Source of the DNA: Oikopleura dioica
Taxonomy: Eukaryota > Animalia > Chordata
Direction: 5' to 3'
Length of the DNA stretch: 64,000 nt
Assembly: GCA_907165135.1 (NCBI GenBank)
Contig: OU015566.1
Coordinates: 4,774,001 to 4,838,000 of the forward strand
Shown here piece by piece: positions 1-64,000 of this stretch (the stretch's first letter is position 1; each line of letters opens with the position of its first letter). The notes under the pieces were generated by a model. That model was not told the DNA's origin. It did not search any database and saw only the letters and a program-made list of their open reading frames with translations. Made by a program: the position numbers and the translations under genes.

Positions 1-170
1 AGAAAAATTCAATGAGCTGAGCTGCCCTTTTTCAGATTTGAATGAGTTGAGCTGAGCTGATCAGACCCTTATTAGAGCTGAGCTGAGGTAAATGAGCTGA
101 ACTATGCTGTTTTCTACTCTATTTTTAGTAGTAAAATTATGTTAAAATCATTGAGCTGAGCTGAGCTTAG
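1..170. repeat. AGCTC/GAGCT pentamer-rich dispersed repeat (MITE-like), truncated by window edge
   Basis: Runs of gagctgagct; the interior (ccctttttcag...tagtaaaattatgttaaaatcattgagctgagctgagc) closely matches 42885-43010. Confidence 0.85.
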
Positions 171-908
171 CGACGAGAAAAAGCATTTCGAAATACGAGA
201 AAAATAGACACCGATTGTTTCTGATTCAGCAGAATAATGCTGCTCCCGTGTTTTGACCACAATTACTAGTAGAGCTCGCTACTCGCGCATGGTACCACAC
301 ACAATACTTTCTGAGAGGGCGAGGCTTGCCCGACAAGCCGTGGTGCTCGAAAAACATAAAAGAGGAAAATATTTTTTCATGGAAAAAACTAAAATTCTGA
401 CGTCTTTATTGGACTTTAAATTTTCAATCAAGAAAATCAAAATTCAAGGCTCTAAGCAAGAGTTTATTGTGAAAATCTTTCAAAATTTTCGATTTAAATT
501 TGACAGCATCAAGATTATAAGGAAGGTTTAAAATGAAATTAACGGGAAAAAGAGATTTTTACCTGAAAATAAATTTTTATGAGAAAGCAATGATTAAGGG
601 GATCCCTCCATAATTTCAAACTTTTTAATCAGTTATATAATAATTATAAAAAATAATAATAAAATTATAAAATAAAATTGTCTAAATGTCAATGAATGGA
701 AAATAGACAAAATTTCTACAGCAGAAAAATTTGTAGTACAAACTTTGTGCCTTGGCGTACGAAAATTATCATAATAACTCAGCATGGCTTACGAGCGCCG
801 ACCAGCAGTGGCGCTCCGAAACGAGGCAAATAAAAACGCGAGTTTTCATGAATACGGCAGATCTCATCGAGTCTCTTTTCTGATAAATAATCAGAAATAA
901 AAAAGAAA

Positions 909-1952
909 ATGAAGGTAAGAATCAGAGATAATGTTAATTTTTTTGCAACTTGAATGATGAAAATTCTCTAGGCATTCGCTCTCTTCGCATCTGCCTCGGC
1001 ATGGACCAGTTCAGAGTACGCTACCACGTATTCGTATTGGGATCCCAGCAATATGACCTGCGGCGGAACCATCACCGAATCAACCCTTCTCGTCATTCCA
1101 ACGGATGAAAATGGTTTCTACTACAACGACATGGACTGCCACTGGGATCTCCAATTCCCAGAGGACGTCAGCCTCTTGCACGTCGTTCCACGCAACTTCG
1201 CCGTCGAGGACTGCGGTTCGGGATGCTATTGTGACGCGCTCATTGTCAACGCAAACCAGACCGACGAATCGGGCTACTGCGGCTTCCAAGAAACCTCTCG
1301 ACGAAGGAGACAAGCCGAAAAGGAATACAGTCTCGAAGGTAGATATAATATATATAATGAGAACTCGAACAATACTGGCATGGATGCGCGAACTATCGTC
1401 GGAAACACCGGAACGATCAAATGGTTCACCGATGGCTCAGTTGCCTATCGGGGTGCCGAAGTCTGCATTTACGCCGATGGAGACGATATGGAAGCTGTTT
1501 GCCCCCCACCTGCCCCAGCGGCTCCAGCAACTCTTTCTCCAGCCGACGCTTGGGCCCAGATCGAAGCCGCTGCTGCTGATGTGGCCACCGTCGTCAACGA
1601 CTTCTACGCCGCTCTCCCCGGCCTCGGTGCCAACTCCGTCCTCGCAACCAAGAAGGTCAATCGATTCAACGATTTCTTCGCCAAGATGCAAAAGCTCAAC
1701 AACCACTCTTCCGCCGATGCCTGCGCCTACCCTGCTGGCTCCAACGATCACTCCACTTTCGTCTCCCCTGTCGACTCCGCTGACGGCTGCGAGGAATTGG
1801 CAGGCCTTTTCGCCTCTCTCGCCTCCTTCCTCGACTCCTACGTCTGCCTTCCCAGCGCCGAATCCAGATCAATCAAATGGACTAGACTCATCCAGCGACA
1901 GCGAAAATTGGTCATGACCCGAAAACTCAAGCAGATGAGCTGCGGAAACTAA
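909..1952 (+). CDS. Secreted CUB-domain protein with a C-terminal helical Cys-containing domain (possibly an oikosin-like extracellular protein)
   Basis: ATG AAG at 909, GT-AG intron 915-971, then AFALFASASAWTSSEY... in frame with ORF 1053-1952. Signal-peptide-like N-terminus; CUB motifs CGG, Y.NDMDC.W, C.CDAL, F.TDGSV.YRG. Confidence 0.8.
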
Positions 1953-2271
1953 GCGCCCAAAAACGGCAACGAATCGTTGTCGACAAATTCAAATTATACT
2001 TTCTGATTTTTCTCAGTTCTGTTTTTTTTTTCTCGTGAAAAAAACCTTCTTTGAATAAATCACAATTCGGCAAATGGTATTTGTGTTTATCCAAGAAAAA
2101 ATGTGTAAATCGATTTATCAAGAAATGAGAAAAAACGGAGGTTCGACAAAACCATACTCCTGTGTGTTGAGTACAACAACTTGACGGACTCGTTGTTGGC
2201 GCTTGCTATTACCATAATTCTGAAGTAGCTTCAAAACAAACTCAGAGGAAGCGGTGGTGTTCAAGTAATTA

Positions 2272-2622
2272 TTAAGGACCCCCCCCCCCCGTCAACTTTT
2301 TCCTTCGAAAAATGAAAATTTTTAAAAACACCATATTTTTGGTTCTTATTGCGTCCTCAGATTTAACTTGCTTTAAAAACTTGATAAGAGCAATTTTTGA
2401 CCAAGAAACATCAATATTTTTGCCAAAATTAGTGCAAATTCGTCAATTTTCGACGAAAAGTCCAATTTTCAAATGCGATTTTGAGGGTGTTAGAGTCGAG
2501 ATAGACCCCCAAAAAATCGACCTTAAAATCGTTTTTTGACCTGTAGAATCCATTTCCGGGGAAAATATAAAAATTCCGAAATTTGATTTTTCTAAAAAAG
2601 CTGACCGGGGGTGGGTCCTTAA
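2272..2622. mobile_element. MITE flanked by TTAA duplications (Kolobok-like RR..YY ends)
   Basis: ttaa|ggacccccc..gtca at the left end and tgaccgggggtgggtcc|ttaa at the right; 343 bp between the TTAAs; partial copy at 35169. Confidence 0.8.
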
Positions 2623-3746
2623 TAAAAGGGCATTCTGAGCTGTTTTTTTGAATAACGATTTTCTTGATTTTCAGGCGCTGAGCAAGTGATTTTGGTAAAA
2701 AATTTGCTCGATGATTTTTTATCTCGAAAAATGATAAGAACTTTGACCATTTTACCGTCGAGGAGGCTCTTGACGGCACAAAATTCATTTTCACGCGCAA
2801 TGTCTTTTTGGTGAGTTTTTTTCTCTAGAACTTATTGTTTTATCTATTGCCTTGGAAGAAGAATTCTTCAGTTTCAGTTTTCTAAAGGAAAGAAAGTAAG
2901 TTGATCTCCCAGATCTGGGTCATTAAACCGTCGCCGGTGAAAATAATTCGTTGCAAAGCCCCCTTAGGAGCCCATTGAAAAATCAATAGCCATGATTTTT
3001 CGCGTGACATCGTCAATTATAAATGTCGTAGAGTAAGACTTAGACAGCTGATTTTGAGAAAAACTCCTTTTTCATCTTGAGGGTTTTTTAAATAGAAATT
3101 GAGTCATTTCCTTGTTTGCCGCTCTTTCATCTTTTCTCAAATTTGGCAGTGGAGTAGAAAAGACGCTAATTAACCGTAAACAGAGAAAAAATACCCGGAA
3201 TGGGAGGCTGCAATAGTGAAATATGCGGATTTGGCTCGTTGATAAACCCAGGTAAAAATCAATTTGTTGGCGTATATCATATACGGTATATGTCCGAAAA
3301 TGGCTTTCTTAATCCATATTTTACGAAACAAGCTGCGGAGTACTCTACTCTTGTCGTGTTTCTAAAGACCGTAGTTTATATTCAAAATAATTTTCTCGAA
3401 ATTGCAGTAGCACTTGCTTTGACCATGCAAAGTGCACCGCCACAGCGGCGGGAGATCTTAATTAATTACAGCAAATTTCCCTTAATTGTCGTTGAATTGA
3501 TCATTTTCATTTCAAATTTCAGAAAATCAACAGCTAAATTGCTCACGCTAGAATGGTAACATCCTTTCCAAGGGAAAAGTTGCTAATCCTGAGCTTGACC
3601 CTTCCTTTATCGCTCTGAGCAGAGGCAATTATCATTTCTAGCGATTTCGCAAATGCCTTTTATTTATCAGAACAGAGACTTTCTTTTCCTCCTTCTTCTC
3701 TTTTCAACTTTCAAAAATGCCCAGAAAATAACTTGTGAATTAAGAA

Positions 3747-4458
3747 ATGGCTGCAGAACTTGCCGGAAAGAAGATCATCTTTATCGTCGGAGGCCCTGGC
3801 TCCGGAAAAGGCACTCAGTGCGAGCGAATCGTCGCCAAGGTACTTTTAATTCATTTTCTTTCTCCTATCCAGCTCCAAGTACGGCTACTGCCACCTTTCT
3901 TCTGGCGACCTTCTCCGCGCTGAAGTCGCTTCTGGATCTGAACGAGGCCAGGAGCTTCAGGAAATCATGAAGCGAGGCGAGCTCGTCCCTCTCGAAACCG
4001 TCCTCGCCATGATCCGGGACAAGATGTTGGCCAACACCGATGCCAAGGGCTTCCTGATCGATGGATACCCACGAGAAGTCGACCAGGGAAAGCAATTCGA
4101 ATCTTCGGTATGATAATTCTGCCAAAAACGTCACTCTAAGAGTCGCCTTCTAGATCGCCCCTGCTACCTCCGTCCTCTACCTCGACGTCGCCACCGAAAC
4201 CATGGTCCAGCGACTGATCAAGCGAGGTCAGACCTCCGGCCGCGCTGACGACAATGAAGAAACCATTCGCGCTCGACTCAACACCTTCGAAAAGGTACTT
4301 CCGCTTCCTCCCTCTCCATCCCCATCTTTTAGGCAACTGCTCCCGTCGTCGATTACTACAAGCAGCAAGGAAAGCTCTACGAAATCGAACGAGCCGTCGC
4401 CGAGTCCTCCCCCGATGAGGTTTTCGCCAAAGTCTGTCTTCTTTTCGACAAGTTGTAA
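3747..4458 (+). CDS. AK1: Adenylate kinase, AK1-like, 4 coding exons
   Basis: [47 protein letters not shown]...[10 protein letters not shown].../...[20 protein letters not shown].../...[13 protein letters not shown]-loop and LID motifs, GT-AG introns. Confidence 0.93.
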
Positions 4459-4713
4459 ATTTAACCTTGTAAATAGCAAAACGCACTGTATTTTCAAATA
4501 CACACACAGCAAAAACAACCTAATTTTTGTGCTAAATATTTATTTGTTTGCTGAAAACAGAAAGACCATGAACGAAAGTACCAAAAATCAATGAAAGGAT
4601 CAAAAGAAAACTCTTCTACAGAGCCCAAAGAGTAAATTGAACTGATAATTGATGATCGAAAAATTGAACCAGATTGAACTGCACGGATGAATCGAAAAAG
4701 GAAAAGGTTTTCT

Positions 4714-5731
4714 TTAGTCGGTCTTCTTCTTTGAAGAGTCCCGTTTTGCGAAGAAGCCCATGATCATTGTGATTGCGATAGGGCCAGCCCAGTACGTCGT
4801 TGCGTGCTGAAGAAGATCCTGTGGCGTCGAAATACAGTGGAAGTTGATGAGGATTGACAGAAGGGGGTTCATAATCGCACCAGTCGATCGAATAACTAAA
4901 AAAGGCAAATAAAGAACCAGCAATGTCCAAAAAACTTACATGTCTTGACGACATATGCGACCAAAACAGCTTGAGAGAGCATGACAGTGTTGTCTTGGTC
5001 GAGCTTGAGCGTTTTCGCCAGCGCTTTTTCGATTTCAGGAGCGATGATCATCAAAAAGACGAGAGCAGTTTCGATGGCGATTCCTGTTTGTTGGTCGATT
5101 CCCAGCGTTGGTGTGCACTGAAAAGGGGGTTTTAAGAGCTGTTGTGAATTACTTTTTCGAAAGCATATTCTCAAAGAATCACCTTTCCAGAAGAAATGGT
5201 CGAATGAAATGGCAAGAATCCAATCTTCCAGTACACTTCTTGCATAAATCTGGCTCCTCCAAGCGCTCCCAAAATCTGGAAAGGAAAAACGAGCAGCATC
5301 TTGGCGAGTCCATGCTCCGCCAAAATCGGCAACGGGTTCGCTAGAAAACGGATTATTTCAAGATGCCAAACGAGAAGGAAATTGAGAAGCCGCTCTTCTC
5401 AAAAAATCACCTTTTCCAGGCATAAAATGAGTGAAATAAATCACTTGAGCAGCAGTCGCAAAGTGAAAATAAGTTTCGTTGACGTTTTCAAACCAAAGTC
5501 CTTTTTCCCAAATCGCGCAAATGAACATAAACGACGAGACGATTTCCGTCAGGACGATTCTCAGTAATCCAGAAGAACTAAAAAAAGAATGAGAGGGAAG
5601 AAAATGAGAAAAGAATACTTCGCATTGATAATTTTCTTCGAAAAAGTGGCAAAAATTGCGAGCAAGGAAACTACTGCTACATAATCGACCATGAGTTCCG
5701 GGTGTTTAACATAGTCCCCGATTTTTATCAT
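4714..5731 (-). CDS. Unorthodox (AQP11/12-like) aquaporin with both NPA boxes as NPL
   Basis: Spliced: MIKIGDYV..NSSGLLRIVLTEIVSSFMFICAIWEKG..MPGKANPLPIL..QILGALGGARFMQEVYW..CTPTLGIDQQTGIAIETALVF..STGAIMNPLLSILINFHC..TYWAGPIA. Motif order matches the MIP fold. Confidence 0.8.
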
Positions 5732-6744
5732 CTTTCTCTTCTTCAAATTCGAGACAAATCTGGCCGGAAAATTGCAAAGACAGGACAGTAAATTTACTGA
5801 GCAGTAAACAATGTTTGCTCAAACAGATTTTAGCTATCTAGAAATTAACTTTTCATCTATGATCTATTCAAATAAAAATTGATAAGAAGGGTGGAGAAGC
5901 CGCTTGCTGCTTCGAGCAAAAAGGAAAAAAAGCCGCGCATAGCCGCGGCTATAAGTTTCCTTTGACCCGAAGCAGCAAGCGGCTTCTTGATCCATTACTA
6001 CAAGGGAAAGAGATACCCATAAGAAAGTACCTGTTTTTGATGATTTTTGAAAGAGCATTTGTGAGAAGAATGAGGACGGAATGAAGAGCCACGCAGGAAA
6101 GAATGAGTTCTGGGTTGTCAACATGCTGTCTTATTAAACCCATTCTAAAATTCAAATAAAAGCTTTTCAATTTGAATGAAAAAAGATTAGCCGCGTGCGG
6201 CTTCTTAGATATCAGGAAAAAAGCCGCGGCGAAAAATTTGAAACGAAAAATTGAAGAATTTTCTCTTTTTTTGCAGAAAAAATGAAATCGTCCAGCCAGC
6301 TCGAGAAATGAAAAAAAGTGACCTCAGATGACCTTGAAAAATCGAAGCTTCGTTTTCGACAGGGTAAAAATTGCGCTTCCGCGATTGGCTGGGAACGCGT
6401 GGGTGATTCAACGCGGCCTCAGAGCGCGATTCTCGTTTTCTGCGCTTTTCGTTCAAAAAATAAAAAATAGTGAATTCTCTGTACTACTGTGAAAATGACA
6501 TAAGAAATGAGAGATATTTGGAAATAAGAAGGCAGAGAAAAAATATAAAGAAACTTTCTTGGCTTCGATTTTATTTTGAAATTAATTGAGTTCTGAATTA
6601 AATTTTGGAAAAAATAGCCGCGGCGCGGCTTTTCTGTTAAAAAAAGCTAGTGCTACTTAAACATTGTTTTTGTAATATTCTGTTTAAAAAATCATTATTT
6701 ATATCCATAAAGAATTTATGCATAAAAAATCAATTTATTCTTTT

Positions 6745-7500
6745 CAGAAATTTGAGAAAATGTGAGCGCGAAGGAGACTGTATTCTCCGACTGCGAAAAA
6801 ATGAAGGAAAAAAGCGACGAACGCGACCAGAAAAAGTTGACCTGGAAGAGGGTCAACTTTTTTTCCGTTTTCCTGAGTGGAGAAGAGCGAGGTAAAAGAA
6901 GGTGAGTTTCGCTTTAGAGCTGATTTTTTTTCTTCGAAATTTAAGCACGATTTTTATTGAAAAATTGGTTGGCGAATCCAAGTTTTGGGACATTTTTCAC
7001 AAAAAAATTAAATTTATTTTTTTAGAAATTCGAAAATGTGAGCGCGAAGGAGAGTAAAATCTCCGACTGCGAAAAAATGAAGGAAAAATGCGACGAGCGC
7101 GACCAAAAAAAGTTGACCTGGAAGAAGGTCAACTATTTTGCGCCCGAGACCTTCAATGCGATCAAGCAGAACATGCAAACGGCGACGCAGGCTGCTGGAG
7201 CAGACATGCAGAATATCGGCATGAGCGTCGACAAAAACATGGTCAAAACGCCTGCACGAGTTCTTCATGCTCCAGATATGCATTACGGCGATGGGAAGCA
7301 ACATCCAAACAATGGAACGTGACATTCAAGAAGTTTCATCACTCCGTATGAGCGCGAAGGAGAGTGAAATTCTCCGACTGCGAAAAAATGAAGGAAAAAA
7401 AGCGACAAACAGCGTTGAAACAAAATTGACCTAGAAGAAGGTCAACTTTTATTGTTTTTTGAGTGAAGAAGACCATAGAGGTTATCAAAAATGAGCAAGA
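6745..7500 (+). pseudogene. Triplicated, disrupted Argonaute/PIWI-like fragment (L2/start of MID)
   Basis: GMSVDKNMVKTPARVLHAPDMHYGDGKQHPNNGT resembles the Ago L2 motif GIMVKDEMTDVTGRVLQPPSILYG..PVQGVW, with TGA or a 1-nt deletion at the expected Trp. A ~110-bp unit recurs at about 6760, 7035 and 7347. Confidence 0.55.
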
Positions 7501-7680
7501 GTCTTGATTTTTTATGCTGCTTGCCGAACCCAATTTTAATTTTCGGAGCTGCTCCATTTTAGTGTTTTGAAAAATTTGATGATGCTAAAATTTCAGAATG
7601 AATCTTTTTTGAAAAAATTAAAAAAATGTCGTTTGAAAATTGAAAAATCGGAATTCGGAAATCGGCTGAAATCGTCGTCG

Positions 7681-8965
7681 ATGGGTGATGCTGGCCAAAG
7701 TCGCCCAAATCAGCCAAAATGGTCCCAAATGGACAAGAAGCAGTATTTCGGAAAGCTGCTGACGATGATGGTCGGAATGAGGACGGTTTTGTTCCCCCTT
7801 CAAGTTGTCAAGACCAGATTACAGGTAATGAAGAAATGGAGCTTTTGGATCGTTTTGAACCGCTTCTTTCAGTTCCAAAATAAAGCAGATGCTCAGTATT
7901 CGGGCACCTACGATTGTATCAAGAAAATTGCTCGTCGAGAAGGGTTTCAAGGTAAGAATCTCTTTCCCAGAGAAGAGCCCGATATTTACCATGAAAACAG
8001 GCTTGCGTAAAATCTCCTTCAGGTTTCTTCAAGGGTTATCCAATAAGTATGCTGTCACTGCCGGCTGGCTTCATCTACCTCACTTCCCTCGAGCTGAGCT
8101 GGCAGTTTCTGCCCTCGTCGCTACCCGCCTCCGTCAAAGACTCCTTATCGGTAAAAGCGTCTTTCGCGACTTCTTCTAACTCCTAAAAGGGTGTCGCCGC
8201 CTGCGCCGCCAGTCAACTCTGGATGGTCCCCGTCGACGTCGTCAGCCAGCACCAGCAAGTCAACACCAAAAATCTCAAAACCAAAGAGCAGGTAAATCAA
8301 AATCTTATTTCTGAAACCTGAGTGGGCTTTTGCTTCAGCCACTTATTTTTGAAAATAAAGGTCTCTTCTTTTAATTATCTGTTGTTTAGTTGCGTCAAAC
8401 ATCAACTCTCGCGAAGAAAATCTTCCGCAACGGCGGCTTGACCGGCTTCTACCGTGGTTTCTGGATTTCCCTCTTTACATTCGGCCCCCAAAGCGCGATC
8501 TTCTGGGGCACTTTTGGAAAAGCTCGGCGGACGTACGACTTCATTCCAAACCAAAATCTTCAAGTTAGTCTTTCCGCCGCTACTGCTTCAGGTAAAAAAT
8601 TTCTTTATCACAGTTTCTTAAAGCAAACTCTAGTCTTCACAAATTTGATAACGACACCGCTGGACACTGTTCGAGCGCGATATCAACTGTCAGAAGGGAA
8701 GAGTTCGTCTATCCAAGTGTTCAAAGAGCTTTGGAAGTCCGAAAGAATAGCTGGACTTTACAAAGGTACGTATTTCGGCGCTAGATTCTAGGGAAGATCC
8801 TCCACCAAGGCTTGCGGCTTTGAGACATGGCGCTAAGGGCGTCAAGACCTTATGTTAACTTTAGGTTACTTCGCGCGAACCCTGTATGGTCTGCTAAATT
8901 CCTCCCCAATCGTGATGGGCTACTTCTGGATCCGCCGCACCTCCCAAAAAGATTCCATTTCGTGA
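7681..8965 (+). CDS. SLC25A44: Mitochondrial carrier, SLC25A44-like
   Basis: KWSQMDKKQYFG..FPLQVVKTRLQ, VPVDVVSQHQQV and TPLDTVRARYQ are three carrier signature repeats; ends IVMGYFWIRRTSQKDSIS*. Confidence 0.8.
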
Positions 8966-9558
8966 TCGCCAATTTCAAAAAAGTCAAAACCGTGTATTTA
9001 TTCAAGATTCAAAAACTCTGTCTGTATTACCAAACCAAAAATGTCTTACTGTAAGATACGACAAACTCAACGCAAACTGTTACATGCAAAACAATGGAAA
9101 ACAACGAGTAATTATCAAAAAACAAAAAAAAAACTGAGAGAGAAATGAAATTGAATGACTTTGAAATTAAAGTATTCGTGCAAAACTGTTCCTCTGCTGA
9201 AAAATTAGAATTTAATAAATTTATTTTTTCGAAACGAAAATTGAGTTATTCAAAGAAGATCAAATTTCTTTATGTTGCAACTTATCTGAAGGCATTTTTG
9301 TCAGAAATGCTTAAAGAAGGGATCGAAATCAAGCTGAAAAAGGATGAAAAGAATCGAAGTATTGTTTTGAAAACTGATCGTTTCAGAAAAGCTTTGATGA
9401 GCGTGAAAATATCGTGAATGAGAGGATTCAATCCTTCGACCAGCATGAAGCCACACATTCAGAATGAAGAGCCTTACATTCAAGAGAGTCAAGGTTATTT
9501 TTTTCTGATTCCTGGATTCTTATTTTTTTTTTGAGCAGCGACCAAGACGCATATTTTG

Positions 9559-12486
9559 ATGAACTCCCAAAGAGAAACTTTTGAAGCGCCGCGAAGTCCT
9601 ACGTGCAGCAAAGACGAGTCTTCAAATGTCTTCCAAAAGAACGGCGAAGACGAACAAGACCTGACCGAAAACGAAGAGTCCGCGCTGGAAAGCATGGCCG
9701 CTCAGCCGGGATCAGGGGGCATTGACGCTCTTTCTCCGCGATCAGAATATTTGGACGCCGATGATCGTCCGATTGACTTACAAATGGAGCTAACGACCTA
9801 CCAAGTCGAGTCTAATAAAGATTTCGTTCCGATGGAAGTGGAGTCCCTAGAACCAAACACCGATGAATCTGTTTGTTCAGAATCAGAATTTGAAAGGTAA
9901 TTGGCTGTCTGTTTAGGGCCCTCTTCTACTTCTATCTCTAGTGCCCTTTCTCCTCCGAAAACTATTGAAAAAGAACTCGAAGAAGATGATGATGATGAAG
10001 ATGACGAACCGAGCTTCCACAAGCCTCAAACTAGCCCTAAAGCTCCGGAACATAATGAATTTCAGCCCAATTGGTCAGCAATAGAAGATCCCAGCATTAA
10101 CAACCCTTCACAAGAAAACCCTTCGTTTGCAAATAGTCAAAACGAAGAGCAACTTCAGTCCTCAAGTAGTCCCCAAAATACCCAAAGTCCGCAACATACA
10201 GACGCATTTGAAAAAGGAGAGGCGATAGAGGAAGATTTACAATCGTTGAAAATCAACTCGCACGTAAAAGAAGAAACTTATCAGGAAGAAACAATCGACT
10301 TTTCCCAGTCTTCAAATGGTTTCTCCTCTCATTCACCTCGAGATCTCAAAGAAAGTCCGATGAAAAGAAGTCCTCACAGAAGTCCTCGAAGAAGTCCTCA
10401 AGAAGAAACAATCGATCCTGCTGAAAATGGTGATGTTTTCATCCGTCCACTTCCTCTTGAAAGGCTGTCTGTAAGTGTCTCTCAGAACTGGGCTTTGCAA
10501 AATATGTTTAAAAGCTCAATAGAGTCCTGATAATTCTCAATAAAAAGGGATCTCCCAAAAATAACGAGTTCAATTAAGGAAACGAGTCTGAACAACAACC
10601 CCTCCCCGCAAATCAAGCTCGAAATGGACTCATCCCCATCGGACATGCAAGAAACGAGTCCTCCTGCAGAATCATCTTCTGCTCAGACGACACAAGAATC
10701 GGACGAGCAACAAGAGCAAGTTAAGACCGAGGACGAGCTCGAAACATTGACGAAAGAGGAGAAATTAATGCTCTTTCACCAACAGCGGCAGATGAAACTA
10801 GCGCTGTTGATGAGGCTCAGAGAATTGAACGAAGAGTCTATCGCTCGTGAAGAACATCATCAACTCGCGCTTCGTTATTTGCCGACGAAGCAATCTCCTA
10901 CTCAAATGGAGAGTCAACGACCAGTCAAAGATTGTAAGTTATTCATTCTTGAGCTATATAAGAAGGGTGGCTTCTCGTATTTGAATTTCCGTCGAAAACT
11001 GATTGATTATTCATCTTTTTTCAAGATAACTCTGATTCTTCGGACTCTTCGGATTATTCGGACGATTCGGACGATTCGGAAGATTCTGCTGCCACTACGG
11101 AAGAGTCAGACGTAGAAGAAAGCGTCGTTTTTGATGCTAAAATAATGCAAGAGCAAAAAAAGTTCACCGCCCGGCAGCTTGATGAAGATGCTGATATGAG
11201 ACGAGTCGAAGCCCAACGCCTTATTGAAATCAAGAACATTCAGCGAGTCGAAGATATCATCCAAAAATGCAACGTACGTTGATTTTTCCGATTTAGCTTC
11301 CATTTATTTGTGTTAAGGAAACCCTGACAACAAAGGAAGAAGAGATAAAAGCAGAAAATGAGGAAAGCGAGCTTGAAATCGTCGAAAACATCCCAGAAGA
11401 ATCATGCGCCCGAGTCAGACCCTTTTCATTTGAACACAGACGAAAAAGGAACTTCATCAGAATTCCAGAACTTCGATTCAAGAGTAGACACCACCCACTC
11501 GATCCTGATAGATTGGTCTGAACGCTCAAAAGTCCCATGTTCTAATATCAATTCTAGAGTTTATCCGACGCGATCACTTCCTATTTGCACAATTTCAACC
11601 CTTCGAACGAGCTTCAAGTGCCGGAAAAATCCAGCCGCGGTAGAACACAGCGCTATTCACAAGATAAAGAAAAGAAACGCAGGGTAAGTTTTCAAAATTT
11701 TGAAATCAAAGAGGAGAATATTTACAAATTTGGCTTGTCTCTGTCGAAGCAACCAGCTCTTTCTCATCTTTTATCAAATTTCAGAGCCAGTACAGTACGG
11801 AAGACACCGTCTATTTCCCGCCTTCCGCGTCGCTTTGCACAAACATCGAACTTTTGACCTGCAAGGAAATTGACACTCCAAGCTTCCGAATCATAGACAG
11901 GTTCGTTCATCCTTTATCTGTCTTTCCAATGATTTTTCTAGCGATGACGAGAGGTCGTCGGATGATCTTGGATCCGATACGGAGCCGCCAGAAGACGAGG
12001 ACTACATCACAATGCACATGGCAATGGAGAAGAAGGAGAAAATGAGATACTACCACGGCGCAATTACGCAGTCCAAAAAGAAGAAGAAAATTCTTGACGG
12101 TAAAAATATACTTTGATCGGCAGCAGTTTAATCTTATTCTAGAGCCGCGAGTAGCCAGTCCCAAACGAGAAGGATACTTTGCCCGTTCTATGGAAAGCTA
12201 CAAAGGTAACCTTTTTCGACCTTTTTAGCAGGAACTGATTATATTTTGTAGAAGACGGAATCGGCTGGAAAATAAGAAACTATCCTCTTGAACCAAAACC
12301 AAAGAAAGAGCACAGAAGCAAGAAAAAGCGAAGAACAACGAGGGAACGAGGCGACTGGAGAAGGTTTTTTCAAATTATAAAAGCAGCTCGTTTAAACTTA
12401 TTTAGCTCGAAGGAAGGAACCGGTTTGCGCCTGAAAATCTCGCTGAAGAAACATTGAAAATTGAAAAAACTCACAAAAATAGCTGA
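9559..12486 (+). CDS. Large low-complexity acidic/Ser-Pro-rich protein of unknown function, multi-exon; boundaries approximate
   Basis: Chain of same-strand ORFs (9556-9900, 9901-10530, 10624-...) joined by GT-AG introns; D/E/S-rich repeats such as DSSDSSDYSDDSDDSEDS; no recognisable domain. Confidence 0.55.
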
Positions 12487-13208
12487 CGGAAAAAACGATT
12501 ATTATTGAAAAGTATTTATGATGATGAAAAACCCGCCGTTTCCTCCTCTTCCCCTAACCAGACTTCTACGTTCTTTTCGCCTCTTTATTCAAGTGTCAAT
12601 TTATAACTGCTCTCTCTCTCCCTTTTTTACGGATACAAGCGCATTGAAGACCATTTTAAAGGTCCCTTATCGCTGATTTCAACGATGAAGGACCCGGACC
12701 ATGAGAACCGCCTCTCTTTCGTTTTTAAAATTAGTATATTTTATATTAACATCACCGTTTCCTTCATACTCATTTTAACATATATTTCCAGCCCGAATTG
12801 TATTCATATTTATTAGTTAGAAAAAAGGATGAGGAAGTGATAAGGAAGTTACCTGTTCAATTTTGTTTAAAAAACTCCGTTCAATCTTTAAAAAATATAA
12901 AATCCAATCACTGCCATTTTAAAAATTTTCATTTTTGTGATCTTAACTTTTCTTATTGCGCTTTCCTTTCTCTTTTCCTTGATATTAGCATTATTTTAAC
13001 TGTTTTTTGACTTTGTGACCTTCAAAATTTTACAAACCCCTGACTAAATTTCTCCCTCATCAAAAGACAATAAAAGAAAAAAATTCACGGAATATAGATT
13101 TCGCTTTTTCTCTTGCCTTACTCATATTTGATCCTAAAACAATATGTCGAGCTCTGACTTTGAGATTTTTAACTCCTAGAAAGTCGATTTCGAGCAACAA
13201 AAACGAGC

Positions 13209-14379
13209 ATGAAACTCTCAAATCTTCTGTTAGTCGCATCAGTCCATGGAAAAAGCGGTAGAAACTGGGTTGGGAAGAATTCGAACCGATATGTTCCCGA
13301 ATGCGAGTCTGGCAGATACAATGTCGCGGATATCTCGGTTCATGAAGAAAAATTAAACGATTCGGGCTCGAGCTGGGACGAAAGCTTGGACCATCATTTT
13401 GGCGCTTGTTGGATGCAAGGTTTATTTTCTCGGGGCTAAGAGGGTTGTTGAAGGAACATTCAGGAATGAGAAATCACATGGAAGACCGAGTGATCACGAG
13501 AAAATATCTGACGGACAAGCATCAAGCTATTTCATTGTACATCGTTTTCGACGGACACGGTGGCGACGAAATCGTCAAGCTCGCCGAAAAGAACCTCACT
13601 GGTTTCTTGTTTTTGAATTTCCCTTTTTCTTGACTTCCTTCAGATTTCCTCCTTGATTCCAATCAAAAACTCTTCGAATCACTTGAAAACCAAGCTGACG
13701 ACATCGACCCAAATGAGTTCAAAAAACTAGTAGAAATTCAATTTCCCAAGTTTGATGTCGAATTGATGCACGAAGAAAAGATTCATAAGAAACTGCTCGA
13801 TCCGAAAATCAGGTCGACTTCTGGATGCACTTGTACGGGTGTTTTTCTGACCCCGGATCATGTGATTCTCTTTAATGTTGGCGACTCGAGGACGATTCTG
13901 ATTAATGAGAATGAGGATAGCCCGGTTATTTTTGCTTCAAAGGTAACTTGATCATCAATACCTTTATCGTCAGTTTCTAGGACCACAAACCAGACGATCC
14001 CGTCGAAACCGCCCGAATCAACGCCGCCGGTGGTTTTGTCACGCTTCCTCCAAAGACCTACATCCCTCGAGTCATGGGCCAGCTCGCCCTTTCCCGCGCA
14101 TTCGGCGACTTCCAGCTCAAGATGAAACAGGTCTCCCAAAGCGAGCAGCCAGTCATCGTCGATCCTGACGTGACAATCCTTGATCGAAGCAAGGTCACCC
14201 ACATTGTCGTCGGATCAGACGGAGTTTTCGACGATTTAACGAACGAAGAAGTCGCCGCTTTCGCAACTGGAAAAGACGGCGATATTCAAAAACGAACTTA
14301 TGACTTGCTTCGAAAATCGCTCTCCGCTGGATCCCAAGATAATATGGCTGCGATCGTAATTGCGCTAGAATCAGAATAG
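13209..14379 (+). CDS. PP2C/PPM-family Ser/Thr phosphatase with an N-terminal signal-peptide-like segment
   Basis: QG/MRNHMED, VFDGHGG, NVGDSR, DHKP, LALSRAFGD, VGSDG and SQDN motifs across GT-AG introns. Confidence 0.9.
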
Positions 14380-15134
14380 GTTCTGAAAATTTCTTTTCTT
14401 TGCATGAAGCTTCACGCATTGATTCAGTGATGAATCAATACATGTCGTGTATTTTTGGTGTGCTTTTTCGAACCTTTTAAAGCTCCAGCGGAAGTAAAAG
14501 ATGAGCTCTAAAACAGCGTATATTTTTTCGCATTGGCGAAGAATATACGAATTCTCGGGGTGGGGATAAAAACTCTTAAACTGCTACTAGTTGCACTTTG
14601 GTTCTGATCTTCTGTTTTTCTGTATTGATTCAATAAAAAATTTCCGAATATGCTAACTACAAATGTTCTGAATAAGGATGTCTCTAAGCTTAATAATAAA
14701 TGGTCAATTTTGCTTAAAAAGTAGGTCAATTTACAATTAATCAGATTTTACGATGTCTAGCACCTTTCGGAGGTCACTAGGTTTGAGTCTCCCAGCGCAG
14801 GGATCGATCAGCAGGGCAGCCCAACACGCCTACAATATCAAATCCTCAGCAGGTTCAACACTGTGTCCTCCCTTACGTCATCTGGTAGTAATAAAAACCG
14901 CGCTTTTCAGAGTCTTTTTTCAGAAGGAGCCAGTTCGAAATTCGGACTCGCAAAAAATGCGATTTCCAGAAGAAAATGATTTTCTTCAATTCAGGTTTTG
15001 GTTTTACTTTCTCGGGATAAAGCATTTGTGCTTTTTCTCACGCTCATTTTTTCAAACATTTATTTGAGAAGTGAAAAACCAAAGAAATAAGAGAAAGACG
15101 AAGCGCGTCGATTGAAAAATTTGATCCTGACAGA

Positions 15135-16267
15135 ATGGATGAACTCGATATTGATATTCAATCTGGAGGGTTTCGAGATGGATTGACTCAAGCATTCACG
15201 CTCGTTCTTTTTACGGAAATTGCGGACAAGACCTTTTTCGTTGCTTGTATCATGGGTAGGTTCATGTAGGGTCAACGCTCCCTCATCCCCTAATGTCAAT
15301 TCTAGCGATGCGATACAACCGGTTGGTCGTCTTCGCTGGTGCTTGGGGAGCTCTTGTACTGATGACCTTCCTCTCCTGCGCCCTTGGTCACGTGGTCACC
15401 CAGCAGACTTGGCTCTCGACGTCCGTGACGCACTACATCGCCGCCAGTCTCTTCCTTATCTTCGCTCTCCACATGCTCTACGAAGGGTATCAAAACAAGG
15501 ACAATTCAGCGACGGAAGAAATGGAAGAAGTCGCCATGGAGCTGCGAGAAGATGACGAGGAGCTGCGCGTGCGATTCCGAAAGAACTCGACCACCGACTT
15601 GAAAGACGTCGATAATCCGCAAATGGTCGTGGAAATCGTGAGAAACTCGAGCTCCCCCTCGGAAAATGAGCCGATTGCTCAGTCGCATGTCAGTGAAATT
15701 AACACGACGAGGAGTAGAAGCTCTCCAGGAAATAGATTTTCAACTGACTGCCCTAGTCTTTCGCAAAATTCTCAAAAAAAAAAGTTTCGACACTTTCTTT
15801 CATGAAAATCGATGAAAAAGACAGTGGACTTCCAGCGATCCAAGAAAGCGATGAAAACATCACTTGCTTGAAAAAAGTGGAGAAATTCTTGACAATTTTC
15901 ATCAACCCCGTCTTTCTCAAAGCCTTCGTTTTGACCTTCCTCGCGGAATGGGGCGATCGTTCCCAGATTTCTACAATTGTTCTTGCTGTTTCTACGGTAC
16001 ATTCCCTCCAGTTTTGTCTTTTTCCTAAAAAAGCTTCAGGATAAAACGGCTGTTTTCTTCGGAGGAATCATCGGCCATTTCGTCTGTACTTCCGCAGCGA
16101 TCATCTTTGGCCGGCTTATTGCTAACCGAATCAAGCTATTTTACCGTAAGCAATAGTTTTTCTCAACACTTTGCTAATCTCTTTCAGTAAATATCGCTGG
16201 AGGAATTATTTTCATCGCCTTTTCGGCCTACACTTTCTACCTAGCCGCTACTGGCGAAAACGACTAA
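15135..16267 (+). CDS. TMEM165: TMEM165/GDT1 (UPF0016) Ca2+/Mn2+ transporter
   Basis: EIADKTFF..MAMRY and LAEWGDRSQI motifs, acidic central loop, ends AATGEND*. Confidence 0.9.
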
Positions 16268-16438
16268 TTGAAAAGCCAGCCCCGTAGAAAAGTTCCTATT
16301 GTACTGTAACACTCCTTCTGTGATACAGTAGGCTACAATATTTGTTTGTTTGTCGCTGTTTTTTGTCTGAATGTGCTCCTTTTTTTGAAAATAAAAGTTT
16401 CAAGGGGAAAAAAATCGAACTTTTTATTGAAAAAAAAA

Positions 16439-19156
16439 TCAGTTGTCGCGTGGAACAAGCAGGAACTTGCGCTCTTTTGGCTGGAGGAAGTGGTGCATCG
16501 GCGCGTGGTGAGGTTGTCGCGTCCAGAAGCTGTTCCAGCCTTCTTCGCTTTCGACCACGGGCATTGGATGGTCAGGGTGCAGTTTGAATTCAAAATGTCT
16601 GAGTTTTTAATTCGATGTCGCTGAGCTCGATGGTCTTACTTGATGAAATGCTTCATGAAATGAAACAGCTCGATGTCGGCCAAAATCTGTCCGGGGCAGG
16701 ATCGTTTGCCAGTGTTGAAAGGGTGCTGATATGGCGACTTTTGGAACTCTCCATCTTCGTTCAGATGCCTGTCTGGATTGAATTTCCAAGGGTCCTACAT
16801 TCGGTAAGATAAGCAGGCGAATTCCACTGACCTTGAAATATTTCTCATTCATGTTTGCTCCGGTAATGCTGAAGCAAATAAATTCGTCCTTTTCGAAAGT
16901 CTCCCCTAAAAGAACAAAATAAAAAAAAAGTCGCCGAAGATAACCGTATAATCTAACCAAGGATTTCTGTTTTCTCGGTAATACTGTGCAGCAAACTTCT
17001 GTAGATCATCGGGCAGTATCTGTAGATCTCGTAAATTGTGGCGAGCAAGTAGGGGCATTCCTTGAACTCGTCGGCGCGAAAGTTTTGAGACTCGAGGATT
17101 TTGTAGAGCTTTTCCTGGACAGCTGGGAAGCGGGCGAGATTCATCATGATTCCAGAGGTGACGGAAGCGGTCGTATCTGCCCCAGCTGAAAACGGGTGCT
17201 TGAAATTCTAGTGCGAGGATTTGAAATTTACTCATGCAAAGTTGCTGGATCAGATTTATAACATCCCATTCTTCCATCTTTCCTTGAGCTTGATCGGTTT
17301 GAAGGATCGCCAAGAGACTTTCAGTTTCGTCGCCGAGAGACCAGTTTTTATTGTGCATTTCTTGCAAGTCCAGAATATCATCGTATAGTCCCTTAAAAAG
17401 CAAATAATCTCAGCACTCTTTCAATTTTTAAATTGTCATTCTTAAATAAACCTGTTGGTAAGCGACCCAATCCGGCCAAAATCGCAAAGGTATCCAAGCA
17501 CGAAGCCAGCTCGGAAGATGAATGAAGAACAGTTTGTACTTGTCCAGCTTTACTACGCTTTCAAGGGCGTTGTTCGCGTACAAGCAGATTCTGTCCCGGT
17601 AATCTGTGTGCTTGGACAAGTCAATGTCGAGTGCAAAATCAAGGACGACGGTCAAGGCAGCGGGCATCGTATAGGAAAATGTGTCGATCGGTTTGGTTCC
17701 GTTTTCGCCAACTCTTTTGAGCGTCTCGACGACCCAAGGAATCTGAGCATCAACTTTTGCCACCCATTTTGGCTCATATTGCTTTCTTGATGCCAGTTCC
17801 ATCAATCTTCGACGGCAGAGTTTTGAAATTTTCGTTCCTTTCGGGTCGGATCGTTTGTGATCGCGCATCAAGCCGATTGTTTCGTTCGACATTGTTTCCC
17901 AGTTTCGACCTTTCTTTTTCCGCCTAAATCATGTTTTTTTGCTGAAAAATAAAAGTTGGCATATCTGATAAAAACCGGTTTTAATTCGAGAATCGCGCCA
18001 TTTCACTCGATCACAAAAAAAACGAGAAGATTTTCGCCAAGTTTTGACCATTTTTTTCCGGTATTTGAAGAGAAAAAACTGCTAGAAACTATTACAAAAA
18101 CCGAGACTTCTTTTTTTTTTGTTAAAAATGAATTTTTTTCAAAAAAACAACCCAAATTTTTTTAGACCCTCGAAGTCTTGGAGAGTCTCATTTTTCGATT
18201 CCACAAAAATGTCTACTGAGGTAACTTTTTATAATTTCAAAAAAGAAAACATGCTTCATTCTAGGAGGAGAAATTCGTGGAAGCCCTCTCGATCTACACG
18301 AAGAAATTCAATAAAAATGGAATCGTCACCAACGAAGAATTTGTAGCCATTTTGCGATCTTTTGGACTAGACTTCAATGAGGCTGAGGCTAAGGTAAATT
18401 AAAAATAAAAAAAATAAGCTCCTGATTCGTTAATTTTAGATGCTCCAAAAGTATTTTGAAGAAGCCCACAAACGAAGAGAAAAGTTCGAGGATGAAAAAC
18501 GAAGGCTCAAAGAGTTGGAGGATGAAAAACGAAAGCTCAAAGCTGAAGCTGAAGAGTGGAAAGAAAAAGCGGACGCGGAGTTGGAGGCAATGAAGAAAGA
18601 AGTCGAGGCGGCGAAGGAAGAATTCGTAGCCGTCCATCAATGGTATCATCTTCTCATGGCAGAACTTGGCTTAGCTGAGGCCAACCCTTGCTAATTCCGT
18701 TTTTCCTGTCGTGAAAATTTCTAGTTTTAATAATATATTCGAAAACGATCTTCATGATCTTTATTTAGCAAGGCAAAAAAGATAAGGGTGTGACTCTATA
18801 AATTATGATTTATAAAAAACGAACCTGTATTCAGCCAAAAGATGCCACCATCCGGTCATCTCAAAATGCCCGCCGACGGCTTCGCTTTTCGAAAAAATCT
18901 CTTTCGCCTTGATCGGATCATTAATCACATGCAGGTTCATCTTCAGAAGCCCTCCCAAAGTATCCAGGAGCGGGTAAGAGTACATCGGCAAACTTCTCTT
19001 GTGTCCTTCGAAAAAGCTCTGGACGACATAGTAAGGCCCGTCATCGGCTAAGTCGACTTTTGGGCGAATATGGGGGATTTTCGGGTGTTTGTCTCTTGTT
19101 ATCCACCATTTTAAGGCGGCGAGGGAAACTACAAGCGCTGATATTTCGGTCAGCAT
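16439..19156 (-). CDS. Cytochrome P450
   Basis: N-terminal anchor MLTEISALVVSLAALKWW, I-helix GADTT, EIYR (ExxR), FNPDRH, heme motif PFNTGKRSCPG; first intron 17924-18824. Confidence 0.92.
18209..18694 (+). CDS. Nested antisense gene: degenerate EF-hand/calmodulin-like N-terminus plus coiled coil
   Basis: MSTE/EEKFVEALSIYTKKFNKNGIVTNEEFVAILRSFGLDFNEAEAK/MLQKYFEE..ANPC*; two in-frame GT-AG introns; lies wholly inside P450 intron 1. Confidence 0.75.
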
Positions 19157-19342
19157 CGCGTTTTCTTTGACTTTCGCCCTCAATTTGCTCGGAATACGGA
19201 TATCTCGCCAGAATTTTCGAAGGCAAATAAACAAATATTTGGCGGAAGATGTTACGAAATCGCAAGCTTACGTAATGATCATTTTCCTCGGAGGCTGACA
19301 GTATTCACAGTTTATTTACAGTTAATCACGGGAAAGAAGCAA

Positions 19343-21075
19343 TTACAGGAGATAATTTTTCTTCCAGTCGAAACCAGCGGACTCGTTCCAAAACTTGTCT
19401 TTGCACGCGTTTTTGCCTTGAAAAAAATAATCCAGAATTTTTTATGAAAAAAAATTACCCCAGTCGCAGCACTGCCGACAAACAGACGGTCCTCGTTTCT
19501 TCGTAAGCCTGCATTGATCATCTGCCCCGCCATTTTTAAAATTGTGGTTTCTCATGTTGACACAGGCGAGTTTCTGCTTGCAGTCCTTGATGACTCCGAT
19601 CAAGCGCCCGTTTCGCTTCCTGACCGAAGTGAAACAAACCTCATCCCAGCCGCACTTTACCTCCTGCGCTTTCTTGTGGCAGTCGAAGAAATTCTTGCCG
19701 CTGCAACGCATGCAAGTCATTTTATACTTACCTTGGTTTTGGCCTTGCGAAACGGCTTTGTTAGCTGGCTGTCGGGGGCGAGTAACTCTTCGTGGTGGGG
19801 TTTTCTTTGGAGCTTGAGTAGTCGAAGTCGGTAGGCCAACTGATGAAGCGAGGATGTAATCGTTGTTGTTGGCGGCTGTGAGGGAGGACCAGACGTTGAT
19901 GTCGCCCAGACACGATTCCTAAAAGATAAATATGATCCTTCCAAATCTCTTAGTTACCTTGAACCCGACCATATTGATCTGATTTTCTTTGTTCAAGCAA
20001 ATCACTGGATTCCCGACGTCATTTTCTCTACATCCAAACGAGCTGCTGCAAAAATCGCCTTCAGAACAATTTTCCATTTCCAAGCTCTTCGACTTGTAAA
20101 AAGCTTGTCTTGTATCGAGCTCCCAGCATTGCCCAAAATTTTCATTGACTTGGGGGAAGCAAGCTGGTCGAGTGAGACTTTTTTGGGTTAAAAAATATTT
20201 TTTGAGAAATTTTCGAAAAATTTTTTGAGAAATTTTTTTGAGAAATTTTTTGAGAAATTTTTTTGAGAAATTTTTTGAGAAATTTTTTTGAAAAATTTTT
20301 TGAGAAATTATTTTTGAGAAATTTTTTGAGAAATTTTTTTGAGAAATTTTTTGAGAAATTTTTTGAGAAATTTTTTTAGAAATTTTTCGAAGAATTTTTG
20401 GAAAATTTTGGAGAAATTTTTGAAAAATTTTTCGAGAAATTTTTTGAGAAATTTTTATCCCGTTCCTTGACCAAGTCAGACTTTCTTCCAATTCGATCGA
20501 GCAAAAGTTTCCATTTTCATTACTGAGATGCGCGAAATCGTGAACGGTTCCTGTATTAGTACTGAAGCTGATCAAAGTCGACATTGATTTTTCTTCAATT
20601 TCCGAGCAACAAGCAGTTGGTGCCAAAAGTGTTGTGCTGCCAAGGATTATTCCGTTGCAGATTTCTGAAAAAATGGGTCCTTGAAAAGAATTCTTGAAAA
20701 TGTACCTCTGTCATTAGCAATCACGTGGACCAGAAAAGGTAGCTCTTCGTCTAAATGCAGGCCGATTCCTCGAACTCCGACGAAATTCCCGAATGGGTCA
20801 TGTGAGCAGTCGAGATTCGCCGACTCTGGAATCGCGATCTTTTCAATGGTTGAAGAAAAATCAAAAAAATTTTTCGAGAAAATTTTTTCTAATTTTTCAA
20901 AATTTTTCGACCATTTTCTTTGAGGCTTCATGTTTTCTCTCGCCAATATCTTCAATTCCGCTCTTAAAAAGTCTTTTAAAATTTTTGTATTTTTGAAATA
21001 ATTTACTTCGTTGTTTCCGACTTCGCTGTATCCGATTTGACCATTTGCAAACGCGGTCAAAAATAGAAAACGCAT
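19343..21075 (-). CDS. Secreted catalytically dead trypsin-like domain fused to a C-terminal three-finger/Ly6-like Cys-rich domain
   Basis: Signal MRFLFLTAFANG; PFLVHV..ICNGIILGSTTLLAPTACC (TAAHC position); CRENDVGNPVIC (GDSGGP position); linker; CMRC..CFTSVRKR..CKQKLAC..SVCRQCC. Confidence 0.7.
20200..20455. repeat. Intronic tandem repeat of about 12-14 bp (gagaaatttttt)
   Basis: About 20 imperfect copies in an intron of the protease-homolog gene. Confidence 0.9.
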
Positions 21076-22339
21076 TTTTGATTCTTTTCTTGTTTCAGGA
21101 AAAATGAAATTGATGAGTTTGAAAGAGAGATATTCGCGTAATTGAATAAGGACCGGAGTGATAAATGCGGTCGCTACAGCGCCCTCGGAGTCTAGATGAA
21201 AATGGATTCAGTGGGCATGAAAGGACAGTTTTGAAGCTTGGCTTATCAGATTGGTGGTCGAGATCTAGGTCAACTTTTCCTTCAAAAGTTAACTTTTTTC
21301 GGTTGACTCTTCGTTTCAATGAAAAATTAAATAGCGGGGAAAATATTCTTTTCAAGTGTCTAGTTTGTTGTCTGCATCTTCATTTAGTTTCTTATAAAAA
21401 GGAGCCCGAGAACTTGAATTGCAAGTCCGGGATTTTGAAATCCCTCTCAAGTTCTCTTTTTTCTTTCGCTAACTGTGAAAGCGAATCAAGCTGATGATAT
21501 CAGGAAAGATTCTGAAAAGCCAATTGTTATTTTTGAACCGGGGTTGTTTTTAACCCCCAGTACACTTACCCCTGATAAATTATCCTCAAAAGAATATATG
21601 GAAGTGCATTTTTAGATCACCAATAAGATTGCAAGATTTGGCCTACCTGCCAATCGAAACCCTGATCCATAAAATCACTTCCAAAATTGGTTTCCCAATT
21701 TATTGGCACGTTTTTGGCCCAAAAATTTTTGGGGATAAATAGAATTGGGGGCCCCAAGTTCGGACTAAAGATATGCTCCCAAGAATGTTTCCCCTCTAAA
21801 AATTCATCGATCTTTATTGAGCAAAGAAATACAGGCGACGTTGAAGTCTTAATGGTCTCCGAAAATTACTACTGGCGATTTTCTTCAAAGCCGAATTCAT
21901 GAAAAAATGGGGAATCTTTGGAAGGGAAGAAATGTCGCTGATGGTTACTCACCCTTTTAACTCACGCTAAAAATAAACGAAACAGTAATAGACTCTCAAA
22001 TTTCAATTTTCCCCAGAAAATGGAAATTTCGACCATTCTTTTCACACATTGTTATGCGCGAAAAAACGGAATGCAACGCTAGAAATGCGGCCATTCTAAA
22101 ACTAATGCGGTGGAAAATCGACGACCCTCTGGGACAAGTCCTTGAGGGCCGCTCCAAGATCGAATAAGGAAATTCAAGCATTTTGAGAAAAATGTCTGGT
22201 GGTCGATTAATTGGGGCTCTATCCGCGATTTCGGGAAACTTTCTAACTTTTGGCTGTGCAGTTAATTTAGTTTTGAAAGAGAATAATAGCTCATTAAAAG
22301 TTCAAAAAGAGCTTTACAAAAAAAAATTCCAGTTATTTC

Positions 22340-22740
22340 AGCTCAGCTCAGCTCAGCTCACCTCAGCCAGCTCAGCTCAGCTCAACCAGCTCAGCTCAGC
22401 TCAGCCAGCTCAGCTTAGCTCAGCCAGCTCAGCTCAGCTCAGCTCAGCTCACCTCAGCTCAGTTCAGCCAGCTCAGCTCAGCTCAGTTCAGCTCAGCTCA
22501 GCTCAGCTCAGCCAGCTCAGCTCAGCCCAGCCAGCTCAGCTCAGCTCAGCTCAGCCTAGTTCAGCTCAGCTCTTAAAAGGGTATGCTCATCTCAGCTCCA
22601 CTACATTAAAATATTTCTGCTCAGCTCAACTCGGCTCAATGACCTCGCAAAATAGGACAGCTCAGCTCAGCTCAATGGCAGCTGATAAAGATCCGCTCAG
22701 CTCAGAGAAATTTTCATTCATTTCAGCTTAGCTCAGCAGA
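22340..22740. repeat. AGCTC pentamer array (same family as 1-170, 33303, 42835)
   Basis: Long (cagct/agctc)n runs with unique inserts. Confidence 0.9.
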
Positions 22741-23329
22741 AATTAATCAAAATTGGCATCTCGGATTTTAGCTTGTCTGTACTTGCTAAAATGCGAAATC
22801 TGCTGTTACAGACGATGGAACTGTGACATTTGGGCCCCGTCGGATAATCCAGTAACGCCCTTAGCGAAGCAAAATGAGTTGCCAAATGAAATTGATCCGC
22901 CACGGCGCTCGTATTTAGAGACCTCTAATGAACCTTTCTGGATGACCACTACCATTTTCAAAATCTGGAATGTTCACTTTCCAATGACATCTTTGATGCG
23001 ATTCTAATAAAGCGCGCCAAATTTATGTCATGCCGGGGGAGTTGATTTGAATTGCTAATTTTTAAATCAAGGGTCTTTTTACTCGCTGATTTTGATTTTA
23101 GAATTATATTATATTTACATTTGAAATCTCAGCCTTGAACACAACATCTTCTATGTTTTAATTACCTGCAGCCACCCTTTTGATCTTCATCCCTGGTACA
23201 TATCATATGTACCATACATATGTAAGATATGTATAACTTTGAGCTTACCCCTCTTGTTCTTCCATGAAAGTTTTATTTGAGATCATAAACAATTTACTTT
23301 GGAAGACTTTTTGGATCCTTTTTTCAAAA

Positions 23330-24317
23330 ATGAGGCGCAAAATTGAGCTCATCGCAGCTTTTTTCATTTTTCTCGCCGTTATTGTAGCCTCCTTGCTCGT
23401 TGGATTGAAAAAGGGACAAAAATCGAGGAAATCGAGGTGGTGAATTTTACGGATGGATTTGAGCAGTTCGCGAGCAAGAAGGAAGAAGAGCCGATTACGA
23501 TTCAAATTGGAGGAAAAAGAAGAATGCTTCGTTATCTCTCGCTGTGCTGACTTTTCAAGAAGCGCTAGATTTTTGTGAAAAGAGAAACAAAGCAATGCCG
23601 GATGACGTTTTTGAGATTGCTGAAGAAGGAATCGGATTTTCATTTTTTATGTTTTTTTTATTTCGGAAAAATGGAACAGCGAAAAAAGATGATAAAACAT
23701 TTTTCGACCATGAGACGGCCTACGACATTTTGATTTGGATAAATGCTTCGTTTTCGGTGGCGAACTATTCACTGAAAGCTCAAGTAAAAGCAGGGCCTCC
23801 AATGAACTCAATATTGGAGAAGACTTGGCTGGAATTTCTCGAGAAACCGCTCTGGATTGGGCAGCTTTATGGCACTTCAAAAAACCGGAAGAGAATTTTC
23901 TTTATTACAACACGGTAGTACCATTGCAAAGGGTTCAAACAATTCATTTCATTTGCAAAAAGACCGATACTCGAATGAAACTGCAAAAATAAAAATTCAA
24001 ACAAGGTAAAAATTGAAACTTAAAAATGAGAAATTTCAACACTTTTTATTTTCTTTTCTAGCTTTTCATTTGACACCATCCCCTGTTCGCCAATGATCAT
24101 CGACAACAACTTTCTCCAGCAGCATTTTAGCGGAGAAAATTTTCTCCGAAACAATGTGAAACTTTTCAGCGGACTTTTCCGAAAAGATTTTAATGAGGAG
24201 AAATCTCGCGAATTGAATCTAACTTTCAGAAATGATGAAAACTTTGCTCTTTCCCTGATGAGAGGAACTTTGAGAACAGTTGAGCAGCAGTCTGTCAGAA
24301 AAGTTATCTGCGTTTGA
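23330..24317 (+). pseudogene. Frameshifted copy 1 of a type II membrane C-type-lectin-like gene
   Basis: Collinear with 24674-25658 but has two 1-nt deletions in A runs (about 23410 and 23516), which could be sequencing errors. Confidence 0.6.
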
Positions 24318-24673
24318 GTCGATTTGAATAAAATTTTAGTTTGTTTTTCGTTAAAAGATTGGAAATTGGAAATTTCGGCTTGCAGTTCAAAGCAAAATAA
24401 GAGTGAAAACATGTTTTTGTTTCGCAAAGAAAAAGTTGTTTTTCAGGAAGTCTTCGTTGATTTCAGCTTTTTTTTATTTTACAAGATCTTGGTTAGGGCT
24501 AGGGTTAGGGTTCCTTTATTAGTAGTTATATATTTTTATGGTATAAATAACATTTTGAGAAAAAATATATGAGAGAATCTAAATTATTATGAGCTTGCGC
24601 ATACTCATACTTTCATAAACAGTTATTCAGATAATTTCTGGCTGAGAGCACTTTTTGAATAATTTTTACAAAA

Positions 24674-25658
24674 ATGAAGCGAAAAATTGAGCTCATCGCA
24701 GCTCTCGTCGTTTTTCTTTCCGTAATTTTGGCCTCTTTGATCGTCGGATTGAAAAAAAGGACAAAAATCGACAAAATCGAGATGGGGAATTTTACTGATG
24801 GATTTGAGCAGTTCGCGAGCGAGAAAGAAGAAGAGCCGATTACTATCAAAATCGGAGGAATCAAGAAGAATGCTTCATTGTCTATCGGCGTGCTGACTTT
24901 TCAAGAAGGGCTGGACTTCTGTGAAAAAAGAGGGAAATTAATGCCAGATGATGTTTTCGAGATTGCGGAAGAAGGAACCGATTTTCTATTTTTGAAAATT
25001 TTTTTTCAGAAAATGGGAAAATCGAAGTCAGCTGATAAAACATTCTCCGACCACGAAAAGGCCCACGACCTTTTTGTCTGGATAAATGCTTCGTTTTCAG
25101 TCGCGAACTATTCAATCAAAGCTCAAATAAAAGCAGGGCCTTCGTTAAGTTCAGTTTTGGAAAAGACTTGGCTGGAATTTCTTGAGAAACCGATCTGGAT
25201 TATGCAAACTTATCGCACTTCGAAGAAACCTGGGGAGAGTTTTCTTTATTACAACACGGTGGAGGCATTTCAGAGGGTTAAAAGAATCAGTTTTATTTGC
25301 GAAGAGGACCGTTTTTTAAATGGAACTGGAGAGATAAAAATTCAAACAAGGTAAAAATCAAAACTTGAAAATCAAAAATTTCAACGATCTTTTTTCTTTT
25401 AGTTTTTCAATTGAATCCATCCCGTGTTCGCCAATGATCATCACCAACATCTTTCTTAAAGAATATTTCAGCGGAGAAAATTTTCTCCGAAACAATGTGA
25501 ATCTTTTTAGCGGGCTGTATCGAAAAGATTTTAATAAGGAAAAATCTCGCCAGTTAAATCTGACTTTCAAAAATGAGGAAAACTTTGCTCTTTCCTTGAT
25601 GAGAGGAACTTTGAGAACAGTTGAGCAGCAATCTGTTAGAAAAGTCATCTGCGTTTGA
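24674..25658 (+). CDS. Type II membrane protein with degenerate C-type-lectin-like domain(s), copy 2
   Basis: N-terminal TM (IELIAALVVFLSVILASLIVGL); LTFQEGLDFCEKRG..FVWINA..SFICE resemble CTLD motifs; final exon ends RKVICV*. Confidence 0.6.
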
Positions 25659-25820
25659 GATTTTTTTGAATACATAAAATTTCAAAATTGGAGTGTATTT
25701 TTTTTTGATTGAAAATTTCAAAGTTTGGCTTGCAGTTCAAAGCAAAGTAAGAGTGAAAACATGTTTTTTTGCAAAAAAAAAGGTTGTTTTTTAGGACGTC
25801 TTCGTTGATTTCAGCTTTTT

Positions 25821-26321
25821 CTATTTGACTAAATCTTGGTTGAGGTAAATGACGCAGGCAACAGCGCACAATATCGCAGCTCCAGCACTTGCCACTGGCG
25901 AGTCTGCTTTCTGAAATAAGGGGTTGGGAAAGAAATGATAAGAAAGAGGACATACCTGGCCGGAATAAGATGGCGCTTTGTTGAGTTGGTTAGCGAAGGA
26001 GGAAAGTGGACTGGACGATTTGAAGTTTGGGCTCGATTTGAAGGTTTCTTTTGGGACTTCGCGGGTAAAGAATCTTCGCGCCAAGGAGAGCTAGAAATGA
26101 TGTTCGAATGATAAGAATATTTTTATAGAGGAATTCGGAGCTAGAAATTCGTTTAGTAGGCGTTTCCTGAGCTCGCTTTTCGTGATTGGACCAATTTCAG
26201 TTTCTCAGAGGTTAAAAAGAGAATCATTTAATTATTTTGATTGTTTATTTAATTTAATAATCGAGAGAATAAAAAAAAGGTATTTTCGGAAAACCCGAAT
26301 TCGGCGGCTACTTACTCTCAT
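25821..26321 (-). CDS. 76-aa microprotein with mitochondrial presequence-like N-terminus and C-terminal TM helix
   Basis: MR|gtaagt (intron 26091-26315)|LSLARRFFTREVPKETFKSSPNFKSSSPLSSFANQLNKAPSYSGQ|45-nt GT-AG intron|KADSPVASAGAAILCAVACVIYLNQDLVK*; both introns phase 0. Confidence 0.7.
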
Positions 26322-26677
26322 TTTTTTGAAATTTTTCTTCGGTTTCTTATTCCTCTGTTTCTTTCTTTTTTTGCGATTTTTGACCAGATCTAAACTGATT
26401 CTGAAAAAAGATTGATTTTGTGCCTACGCACTCCACGGGCACGCTTCGCCAGTTCGGTCATTAAAAAACTTGTTGTTTTGTCGCTTTTGTCTTGGCTCTA
26501 GAAAATCGTCTAGCAAAACACCCATTCCTTCCCTAAGTCAATAATAATTACCGTAGCAGTTACATAACAGCTAGAATTAGAAAGAAGAAGAAGAAGCTAT
26601 AAAAGCGCTTGCGGATAGAGCAAATATCGTAGGCTTGAGTAAAGTCTTTCAGAAAAAAATATTCGGCTGAATTATTT

Positions 26678-28438
26678 ATGCTCAGAAATTTTTCAAGAAG
26701 ATTTGTTTCGAGAAGTTTTTCCAGCGCTAGAATCATGTCCGGTACCCACGATGATGTTCAAAAGTACTATGGAAAAGGTAAGACATTTTTTCGGGATTTT
26801 TTTGTTAAAGAAGTTAAAGATTTAACCTGTTCGGATGATTTGAAGACATCAGCATGCACGACTCCAGCGGCGGCAATGTCCAAATCGGTTAAGAAAGCGC
26901 TGTCGAAGATTCACGATGAAGTTTTGACGAAATACTACGGCTGCGGTCTTTGCATTCCTCCAGCTCTTGAAGGGTAAGTTTCCTGGCTCAAAGGGTCTGA
27001 AAAACCTTTATCGAAAAACCGCAGAGCGGCTTTTTTTTAAACGAAGCCGCAGAGCGGATTTGCCAGAATCTAATAATAGTTTAAAATGTTAATTTCGCGA
27101 AGCCGCTTTGCGGCTTCGTTTTTAAAAAAGCCCCTACGCGGCTTTTCGATAGTGATATTTAAGACCCTGAGTCAGTTTTTCTAAACAGCTGTGCTCGGCA
27201 ACCTGAGTTGAAAACCTGAGTCAGGGTCTGAAAGATTGAAAAGAAAAGCCGCGTCGCGGCTTTTTTAAAAATAAAGCGGCCTCGCAAAATTATTATTCAA
27301 TCGTATTTTCAACTTCTGGCGAAGCCGCTTCGCGGCTTCATTTTTAGAAAAGCCACTACGCGGCTTTTGTTTTCGATCTTTCAGACCCTGACTCAGTTTT
27401 TCTTCTCATGGTGCCGAGCCCAGCTAGACAGGCTGCCGAGCCTATGTAAGTTCCCTTTTCCAAATTATTTTTCTAGAGCCCGAGTTCTCGATCTCGGCTG
27501 TGGAGCAGGAAGAGATGTCTACGCAATCGCCCAGCTCGTCGGCGAGTCTGGCCACGTGATCGGCGTAGATATGACCGAGGAGCAACTCGAAACCGCTCGG
27601 AAATACGAAGATTTTCATCGACAAGCTTTTGGTTATGAAAAATCAAATGTGACGTTCAAAAAAGGCCTCATTGAAAAACTCGGGGACGTCGGAATCGAGG
27701 ACAATTCGATCGATGTTATTGTTTCAAATTGCGTCATTAACTTGGTGCCCGACAAGGAATCTGTCATCAAAGAGGTGAAAAAAGAGGTTTTTCCGATCAA
27801 GAAAGAGATTCTAGGTCGCTCGAGTTTTGAAGGAAGGAGGAGAACTGTACTTCAGCGATGTTTACTCTGACAAGGAAATTTCCGAAGCTGCGAGAAAGGA
27901 TTACGTCCTTTGGGGAGAATGCATCTCAGGAGCGCTTCTTTGGACTGATTTGTACGATCTTTGCGAAGAATTCGAGCTGTCTCCTCCTCTTCTCGGTATG
28001 AAACTCGGATAGAACGCCCTCCCCTTATTTTATTTTCTAGTCGAGTGCCATCCCTTCGTGGTCCAGGAAGAACTGGCCGAGAAACTTGGCTCGACTCGAT
28101 TCGTCAGCGCTACTTACCGAATCTTCAAGCCGTCAACCTCTCCCTCAAACGAAAAAGTCAAAGTCACTTACAACGGTCAAATCCCAGAAGTGGAAACCTT
28201 CGAGCTCGCAGCCAATTATCAGCTGAAAAAAGACGTTGCAAAGGCCCTTCCCGTCGATGTTTCTGCTGATCTGAGAGCATCAAGGTGAGTTTTGGCAGAA
28301 AAATCGGGTTGGAAATGGATTTTTAGATACGAGAAATTCTTCGTTTTCGAGAAGACCGGGTGTGTTCCTTCTCAAGCGCGACCGCTGAATCCGTTCAACA
28401 AAGATATTCAAACTGAAAACGCTGGTGGCTGCTGCTAA
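26678..28438 (+). CDS. AS3MT: Arsenite methyltransferase
   Basis: DVQKYYG..LKTSAC..KYYGCGLCIP..VLDLGCGAGRD..GVDMT..VSNCVINL..GGELYFSD..WGECISGAL; ends AGGCC*. Confidence 0.93.
26983..27419. mobile_element. Two tandem foldback MITEs (ctcggcaacctgag..ctgagtcagggt TIR family) in AS3MT intron
   Basis: 27193-27419 has long TIRs (ctgagtcagggtctgaaagat / atctttcagaccctgactcag) and internal gccgc..gcggc palindromes; a degenerate copy lies upstream. Confidence 0.8.
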
Positions 28439-28500
28439 CTCTCAACAAAGAGGAGAAGGAGTTCTGTGTCATGTTTTTATTGAATAAAGAATGGGGACTT

Positions 28501-29520
28501 TTAGCGAACATAAGTTTTGGTTGTCTGATCTTTGACTTTTTCAAGGCCGGTTTTGACGATTTTCTCGTCGCTTATGAATTCTAGAGATTTCGTCGGCTTC
28601 ATGTCTTTGTCGAATTCGTAGATGAAGGGGATGCCTGTTGGGAGATTGAGATTGATGATGTCTTCCTCTTAAAATACAGCGTTTTCGAGTCGAAAAAGGG
28701 GCTGTTTACCAGAAACGTTGTCGATATTCTTGATCAGTCCTCGGAGTAAGTTTCCATGCGCGGCTAAAAGAACCGTCTTTCCAGATTTGATGGCTGGCTC
28801 AATCTCGTCTTTCCGAAATCATGGGTCCCAAAAACGATATTTTTGCTAAAAACCTTTTTTGGTATTTTTGGGACCCTTTCCAATAAACCCAGGAGCGATC
28901 GGTTGTCATTTTGAGACTTTCAGATGTTGGAAATTCTTCTTTTGGGACATCGACGAAGACTTTGTTCTGTTGAATTTGAGTGTAGTATGGATTGCTTTGG
29001 CTGATTGGTGGAGGAGCTACGTCGTATGATCGGCGCCAGAGTTTGACTTGGTCGGCTCCGTATTTTGCCACGGCGACCACTTTGTTTTGGCCGGTAAGAT
29101 CGCTTTCAGGGCTCAATAAATTCTTTTAAATTTCAAGCTAGAAGAAAAAAATTAATTCTAGCGCTCAATTATGTCAAAAAAGAGCCCTTTCCCATAATGC
29201 CTCTCATTCAGCCGCCAAGATCTCTTCACTTCAACATCTTCTTTGACCCCAAGCTCCTCTAGAATCAAGTCGCAAGTCTGATTCGCCCGAAGAAGAAGGG
29301 ACGAAAATGCAGCATCGACTTCGATCCCTTTTTCTTTCAGTGCTTTTCCGGCTTGTCGCGCTTCATTTTCGCCAGTTTTGGTAAGAGGGCAATTGTACCA
29401 GCCGCAAAAAAGTTTTCCATGATTCCACTAGAAAATTTTTTTGAAAAAAATCGACCATCGATGCTTTACCTGAGATTCACCATGGCGAACCATTACGATT
29501 CTGAGCGGCTTTTCCGTCAT
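28501..29520 (-). CDS. 2,3-BPG-dependent phosphoglycerate mutase (PGAM/BPGM family)
   Basis: [78 protein letters not shown]; introns GT-AG, GA-AG, GG-AG, GT-AG. Confidence 0.92.
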
Positions 29521-29690
29521 TTTTTTTCTCTCTTCTGAGTTAACTATAGTTATATGTCACAAACGAAGTAATTACTGACCTGACTGATAGCCCCGGAATG
29601 AAGTTCTATCGACCCCGGGGCGAAATAATGAATGATGCAAGATTATTCGAAATTCTATAATCAGACTAAGAATAGCTTACAGAGAGAAAG

Positions 29691-30412
29691 ATGCCGAAGG
29701 TTGTTTTTATGCGGCATGGAGAGTCGACTTTTAACAAATCTGATAGATTCAGTAGCTGGATAGGTGAGTTTAATAGAATAACGAGTTATGTAATCATCAT
29801 TATAAGATGCGGATCTGACGGAGAAAGGAAAAGAGCAAGCAAAAGACACAGCTGAAAAACTGAAAGCTTTCAACATCTCTAGAATTTTTTCATCGTCACT
29901 CAAACGGTCAAGAAATACAGCAAGAATCGTCAGTCAGATCCTTGCTTTGCCAAAAGAATCCGTTTCCAGCTCAGAAAAATTGAATGAAAGACATTATGGG
30001 TAAGCTTTTCAGGCGAAAATCATATCACGTGTTAAGAATTTTGACTGGTCTTTCTCGATCCGAAGCTCGAAATCGCTACGGAGTCGACCAAGTCCAACAT
30101 TGGCGCCGCTCTTTCACTGGAAAGCCCCCTGAAATACCGGAAGATCTCGCCTTTATGTGGCGAATTCCATACGATCAGAACTTCCCAAGATCAGAAAGCC
30201 TGGAGGATGTTTCAAAACGAGCGCCTGTTTATTTCGATGAAGAAATTCGCCCGTTTGTTGAGAAGGGAGAGAATGTGTTGGTTGTAAGTCATGGAGCACC
30301 GATAAGATCGATTTTGATGGAACTGAAGAGTTTGTCGGAAGAAGAAGCGGCGAGGATTGAGATCGCGAATGCGGAATTTATTGTGTATGATTTCGAAATA
30401 AAAGAGAAGTAA
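29691..30412 (+). CDS. Second, shorter and divergent PGAM-family protein, head-to-head with the first
   Basis: MPKVVFMRHGESTFNKSDRFSSW/..LNERHYG/ILTGL..WRRSF..SESLEDV..VVSHGAPIRSI..IANAEFIVY. Confidence 0.85.
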
Positions 30413-30435
30413 GCATGATTGTTGATAGATGTTTT

Positions 30436-32476
30436 TCAAAGCAAGTAACAAAAGTCTTGAGAACAGAAGTCGCTGCATTGATTGGGAGTCGTTTCAAAGA
30501 CAATCGGTCGGTAACAATTACCGCTATGATCGTGAAGGACGCTGGTGGAGGTGATTGTATCGTTTTGCTATTCCGCGCGTTCAACTGTATTGTAACTGAA
30601 GGATAAATAACTATAGGTACGATTTTGCAAGCTATCTCTTACCTGTCTACTCCGCCAAAAACAATAAAAAATGAGTCAAGAAAAATCATCGAAGCATATC
30701 TTTGATACTAAAATTTTTTTTTTGAAATTCATAAGACTAATTATTTTACGTTTTGCATTTGACCTGCAATACTCCACTGGTTATTTTTAAAGAAATGAAC
30801 ATCTTTGACGTAAGAGCTGCCATCGTATCCCCCAACTGTTATGATTAGGCCTCAGACGTAAAAAATCATCACCACTAGCCGGTCGTCGTACGGTAACAAG
30901 AGTAGGCTCATTCGAAAGCTCTTGAACAGGGCTTTCTGTTGGGCTTATAAAAAAAACTGGGCCCTGTCGTTCGTTTTCGAGATATTTGATTTTGAAGGTA
31001 AGCTTCGAAAAATATTTTTCAAAATAACTCGTAACAGAAAGGGAGGGACCAGTTTTTTTATCGGTCAAATAGAAAGGCCTTATCAAGACCTTTCGAATGA
31101 GCCCTCTCATGTTCCCGTACGATGACCGGATGGTGAAAATCGTCTTTTTTACGTCCGAGGCCTAGTTATGATACCATCTTCTGTGGACGCGCAAGTGTGG
31201 TAGTAAAATTTAGATCCACCAGGATGCGTTGTCAAGTCTTGCCAACCACTTAAAATATTAAAAAAAAAATAAACCAAATAACATGGGAACCTAAATTCCA
31301 GAATTTCGACGGAGCTTGATTGATAACCAGCAATAATCGCCGCTTGTCCATGATAAAGACTCATACAAGCACGCTTATGCTGGACTTTGACATCGCTTAT
31401 TGCTCGAATAGTTTCGCCATTAAAGCTTTCGCATTTGAGAGCCGCACTGTCAGAATTGCAGAGAACAGTTTCCTCCACAACTTCAGGAATTGTGATTAAA
31501 GAACCAGTACCAGCATAAAAATCATTGATGAGCCGTTTGCCAGTGTCCTCGATCAAGCATTCATCAATTTTCGCAATCTTTAGGATATTTTCTTTGAAAT
31601 TTTTGCGTCATAATACCTTTTTAGGATCTTGATAGCCTCCGAAAAGAAACATCTGTCCACTCAGAATCGCCGATCCAGAGTTATAAAGAAACTGCGTACT
31701 TGTTGATGGGGACGAGTAAAAACGGTTTTCCTTGATAAAGTTTTGAAAGAAGCTGAGAAATGAAAAAAAAGAGGATTTCAAAACAAGCCTGTATATGACC
31801 ATCAGCGGACATCATGTAACTGAAATCAACAAATCCACTTGAACTGCTCTGACACATTGCAGTGATATATTTTTGGCAGGTGTATCCACTTTCGCAAGGG
31901 CAACCAAGGGGACAGCCACTGTTACAAGGACATTTTCTAGAATCTTCAACAAGAAGCTGAGTGCATCCGTTGTAGCAGGTTTCATCGGCGGTACAATTAC
32001 GAAAGCACGAATTGAAATCTTGATTGACTTCCTTTATGCATTGCTGGTAGTCGACATTGTTGATTTCCGGCGATCGGCATGTACAGACACTGTGAGGACA
32101 ATCAACGCAGCCGTTTTTACAAAGCTCGAAGCAGGGACAAGCTCGATAGCAATCTTAGATCGAGAAATTTTTTCTGTAATTTGGTGATTTTCATACCCGT
32201 GTACGAGCTTAAACATTCCCTCTCGCAACCCGCGCTCTCACATGTATCCTTGCATTCGATGTAGTCTAGATAGCAGTAGCTGTCACACAGCACTGCTAAA
32301 TCCTCATCACTAGAATAGAGAATTTTTTTCAATGTAGCAAATTCTATTTTGATTTGAAAGAGGCAAAGCCATTTTCCACACAATAAAAAAATAATAACTT
32401 ACGGGCATTCTCCCTCCCGAAAAACAGGGCGAAAAGCTTCCAGAGCGTAAACCAAAAAAATCAGTAATTTCAACAT
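30436..32476 (-). pseudogene. Disrupted paralog of a secreted Cys-rich-repeat plus Kelch-like propeller protein
   Basis: Signal MLKLLIFLVYALEA; collinear with 32726-35083; TGG>TAG stop at 30568-30570 and an exonic MITE at 30846-31164. Confidence 0.75.
30846..31164. mobile_element. hAT-like MITE with 8-bp TSD (gttatgat) inserted in an exon
   Basis: taggcctc..gaggccta ends with long imperfect TIRs; TSD at 30838-30845 and 31165-31172; the paralog at about 33130 shows the empty site. Confidence 0.9.
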
Positions 32477-32725
32477 ATTCTCTTTTATGAGAGCTTCTCA
32501 GGTGCTTCCATTTCCCCGGCAAGAGTGCTATTTGCTCTGATATAACATTAACTATTCGCAGTTAAATATCAAGCTCCCTGCGCCCGGTCCGCTTTTTCAC
32601 ATCCTCATTACAGTAAATCGTCAAACACCAAAATTCACTGTTAATTAAAAATATACTGACATATACTGAGTACAGAAATATTATTCTTGGAGAAAATACG
32701 TAAGTAATTTCAGGAAAGATCTTCT

Positions 32726-35083
32726 TCAAGGCAAAAAGTAACAAAAGTCTTGAGAACAGAATTCGCTGCATTGATCGGGCCTTGTTTCGAAGACTATTGG
32801 ATGCAAGCAATCTCCGCCATGATCGTGAATGACGCTTGTGGAGGTTACTGTCTCGTTCTGCCATTCCGCGCGTTCCACTGTATTGTAACTGAAAAATAGG
32901 ATATCAAGATCTTTTCTACCTTTTTTTTCCTACTTGTTGTTTCCGCCAAAAACAATAAAGAATGAGTCCAGAAAAATCATCGAACCAAATTGGTAATTCT
33001 TAAAAAAGTTTTTGTGAATTTTTTGAAAAATAATATCATTCTTCTTACGTTTTGCATTTTACCCGCAACAGTCCACTGGTCATTTTTAAAGTAAAAAACT
33101 TCTTTGGAAAAAGAACTTCCACTATATCCTCCAACTGTAAGAATCCCATCATCAGTAGAAGCGCAAGTGTGACGGTAAAATGTTGACCCGCCAGGATGTT
33201 CTGTCAAATTTTGCCAGCCGCTAAAATTTTAGCAAATGCATTTTAATTAAAATGAAGAAAATAAGTTTAAAAAGCAACCTCAATAAAAGTTGAAAATCCT
33301 GTGAGCTAGCTGAGCTACAGCAATTTTGAAGAGAGGGTCAGCTCAGCTCAATGCTTTTTCGAAAAGGGCCAGCTCAGCTCAGCTAGCTCAATTTCGACCT
33401 CAGCACAGCTAGCTAAGCTCGCTCAGTTTGAGTAATCGTCAGCTCAGCTCACCTCAGCTCATCAATTTTCAGAAAAGCCCCAGCTCAGCTTAGCTCAGCT
33501 CATTTTTTTGAAAAAATCAGCTCAGCTCAGTAGTTGTTATAAGAGACCAGCTCAGCTCAGCTCAGCTCGATTTCGACCTCAGCTCAGCTAGCTCAGCTCA
33601 GAAAAATGTTTCAAAAATTTGCGTATCTTACCTGAACTCCAAAAATTCGACGGAATCTGAATGATAACCAGCGATTATAACCGCTTGTCCAAGATAGAGA
33701 CTCATACAACCCTGCTGGTGCTGGACTTGAACATCGCTCATAGCCTTGGTCGCCTCCCCGTTGAAGCTCTCGCATTTGAGAGCCGTAGTTGAATACGAAT
33801 TGCAGAGAATAGTTTCTTCAACTATTTCTGGAAGAGTGACCAGCGAGCCTTCAATCCCATAAAAATTATTGATCAGTCGTTTTCCAGTGTCTTCAATCGC
33901 GCATTCCTCGATTCTCGCAACCTTTTTGTATATATTTTTTTACTTGATGAATAATAATTGATAAATACTTTTTTTGGATCTTGGTTGCCTCCGTAAAGAA
34001 ACATCTGCCCATTGAGAATCGCAAATCCAGAATTGTAAAGGAATTGGTATGAGCCAGTGGACAACGGAGACGAGTAATAGCGATTTTCCTTGTTATTGTT
34101 TCGAAATTTCTTGAGATGAAAAATAGAAAAAAAATTTTTTTTTGGTCTTCCAGCAGTAGGTCTTCCACCAATAGGTCCTCCGGAGGACCCTTATAAAAAT
34201 ATCCATAATCGAGGTATAAATATGCAATATTTGCAATAACCGACTTTCCCAACTTTACCCCCTTATTACGTAATAACCACGTGACCTCTAGAATTTCTAA
34301 ACCCCTTGTGCACCACCTCCTAACCCCTCCCTACAAGTTAACTATTTATCATATCGCCCTATCTCTTACAGATTTAGAGCTTTAAAGGACAAATGACCTG
34401 CCAACCTGAAAAAATCAGTGTTAATATCTCTCTAAACAAGCCTGAATATGTCCATTAGCCGAGATCATGTAACTAAAATCAACGTATGAACTTGCACTTT
34501 GCCGCTGACAAATTGCAGTGATATATTTTTGACAAGAGTATCCACTTTCGCACGGGCAACCAAGGGGGCAGCCGCTGTTGCATGGACATTTATCCGACTC
34601 CTCAACGAGCAGTGAATAGCATTGATCGTAACAAGCTCGCTCAGTGTACTGGCAATTTCCAACGCAGGAAGTAAAGTGGTCGTTTGCTTCTTTAATACAT
34701 TGTCGATGATCAATGTTGTCAATTTCTGGGGAACGGCAAGTACAAACACTGTTGTCACAATCAGAACAACCATTTGGACAAAGCTCGAAACAAGGGCATC
34801 GCGAATAACAGCCTTGAAAATAAATGAAAAGCAAGAAAAAACTGGCAAATTTACCAGCATATGCGTTCAGGCAAATTCTCTCACAGCCGGATTCCTCACA
34901 AGCGTCTTTGCACGCGGCATAATCGATGTAACAATGGCTGTCGCACAGAATTGCGAGATCTTCATCGCTAGAATCAATAGTATGTATGGCGAAATCTCCA
35001 GTAACTTACGGGCACTCTCCTTCCCGAAGAACAGGGCGAAAAGCTGCAAAAGCGGAAACAAAGAAAATCAGTATTTTCAACAT
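32726..35083 (-). CDS. Secreted Cys-rich-repeat plus Kelch-like beta-propeller protein (lineage-expanded family)
   Basis: MLKILIFFVSAFAAFRPVLREGECP; CPCFELCPNGCSDC and CPCNSGCPLGC repeats; MFLYGG, IIAG and LTVGG blades; ends CSQDFCYFLP*. Confidence 0.75.
33303..33600. repeat. AGCTC-family repeat in an intron
   Basis: agctcagctc runs inside the Kelch-like gene intron. Confidence 0.85.
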
Positions 35084-35168
35084 TTTCTCTTTGATCAGAG
35101 CTTTTCGGTTGTTCCTGAGTCCCCGGCAAGAGTGGTATTTGCTCGAATATAACATTAACTATCCGCAG

Positions 35169-35236
35169 TTAAGGACCCCCCCCCCCGTCAGCTTTTTTCG
35201 AAAAATAGAATTTCGGAATTTTAAAATTTTGACCCA
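35169..35236. mobile_element. Truncated end of the TTAA MITE family
   Basis: ttaaggacccccccccccgtcagcttttttcgaaaaatagaatttcgg matches the reverse complement of the right end of 2272-2622. Confidence 0.75.
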
Positions 35237-35701
35237 AAAAATATACTGAGTTATTTCATGGAAGAGCAGAAATCAAATCTCCCCAATTTTAAAACAATAG
35301 CTTGTCAAACATAAAATCTCATTTTTCAAGAATGAGTTTTCACAAGAAGAATTTTGCTCTTTAGGACCAAGTTTTTAGTTTATAAGAGAGATGAGTTTGA
35401 AAGATTTATCTGCTTATGGGCAAAGGTTCAAAAATGAGTCGTAAAAAATTTTTAAAATATTTAAAAATCTATTAAAAAAATTATAAAAAATTTTTCTTTA
35501 TGTAATTTTATTTTTTTTCAATTTTGCTTGAAAATTAATTCCTTTGTGGCGAAAAAATTACTCAGGAGTGTAAAATCAACGCAATAACCTTTGTTAGAGA
35601 TCAGCAGCGGACCATTATGATTCTGAGGTAAATATCAAAAGCAATCGTAAAGTTCAGCGATCGCCGCGATCAGATTCTTACTTTTATTTTTAAGAGCGAA
35701 C

Positions 35702-36034
35702 ATGCTCGGATTCCAGAAGAGATTGATCTTTATAGCCGGAATTATCTTCTTCTGTCTGCAGTATGGGTGGATTTATTGGACAGCAGAGAAACTGATTTAT
35801 TTTTCAATAAAATTGGGCGTCATTTTTTATGAATCTTTAAAGTGAGTTAGCAGAAGTAAATTTCTTTGCTCAAACTATTCATTTTTCAGCGAGGTGGTTC
35901 TGAAGTGTTTCGATTTTATGGCGATCCTTGCTGTCTCATTCTGGTACTTTTGCATGGCGAGAAAAACCGTGAAGCACGAAAATTCCGATTCCGCGAAACG
36001 AAATGAATTTCTGTTCAAAGGCCGTACCTCCTAA
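35702..36034 (+). CDS. Possible small two-TM membrane protein, 2 exons
   Basis: MLGFQKRLIFIAGIIFFCLQYGW..ESLN/EVVLKCFDFMAILAVSFWYFC..GRTS* with an in-frame GT-AG intron; no homology recognised. Confidence 0.35.
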
Positions 36035-36235
36035 CTAACACTCATTCACTGCTTGAAAACTGATGTCAATAAAAATTGAAGAAATCGCTGAATGACGCAA
36101 TTCAGCGAAATTGAAAAATCGCCAAATTGAACCTTACGTGTCGCGCATTCTAACTAATCGTCAGTAAATTAGCTCCAAAATTATCCCCTCGCCCCCTGTT
36201 CTCTTGAAATTGTTCATTAAAAAAATTTGCGTTCG

Positions 36236-38496
36236 ATGAAACTTTCTTTCATTTTCTTCTCCATTTCACGAATAAGAGCGCAGGAGCCAGAGTATGACGA
36301 TGAGTTCACAACACCAAACTGGGTCTCCACATCAACTTTTTCCGCGACAACAGAATTTTCTTCAACAACATCAGGGGCATCAACATTTGCTTCAACAACG
36401 TTTCCAACAACGGAGGAGATGATTTTGTCAAGTATTGCTTCGTCGACCGAGATTTTTACAGTTCCCTTAACTGATTCGCCAGATTTTTCGACTCAAGAAG
36501 AAACGACGGTGAGAGAATCGACTGAGGGGTGGACCTTGCCGGGCTTGGCCGCGCCTCTAGAATTGTTATCAACAGAAAAATCAGAAGAACCAGAAGAATC
36601 CGATGAGTCATTGAAATTCGGCCTACCACCCGGTTTAAACCCAACCTCAACAGCTGTGACCGTCCCAGAAGCAACAACAACAGCAAAAACAACAACAGAG
36701 GAAGAAACAACAACGATTTCTCTCGAAACAAACAATCAAAATTTTCCACCTTTTTTCACCGGCCAAGAAAATCAGCGAAGCATCGATATTCTCGGCGATT
36801 ATTCAGGTTTTTTCTCGATTCAAGCGCTTTTTCTATAGTTTTTCTAGTGCAATGCGATAACAAACGACTCTGCATTTACGTCAGAAAGCAGTTTCTCCTC
36901 GACAATCAAATCCGAGAAGATGAATTTGTCGAGTTTGGACTTCAGGGGCTTCAAAATGACGAAAACGGAGCCATTTGCGGAGAGTACCAGAGTGTTGTCG
37001 ACCCAACTTTGGACACGACTGGATATTTGCAGTTTTGCTCTTTCCCGAATGCAATTAGCGGGTGGGGCTGTGGAACTTCTTTTCAGGTTGGTTCTCTTTT
37101 CCCTTCCTCTCTTCATCTTTTCTTTAGCAAAATGACACGCATTTCATTTACGAAAACAACGTCTTCTTCCGCCGGAGCCCGTTATTCGCCATTGGCATCA
37201 ATGGAACTTGCACGACCGAGAGAAACATGCTCGTTTCTGACACGATGGGAGTCTACATCAACAATCCAAAGATGATCACGATGACGATTCCGATTTTCAG
37301 AGGTGGCGAGTTTCCTGTCATGATGAATTTGTACCAAGATATGACTTGGAGCGCGGCATATCAACAGGAAAGGATCAGAAAAACAATCATGATAGTGGTG
37401 ATTTTCGGATTATCGGAAATGTCAGCAATCTCGTTTTTAGCATAAATAACGTTTTTGTCAAAAATGTCGTTTTTTTTCAAAATATTGCTTTTGTCAAAAA
37501 TTTCGTTTTCTTCAAAAATGTCGTTTTTTTTTCAAAAATATCGTTTTTGTCAAAAATAACGCTTTTTTCAAAATGTCGCTTTTGTCAAAAAATTCTTTTA
37601 TTTTGTCAAATATATCGATTTTGTCAAAAACATTGTTTTTCTCAAAAATGTCGTTCTTTTAAAAATATCCTCTTTCTCGAAAATAGCATTTTTGTCAAAA
37701 ATGTCGATTTAGTCAAAATGTCGTTTCTGTCATAAAATGTCAAAAACACACTCATTCTTCTTCTGACCCATCAAAGCCCCCCTTTCTCGACCTTGGCCTC
37801 AGTCCAACTGAAATCAGCTACATGTTCATCGCCATCCGCCACATCAAACCCCTCCCAGGAGCATCAGTTCAAGTCCTTCGTCTTTGGGGAACCCCTAGCG
37901 CGGACTCGAGAGATCCATCATTTTACAATATCATCTCTGATCAATGCAGGGAAAAGGTCAATGGTCACCCTGTTTTTGAAGTTGACAACTTTTTGAATGG
38001 AGAAGGAAGTATTGTCAGATACCAAGTTCCTGTCTTTGCTTTTCCCAATTCCGGCAAGGTAAGAATGAGCATTATAAGCCCGATTAAGGAGGCTGGGTTA
38101 AAGGTTTATCTCCACGCAGATGTCAGAATCTGCTTTCAAGACAACGGCCTTACTGTTTGCACAAAAACCTGCGCTCCGTACACTTTCAGTCGGAAAAGAA
38201 GATCGTCAGATGAGCTTATTGACGACTCAGAAACAATCACTTGGGGACCAATCTACATCAACAAACCAGATGATCCTACAGATCGCCTCGGCCAAGCTAC
38301 AGTAAATATTTGATGTTCAATTTTTTTTTTCATCAAATAATTTTTCTAGCTAAAAGTAGCGAATCAAGAAGAAAATCTTTCGGGTGAAGTAAAATTGATC
38401 ATCGTTGTCGTCATCGGCTCTGTCTCAGTCCTCATTCTTGGAATCATTCTCGGAGTCTTGCTGAAAAGAAGCTTGGCAAGAAAAGATTTCACCTGA
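36236..38496 (+). CDS. ZP-domain membrane protein with a Thr/Ser-rich mucin-like N-terminus
   Basis: Signal peptide, T/S stalk, ZP-N (QCDNKRL..GCGT), ZP-C (VYLHADVRIC), furin site RKRR, TM LIIVVVIGSVSVLILGIILGVLL; GA-AG intron 37368-37776. Confidence 0.85.
37445..37745. repeat. Intronic tandem repeat (ttttgtcaaaaatgtcg-like, about 20 bp)
   Basis: Imperfect copies inside the GA-AG intron. Confidence 0.8.
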
Positions 38497-38588
38497 TACC
38501 TTTTTTTCTCAAATCTGTAAACTTTTCTTTATACAAAGTCCTGCTGCTTTTGACCCTTTTGAAACAAGAAAAAGTACGAACGAATGAG

Positions 38589-40794
38589 TCACTGTATTTT
38601 ACTCTTCCAGCTGTTGAGTATAAAGTTTTCAACTTTATAAATATCCTCATTATCTTCCGTGATGAATTTTTCATTCGATCGGAGCTTCATTTCCACCAGT
38701 TTTTCTAGCACTTTTTCCTCCGACTACAAAATTGGTTGTTGAAAAAGGAACATTTTCCCCGAGCACCTTTTTGAGTAAAAATGACAGGACAGAAATTGTA
38801 TTCTGAAAGCCATCACACAGTTTGTCTTCATAAAGAGCGTAGACGAATCCTTTCGCGGTCTCGAATTTCCTCCATGATTCCAATTTCTTGTTCATTGTTT
38901 CTTTGAAACATTTTGCTAGAAACGGTTCGAACGCGAAATCATCTTTTATGACTTCGGAATAAGAACCCTTTCCCTATAAAATTAGGCGAAAATACGATGT
39001 AAGAATTGCGGTTGACCCCGGGCGGAAGACAGAAGCCGTAAAAAGCAAGCAACACGTGGTCAGACTTGCTCCCCCGTAAGTGATAAACAGCTCCTCGTTC
39101 GGTAGCAGCTCGCGATCCGCGTGCAGAATAAAGTCACCTGTCTCCACATCTCAATTTCAAGTTGATTAATTTGAGCGCTCGAACTTCTACCTGTTTCATA
39201 GTAGCAATTTGGCGTGCTGGAATGGTTGATAAGGTCCATAAAGGGGCACATAAAGGCGCTTCTGGAAGTGTCTTTGTCAGAACAGTAGTCTAAAATCAGG
39301 TTAAAAGAAGCCATCTGGCTGATTTTTGGCTCGGCAACCTGAGAAGAAAACCTGAGTCAGGGTTGTAAAAGAGAAAAATGAAAAGCCGCGTAGCGGCTTT
39401 TTTTTTAAAACGAAGCCGCGAAGCGGCTTCGCAATTATTACCTTTTATATCTAAAGAAAATTCTGGCGAAGCCGCTTTGCGGCTTCTTTGTAACGGTTAA
39501 GCTCTTTCAAACCCTGAGTCAGGTTTTCTGCACAGGTTGCCGAGCTCAGATTCCGCCGTTTTTTCGTACCAAGATCTGAGGTTTCCATATAATTCGGCAA
39601 AGAGAAGGTCCTACTTAGGACCATTGAATAAGCCCAAGTAAGGTCCGCTTTGGTCAGTCCAATCTGTTTGCCCAGGGCGAAGCAGAGCTCTGTGACATTC
39701 TTCTGCAGCGCGACTGATAAGAGATAAACCTCGCAGGGCAAATTGGCCATGGCCTTGGGCGAGTAGTCCAGTGGGAGAGAAAAGTGTTCCGGGAGCGTTT
39801 GAATGAATTTTTTCATGATGGGAGTGAGCGGTTTTCGCCGTTCTAGAGCCAAATGAAGCGCTAGAAAGAGGATGAGAAAAAGGGAGGAGGAAGAAAAGGG
39901 AGGACCTAGAATTTGATGGCAGGAGAGAGTGATTTTCTTTTGACGAATAAAATTGGCCATGGAGTTTGGAGAAGAGTCGAATGAATGGAGATTGATTTGG
40001 CAGGATTTGGGGATGCGGATCAAAACCTCATCCTCTTTTATCGGCGCTGAAAAAAAGGTAACACAGAGTTCAAGACGCCTCATGACCTGCCACCATGAAT
40101 TTTTATAGCAAGTACTTAGGCAGAACTAAATTTCTATTTTTACCACTTTCCTGATCCCCCTCTGAGTCAAGCCATTTCCTCGAAAACGTATCTGTTAACG
40201 TGCGCGGCGATTAATAAATTTTGACCTGTCCGCGCGCGAAGGGAGGCTATTAATTTTTCTAGCGCTGATGAAAGCAATAAATCGTGTCTTTTACTTGCAA
40301 AAGCATTTTCACCTTTTTTCCCTTTCTCATTATTTTTAAGCAGTGGTGGCTTCTTGGTATTCAGTATTTGACTTACCAGCGGCGATAATTCCAAGGTCAA
40401 AAGCAGTTTTTGAGACTTGGATTCTCGGGTCCACAAAGCCGTCGCTTTCGATATGTGATCTGAAAAGAGAAATTTACAAAAAAAATATATTTAAAAAATT
40501 TTATAATTTAATTTTTTTAAATAAATTTATTCAATACTTTGTTATAATTTAAATTTGTTAATTAAATTAATATTTTTAATCATTTTTAAATATTTTTTCG
40601 ATAAATAAAAAAAATATTTTAAATTTATGCATTTCAAAAATAAAAAAAAACCTCCAAAACAAAATCTCATGCGGCTTTTTAGCGGCTTAAATGAGCGACT
40701 CAACAGAAAGCCGCATTTTGAGGCGCCAAACATGAGTTTTCATGAAAAGGACTCGCCTCAACTCATCAATCGCCCTCTTCTTCTCCGGGTCCAT
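38589..40794 (-). CDS. SET-domain methyltransferase of the Rubisco-LSMT/SETD3-SETD4 type
   Basis: GIIAAAPIKEDEVLIRIP, WAYSMVLSRTF, PFMDLINHS and ELFITYG motifs; first intron is GC-AG (40460-40756, gcgagt donor). Confidence 0.82.
39329..39545. mobile_element. Foldback MITE, same family as 27193-27419
   Basis: gctcggcaacctgag..cacaggttgccgagc TIRs. Confidence 0.85.
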
Positions 40795-41087
40795 TTCTCC
40801 TGTTTCCTTCGTTTCTCAATCTTCAGTCTTCGCAAAAGTGACAATCGCGCCAAGAACTGAGAGCGCGTCAAACTTTCCCGAGGGCGCTAGTGAAAGGTTT
40901 TCTAGAGCAGGGCGCCCTGCAATAATTTTTTTATTTTATCGACCTTTCAGGAACACTACTGTATATTTTACTGTATTATTTCTTTAGTACGAGAGTCGGT
41001 TTTTTTTATTTAAAAAAAAACTATTTTTTGTTAGAAATTTATTAAATAAAGTTTTAAAAAAATGAAAATGGAAGAAAATTTCACTTA

Positions 41088-41930
41088 TCAGCAGGGAAAG
41101 TTCTTTGATCGATGCTCGGATTCGGTGATAACAGCTTTGAAGAAGCTTTGGAAGTTTCTTCTTGATTGAGAAGCAGTGCATCTGTGAGCCCATAATTCGA
41201 GAGCACGGAAGGAGAATTCGAGTAGAACATTCTTGCACTGTGGCTTTCCTTCAACGCCTATCAAAGAATTAAACACCCGATTCTTTCCCCGTCTCGCCTG
41301 TTTTTGAGCTCTCATTTTGTGCACAATAAAGACCATGATGAAAACTGTCGCCGTCACGAGACCAACCAATGCCATTATCTGTCTGAATAGGGCTTAGCTT
41401 GAACCAAAACCTTGATAATAAAACTTACAGGACGAAAATACTGAGATTCTCTTTTGGTCCACAAATGACGGTTTTGGTCAAAAGGCACGACTTTGCATTG
41501 ACGTTGATTTTTGGCGATGACTCATCTTCCATGTCTTCGAATTCCCTAAAAAATTATTTTCCGCCTGTATAAAACAAGATCTTACAGTATCCCAACAAGT
41601 CCATTTCCAGGGCTTTGGATGAATTCACAGTCTTCTGAGTCCAAATCAACCGATGTCTCTTCAATTATTCTTGAGCTGTCTTCACAAATCTTAATTAAAA
41701 ACAGAATCAAGTCTGGCAGACAAATGAACCAACAAACCTCCCCTTGGGATCTGAAAAGACTCCAAAAGTGAGTTGGCGGTGCGCAGCATTTTTCCTCTGA
41801 GGTCAGGACCATGCAAGTTTGCCACATTGCCGTCCCACGGACTTATTTTTTGAGGTTAAGAATATTTGGTCAGGACTTACATTTTTCCTTGTCGATGATT
41901 TTCCAGCATTTGTTGCATATTTCAGGAATG
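41088..41930 (-). CDS. Probable single-pass membrane protein, partial model
   Basis: Cys-containing exon fragments followed by TM MALVGLVTATVFIMVFIV and basic HKMRAQK; the full exon chain could not be resolved. Confidence 0.35.
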
Positions 41931-42834
41931 CAGTAAGCTAACAAAGAGTTTTTTTCCAGCAAAACTTCCCCAAAAAATAAAATTTTTCAAAATTTTAAGG
42001 GTGTAGCCCCCGAAAAATCGATTAAGTTTTTATTTGCTACTTTTTCTCAAAATTGGTTGTTTCCTGGTTTCATTTGTTTGGACCTGAGTGAGGTTCCTTT
42101 GGTCATAAAATTAGTTGTTCAAAGTAAATTTCCGATTTCGATGAATTATGAAAATTTTGTCTAACAGTATAGGAATTGGCAGAAAAACAAGAGTTATTTT
42201 TTCAAAATATTCTCAAAAGAAAAAATCAAATTTTTAATAATTTTCATTGATTTATGATTTTTACTTTCCAAAATTTACATCTTCAATTTTCCGGAAAAAA
42301 TAAACTTAAATGACAAAAGTTTAATTCAAAATTAAAAGAACTCCCTGTCCTTCGAGTTTCATCTCTCCTGCTCTCTGAAGGCTCTTGTTCAATTTGCGAT
42401 AGCTGGAAGAGCTCCTCCTTTTATAAATTGAATGCGACATACTGTGCGTTCTGACAGTGTCTTTCACGATTGAAGTACGTTCTTTAGATTTGTTTCAAAG
42501 TATTTTCGAGATAGCGAGTTAGTTAAACTTCTCCTCATTTATTCAGAAGCTGGCGCACAAGATGGCGTGCCAGAACGAACATGACCCAGGGTCGCGGATA
42601 TAAATGATTCAGCTGCTATTATTTTTCGTGGCGTTGGTTATTATCGAGATTGACATGGAAAAAGAATGCACAATATAGATTTGATGAGAGGCAATCTTTG
42701 ACGCAATGGATTCAGCGTCATATTCTTTCAAAAGTGACTTACTGAATATTGCGCTAAAATAAGGATCTGAGAAAGAGTTGCAAATTTTGCTTTATTTTTG
42801 CTGAAGTGAGCGAAGCTGATCTGCGTGTAAAATT

Positions 42835-43260
42835 CCCTGAGCTGAGCTGGCCTACTTCGGAGCTCACTGAGCTATGCTGAGCTGAGCTTCCCTTTTTCAG
42901 AGGTCATCGAGCTGAGCTGGCCTTAATTAGAGCTGAGCTGAGCTGAGCTATTTTACTTTATGTTCAGTAGTAAAATTGTGTTAAAATCATTGAGCTGAGC
43001 TGAGCTGAGTGATAGTTATCTGAGCTGATCAGATCAGATCATTTTCGAAGATCACTGAGCTGAGCGATTGCTCAGCATTCTCAAGCAGCTCAGCCAACTC
43101 AGCTCAACAAATTTGCAACTCTGAGATTCTTTGACAAGTAAGCTCAGTTTTGACCCAATCTCAGCTAGCCTTGGCTCGACAACCTGTCTACAAAACCTGA
43201 GTCAGGCTTTAAAAGGGGAAAAATAAATTTTTTTTTAACGAAGCCGCGAAACGGCTTGGT
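42835..43260. repeat. AGCTC-family element followed by a partial ctcggcaacc-family MITE
   Basis: gagct-oriented left arm and ctcag-oriented right arm; ctcgacaacctg..ctgagtcagg at about 43175. Confidence 0.75.
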
Positions 43261-43757
43261 CATTATTTGCGAAACACGCAATTGTTATTTTGGCGAATCG
43301 GTCTCATTTGAAAAAAGGAGCTGTTTTCCGAGAAAAAACTGCGACGGCCTATTTTTTTTTTCCAAGAAATGTACAAAAGTAAAACCACTTGGCCATTTCA
43401 GCACGATAATATAATGATCTATTATGTATCGGAAAACGCACTTCTTTTTCTATTTTTAATTACCACAAGTCACTTGACAAATGTGGCTATCAAAAAGTGA
43501 CCAACTCTCGAAAGGACACATGTTACCAGTATTTCTACTGGCAAATACTGAATCAGTTACAGAATGCGAGGGCACAGATGAACATGAACCTCTTACACTC
43601 GTTTTGTTTAAAAATTGGTCAAAATTGCATGTCAAAAAAGCATGGCAAAAAGAACTCAAATTGACATCCATGGGAAAAAGCCCATCTGATGGTTCGATCA
43701 AAATTTCACCACCAAAAAAATCGAGTTTAGCTGTGCCCGACCCAAAAGAGAGAAATA

Positions 43758-46700
43758 ATGCGGCTTAGTTCCGGGGCATTTTTGCTTTTGCAAAGCGATG
43801 CGTTCAAGATTTCAAACTTGAATGCTGAGAATTTGGACTTTCAGATCGAGTTTGATTCTGGAGCCCATTTAGCTTACGGTAAAAATGGCCAAGAGAGCTG
43901 GAAATTATGATTTCTTAATTAAGATATTTTGAAAAACGAAGATGCTTTCGTCTATTCCGACGGAGTCCGCTACTCCGTTGCCGATGGAAATCTCCTGCCC
44001 GTCGACTTCAAGTCCCTTCCTGCTCAAACTGACAAGCTCGGCGATTTCGACATGAACATTTGGACTTGGAAATTTGGCCCCGAGGAGAACATCATGATGA
44101 CCGTGATGAAAAACTACTTCGAAACCGAAGCGCTCATTTTTGAAACTCATTTGCCCCGTGGAGTTGAAAACTCTTCAGCTGGAAGAAAAGATACTTCTTG
44201 CACCGGCTGGCCTGCGCTGAAAGTGAATGAAGACAACGACGATATTGGCTTTACGACTCCAGGGGGCAATGTCATGGGCTGGACGATGATGGCAGCGGGC
44301 AAGTACAAACTCGATGAACTCAGGGTTGCTCCTCTCGAGGGAAGATTCATGGCTGACCGCCAGGGAGGCATTACTTTGCTTTACGGAGGAGATTCGCACC
44401 AAATGGACGCGGTGATTCTCTCGCCATTCAATGAGTTTATGACTCAGGAATTGGTCACGAATACCCTTAATGCTGGGCGACACTGGTTATGTCGCCAAAT
44501 GTCGACAAATGTCACCGAATGTCGACAAATGTCCCCGAATGCTGAAAAATGTCCCCGAATGTCGATAAATGTCGACAAATGTCCCCGAATGTCGACAAAT
44601 GTCGACAAATGTCCCCGGATATTGCCGAATGTCGCTGGATGTTGCTGAATGTCGCCCAATGTCGCCAAAAATTAAAAAAGAATGGCGATATTCAGCGACA
44701 CTCAGCGACATCAAGTGACATTCGGCGACACTGGGCGATATTCGCCGACATAAACAGGGCGCTCCTTAATGTTGATTCAAATTTATTCCAGCTTCTTTTT
44801 GATTATTTTATTGACAAATTGAATACAGTATTGACCATCGAGTCAAGCACAACGTATTAGATATGGACAGAGGCCAGCTTTACTTTGGAATCCAGGGCGA
44901 TGTGAAATCGATTCCCGCTGGATTTGTCGCTTCGTCGATCATCGTCGGTTCTCGTTGGGGAATCAGAGATGCAATTGACGATTGGGGCTTGGTCATGCGA
45001 ACTTGGTACGATCGAACAGAAGCGTTTCGCCATTCCGATATTTTCAACACCCATCTTGGCTACAACACCAACGCCGGGGCCTACTACTACTACAACACGG
45101 AGGGAGACATGAATTACGAAGACACGATGGCGTTTGCTGCCGATTATTTCCGAGCTGATGACATTCCCATTCGATGGATGCAGTACGACTCCTGGTTTTA
45201 CGAGAAAGGAAGAGGAGCTGGAGTTAAAACTTGGATTCCAACCGAGAAGAAGTTTCCTTCAGGGCCTCAAGCTGCGTACCACAAGCATGGGCACCAACTT
45301 CAATGTCATAACAGATGGTGGGCACCAGACAATACTTATGCTAAGGAATGGGTTCTTTTAACCATTACTTATGATTAATTAGATATATTGTCAATTAAAT
45401 TGACTCAATATAATATTGACTAAGAAAAGCAATTTCTTTGCGTCTATGTAAAAATTTATAATCTAAACCAGAGTTCGAAACCCGAAATTTCGTGACTTTA
45501 CTCATATTACTCGTTTTCTCAAATACCGGCCTATAAAGTCCATTTTCTCATTTTTTTCATTAGTTTATGGTGTCTACGAGAAGAAATTTTAACTTCTTAA
45601 AAAAACCCTAACTATAGCAAAATGGTGGCGAATATGACTTCATAATCGAACCGGACGGTGTCACCGTTCCCGGCCCAATCGAAATCGAAGTCGAGGGTCC
45701 AAACGGCTTTCCGATCACCATCCCGATTCTCGACGAAAATGGCTACACCAAGGGCCCATTTTCCCTCCCCAACGATGATCGCTTCTGGATGGACTTTTTC
45801 AAAGACGTCAAGACCTGGGGCGTCGAGTCGTATCTTCAAGATTGGATGATGGACACGTATCTCTTCATGAACGCGACGCAGGAGTCCGTCGATTTCGCTC
45901 GAAACTGGCTCGTCAACATGGGCCACGCTGCCGACGCCCACGATATCAACATTCAGTACTGCCTGACTCTCACTCGCTGCGGCCTCCAAGCTCTGGAAAT
46001 TCCGCGAGTCACGCAAGTCCGCGTTTCTGCCGACTACGCATACAACTTCGCCCAGTGGACAATCGGCCTCACCTCGTTGATTGCAGACAATCTGGGAATG
46101 GCGCCGCATAAGGACACCTTCTATACAGTCAGAGAAATGCCGGATAATAACAATTTCGCGCCTGAAAATTATCCCGATTTGCATTCTGCTGTAGCTACTC
46201 TCAGGAAAGCAGCTTAATCGAAGTGAAGACATAGAGGACTCTTCTTTTAGCTCTCGAATAGTACCGGTCCAGTGACTTTCGGAGACAAGCCTGGAACAAG
46301 CAACTATGATGTCCTCCTCCGATGTTGCCGAAAAGACGGAAAGATTCTAAAGCCAAGTCGGCCACTGACGGCGATCGATGCGCAAATCCGATCCATGGGT
46401 GTTGATATCGCTCACGGAACAGGAGCTGCCACGGGTTTTAATGGAACTGTTGTCGGTAACTCTTGGAATTCTCAGGCAAAGCTCACATTTTTCTCGATAA
46501 AAACAGAGGCCCCTTAATCTAGGAAATGAAACCGACGAAAATTTCGAAAAATTTTGCGTTGGAATTTTCAACCAATCAGAAGCCTGGATTCAGCAAACCA
46601 GCCAATCAGCAACCAAGTTTTCGACAAATTTTGCGTGGGCGGCTTCTAGGCTGCTGATTGGTCGGTTTGCGGATCTAGGCTTCTGATTGGTTGAAAATTT

Positions 46701-47311
46701 CCACGCAAAATTTGCCGAATTTTTTTTGTCGGTTCCAGACACCATCCCCTTAATCTTTCGAGCTTTTTTGGAAAGGGTCAAGTTTGGACGACCTATTCGG
46801 ACATTTCCGGCTACAAATTCGGAATCATCTTCAACGGCATCCTCACCGACGACTATCAAATCTTCGACTGGGAGTGCAATTTCCCCACTCAAAACACATA
46901 TGTCTACAAAGAGTGGCCAGAGAGACAGGAGCTTGGTGAAAATGCTTTCCCCGTGACTTTGTCGTCTGACGAAAAATGGGGTCTGCATCATGTCTCGCCT
47001 GTTATAAGGGTTGATAATTACAACGTCGTGATAATTGGGGAACAGGTGGGTTCAAAAATAAAATCAATTTTTTCATTATTTTTTAGGGAAAATGGGCCCG
47101 AATGTCCCCACAACGAGTCACGCGCATCCAAAACTACCAGTTCTTCCTTCTCCTCGAACTCGACGGATCCCCCGGCGAAGAAATCTTCTTCAACTTCTTG
47201 ATCTGGCGTGACGGCGAAGAGCCCCGACCGCTGATCGGAGAGGTGACTTTCGGCTCGAACTTGAAGGCGTCGCTGAAAATCGAAAATGGCCGCTTGTCAG
47301 TTTCTTACTAA
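43758..47311 (+). CDS. Secreted uncharacterised glycoside-hydrolase-like protein (clan GH-D, GH27/GH36-like TIM barrel)
   Basis: Signal MRLSSGAFLLLQSDA; GAYYYY, MQYDSWFY, HNRWW, YLQDW, QVRVSADY and STGPVTFGDKPG..CCRKDGKILKP motifs. Confidence 0.7.
44475..44760. repeat. Intronic foldback array of 10-bp units (tgtcgacaaa / cgacattcgg)
   Basis: Left-arm units are reverse complements of right-arm units. Confidence 0.8.
46514..46753. mobile_element. TTAA-flanked foldback MITE, related to 52625-52785
   Basis: ttttcaaccaatcagaagcct / aggcttctgattggttgaaaa inverted arms; shared right end gtcggttccagac..cccc|ttaa. Confidence 0.75.
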
Positions 47312-47654
47312 ATTAGATTCTTATTATAGTATTATTTTGCGATTGAGAATAAAATTGTCAGAAAGAAAGTTTGTCTCGATGACGTCTTTTTTCGGAGAAA
47401 CTTATCTTACTCAGCCTGTCAGCGGACGGAGTAGGATAATACATTTCGGTCTGCTCGATTCTTGATTACAGTAACTCCTCAGGAATATGCTAAATCATCT
47501 TGCGGTAGAATTTCACAGCTTTTGATAGATCAATAATTTAAGAAAATAGAAGCACTATTTAGAATATGTTCTATTCCGCTGTTCCGACCTTATTAATAAT
47601 AAGTTATTATCTTAAAAGCAGGACAGAAGGGTAGCGAGGGTTATTTTAACGGGA

Positions 47655-48612
47655 AAAAAGAACTTCTCCACGCACTCGCTAGAGCGAATTCTAAAAGGGC
47701 GCGCGAGAGGCGCGAGGGTGGAGCAGCTGAGGCACACGCGAGTAACGCGGTAGGAGATGGGCACACCCGGTAGGTATAATGTGGGTAAGAGGGATTCGCC
47801 TGCCCCCCAGCGGGTGACAAGCCCAACACGACCGAACTGCCCAACTTTGCGGGAAACAGCGAGGCTCAGTGGGAAATCGCTAATCTATCGAGGAAAATCA
47901 TGATCAGAGGGTTGTTGCGACGGTCTAGCTTATCTGCACAAGTTTCACTTTTCGGAGGATCATGAGCATTTTTGCTCAAAAATTTTCAGGAAAGATGTGA
48001 TTTATACTAATTCGACCATGGAGATTCCAAAAATCACACTTAAAACATCTAAAAACGTGAGTTTATTCAATATAACCTCAATCAAAGTTCATCCTATTGT
48101 AATCAAATTTTAATCCAGCTGTCTTGTGATCTTCTCTTCCGTTTGAAAAGTCTTTTTTAATCTTCCAGCTAATATCTCATTACCTTTTATTAGTTTAGGA
48201 GACTAAACTTTCCATTAACGATAAGGCCATGATAATTGAAGACGGTGAACGTATATCCAAAGAGGGCGAAAAAACGAAACCAAAATATAAGGTAAACAAG
48301 ACAAGCCCTAAATATTTCCACCCACCAAGACTGAGTCTCAACTTTCAATTCATCTGAAAATCATCTTGACCCGAACTGCCTAGCCATACTGTATGGTATG
48401 GACCATACTGTATGGTCCATAGATCCTCCCAGAAATATTCCTCATTGACCTTGTAGATATTCGTTGGCCGACATTTGTTGCTCATGATGGGCTACTTAGC
48501 TTTAATCTTGTCTCCTACATCGTTACTTGCGTGTGCCTCAGCTGATCGACCTCGCTACTCTCGCGCGCCCTTTTCAGAGCTCGACCAGCGAGTGCGTGGA
48601 GAAGTTCTCTTA
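47655..48612. repeat. Two diverged ~105-bp GC-rich repeat copies in inverted orientation (47655-47760, 48510-48612)
   Basis: gaacttctccacgcactcgct..gctgaggcacacgcgagtaacg matches the reverse complement of the second copy. Confidence 0.75.
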
Positions 48613-48712
48613 ATCCATTTTAACTGCGTCAACAAGATTAAAATACGATTGAAGGTTATTTTTCGTCTTTAATATTTACCATCGACAAAATGAGTTAGGT
48701 GGGCATATGATC

Positions 48713-49069
48713 AGGTAAACTTGATGAAAAATGAGCTCTTTTTAGAGCGTATAAATCAGGAAGAATAATACAGTTTAAGAATCCTCAGAAGCTGGGGATC
48801 ATTTTGACTATTGACACTGGGGGGTTTTGCCCATGCCCTGAGGGGTTTTAGGCCTTTCTCCAGAAGTGGGGAGAAGAAAAGTTATGAGCCTCTAACCGAG
48901 ATTGGCCAAATTTTCGGACTTTGGAAGGCCTTAAACCCCTCAGGGCATGAGCAAAACCCCCAAGTGTCAATAGTCAAAATGATCCTCAGCTTCTGAGGAT
49001 TCTAAAACTGTATTATACTTCCTGATTCATAAGCTCTAAAAAGAGCTCATTTTTCATCAAGTTTACCTA
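48713..49069. mobile_element. Mutator-like MITE with ~140-bp TIRs and 9-bp TSD (catatgatc)
   Basis: Near-perfect long inverted arms starting aggtaaacttgatgaaaaatgagctc; TSD at 48704-48712 and 49070-49078. Confidence 0.88.
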
Positions 49070-49688
49070 CATATGATCGAAGATTGCCAGGAGGCAAAGT
49101 TTAAAGCCGATTAATTGCAGATTTAGCTGTTTCGAAGGAGAATAGGCGAAAAATATGTGGTGAGGATCTTCTTTCAAACGACTTCAAGCTAAAGGTTGTT
49201 TTCTTATTGTAAACACTCAATTGTAATTTAACTTCTGAAAAAATATTCATAATCGAAATCAAAATTTAAAAGAAAAGTAAAAATTTTAGAAAAAAATTAT
49301 TTTCGATATTAAATATTTTCGAGTCTTGAATTTGGTGAGAATTAATTCGTTGCGGAAAATTGAAATTTAAAACAGTAAAAATATCGCTTTTCTCGTCATA
49401 AACCTTGGTTACTTGAGTAATAGTCCATAAGTTCGTGTATAAACATATTTTTCCGATACGAGTTCATAATTAACATGCCAGAAAAACTAATATATCTTAT
49501 GTCAAACTAAAATTAAAATATGCAAAGTATCAATACTCATTTTTTTTCTTTCCTTGGATGCCAATTACTGTATATTTCCACGCCACGCCACCCTGTTTTT
49601 TGGCTCTCGGGCATCCTCCCTCCTCCCTTATAAACTCCACTGCGAAATCTGTCAATATCAAAAGAATAAACTTTTCGCGGAAAAAAGT

Positions 49689-50119
49689 ATGCTCAGTTTA
49701 ATTTTCAGAGAGCTGTTGCTTTTGATTATTCTTGTGAAAAATTCGGATGCAAGGACGATTTTGAACAAATATGGGAAGATTTACGATGAGTGGGATTATC
49801 CAATGTTTAAGCAAATTCCACGAGGTATTTTTTTTGACGAGATAAGATATTATTTTATATGATATAATAACATATTATATAATATATATAATAAATTAAT
49901 AATATTATATAATAGAATTTATATTATATTATATTTTATTTTTATAATAATTTATATAATATATATGATTAATATATAGATATTATATAATTTTTGATTC
50001 GTAACATATCTTTTTAAGAAGAAGAAAAAAGATCGACCGAGACAAGCTTCGAGAATCTACCGTGGAATACCCGAGACAGTTATTCATCGGATCCTGTCTG
50101 GCCAGATTATTTCTTCTAA
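49689..50119 (+). CDS. 78-aa secreted precursor with a dibasic cleavage site (candidate neuropeptide/hormone)
   Basis: MLSLIFRELLLLIILVKNSDA-RTILNKYGKIYDEWDYPMFKQIPR/EEEKR-STETSFENLPWNTRDSYSSDPVWPDYFF*; GT-AG intron 49825-50018 joins in frame. Confidence 0.6.
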
Positions 50120-50820
50120 AGAAAACTTTCTTTTCACATGAATAAATCTTTTTTTCAAAAAAACGTTTCTTTTAAGCCAAACGAAAATCTGACCGACTCA
50201 CTTCCTCATTTCTTTAAGAACTCACTTCAAAGCATCAGAAATTCTTTACAAGAAACGAAAAGCAAAAAATTAATCGTTGAGCAATTTCTTTCATCGAGAT
50301 GCCTGAATCATTTAAACAAATCGCGCTTGGTTCAGAACGGAAGAAAATTCTAGCAGAAGTCAACTGTTTGTAGAACAACTTAGTGTTACTATAATTTGAT
50401 TTATGCCCAAATTTGGGCATCAATGATATTCTTATTGGCGAAAAAATGCTGTAAATATTCTTTTGCGAATAATTTTCGTACCGGCACTCACGCAATACCC
50501 TCGAACTCAAAGGCTGAAATGATTCGTTTCTGATGGAATATTATCCGACAATTTCAATAAAGAAGAATCATCGGTCATTGCCGATGATAATTTATTCATT
50601 TTTTTCAGATAAAATTCGCCCAAGATCATTTTTTTGTGTCAATCACTTTTTCTGCCGACAATTTCAAAAAGACAAAATTTGATTTTTCTTGAAGAAAAAC
50701 TTCAAAAAGGACGATTTTCAAGGTAAAATTTTTAAGGTTCAATTTAGGTCGCGTACGAAATTAAATTAACAACTTAAAAACTTTTTTCATAAAAAGAAGC
50801 AAGTTTCCATTTTTTCTTCA

Positions 50821-51438
50821 GAAACGTAACTTATCGTCCCTGAATCAACTATTTGATCTGTACGTCAAAAGCCTGCCTCTATTGAACTTTGGCGCTACAA
50901 CTTCCGGCGGACGTAGACGAGCTATAAATTCGTGGAATTTTGGAATTTCATTCGAGTAGCTATTTCAGAGACAAATCAAACGTCAAACGACAAAAAGAGA
51001 GAAAAAGAATGGTCTGCAATAGCGACAGTGACTGTATGAACGATGGAGTCTGCATCGTCAGAACAGGGAGAAGAATGTGCCATTGCTCCGGTTTTTACTG
51101 GCGCACATTGTCAGGTACTGATTTTCAAGATCTTTCTCTTTACCCGATTTTCTTAGAATGATGGTTTCATGGGCCTCGGATTTGACCACAATTCGAAAAC
51201 AGTGGAATCAAAAATTGACTCAAAAATGCCAAGTATCCTCTTTTTCGTCCTTATTTTCCTCCTCGTCGGGATTATTTTTGGTCTTTTTCTTCATATCCGA
51301 CAATTGACCAAAAGAATAACAGGTGAAACAAAGATAAATTTGTAATTTTTCAACCTTTTTCAAGAGAAAAACCAGCATCTTCGAAAATATCGACAACTTT
51401 TAAGCGAAGATTCGCGAAAAGAAAGAGCTCTACCCTGA
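50821..51438 (+). CDS. EGF-domain single-pass membrane protein (EGFR-ligand-like architecture) with an apparent frameshift; 5' end uncertain
   Basis: Basic KRQKERKR, then CNSDSDCMNDGVC..CHC, then a shifted frame FTGAHCQ, then TM ILFFVLIFLLVGIIFGLFL. Confidence 0.6.
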
Positions 51439-51554
51439 ATCCCTGACCTTGAAATGTCACTTCTAGCTACTGAAGTCCTTTACCTTGACTACAGGCTGAC
51501 TAGTCATTCAGTGTGCTACTATATTTGTACTGTACAGAAGAAATGTAAATAAAA

Positions 51555-54500
51555 TCAAGAGTTTGTGAATTCTTTGATTTTTCGAATTCCATCTTCTCCG
51601 ACAATATGGGTCACTTGCTCCATCAGTTGAGGCAGCTCGTTGGCGCAGAAAGTGTAGTAGGAGTAGTATGTAAGACTTGCAAAGGCAAAGTTAGGCTCCT
51701 CTTTTTTTGAAAATAACCTTGACTTACCTAACAAGCATGAAACTGAGCGGAAACGCCCGCCGCGCAATCCTGTCAATATCTGGTTTATTGATGAAGTTCG
51801 CGATCGCATATTCAACCACCGCGGCGAAGACGTAAGCCATGCAGATCGACATCTTTTTTCAAAGGTCAGGCAAGTTCTTATTACAGCTTATTCTTTCGTG
51901 AGAAGGAAAATTGATGACCTTGCCCAAATATCGATAGACATGACATACGAAACCATTGGCAGCGCTTTTGATAACGCAGATCGCTGCGAAGTGATGGTCA
52001 AGACTGTCGTAATTCCGAGCTGAAAATAAACTCATAACCCCATCTACCGGAAGTATGTAATTAGAATGGGTCGAAGACCCATTATTCGTATAATATGCGT
52101 AAAATGGGTCCGAGACCCATTCTAGCTATAATTTTGGTAAAATGGGTCTATTTTTCAACAAAATATAAGTTTTAGTTCAATTCAACTCTATTTAACAATT
52201 AAAAACATTTCCATGACTTGGGATATGGTTTACCGTCTCACTGCCCCATTTTTAACAGACATTATCAAATCTAAGTGTCCCTTACCTGGGGCTCCGCCCC
52301 TAGGTCCTAAGATGCCGGGGTCTAGTCTAGGGTTACTTAGGGTTACTTTCAGTAACCCTAACTAACCCTAGCCTATCCCCCTCGTGTGAGGTTGTTCTGT
52401 CATTTTGCCCAGTGCCCCTAACCCTAACCTTTATTGATAAAAAGTTAATGATAATAGACTCGTTCTAGACCCATTTTAGGCATAATATAGCAATAATGGG
52501 TCTCGGACCCATTTTACGCATAATATACGAATAATGGGTCCTGTACCCATTTTAGGCTTATTATAGAATAATGGGTCTCAGACCCATTCTAATTTCAACC
52601 TTCCCATCTACCCCCTTAAATTAAGGAGGTGTCAAAAACCGAAAAAATTTCGACAAATTTTACGTGGAAATTTTCAACGAATCAGAGGCCAGAATTCCGA
52701 ATTCGGCTCACCAACCGATCAGCAGCCAAGTAGCCGCCCACGCAAAATTTTTCGAAATTTTTTTGTCGGTTCCAGACGCCACCCCTTAAATTTCTTACAG
52801 AAACTCTAGCTGGAGTCGCCGTAATCGAAATCCAAAAGCTTATCCAACTAAGCATCACAATAAGCATTGTTGGAATATACGCCTGAATCAGGTAGTAGCC
52901 CATTTGCCGGGAAAGAAAGAACTTCGCCTCGACGCAAGAAAAGCTTCCCCGAGCACATTGGCACTTTCCAATGTGCAGCCCCTCCAGCGTATGTTGTGGG
53001 AGCTCGATTTTTCGAACATTGATCGCGTCTTCGAGCCACTCGAACTGGACGTCTTCGATGCGTAGTATGGAAAAATGTTTCGGTAAAGGCGACCGAAATA
53101 TTAATCACTTTCAATGGGTCAAATATGATAAATATTTCGGCAGGCAGCCGAAAGAATTATAAAAATTAGACTCGTTATTAGGAAAAATATTTCGGTACTA
53201 ACCGAAACGAAAATCAGAATTTGATGTCTTTTGAGCAATAAAGTTTCGGCAGTTTTTTCCATTATCATCCTGATTTGCGCTGGTATGTGCATTCAATGAG
53301 TGTGCCTTATCAATTTTCACCTCAAAAATCTAGAGTTACATGTATTTTCTGTTCTCATATTCAGAAGACCATCTCTGGCTTCATTCTTTATTTCGCAAAA
53401 ATGAATGAAGCCCATGATGAAAAATAGAAATCGTAGTATTTGCTAAAATAAAGGTTAGGGTTAGGGGCACCTGCAAAAATGACGGAACAAATAACCCGAG
53501 GGGGATAGGCTAGGGTTAGTTAGGGTTACTGAAGGTAACCCTAAGTAACCCTAGCCTAGACCCCGGCATCTTAGGACCTAAGGGGCGAAGCCGCGTGGTC
53601 AGGGAAACTTAGATTCCTTGATTTACGTCATCTTGCGCGCCTTTTTTTGCCGAAATCTTATTGCTAGAAACGACCTTAAAAGTGAAAAAGATTTCGGTAG
53701 CCTGCCGAAATATTTTTGTGAAAACAGTGGAAAAAGTGAAAAAATTTCGGCTGTTACCGAAATATTAATCAGAAAATAAGCTCACCACATTTCGGCAGTT
53801 TTACCGAAACATTTTTCCATACTACCCTTCGATGTCGTAGGCGAAGGACTCGATGGTGAGGCCGCAGGTTTGGACGTCCATCGGGAAGTTTTGAAATTTC
53901 ATCCGGCAGGTTAATATTGCCGAGAGTCTTGTTAAGGGTGTCAAACTTGCTTTTTACCTCATTTTTGAAGAAAGAAAAACAACGTTCCTGATTTCATAAT
54001 GAATATTTCCGGCGCTGTCGATTCTCAACCGCTTATTATCGGAAATGATGTCATGAGTCCTTGCTGATTTCTCATTCGCGAAAAAGGGAAAGTGTCAAAC
54101 TGCGATTCTTCGTTCGCGACAAACTTTTCCCGAAAAATACTGGCCACTGATTGGCCGGTAGGCCAAATACAGGCCTCTGATTGGCTTATTTTTCTCATGG
54201 ATTTTCCATGAAAGTTTGTCGCGAACGAAGAATCGCAGTTTGACATTGGCCCCGAAAAACGTCTTGAAAAATTTCTTTTCGCTTCATTTATCCGCGAAAA
54301 CTTACCTGGGATCCAGAGTTTGTCGAGAACTTTCAAGTCGAAGTTGAGAATTGTTCGATTTCGGAAGGTTTTTTCGCCAGGAATATAGGAAAAGAGCATC
54401 CTCGGATCTTGCCACTCCATTCTTTTGGACGATTAAGAGGGATTGATTTACGAGGAAAAATTACCGTAGGATATAAGTAAGGCCGAAATCCATTGTTGTT

Positions 54501-54847
54501 TCTTCGACCGAATCGATTGAGGAGACGAAAATGTTCATTTTTACTTTTAGTGGCTTTTATGAATGGATACTAAGATTCAAGAGCTTCATCAAAAAGTTAA
54601 AGTTATTACTTCAAATCCAAAGCTTCGTAAAAACATAAAAAAAGTCCGCGAAGAATATTATGGTGTCCATTTTTCCTGAATGTCTTCATATGGCCGCGTG
54701 TTTTTGTCCATTTTACCTTGAAAAAAGTCAAGTTTTTCGTCGAAAAAAATTTTTTTTCAACTCACTGATCAAATACTCAATCGTCTCTTCTTCCGTTCTC
54801 TCGCCGAAAATTCCGCCGAAAAGAAGAAAAACTGAAAAAACTAACAT
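51555..54847 (-). CDS. Cys-loop ligand-gated anion channel subunit (GlyR/GluCl-like)
   Basis: Signal peptide; DKNTRP; WIPD.FFANEK; Cys loop CRMKFQNFPMDVQTC; GYYLIQAYIP; PARVSLGITTVLT; SIDIWMSIC; VVEYAIANF; IDRIARRAFP. Confidence 0.92.
52049..52604. mobile_element. hAT-like TIR element with 8-bp TSD (catctacc), intronic
   Basis: ggaag..aattagaatgggtc..gacccattattc TIRs; TSD at 52041-52048 and 52605-52612; internal gggtc..gaccc repeats. Confidence 0.82.
52268..52437. repeat. TTAGGG/CCCTAA-containing dispersed repeat; inverted copy at 53445-53615
   Basis: ctagggttacttagggttac..taaccctaactaaccctag; second copy in reverse orientation; each copy is nested within a TIR element. Confidence 0.8.
52625..52785. 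mobile_element. TTAA-flanked MITE
   Basis: ttaa|ggaggtgtc..gacgccacccc|ttaa. Confidence 0.75.
53061..53826. mobile_element. 766-bp TIR element with 8-bp TSD (cttcgatg) inserted in coding sequence, probably spliced as a GG-AG intron
   Basis: 26-bp TIR gtagtatggaaaaatgtttcggtaaa; TSD at 53053-53060 and 53827-53834; removal restores FAYDIEDVQFEW. Confidence 0.9.
54086..54254. mobile_element. PIF/Tourist-like MITE interrupting the WIPDVF-FANEK exon
   Basis: 34-bp perfect TIR tgtcaaactgcgattcttcgttcgcgacaaactt; GGG/CCC ends; A-run flanks consistent with a 3-bp TSD. Confidence 0.8.
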
Positions 54848-55308
54848 TTCCGCAAGTGCAACTGTATTTTGGAAGCCTGTGGGTCACTTAGGTCGATCTT
54901 TTTTTTCTTCGATATTTATATCGAAATCGTGACACAAATACATAAATAATGAGCGAAAAGAACACGAAACAAGCCATCAAATATTCTGATACGGATTTCT
55001 TTCTTTTTCACTTTTTTGAGTGATTTACTCGAATATGACATTTGTACCTTTTGATGCTAATTTATCATTAATGCAAAAACAAAAAAGTTCAGAAAGGTTC
55101 GCCCTTTTTTCTTTAGATTTTGAGTAAATAATTTATTCAATAAACTAATAGAGATAGAAATTTAAACAGTAAAAATCGGAGGCAGTAAGAGTTCTTTTTC
55201 GTATTAATGCTTGATCATGCTCCCCAGGTATACTGTCTTCCTCGGCCGAGCAGTTTTTCTTCTTGTTTCGTTGGATCCTGAAATGGCTTGAAAACGAATC
55301 AGAAGGGC

Positions 55309-56690
55309 TCAAAATACCTGATAACCAGTCGGACAAGTTTCAGCCGCAGTCAAGCAATCTCCGTTCAGAAGATCTTTGACGAGGCAAAAATTGACCTGGC
55401 AAGTTAGAGACAAGTCGGTGTTGATTTGCTCGCGGCTGAATTGAAAACTTCGGAAGCTCCAGTTGACCGCTTTGACTTGGGAAGGAGTGGAGGATTTGAG
55501 CTCGGTGCTGATGATTTTCGCGCCGCAGCCGTCTTCGATGACGGCAAAGGTCTGTTTTTGGATGAAAAATGCAAATTTGGCCAAAAATTGGTCAAAAATT
55601 TTAGTCAGGAAGAGTTTTGGTCAAAAAATTTGGTCAAAAAATAAATTTTGGTCAAAAAATAAATTTTGGTCAAAAACTTTTGGTCAAAAAATAAATTTTG
55701 GTCAAAAACTTTTGGTCAAAAAATTTTGGTCAAAAATAAATTTTGGTCAAAAAACTTTTGGTAAAAAATTTTTAGTCAAAATTATTCAACCCAATCCTGG
55801 TTGTAGTCTTCCGAAGCAATCAAACAATCTTGCAAATGGAAAAGAACCGGGAACTCGTCGGAAAAGTCCTCATTCCATTCGACCTGAAAGTTGAGCGTCT
55901 CTCCAAGAACGAGTTCAGAAGCATTGAGCGGCGTGAGAAAATCCGGCTCGAAGAAAGAAAGCGTCATCGTCTCATCCCAGGACACATCTTGGTCGATCGT
56001 CTTTTCTGCGTCGGTCCGGAAGGTCGTGACGGGACTGTAGATGCCTTTGGTCGTTTCGGACCACTGGCGGTAGTTGCAGTTGAAGACGAAATCGCCGTAC
56101 TCGCCGAAGTAGAATTGGGTGCCGCCGAAGAAGCGCATTTGGTTGCCGAAATTGAGTCTTGAGAGGGAAATTTCTGTTCTTTTCGATTAGCCAATAAGAT
56201 TGCGCGCGCGAAATTCAATCATTAAATTTCCGCCATTCCTGGAAGTAAAAGTAATGTGCATTTCTTCATCGATGTTTTTCTGCTCCGTTTCCATGCCGCA
56301 CTCGCCAAGGGGAATTCCAAAGACGAAGCCGTCGACCTTCGGGTCATACGACAAGTTGGAGTTGCAATTCGTCGCTGGAATGCTGTTGAACTCGGCTTCG
56401 GTTTTGAGCGAGATGATGGACTGGTCACCGAGAGCGAAGGAGTTGATGGCGTTTCGCTTGACGAAGCCGTGCATTGTGTTGTGAACACACTTTTTAAGAG
56501 CTCTAGAGAGGAAATTTTTATCAAAATTTAAAATATTTTTCCCGACCAATTCTTTTTTTTGAAATAATTAAAGAGCCCAGTCCTTGATGCAAATCTCTTT
56601 CTTCATGTCGCAATCATCTTTGACCACAAATTTCTTGTCGTTGAATCCGAGCGCGAAGCCGATCAAAATGCACGGAGAAAATTTCACCAT
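55309..56690 (-). CDS. Secreted ZP-domain protein
   Basis: Signal MVKFSPCILIGFALG; GIPLGECGM; VFNCNY; LGETLNFQVEW..HLQDC; VIEDGC; WSFRSFQF..LTCQVNFC; GA-AG intron 55552-55796. Confidence 0.85.
55590..55780. repeat. Intronic tandem repeat (ttttggtcaaaaa)
   Basis: About 12 imperfect 13-20-bp copies. Confidence 0.85.
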
Positions 56691-57649
56691 TTCTATTTTT
56701 TTTCTTATTTTTTTTTCTCGATAATTGGTTTATCGCACAAAAAAAGAGTGAGTACTGTGTAATCTGAAATGATTATCGTTGAGCTGACTTCACCGTTTTT
56801 TCGTTTTTGCGCAAGAGGGCGACATTTCTGTTTTTGCTAACGTGAGCCCACCCATGTCAAGGGGCATGAGATTTACTGGAATTCGGGAATCATAAGACCT
56901 ATCGCTTTATCCCTTGATCAGTTCTTCGGAGAGAGCCAAAGCTTCATGAAAGGTTCAATTTTTGTTTATGAAAAAAAGGGTTGAAATTACGTCGATGTTA
57001 CATAATTCCTCGCCATTGCTTCAGGTAAAAGCTTCTTGCAGAAAAGATATCCATGGTCAAACGTTGTTAAAAAAGCCTTAAATCGGGGTAAATTTTCTGA
57101 AAAAAAAGAAACAAGGAAATAAGAAATCAGGATTCCTTTGAGTCAGGTCCTGACTGTCAGGAGCAGGGTAGGCCGAAAGAGGTTGGGTTCTTTAAATCCC
57201 AGTTTAAGGGTGTCCACTTTGATTGGGTTAGGGTTCATCTCATGAATCCTAAATAATAAGGATTTATCTAAACCTGGTTGAAAGAAATGACTTTATTTAT
57301 GACGCGAAGGTTCCTTAATTGTTGCAGAAAAAATGCAAACATCGATGTTGACACCCTTAAGTTTAGTTAAATTTTTGCATCCAAGGGATTCTCCCAGATT
57401 TCCCTTTTTCTGTTCCCTATCTTCTTATTGCTGGAATTTTTCTTGCAATAAAAAATGAGAAAAATAAAATCTAGGTCAACAGAGCCTTAAAATAACTCGA
57501 AGCGGCGCTTTCCCAAACGTGGTAGCGTAACGTTTCCCTGTTGCCATTCAAAACAGGGAAAAATTAGACGCTCTGTTTTAGCGGCTCGTGAACCAATTCA
57601 ATCCGAAAGAGTCTAATTTTAACAAGTTTATTCACAGATTGATTTTTAT

Positions 57650-58815
57650 TTAAAGGCCGCTTCCTTCGTAAACCGGAATTCGTTTTCTGTCATTTTCACA
57701 TTGAATTTCTCGCTCGTCGAGTTCTTGTCTGTCAGACGTACTGAAGCGCACTTTGCAACCTAAAAATAAAAATTCCAAAAAGCGTCGAATTTTTACCTAA
57801 AGAAAGCTCCTGATCTGCATCAGTCGAAAATTGAAAGCTTCGATAGCTCCAGCGGACTTTGAATTTTGAAATTTCGAGAGCGACTCTAATTTTGACCCGA
57901 CGATTTTTGCCCACAGCTTTTTTGAATAATGTCGAATGATTGGCCTGATTTTTCTCGGTTACAGTACAGCTTTCGACGTAAAAGACGATCGGGAAATTGT
58001 CCTTGATTTTTTCGACCCATTCGATTTGGAAATATATTCTAAAAGAAAATCTTTAGATGAGCAAATAAGACTCGAGATCGTCGATTCTCAGCCAATCAAA
58101 TTTCTTTCTTTTACCTGTCTCCGAGAAACTGCTTCCCCGAAATTTCTCTTCTATAAGTTTCATCGTGAAAAGTCAGCTTGAAATCATTGTCCCAGCTTGA
58201 TTCCTGAGTAATGTGATTCCACGTCTCTGAAGGGCAAGTTACCTCCTTATTTGGCAATATTGATCACCTGATCCAGCCTTGTATGTTTTAAAATGCGATC
58301 TGAGGCCCTTCAAGTCTGAGAGCATCGTTGAGGCTTGTCGCCTGAAATCGCAACGGACGGAAAATTCGACTCGGCCGTTGAAGAAAATTGTTCCTTGGAT
58401 ATCTTTCTTCGGAAGGACTCCGAGTTGGACAACTGTGCTGAAGGTAATCAGGTCTTCTTTGACTTCTAGGTCTAGGCCACAGGTTCCTTTCTGAGGCTCG
58501 TTATGTTTTTCTTTGGAAAAATAAGGATAACACTCTCTTTCCCTAATTCTAGAGCCCTTTTCCTAAGGGTACTTCCAAGGTATATCCATCCACAATCTCA
58601 TTATACCCAAATCTCCCTCGACATTCTTCTACCAATCTGCTATTGACAGTCACTGCCGACGCGGACATCAGCTGATTCGTCGCCGTCGCATTAGCTACAT
58701 ATTCTCTATCGACAAAAACGTTGAATTGCTCCTTATCACAGCGCAGGCAAAAGGTGGTTTGCTTGTTGCAGGTTCTAGCAAAAATCTCTAGAAAAAGAAA
58801 GGCAATTAATTTCAT
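57650..58815 (-). CDS. Secreted ZP-like protein, divergent paralog
   Basis: MKLIAFLFLEIFA; CDKEQFNVFVD; GTCGL; FSVRCDF; WSYRSFQFS..LSLGCKVRF. Confidence 0.7.
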
Positions 58816-59952
58816 TTTCTCGCATTGGGCTCGGTGGGAACGAAGCTTTCTATTTTTTGGTCTTCCTCATGCTGTCGATGGGATTAAAAAAGATTTAAAT
58901 AGATCAAGAGTGTTCAACGATGGTCTATTTAAAAAAGGATCATTCTATTTTGGCCTCAATACCTAGTAATGAAATGAATTGAGCTTCGAAAATTTTAAGG
59001 GTCATCCTTAATTTAACGATCTAATGGTGATCATCCGCAGATTTTTCGCTTTTGAAATTTTTCGACATTAATTGATCTTCGCTCATGAATGGGATAAAAA
59101 AATGCAAGAATGCAATTTGAATTTTTCTTTTGAAAAATCCAAGTTGACCAATAATCATTCCCTTGCTTTTCGGTCTCCCTTTTCTTTGTCTTATCAAGAT
59201 TGATTAATTATAATTAAGGGGAAAATTTTTCGGAAAAACCATAAATATTTTTCAAATTTCAATAATCGGTGTTTTCGAAGTCTGAAAATTAGCGAACGGA
59301 ACAGAAAATAACGTGTAACACTGTCGTGGCTTGTAGAGTGCCCGAATTAGCTTTATAACTTTAACCTTACGACCACAAATTTCTCATATATAATAGCTCC
59401 TCATAACTAATTAGTCATAAATTATTAGTCAAAAGCTATTTTTTGATAAATAAATCTCTAGGATCCTAAGGGTATATGAGCAGAAAACGCTGTTTGAAAT
59501 TTTGTGTTTGTCGAAGTGGAGATCCTTAATTTCAGGGAGAATCGATTCTTCGAATATTTGAAAAGAAATCATCGGCAAAAATCTGTCAAAGGAATCAACT
59601 CCTTTGGTGGTCTTCCAAAATTAAATGTCAAATATCGCGCGATTCTTGTTTTCCGTCACTAGAAAAAGATCGGTAAAGAAAGAGAAGTGTGAGTTCTGCC
59701 ACGGGGCGGGTTATTCAGTCCGAGGAGATTATCTTATCGTCTTTTAAACTCGTTAAACTTAGGAAGAAATTTTCCCCGGGCTGAGTTTCAATCTTAGTCA
59801 GAATATAAAATGAGCAGACTCAGTCACTCAGGCTGAATAATCGATCGAACGTGTGTTGCGCTGAGTGCGGTGCGTGTTCAAGTAGCCGGCTGATTTTTTT
59901 TTCGACGGTAAAACAAGAAAAACAAGAAAACAGAGAAAAAACAAAAATCAAA

Positions 59953-61442
59953 ATGGAAATTTTTAGAAAAATTAAAAGAACTTCAGAAGGTAAAAAATTA
60001 TTCGCGATCGAAAAAATAAGTTTTAGAATATTTTTCGCTGGATTTGATTTCCGGCTGTTTAATAAGAGGAATCGGCCTAGCGGCTTTTTCTACTGCGAGT
60101 TTGGGAAGATAAGAGAGCAAAGAAAAGTTTTTATTCCGAATCCGGATGATTGGTATAAATACAGGTTCGTTTCTGTTATTGAAAATGAAGTTTTGTAGAT
60201 GATACTTGAGATAAAATTATTTATCTCAGTGATACCCTTAAGAAAAATGCCCAAAATTATGGGATGGATTTCCTTGATCCGCGAAAACGGGGGTGGAGGT
60301 TAATTTTTGATGAGGGGGTTCATACCGGATAAGATAGGGGCTCCGCTAAAACGGGGGAGATTAATTTTTGATGATGGGGGTTCATTCCGGATGAGAAAGG
60401 GGGTCCGCGAAAACGGGGGAGGTTCATTTTTGATGGGGGAGGATTCATTTCAGATAAGGGGGTGTCATCTCATTATTAGTAACGGAAAAGGGTAGGGGTC
60501 CGTCATTTGCCATCTAATCGAAAAACATTCAGCTATCCAAAATCGAGCGAAGAGTCGGTGAGTGATGAACTTTTAATCCTCATCACAGCAGTTTTGCCTC
60601 TCATCATCTACGGCTTCTGTTTGTCCTTTCTGAACTCATCAAGCAAGGGCTTCTCGTTAAAAATGCAATTCAAGGAAAGAGCGAGTTCAATCATCAATTA
60701 TTTCGTTAATTGAAAAAAAGAAGGAAAGAGAGAGAACTCGGAATTCAAGTTCATTTTCAACCAGATCATCGTTTATTTCCTGACAGGAATCGTCACCAAC
60801 CTTCTCAAACAATCAATCCAGAGACTACGCCCAGACTTTATTGCCACGTGCTTTGAACTTGATGAGGTTCAATTGAGGTAAGAAATCAACCCTCCGAGGA
60901 ATTTTCCAATTTGCTGCTCTAGAAAAGTCGTTGCAGAAGGCTTCAACAGTAGCTTCCCAGGAGCGACTCCATCCTGCTCAGCTTCAGAATCGGATCTTTG
61001 GAAATCGATGCTGAGCTTTCCATCGGGTCATTCTTCACTGGCCTTTGCGAATTTCGTCTATCTTGCTTTGAGGTAATTTTTGCTAAAATTCGGTCTTTTC
61101 TTAATTTCATTCTAGAGTCGTAAAGATCCCCGAAAAGCGACAATTAAAATCTGGTTCAATCGTTGAGGCATTTCTGCTGACTTTCCCGCTGCTGATTGTC
61201 CTCCCTGCAATTCACATTTCCCTCTCCAGAGTCATTGAAAATCGTCATCATCCTGAGGTACACCCTTAAAATTTAACCTATCTTATTAGTTTTAGGACAT
61301 CCTGGCTGGTGCAATCGTTGGCTCACTTATTGCAATTACAGTCAGTCAAACAGAAGATCTTTTCGCGAAGAAAAACAGCGACGAGGCGAAATACGAGCCA
61401 GCTCATGAAATTTCTAGTGACAATCTCATTCCTTCAGCGTGA
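59953..61442 (+). CDS. PAP2/phospholipid phosphatase (PLPP-like); 5' end uncertain
   Basis: Catalytic motifs KQSIQRLRP, SFPSGHSS and SRVIENRHHPE/D across GT-AG introns. Confidence 0.85.
60277..60465. repeat. Three ~62-bp tandem repeats in a PAP2 intron
   Basis: tccgcgaaaacggggg..tttttgatga..ggttca..ccggat repeated three times. Confidence 0.8.
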
Positions 61443-61902
61443 CCAAAAAACGATTCTTCAAATAAATCATGATTTTCTTCAGCAATTTTTCAAACATGAA
61501 TAGCTTTTTTTTATAACGGGCGATTCATTTTTATTTCATGGGCAATTCAATTTTATCTTCTTGGGTGAAAATAATGGGTGCTTAGACGAATGATTGTCGG
61601 ATGTGGGGCAAGTGCTGGTGAATTTCGTCTTTGGAGATGTTCAAGTTGGTGTTTCTGAAAAAAAGGGTTGGAAGTGATTGAAGAAAATGAGGATGAACCT
61701 GATGTCGAGAGTTCTAGCAAAATTGAACTCTTTGATTGCGAGGAAAAACACTCCCTTGTCGGATGATTTGAGGCCAGGATTGCCACTTAGATTAATGATT
61801 CGCACGGCATCAGACTTGACCTGTCGGCGTTCTTTGCCACCATGGACATTGACATCAACAGGGTACTAGAGAACGGTTTGAAGATTTAGAATGAAAATAC
61901 AG

Positions 61903-64000
61903 TAGTGTCCCAACTCTGATCTATTCTAGACTGTAACCAAGACAACATCTTACTGAATAACACATAGCAACCACCACTCTATATAAGACTCTGCCAACCA
62001 TCTAACGCTGTCAGTCAGTTATACAGTCATTCAATTACTATATACAAACTGTCCACTTACACACAAGCAAATACAACAATAGAACCGGAAACAGTCAGTT
62101 GATCCCTTTTTACAGACCCAAGCAGCTCAGGCATCATCCAGACAGAACATTAAGAGAAGGACACTATCTATCTTGGTGACTGAAGAGAAGAGAAACGAAC
62201 CTACGTGCAACGATGAAGGAGAAAACCTTGCTGTCAAGCACAAGGATAGAAAATAACGAAAGTACCTACAACATAATTAATACAATAAAAATCAAACCAA
62301 CGACAATTCCAGAAAGACACATTATCCATCTATGCAAAGCACTAAAAATTAAAAATGCGGATCAAAATGTGGAAGGATACAAAAAATACTTCAAGAAAAG
62401 ATTTTCGTCCAATACGAAAATACAAGTTCATGCGATCGCGGCGGTGTTCACACTAAAGGAAATAAGTGAAGAAGAAACAGACGAGATTTACTGCGTTCTC
62501 ACATGTCCAACAATCGACTGGTTGAAAAAGCATACAGAAGAGAAAATTTATGATTGGAGCGAAGTAGTGGAACACGCTAAAGAAAACGTATCAACTATAA
62601 AAGCCTTTAATGAAGAGACCAAATGTGACTCAAGAGCCCTGAAAAACCACATGAACATTCTTTGGAACAAGCGTAAGCACCCAGAAGAAATAAGCAACTT
62701 CAAATTTTTTGACGAAGAAGAAGAATATGATGAAGAACAAGAAATATCAGTTGTCCAAGAAGAAGACGAAGAAGGAGAAGAAATGAAGGTCGAAGCAGAA
62801 GAAGAGCAAAACCAGTCATCAGCAAGTGGAAGAGTTAAAAAAGCGATAAATAAAATAGGAAGTAATTTGAAGAATCTAACTAGTATGCAACAATCAACAT
62901 CAGACAGTGAAACAGACTATACAAGCGAAGAAAGCGATGATGACCCGTCAACCATCGAAGGAGAACAAGTAAATAACATCGACACAGAGGGAAATTCAAA
63001 AGGAAATATTAAAGATATTAGACTGACGAAATTCACTCAGAACGATGAGATTGATTACCTACCAAACTGGTACAAATCAAGCTTATTTCAAATACGACTT
63101 TACACTAAAGAAAAACTTGAAGAAGAAAGAATCAGTAGCATCCTTTTGTCAGCAATTGACAACAGAGGAGTTAAGGAAAGTCTCATATCACTCCTGACGG
63201 ATTACCAGGAAAAACATCACAAAATAACCCTGAAAAGGTTCAAAAGTGCTATCGACACCATAACAAGGAAAAGCTCTGAAGCACGAATGCGCGACATCGA
63301 AAATACAGTATTCAATCCACACAAAGACACGCCAAGAGGATTCTACAAGAACATGGAAATGAAATGCTTGAAACTATTCCCAGACGAAAGAGCCGTCAGA
63401 AGCTACGTTGATATGAACTTTAAGAAGAAAATTACGACAGATCGCGTATTTGCGCAACTCAGCTCAAACCTTTCCGGTGAACAACTGATCAAAAGCGCCG
63501 AAGACTTCCTGTCTCATTCAAACATCGACCAAGTGAACAATCTGATTGAAAGGCACAATAAAAATCGTAAAACCGGCAACCAATATTACAACAATCGACA
63601 GGAAGGAAAGAATTCCACACAAGACAGGAAGCCACACAATAGTTATCCGAATAATAGGGGCGGATATCAAGGAAGGAAGCCGGAAAGAAAGTTCTATGAC
63701 AACCAGAGGAAGTTCGACAACAACGGAGAGCAAAACCATAGCAACACGAGGAAATGGGAGAAGAAAGGTAGTCAGGGCTACAATGTACAGAATTACAACA
63801 AGCAAGAAAATAAAAAGGAGACTTTTGAGCCAAGAACTAAAAATCGAGGTTACCAAAACAACCGAAATCCGAGATACAACCAACAGCAACGTGAAATATC
63901 ATGCTATAACTGTGGAGGCAATCATCCTGTGAGGATCTGTCCAGCATTGAGACAATACAACCAGGACAACCATCGAGGAAACTCAAGAGATGACCGAAAC
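61903..64000 (+). mobile_element. 5' part of an LTR retrotransposon (Ty3/gypsy-like, possibly Tor family): LTR, putative PBS, gag
   Basis: Inverted tagtgtcc (61903) / ggacacta (62159) delimit a ~260-bp LTR containing tatataag; tggtgac at 62174; long purine-rich ORF follows. Confidence 0.8.
62213..64000 (+). CDS. gag: Gag-like polyprotein, open to the window end (596 codons or more)
   Basis: Uninterrupted frame from ATG 62213; acidic tract; N/Q/R/G-rich nucleocapsid region; zinc knuckle CYNCGGNHPVRIC at 63902. Absent from the ORF track because it has no stop in the window. Confidence 0.82.
   Translation, partial: MKEKTLLSSTRIENNESTYNIINTIKIKPTTIPERHIIHLCKALKIKNADQNVEGYKKYFKKRFSSNTKIQVHAIAAVFTLKEISEEETDEIYCVLTCPTIDWLKKHTEEKIYDWSEVVEHAKENVSTIKAFNEETKCDSRALKNHMNILWNKRKHPEEISNFKFFDEEEEYDEEQEISVVQEEDEEGEEMKVEAEEEQNQSSASGRVKKAINKIGSNLKNLTSMQQSTSDSETDYTSEESDDDPSTIEGEQVNNIDTEGNSKGNIKDIRLTKFTQNDEIDYLPNWYKSSLFQIRLYTKEKLEEERISSILLSAIDNRGVKESLISLLTDYQEKHHKITLKRFKSAIDTITRKSSEARMRDIENTVFNPHKDTPRGFYKNMEMKCLKLFPDERAVRSYVDMNFKKKITTDRVFAQLSSNLSGEQLIKSAEDFLSHSNIDQVNNLIERHNKNRKTGNQYYNNRQEGKNSTQDRKPHNSYPNNRGGYQGRKPERKFYDNQRKFDNNGEQNHSNTRKWEKKGSQGYNVQNYNKQENKKETFEPRTKNRGYQNNRNPRYNQQQREISCYNCGGNHPVRICPALRQYNQDNHRGNSRDDRN

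Follow-up and report, generated by a model that had tools for sequence, protein, structure and literature searches.

The intracellular domain (ICD) of Cys-loop receptors is credited with roles in assembly, trafficking, clustering, conductance and modulation. The M3-M4 loops of eukaryotic Cys-loop receptors are said to comprise 50-225 residues, or elsewhere to be 'all ... >75 residues', while those of the prokaryotic channels GLIC and ELIC, which consist of an extracellular domain (ECD) and four transmembrane segments and have no ICD, comprise fewer than 15 (PMC3335078). Joins of only a few residues between M3 and M4 have also been engineered, as in GluCl-cryst, the GlyR alpha-3 tripeptide construct, GlyR-EM, the GLIC SQPARAA chimeras and 5-HT3A-A2 to -A7. 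Such loop-deleted constructs assemble and gate (PMC3335078, PMC4891346, PMC7995613), and 5-HT3A channels with loops of two to seven alanines are working channels (PMC3335078). Minimal-loop GlyR alpha-1 is functional if flanked by basic residues, and human GlyR alpha-1 with only the GLIC heptapeptide aggregates unless the basic clusters are retained (PMC4891346). A tunicate GlyR-alpha-like gene, compared here by its description, was reported as glycine-gated, strychnine-sensitive and having a role in swimming, in a paper that is silent on loop loss. No published description of natural ICD-less subunits like the one presented below was found in the literature.

The window, a stretch of 64,000 nt from the Oikopleura dioica OKI2018_I69 genome (chr1), contains the gene g1299, hereafter paralog A, for which an in-frame model of 10 exons and 376 residues was rebuilt (Table 1). 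Four transmembrane segments, a complete Cys-loop (C-x13-C), a disulfide pair in loop C and the anion-filter motif P-A-R are present in the modelled protein, which ends in a conserved post-M4 tail of about 30 residues (C-x-N-E-[LI]-P...). The exon 2 junction is fixed by the intact ortholog (L003), in which the same residues run on without an intron (YEDIMPLRVK). At the exon 9-10 junction an intron of 34-37 nt following FML was also considered, but the 52-nt GT-AG intron was preferred because with it M4 has exactly the length of GlyR M4. The 5' boundary of exon 5 is uncertain in the window allele. The public model P0196 has the same M2-M4 sequence and the same exon 9/10 junction as the rebuilt gene; outside the link region, the public gene models of both O. 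dioica paralogs are faulty.

Table 1. Features of g1299 and its transposon insertions (positions within the window)
Feature	Positions	Strand	Remarks
Exon 1: start codon, signal peptide (MLVFSVFLLFGG...), GT donor	54766..54847	-	equivalent first exon in L003
Exon 2 (KMDKNTRPYEDIQ), followed by a 122-nt GA-AG intron	54676..54716	-	
Exon 3: beta1-beta2, with the R65 equivalent	54465..54553	-	
Exon 4 (MEWQDPRM...LWIP), strong GTAAGT donor	54306..54421	-	
Young MITE with terminal inverted repeats of ~35 nt, in the loop-A codons (DVFFANEK)	54094..54262	.	outer bounds approximate
Exon 5 (FFANEKSARTHD...HYEIR), followed by a 60-nt GA-AG intron	53988..54093	-	contiguous with exons 6-7 in L001 and L003
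Exon 6: Cys-loop CRMKFQNFPMDVQTC	53827..53927	-	Pfam Neur_chan_LBD, E 1.9e-9
774-nt transposon and one copy of its 8-bp target duplication (CATCGAAG)	53053..53826	.	
Exon 7: loop C with Cys pair, M1, P-A-R anion filter	52799..53052	-	
Exon 8: M2 and M2-M3 linker, GC donor	51924..52019	-	
Exon 9: M3, four-residue link, start of M4	51728..51852	-	
Link codons N-K-P-D	51778..51789	-	sole content where other animal subunits have the ICD
GT-AG intron in M4, 52 nt	51676..51727	-	spliced M4 has the length of GlyR M4, residue for residue
Exon 10: remainder of M4, post-M4 tail, stop codon	51555..51675	-	

According to the preliminary description, one uninterrupted exon leads from M3 into the pre-M4 motif. 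ORF 51724..51852 (- strand) translates exactly as quoted there, and the intron-bounded exon 9 within it (51728-51852) passes without interruption from M3 through N-K-P-D into IDRIARRAFP. In alignments, the first 25 residues of the ORF correspond to M3 of human GlyR alpha-2 (residues 321-345) and its residues 24-40 to the pre-M4 segment 416-432, while the approximately 70-75 GlyR residues between M3 and pre-M4 have no counterpart in the O. dioica exon. Splice sites border the exon on both sides (AG acceptor, 51853; AG/GTAAGT donor, 51727), and the 52-nt intron links it in frame with the rest of M4. The link had been given as about three residues; it is indeed short, but the count differs, being four residues by alignment and two non-helical residues in the AlphaFold model of paralog B.

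The same arrangement, x-K-P-[D/E] contiguous in the DNA, is found in the paralog A ortholog of another assembly (L003, GCA_977009715.1), which has an intact ORF of 373 codons, and in paralog B and its relatives, represented by the Okinawa X-specific region (L012) and by JGI metagenome contigs (L004-L008). Its recurrence at five independent genomic loci and in two transcript contigs shows that the contiguity of M3 and pre-M4 does not result from chance. Two or more O. dioica paralogs, and several lineages, share the arrangement, so it is not peculiar to the g1299 locus. Loss of the ICD from O. dioica GlyR-like subunits is thus confirmed in DNA.

Coding DNA differs by about 20-30% among O. dioica lineages, and synonymous sites are saturated (pS ~0.8), with pN of 0.05-0.06 in exon 9. 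Comparison of g1299 with its intact ortholog yielded pN 0.144 and pS 0.84 over the whole gene, and pN 0.061 and pS 0.81 in exon 9. Between Okinawa paralog B and the metagenomic locus L005, exon 9 contains 26 synonymous differences and no replacement. The preservation of the link by purifying selection may be taken as established, along with the gene structure and the GlyR-like fold described below.

Paralog B is expressed as spliced mRNA: two Logan contigs, L010 (409-residue ORF) and L011 (338-residue ORF), contain none of the introns of loci L005 and L007 and read ...ANFIDKPDIDRLARRAFP... straight across the link. The expectation that cDNA would contain no insert between M3 and pre-M4 is therefore borne out for paralog B. 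In three bulk and one single-cell species-labelled RNA runs, only two partial reads of less than 90% identity fell in region 51300-55000; since these runs may derive from another lineage, and lineages diverge by the extent given above, they are no test of g1299 either way.

Paralogs A and B form one clade in a 21-taxon tree (support 100/100), each being monophyletic. The larvacean clade is long-branched and lies in a polytomy that includes vertebrate GlyR alpha, and the best pairwise identities are to vertebrate GLRA proteins. Membership in the superfamily is evident from a beta-sandwich ECD of the Neur_chan_LBD family (Pfam, by exon) and from the AlphaFold model of paralog B, in which strands precede four transmembrane helices. 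The Cys-loop cysteines, 13 residues apart, and FPMD are kept in all four larvacean sequences, and P-A-R at the cytoplasmic mouth of M2 (-2' to 0'; TPARVS before LGITTVLT) places the subunits in the anionic branch. The best PDB sequence matches of exon 7 are GlyR alpha-2, alpha-1 and alpha-3 chains (E 4e-23). An AlphaFold2 structure predicted for the product of a paralog B transcript (P0158; mean pLDDT 80.7) has an M3 helix at 326-353 and an M4 helix starting at 356, joined by a turn with pLDDT 85-92; in a Foldseek search the model is closest to structures of GlyR alpha-2 and alpha-3 (E ~1e-39). Structural modelling, also proposed at the outset, thus gave a two-residue M3-M4 turn in a GlyR-like fold.

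The larvacean proteins are about 49% identical to vertebrate GlyR alpha (GLRA1-4) across the ECD and M1-M3, and share with it the FPMDVQTC Cys-loop, the loop-C disulfide, P-A-R, a GlyR-type M2 and the pre-M4 ID..R..FP motif, as well as R65, D97, R119, E157, F159, Y161 and F207. Unlike vertebrate GlyR alpha, they continue for about 30 residues beyond M4, their loop C is shorter by two residues (C-x8-C, versus C-x10-C in GlyR alpha-1), and four residues occupy the place of the large ICD of about 70-75 residues with its basic clusters and MA helix. The missing part includes the first basic cluster of human GlyR alpha-1 (RRKRR). The glycine-contact set (F63, R65, S129, E157, F159, Y202, T204, F207) is only partly conserved: R65, E157, F159 and F207 are retained, and F63I, S129E, Y202C/S and T204R occur in four of four larvacean sequences. 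Glycine is therefore a doubtful ligand, and the agonist may be a different one because E129 and R204 together would remodel the orthosteric site.

The very short loop, together with an ECD and four transmembrane segments without an ICD, recalls GLIC and ELIC. However, the larvacean proteins retain both Cys-loop cysteines and the loop-C disulfide, and their best matches are all metazoan GlyR-type proteins. These cysteines and the identity to GlyR alpha indicate that the loop was lost secondarily, within the anionic clade of Metazoa, and that the gene is not of prokaryotic type. The preliminary reading of the gene as a naturally ICD-less animal anion-channel subunit is accordingly upheld by a tunicate gene with a Cys-loop, P-A-R and four transmembrane segments, from whose DNA the ICD is missing.

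One profile search was built on exon 5-7 pieces, with an unrelated 239-residue ORF of the window as the first row, which merely sets the length window, so that the E-values are scores for exons 5-7 only; this search returned O. dioica proteins and transcripts. In 121 M3-M4 units examined from 272 retrieved relatives, a link this short occurs only in larvacean proteins: the SYV motif is separated from the pre-M4 ID motif by 34 residues in these proteins and by 71 or more in the remaining 118 units. The earlier claim of rarity among animals holds for these 272 relatives, in which the other loops are at least 37 residues longer; no ascidian subunit is among those named. Three candidate precedents were rejected. 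Alpo4 of the Alvinella Alpo receptors has an ICD at residues 308-412, and the short Macrostomum entries labelled 'GlyR alpha-2' (350-389 residues) are truncated models without M4. In the distant pLGIC L009, whose M3 ends in HKPD, a pre-M4 motif follows in frame after about 74 codons, a spacing consistent with a loop of ordinary length.

These observations are explained jointly, and we consider it highly probable, by a GlyR/GluCl-type anionic subunit that lost its ICD in ancestral larvaceans before the A/B duplication and became a natural loop-deleted channel. In this scheme g1299 would encode a subunit of an anion-selective pentameric ligand-gated channel, and the whole M3-M4 ICD would have disappeared in the ancestor of the sampled larvacean lineages, prior to the duplication into paralog A on chr1 and paralog B in the X-specific region. 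M3 would end at ...ANFI, the two to four residues of the link (x-K-P-D/E) would form a tight cytoplasmic turn, and the link proline would open the M4 helix (PDIDRIARRAFP...). With such a turn the larvacean subunit would be the natural equivalent of the structural loop-deleted constructs. Unlike these, its link is natural and conserved under selection, and the aligned stretch is shorter by 7-11 residues than in engineered loop-deleted structures such as 4x5t, 5bkf and 3jad. We infer that the subunits assemble into pentamers and conduct anions in response to an agonist, chloride probably passing directly from the pore to the cytoplasm, and that MA-helix portals, loop phosphorylation sites and loop-borne anchoring motifs would be absent, with likely consequences for clustering and conductance.

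The copy in the window presents a separate problem. The site of the MITE is empty in the related contig L013, and the intact ortholog reads LWIP/DVFFSNEK; the site of the 774-nt transposon is empty in L013, L001 and L003, and its exact removal is possible only as a GG-AG intron. Because both insertions are absent from L013, a relative of about 90% identity, they are much younger than the ICD loss. Enumeration of the options revealed no G*-AG intron (first base G, last two AG) that restores the loop-A reading across the MITE, and the window allele may therefore be broken. We lean slightly towards the view that the ICD was genuinely lost long ago, whereas the copy in the window, from one haplotype of OKI2018_I69, has recently become a null or hypomorphic allele. 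DVFFANEK is broken by the MITE, and the in-frame G*-AG options only delete or replace loop-A residues; a 2-nt difference separates the 5' flank of the MITE from the empty site of L013, and the public model skips exons 5-6 altogether. Nevertheless, O. dioica is known for non-canonical introns, g1299 already has GA-AG, GC-AG and probably GG-AG introns, and a GT...AC excision ending exactly at the end of the MITE would keep the frame and yield D-F-P-F-F-A-N-E-K. The loop-A insertion probably disables or alters the product of the window haplotype.

A further reading, which we regard as unlikely though worth weighing, accepts the subunits as expressed and conserved but denies that they form ligand-gated channels alone, making them obligate partners of ICD-bearing subunits or non-channel binding proteins. 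It would accommodate the three altered glycine-contact residues, the absence of the basic cluster without which human GlyR alpha-1 does not reach the surface (PMC4891346) and the conserved extracellular post-M4 tail. However, the pore-lining M2, P-A-R, the tyrosine of the M2-M3 linker and the FPMD of the Cys-loop are kept as the most conserved parts of the protein, and such conservation of pore, filter and linker (pN 0.068 in M1-M3) would be expected only if gating and conduction are important. Moreover, a heteromer would still contain an ICD-less channel subunit.

It is very improbable that the short link is a lesion, with g1299 a decaying pseudogene from which the ICD-coding DNA was deleted. 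The two transposon insertions lie in former exons of the window allele, exons 4-5-6 are not joined in P0196, and four RNA runs, possibly from another lineage, contain no usable reads on g1299. Against this, the link is present in the intact ortholog and in the second paralog, in at least four lineages and with pN/pS far below 1; paralog B transcripts carry it; the other nine exons of g1299 have no stop codon or frameshift; and the insertions postdate the loss. As an account of the ICD loss, decay is already refuted by the conservation data. Least probable of all is a missed ICD exon or an artefact of assembly or annotation, which the faults of the public models elsewhere and metagenomic contig L013, in which ECD and M1 exons of A-like type are followed by another M2-M3 entering an ordinary ICD start, might suggest, but the M3 and pre-M4 codons are only 12 bases apart within a single exon, so that no exon is insertable there, the contiguity recurs in independent assemblies (two from NCBI, four from JGI) and two spliced transcripts, and the second half of L013, having no counterpart in the window, belongs to another gene or a chimera.

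The ancestral loss of the ICD from a GlyR/GluCl-type subunit leaves the mechanism standing, as engineered loop deletions were already functional, and the value of the finding is comparative and practical. A conserved, expressed family of ICD-less chordate subunits is a natural counter-example to the rule of an invariably long M3-M4 loop, and reveals which of the ICD's functions are dispensable to an animal. It allows a clean domain loss to be placed ahead of a gene duplication, in a lineage noted for compacting its genome. For structural work it offers full-length wild-type proteins in which no loop engineering is required. Whether ICD-less subunits, A, B or both, serve larvaceans in fast inhibitory or chloride signalling is a more tentative matter, and we put it forward only as a possibility. 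If so, a metazoan Cys-loop receptor would fold, traffic, localise and gate in vivo on a two-residue turn, localisation or modulation may have shifted to the extracellular tail after M4, and the larvacean proteins would be ready wild-type cryo-EM targets, each a complete eukaryotic pLGIC.

The open frame at 51724-51852 of the minus strand runs from M3 (MSICMAYVFAAVVEYAIANFI) through N-K-P-D into IDRIARRAFPLSFML. When compared with all PDB chain sequences, residues 1-25 of the exon frame match M3 of human GlyR alpha-2 (321-345) and residues 24-40 match its pre-M4 segment (416-432), two segments that are separated by 70 residues in the human receptor and abut in the window frame. The engineered loop-deleted structures 4x5t, 5bkf and 3jad differ in that their end-to-end alignment needs gaps of 7-11 residues in the window query. 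The frame translation and the PDB-chain alignment show that the preliminary description was correct in placing M3 next to the pre-M4 motif within one open exon.

Six-frame translation, hits in Pfam and PDB, and a check of the exon junctions yield a receptor gene model of 10 exons and 376 codons on the minus strand (54847 to 51555). It encodes a signal peptide, loops A-F, the Cys-loop CRMKFQNFPMDVQTC and the loop-C cysteine pair, followed by M1, the P-A-R filter, a GlyR-type M2, M3, the link, M4 and a tail of about 30 residues. Exon 9, carrying the link, ends in AG/GTAAGT, and M4 joined across the following 52-nt intron (FPLSFMLVSLTYYSYY) aligns without gaps to GlyR FPLVFLIFNIFYWIIY. The introns are mostly 43-122 nt long and comprise four GT-AG, two GA-AG, one GC-AG and one GG-AG, together with one that has a GT donor and an ambiguous acceptor. 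The public protein P0196 (gene g1299, chr1 of assembly OKI2018_I69, OU015566.1; 261 residues, unnamed), whose locus is identical to the window, shares M2-M4 and the tail with the rebuilt model, begins at an internal Met and joins exon 4 of that model straight to exon 7. Intron positions vary widely among lineages: introns 2, 5 and 6 are absent from loci L003 and L001, an additional intron interrupts the M2-M3 linker in L004/L005 and L012, and in L001 a further one follows LGITTVLT directly.

Features of the receptor gene, its surroundings and related loci
Feature	Location	Context	Remarks
GA-AG introns	window 54554-54675 and 53928-53987	minus strand gene	
GC-AG intron	window 51853-51923	minus strand gene	
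MITE, ~170 nt	window 54094-54262	within loop-A codons	~35-nt terminal inverted repeats
774-nt element	window 53053-53826	between Cys-loop exon and loop-C/M1 exon	inverted ends (GGTAGTATGGAAAAATGTTTCGG...), 8-bp target duplication CATCGAAG
Copy of internal ~170 nt of 774-nt element	window 52268-52435	intron 7	89% identity
Tail after M4	window 51555-51650; L003 5934-6042; P0158 380-409	all larvacean A and B proteins	25-30 residues, opening with conserved C-x-N-E-[LI]-P
Downstream neighbour	window 50940-51345 (+)	tail to tail, ~200 nt from receptor stop codon	EGF-like single-pass membrane protein gene
Upstream neighbour	window ~55200-56540 (-)		zona-pellucida-domain gene (Pfam tag, L014 gene table)
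L003	12-kb contig of GCA_977009715.1		short-link locus
L004/L005/L006 and L007/L008	JGI marine metagenome contigs		short-link loci
L012	5001-7775 (OU015569.1)	OKI2018_I69 X-specific region	paralog B divided into two genes by public annotation
L009	4547-5405 (JAALOO010000093.1)		distant anionic pLGIC
L013	1-1074 (ENA ERZ27290310 k119_109921)		compares with window 54335-52799

Further short-link loci were found with a 42-residue exon query (two short ORFs elsewhere) and a metagenome scan with exon alignment. All of L003-L008 read ...EYA[IV]ANF[IN]-x-K-P-[DE]-IDR[IL][AS]RR[AV]FP... within a single exon. The complete ortholog in L003 (373 codons, seven exons) has 74-75% protein identity, with pS 0.84 (saturated) and pN 0.144 over 370 aligned codons, pS 0.78 and pN 0.068 in M1-M3, and pS 0.81 and pN 0.061 in exon 9. 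A profile of exons 5-7 also retrieved P0159 (O. dioica Okinawa, gene g15989, X-specific region) and two Logan proteins of 409 (P0158) and 338 residues (P0157). In L012, the locus of P0159, the exon is the same as in L005, with 26 synonymous and no replacement differences over 41 codons. In a 21-sequence maximum-likelihood tree, paralogs A (window, L003) and B (P0158, P0157) form one clade (support 100/100), each being monophyletic (99/98 and 96/95). Since the two share one clade and both have the short link, loss of the M3-M4 intracellular domain (ICD) predates the A/B duplication, and the link has been retained in both paralogs since.

Paralog B is represented by spliced transcripts from two lineages, neither with an insert between M3 and the pre-M4 motif, the point for which a cDNA check had been proposed. 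L010 (1310 nt, SRR26183952; encoding P0158) aligns to genomic L005 in blocks of 100% identity and is spliced free of the L005 introns of 75, 58 and 40 nt, and L011 (1143 nt, ERR1712242; encoding P0157) lacks all six introns of L007; in both, M3 reads uninterrupted through the link into full M4. With the link recurring in related loci and these transcripts reading through it, the earlier inference of a naturally ICD-less animal Cys-loop receptor holds. The public annotation of L012 gives g15989 as a 325-residue protein that runs on into an intron after M1 and stops there, and assigns M2-M4 to a separate call of 88 residues; the L010 transcript shows both to be parts of one 409-codon mRNA.

Loop length was gauged in every retrieved relative by the number of residues from the SYV.AID.W-like motif between M2 and M3 to the ID..R...P motif ahead of M4. 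The window model scores 34 and the next smallest 71 among 46 units (the 150 top representatives from a library of 1.84 billion proteins); after addition of 120 further matches, only P0157, P0158 and P0196 score 34 among 121 units. Among the retrieved relatives short loops are not common, and only the larvacean proteins possess them. The short Macrostomum entries were rejected as truncated models. The nearest named relatives are fish GlyR alpha-2, alpha-3 and alpha-4, followed at greater distance by hemichordate, echinoderm, acoel, nemertean, mollusc and annelid 'GlyR-like' proteins; no short loop was found in any of them. Eukaryotic M3-M4 loops are put at 50-225 residues, and elsewhere all at >75 (PMC3335078), and are set against the short prokaryotic ones (PMC4891346). 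The searchable literature yielded no paper on the glycine-receptor loop of Oikopleura, and Alvinella Alpo4 was rejected as a precedent, as its ICD is present. In L009, too, M3 closes with H-K-P-D, after which the frame continues for about 74 codons to the pre-M4 motif. The K-P-D of the larvacean link may be a remnant of the original ICD start.

The window allele carries two insertions, both within former exons. The 774-nt element is exactly removable as a GG-AG intron, the only excision restoring YDIEDVQFEW, and L013, L001 and L003 all have an empty site at this position. Neither insertion is found in L013, which matches window exons 4-7 and introns 4 and 5 at about 90% identity; its loop A reads LWIP/DVFFANEK, and that of L003 LWIP/DVFFSNEK. 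Across the MITE, no G*-AG intron restoring LWIP/DVFF.NEK was found in the window; the in-frame alternatives delete or replace loop-A residues, or require a GT...AC excision ending at the MITE terminus. The g1299 copy of this haplotype is thus more likely impaired than intact, which leaves the conclusion on the gene family untouched. At the 5' flank of the MITE, 2 nt distinguish the window from the empty site of L013, and the window holds no second copy of the MITE. After ...MLSWISFWI, L013 continues into a different M2/M3 (PARTSLGVTT ... IDYWMTTCMIFVFAALLEYAIVQWISRKDKD...) and an ordinary ICD start; the contig is either an assembly chimera of the metagenome or a recombinant paralog whose ligand-binding domain is of the A type.

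An AlphaFold2 model of P0158 (50-row alignment) has a mean pLDDT of 80.7, and 85-92 at the turn. The M3 helix spans residues 326-353, D354 and K355 are the sole non-helical residues of the turn, and the M4 helix starts at P356 and extends into the tail. The top Foldseek matches are GlyR alpha-2 and alpha-3 structures (E ~1e-39, 47-48% identity, target-length-normalised TM-score 0.75-0.79). GlyR alpha-1 has only about 10 residues after M4, fewer than the larvacean proteins; the model prolongs M4 through the tail as a single long helix, at low confidence.

The pore (R0', T6', L9'), P-A-R filter, M2-M3 linker and Cys-loop are kept and are the slowest-evolving parts of the protein, which, judged from its sequence, is best read as a working anion-selective ligand-gated subunit. 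Residues R65, D97, R119, E157, F159, Y161 and F207 of GlyR alpha-1 are kept, whereas F63I, S129E, Y202C/S and T204R occur in 4/4 larvacean sequences, alongside a loop C that is shorter by two residues; because of these ligand-contact changes and the shorter loop C, glycine agonism is uncertain. Absence of the ICD makes MA portals and loop-borne phosphorylation and anchoring sites impossible, and basic residues (K, R, RR) still adjoin the turn. Published loop-deletion work supports the feasibility of such a receptor, with one caution: 5-HT3A is functional with loops of 2-7 alanines (PMC3335078), and human GlyR alpha-1 with the GLIC heptapeptide alone aggregates unless basic motifs are retained (PMC4891346). 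The ICD is also reported to tune agonist efficacy (PMC7995613). The larvacean proteins constitute a chordate Cys-loop receptor family that is secondarily ICD-less; public databases list it solely as predictions that are unnamed and partly mis-modelled.
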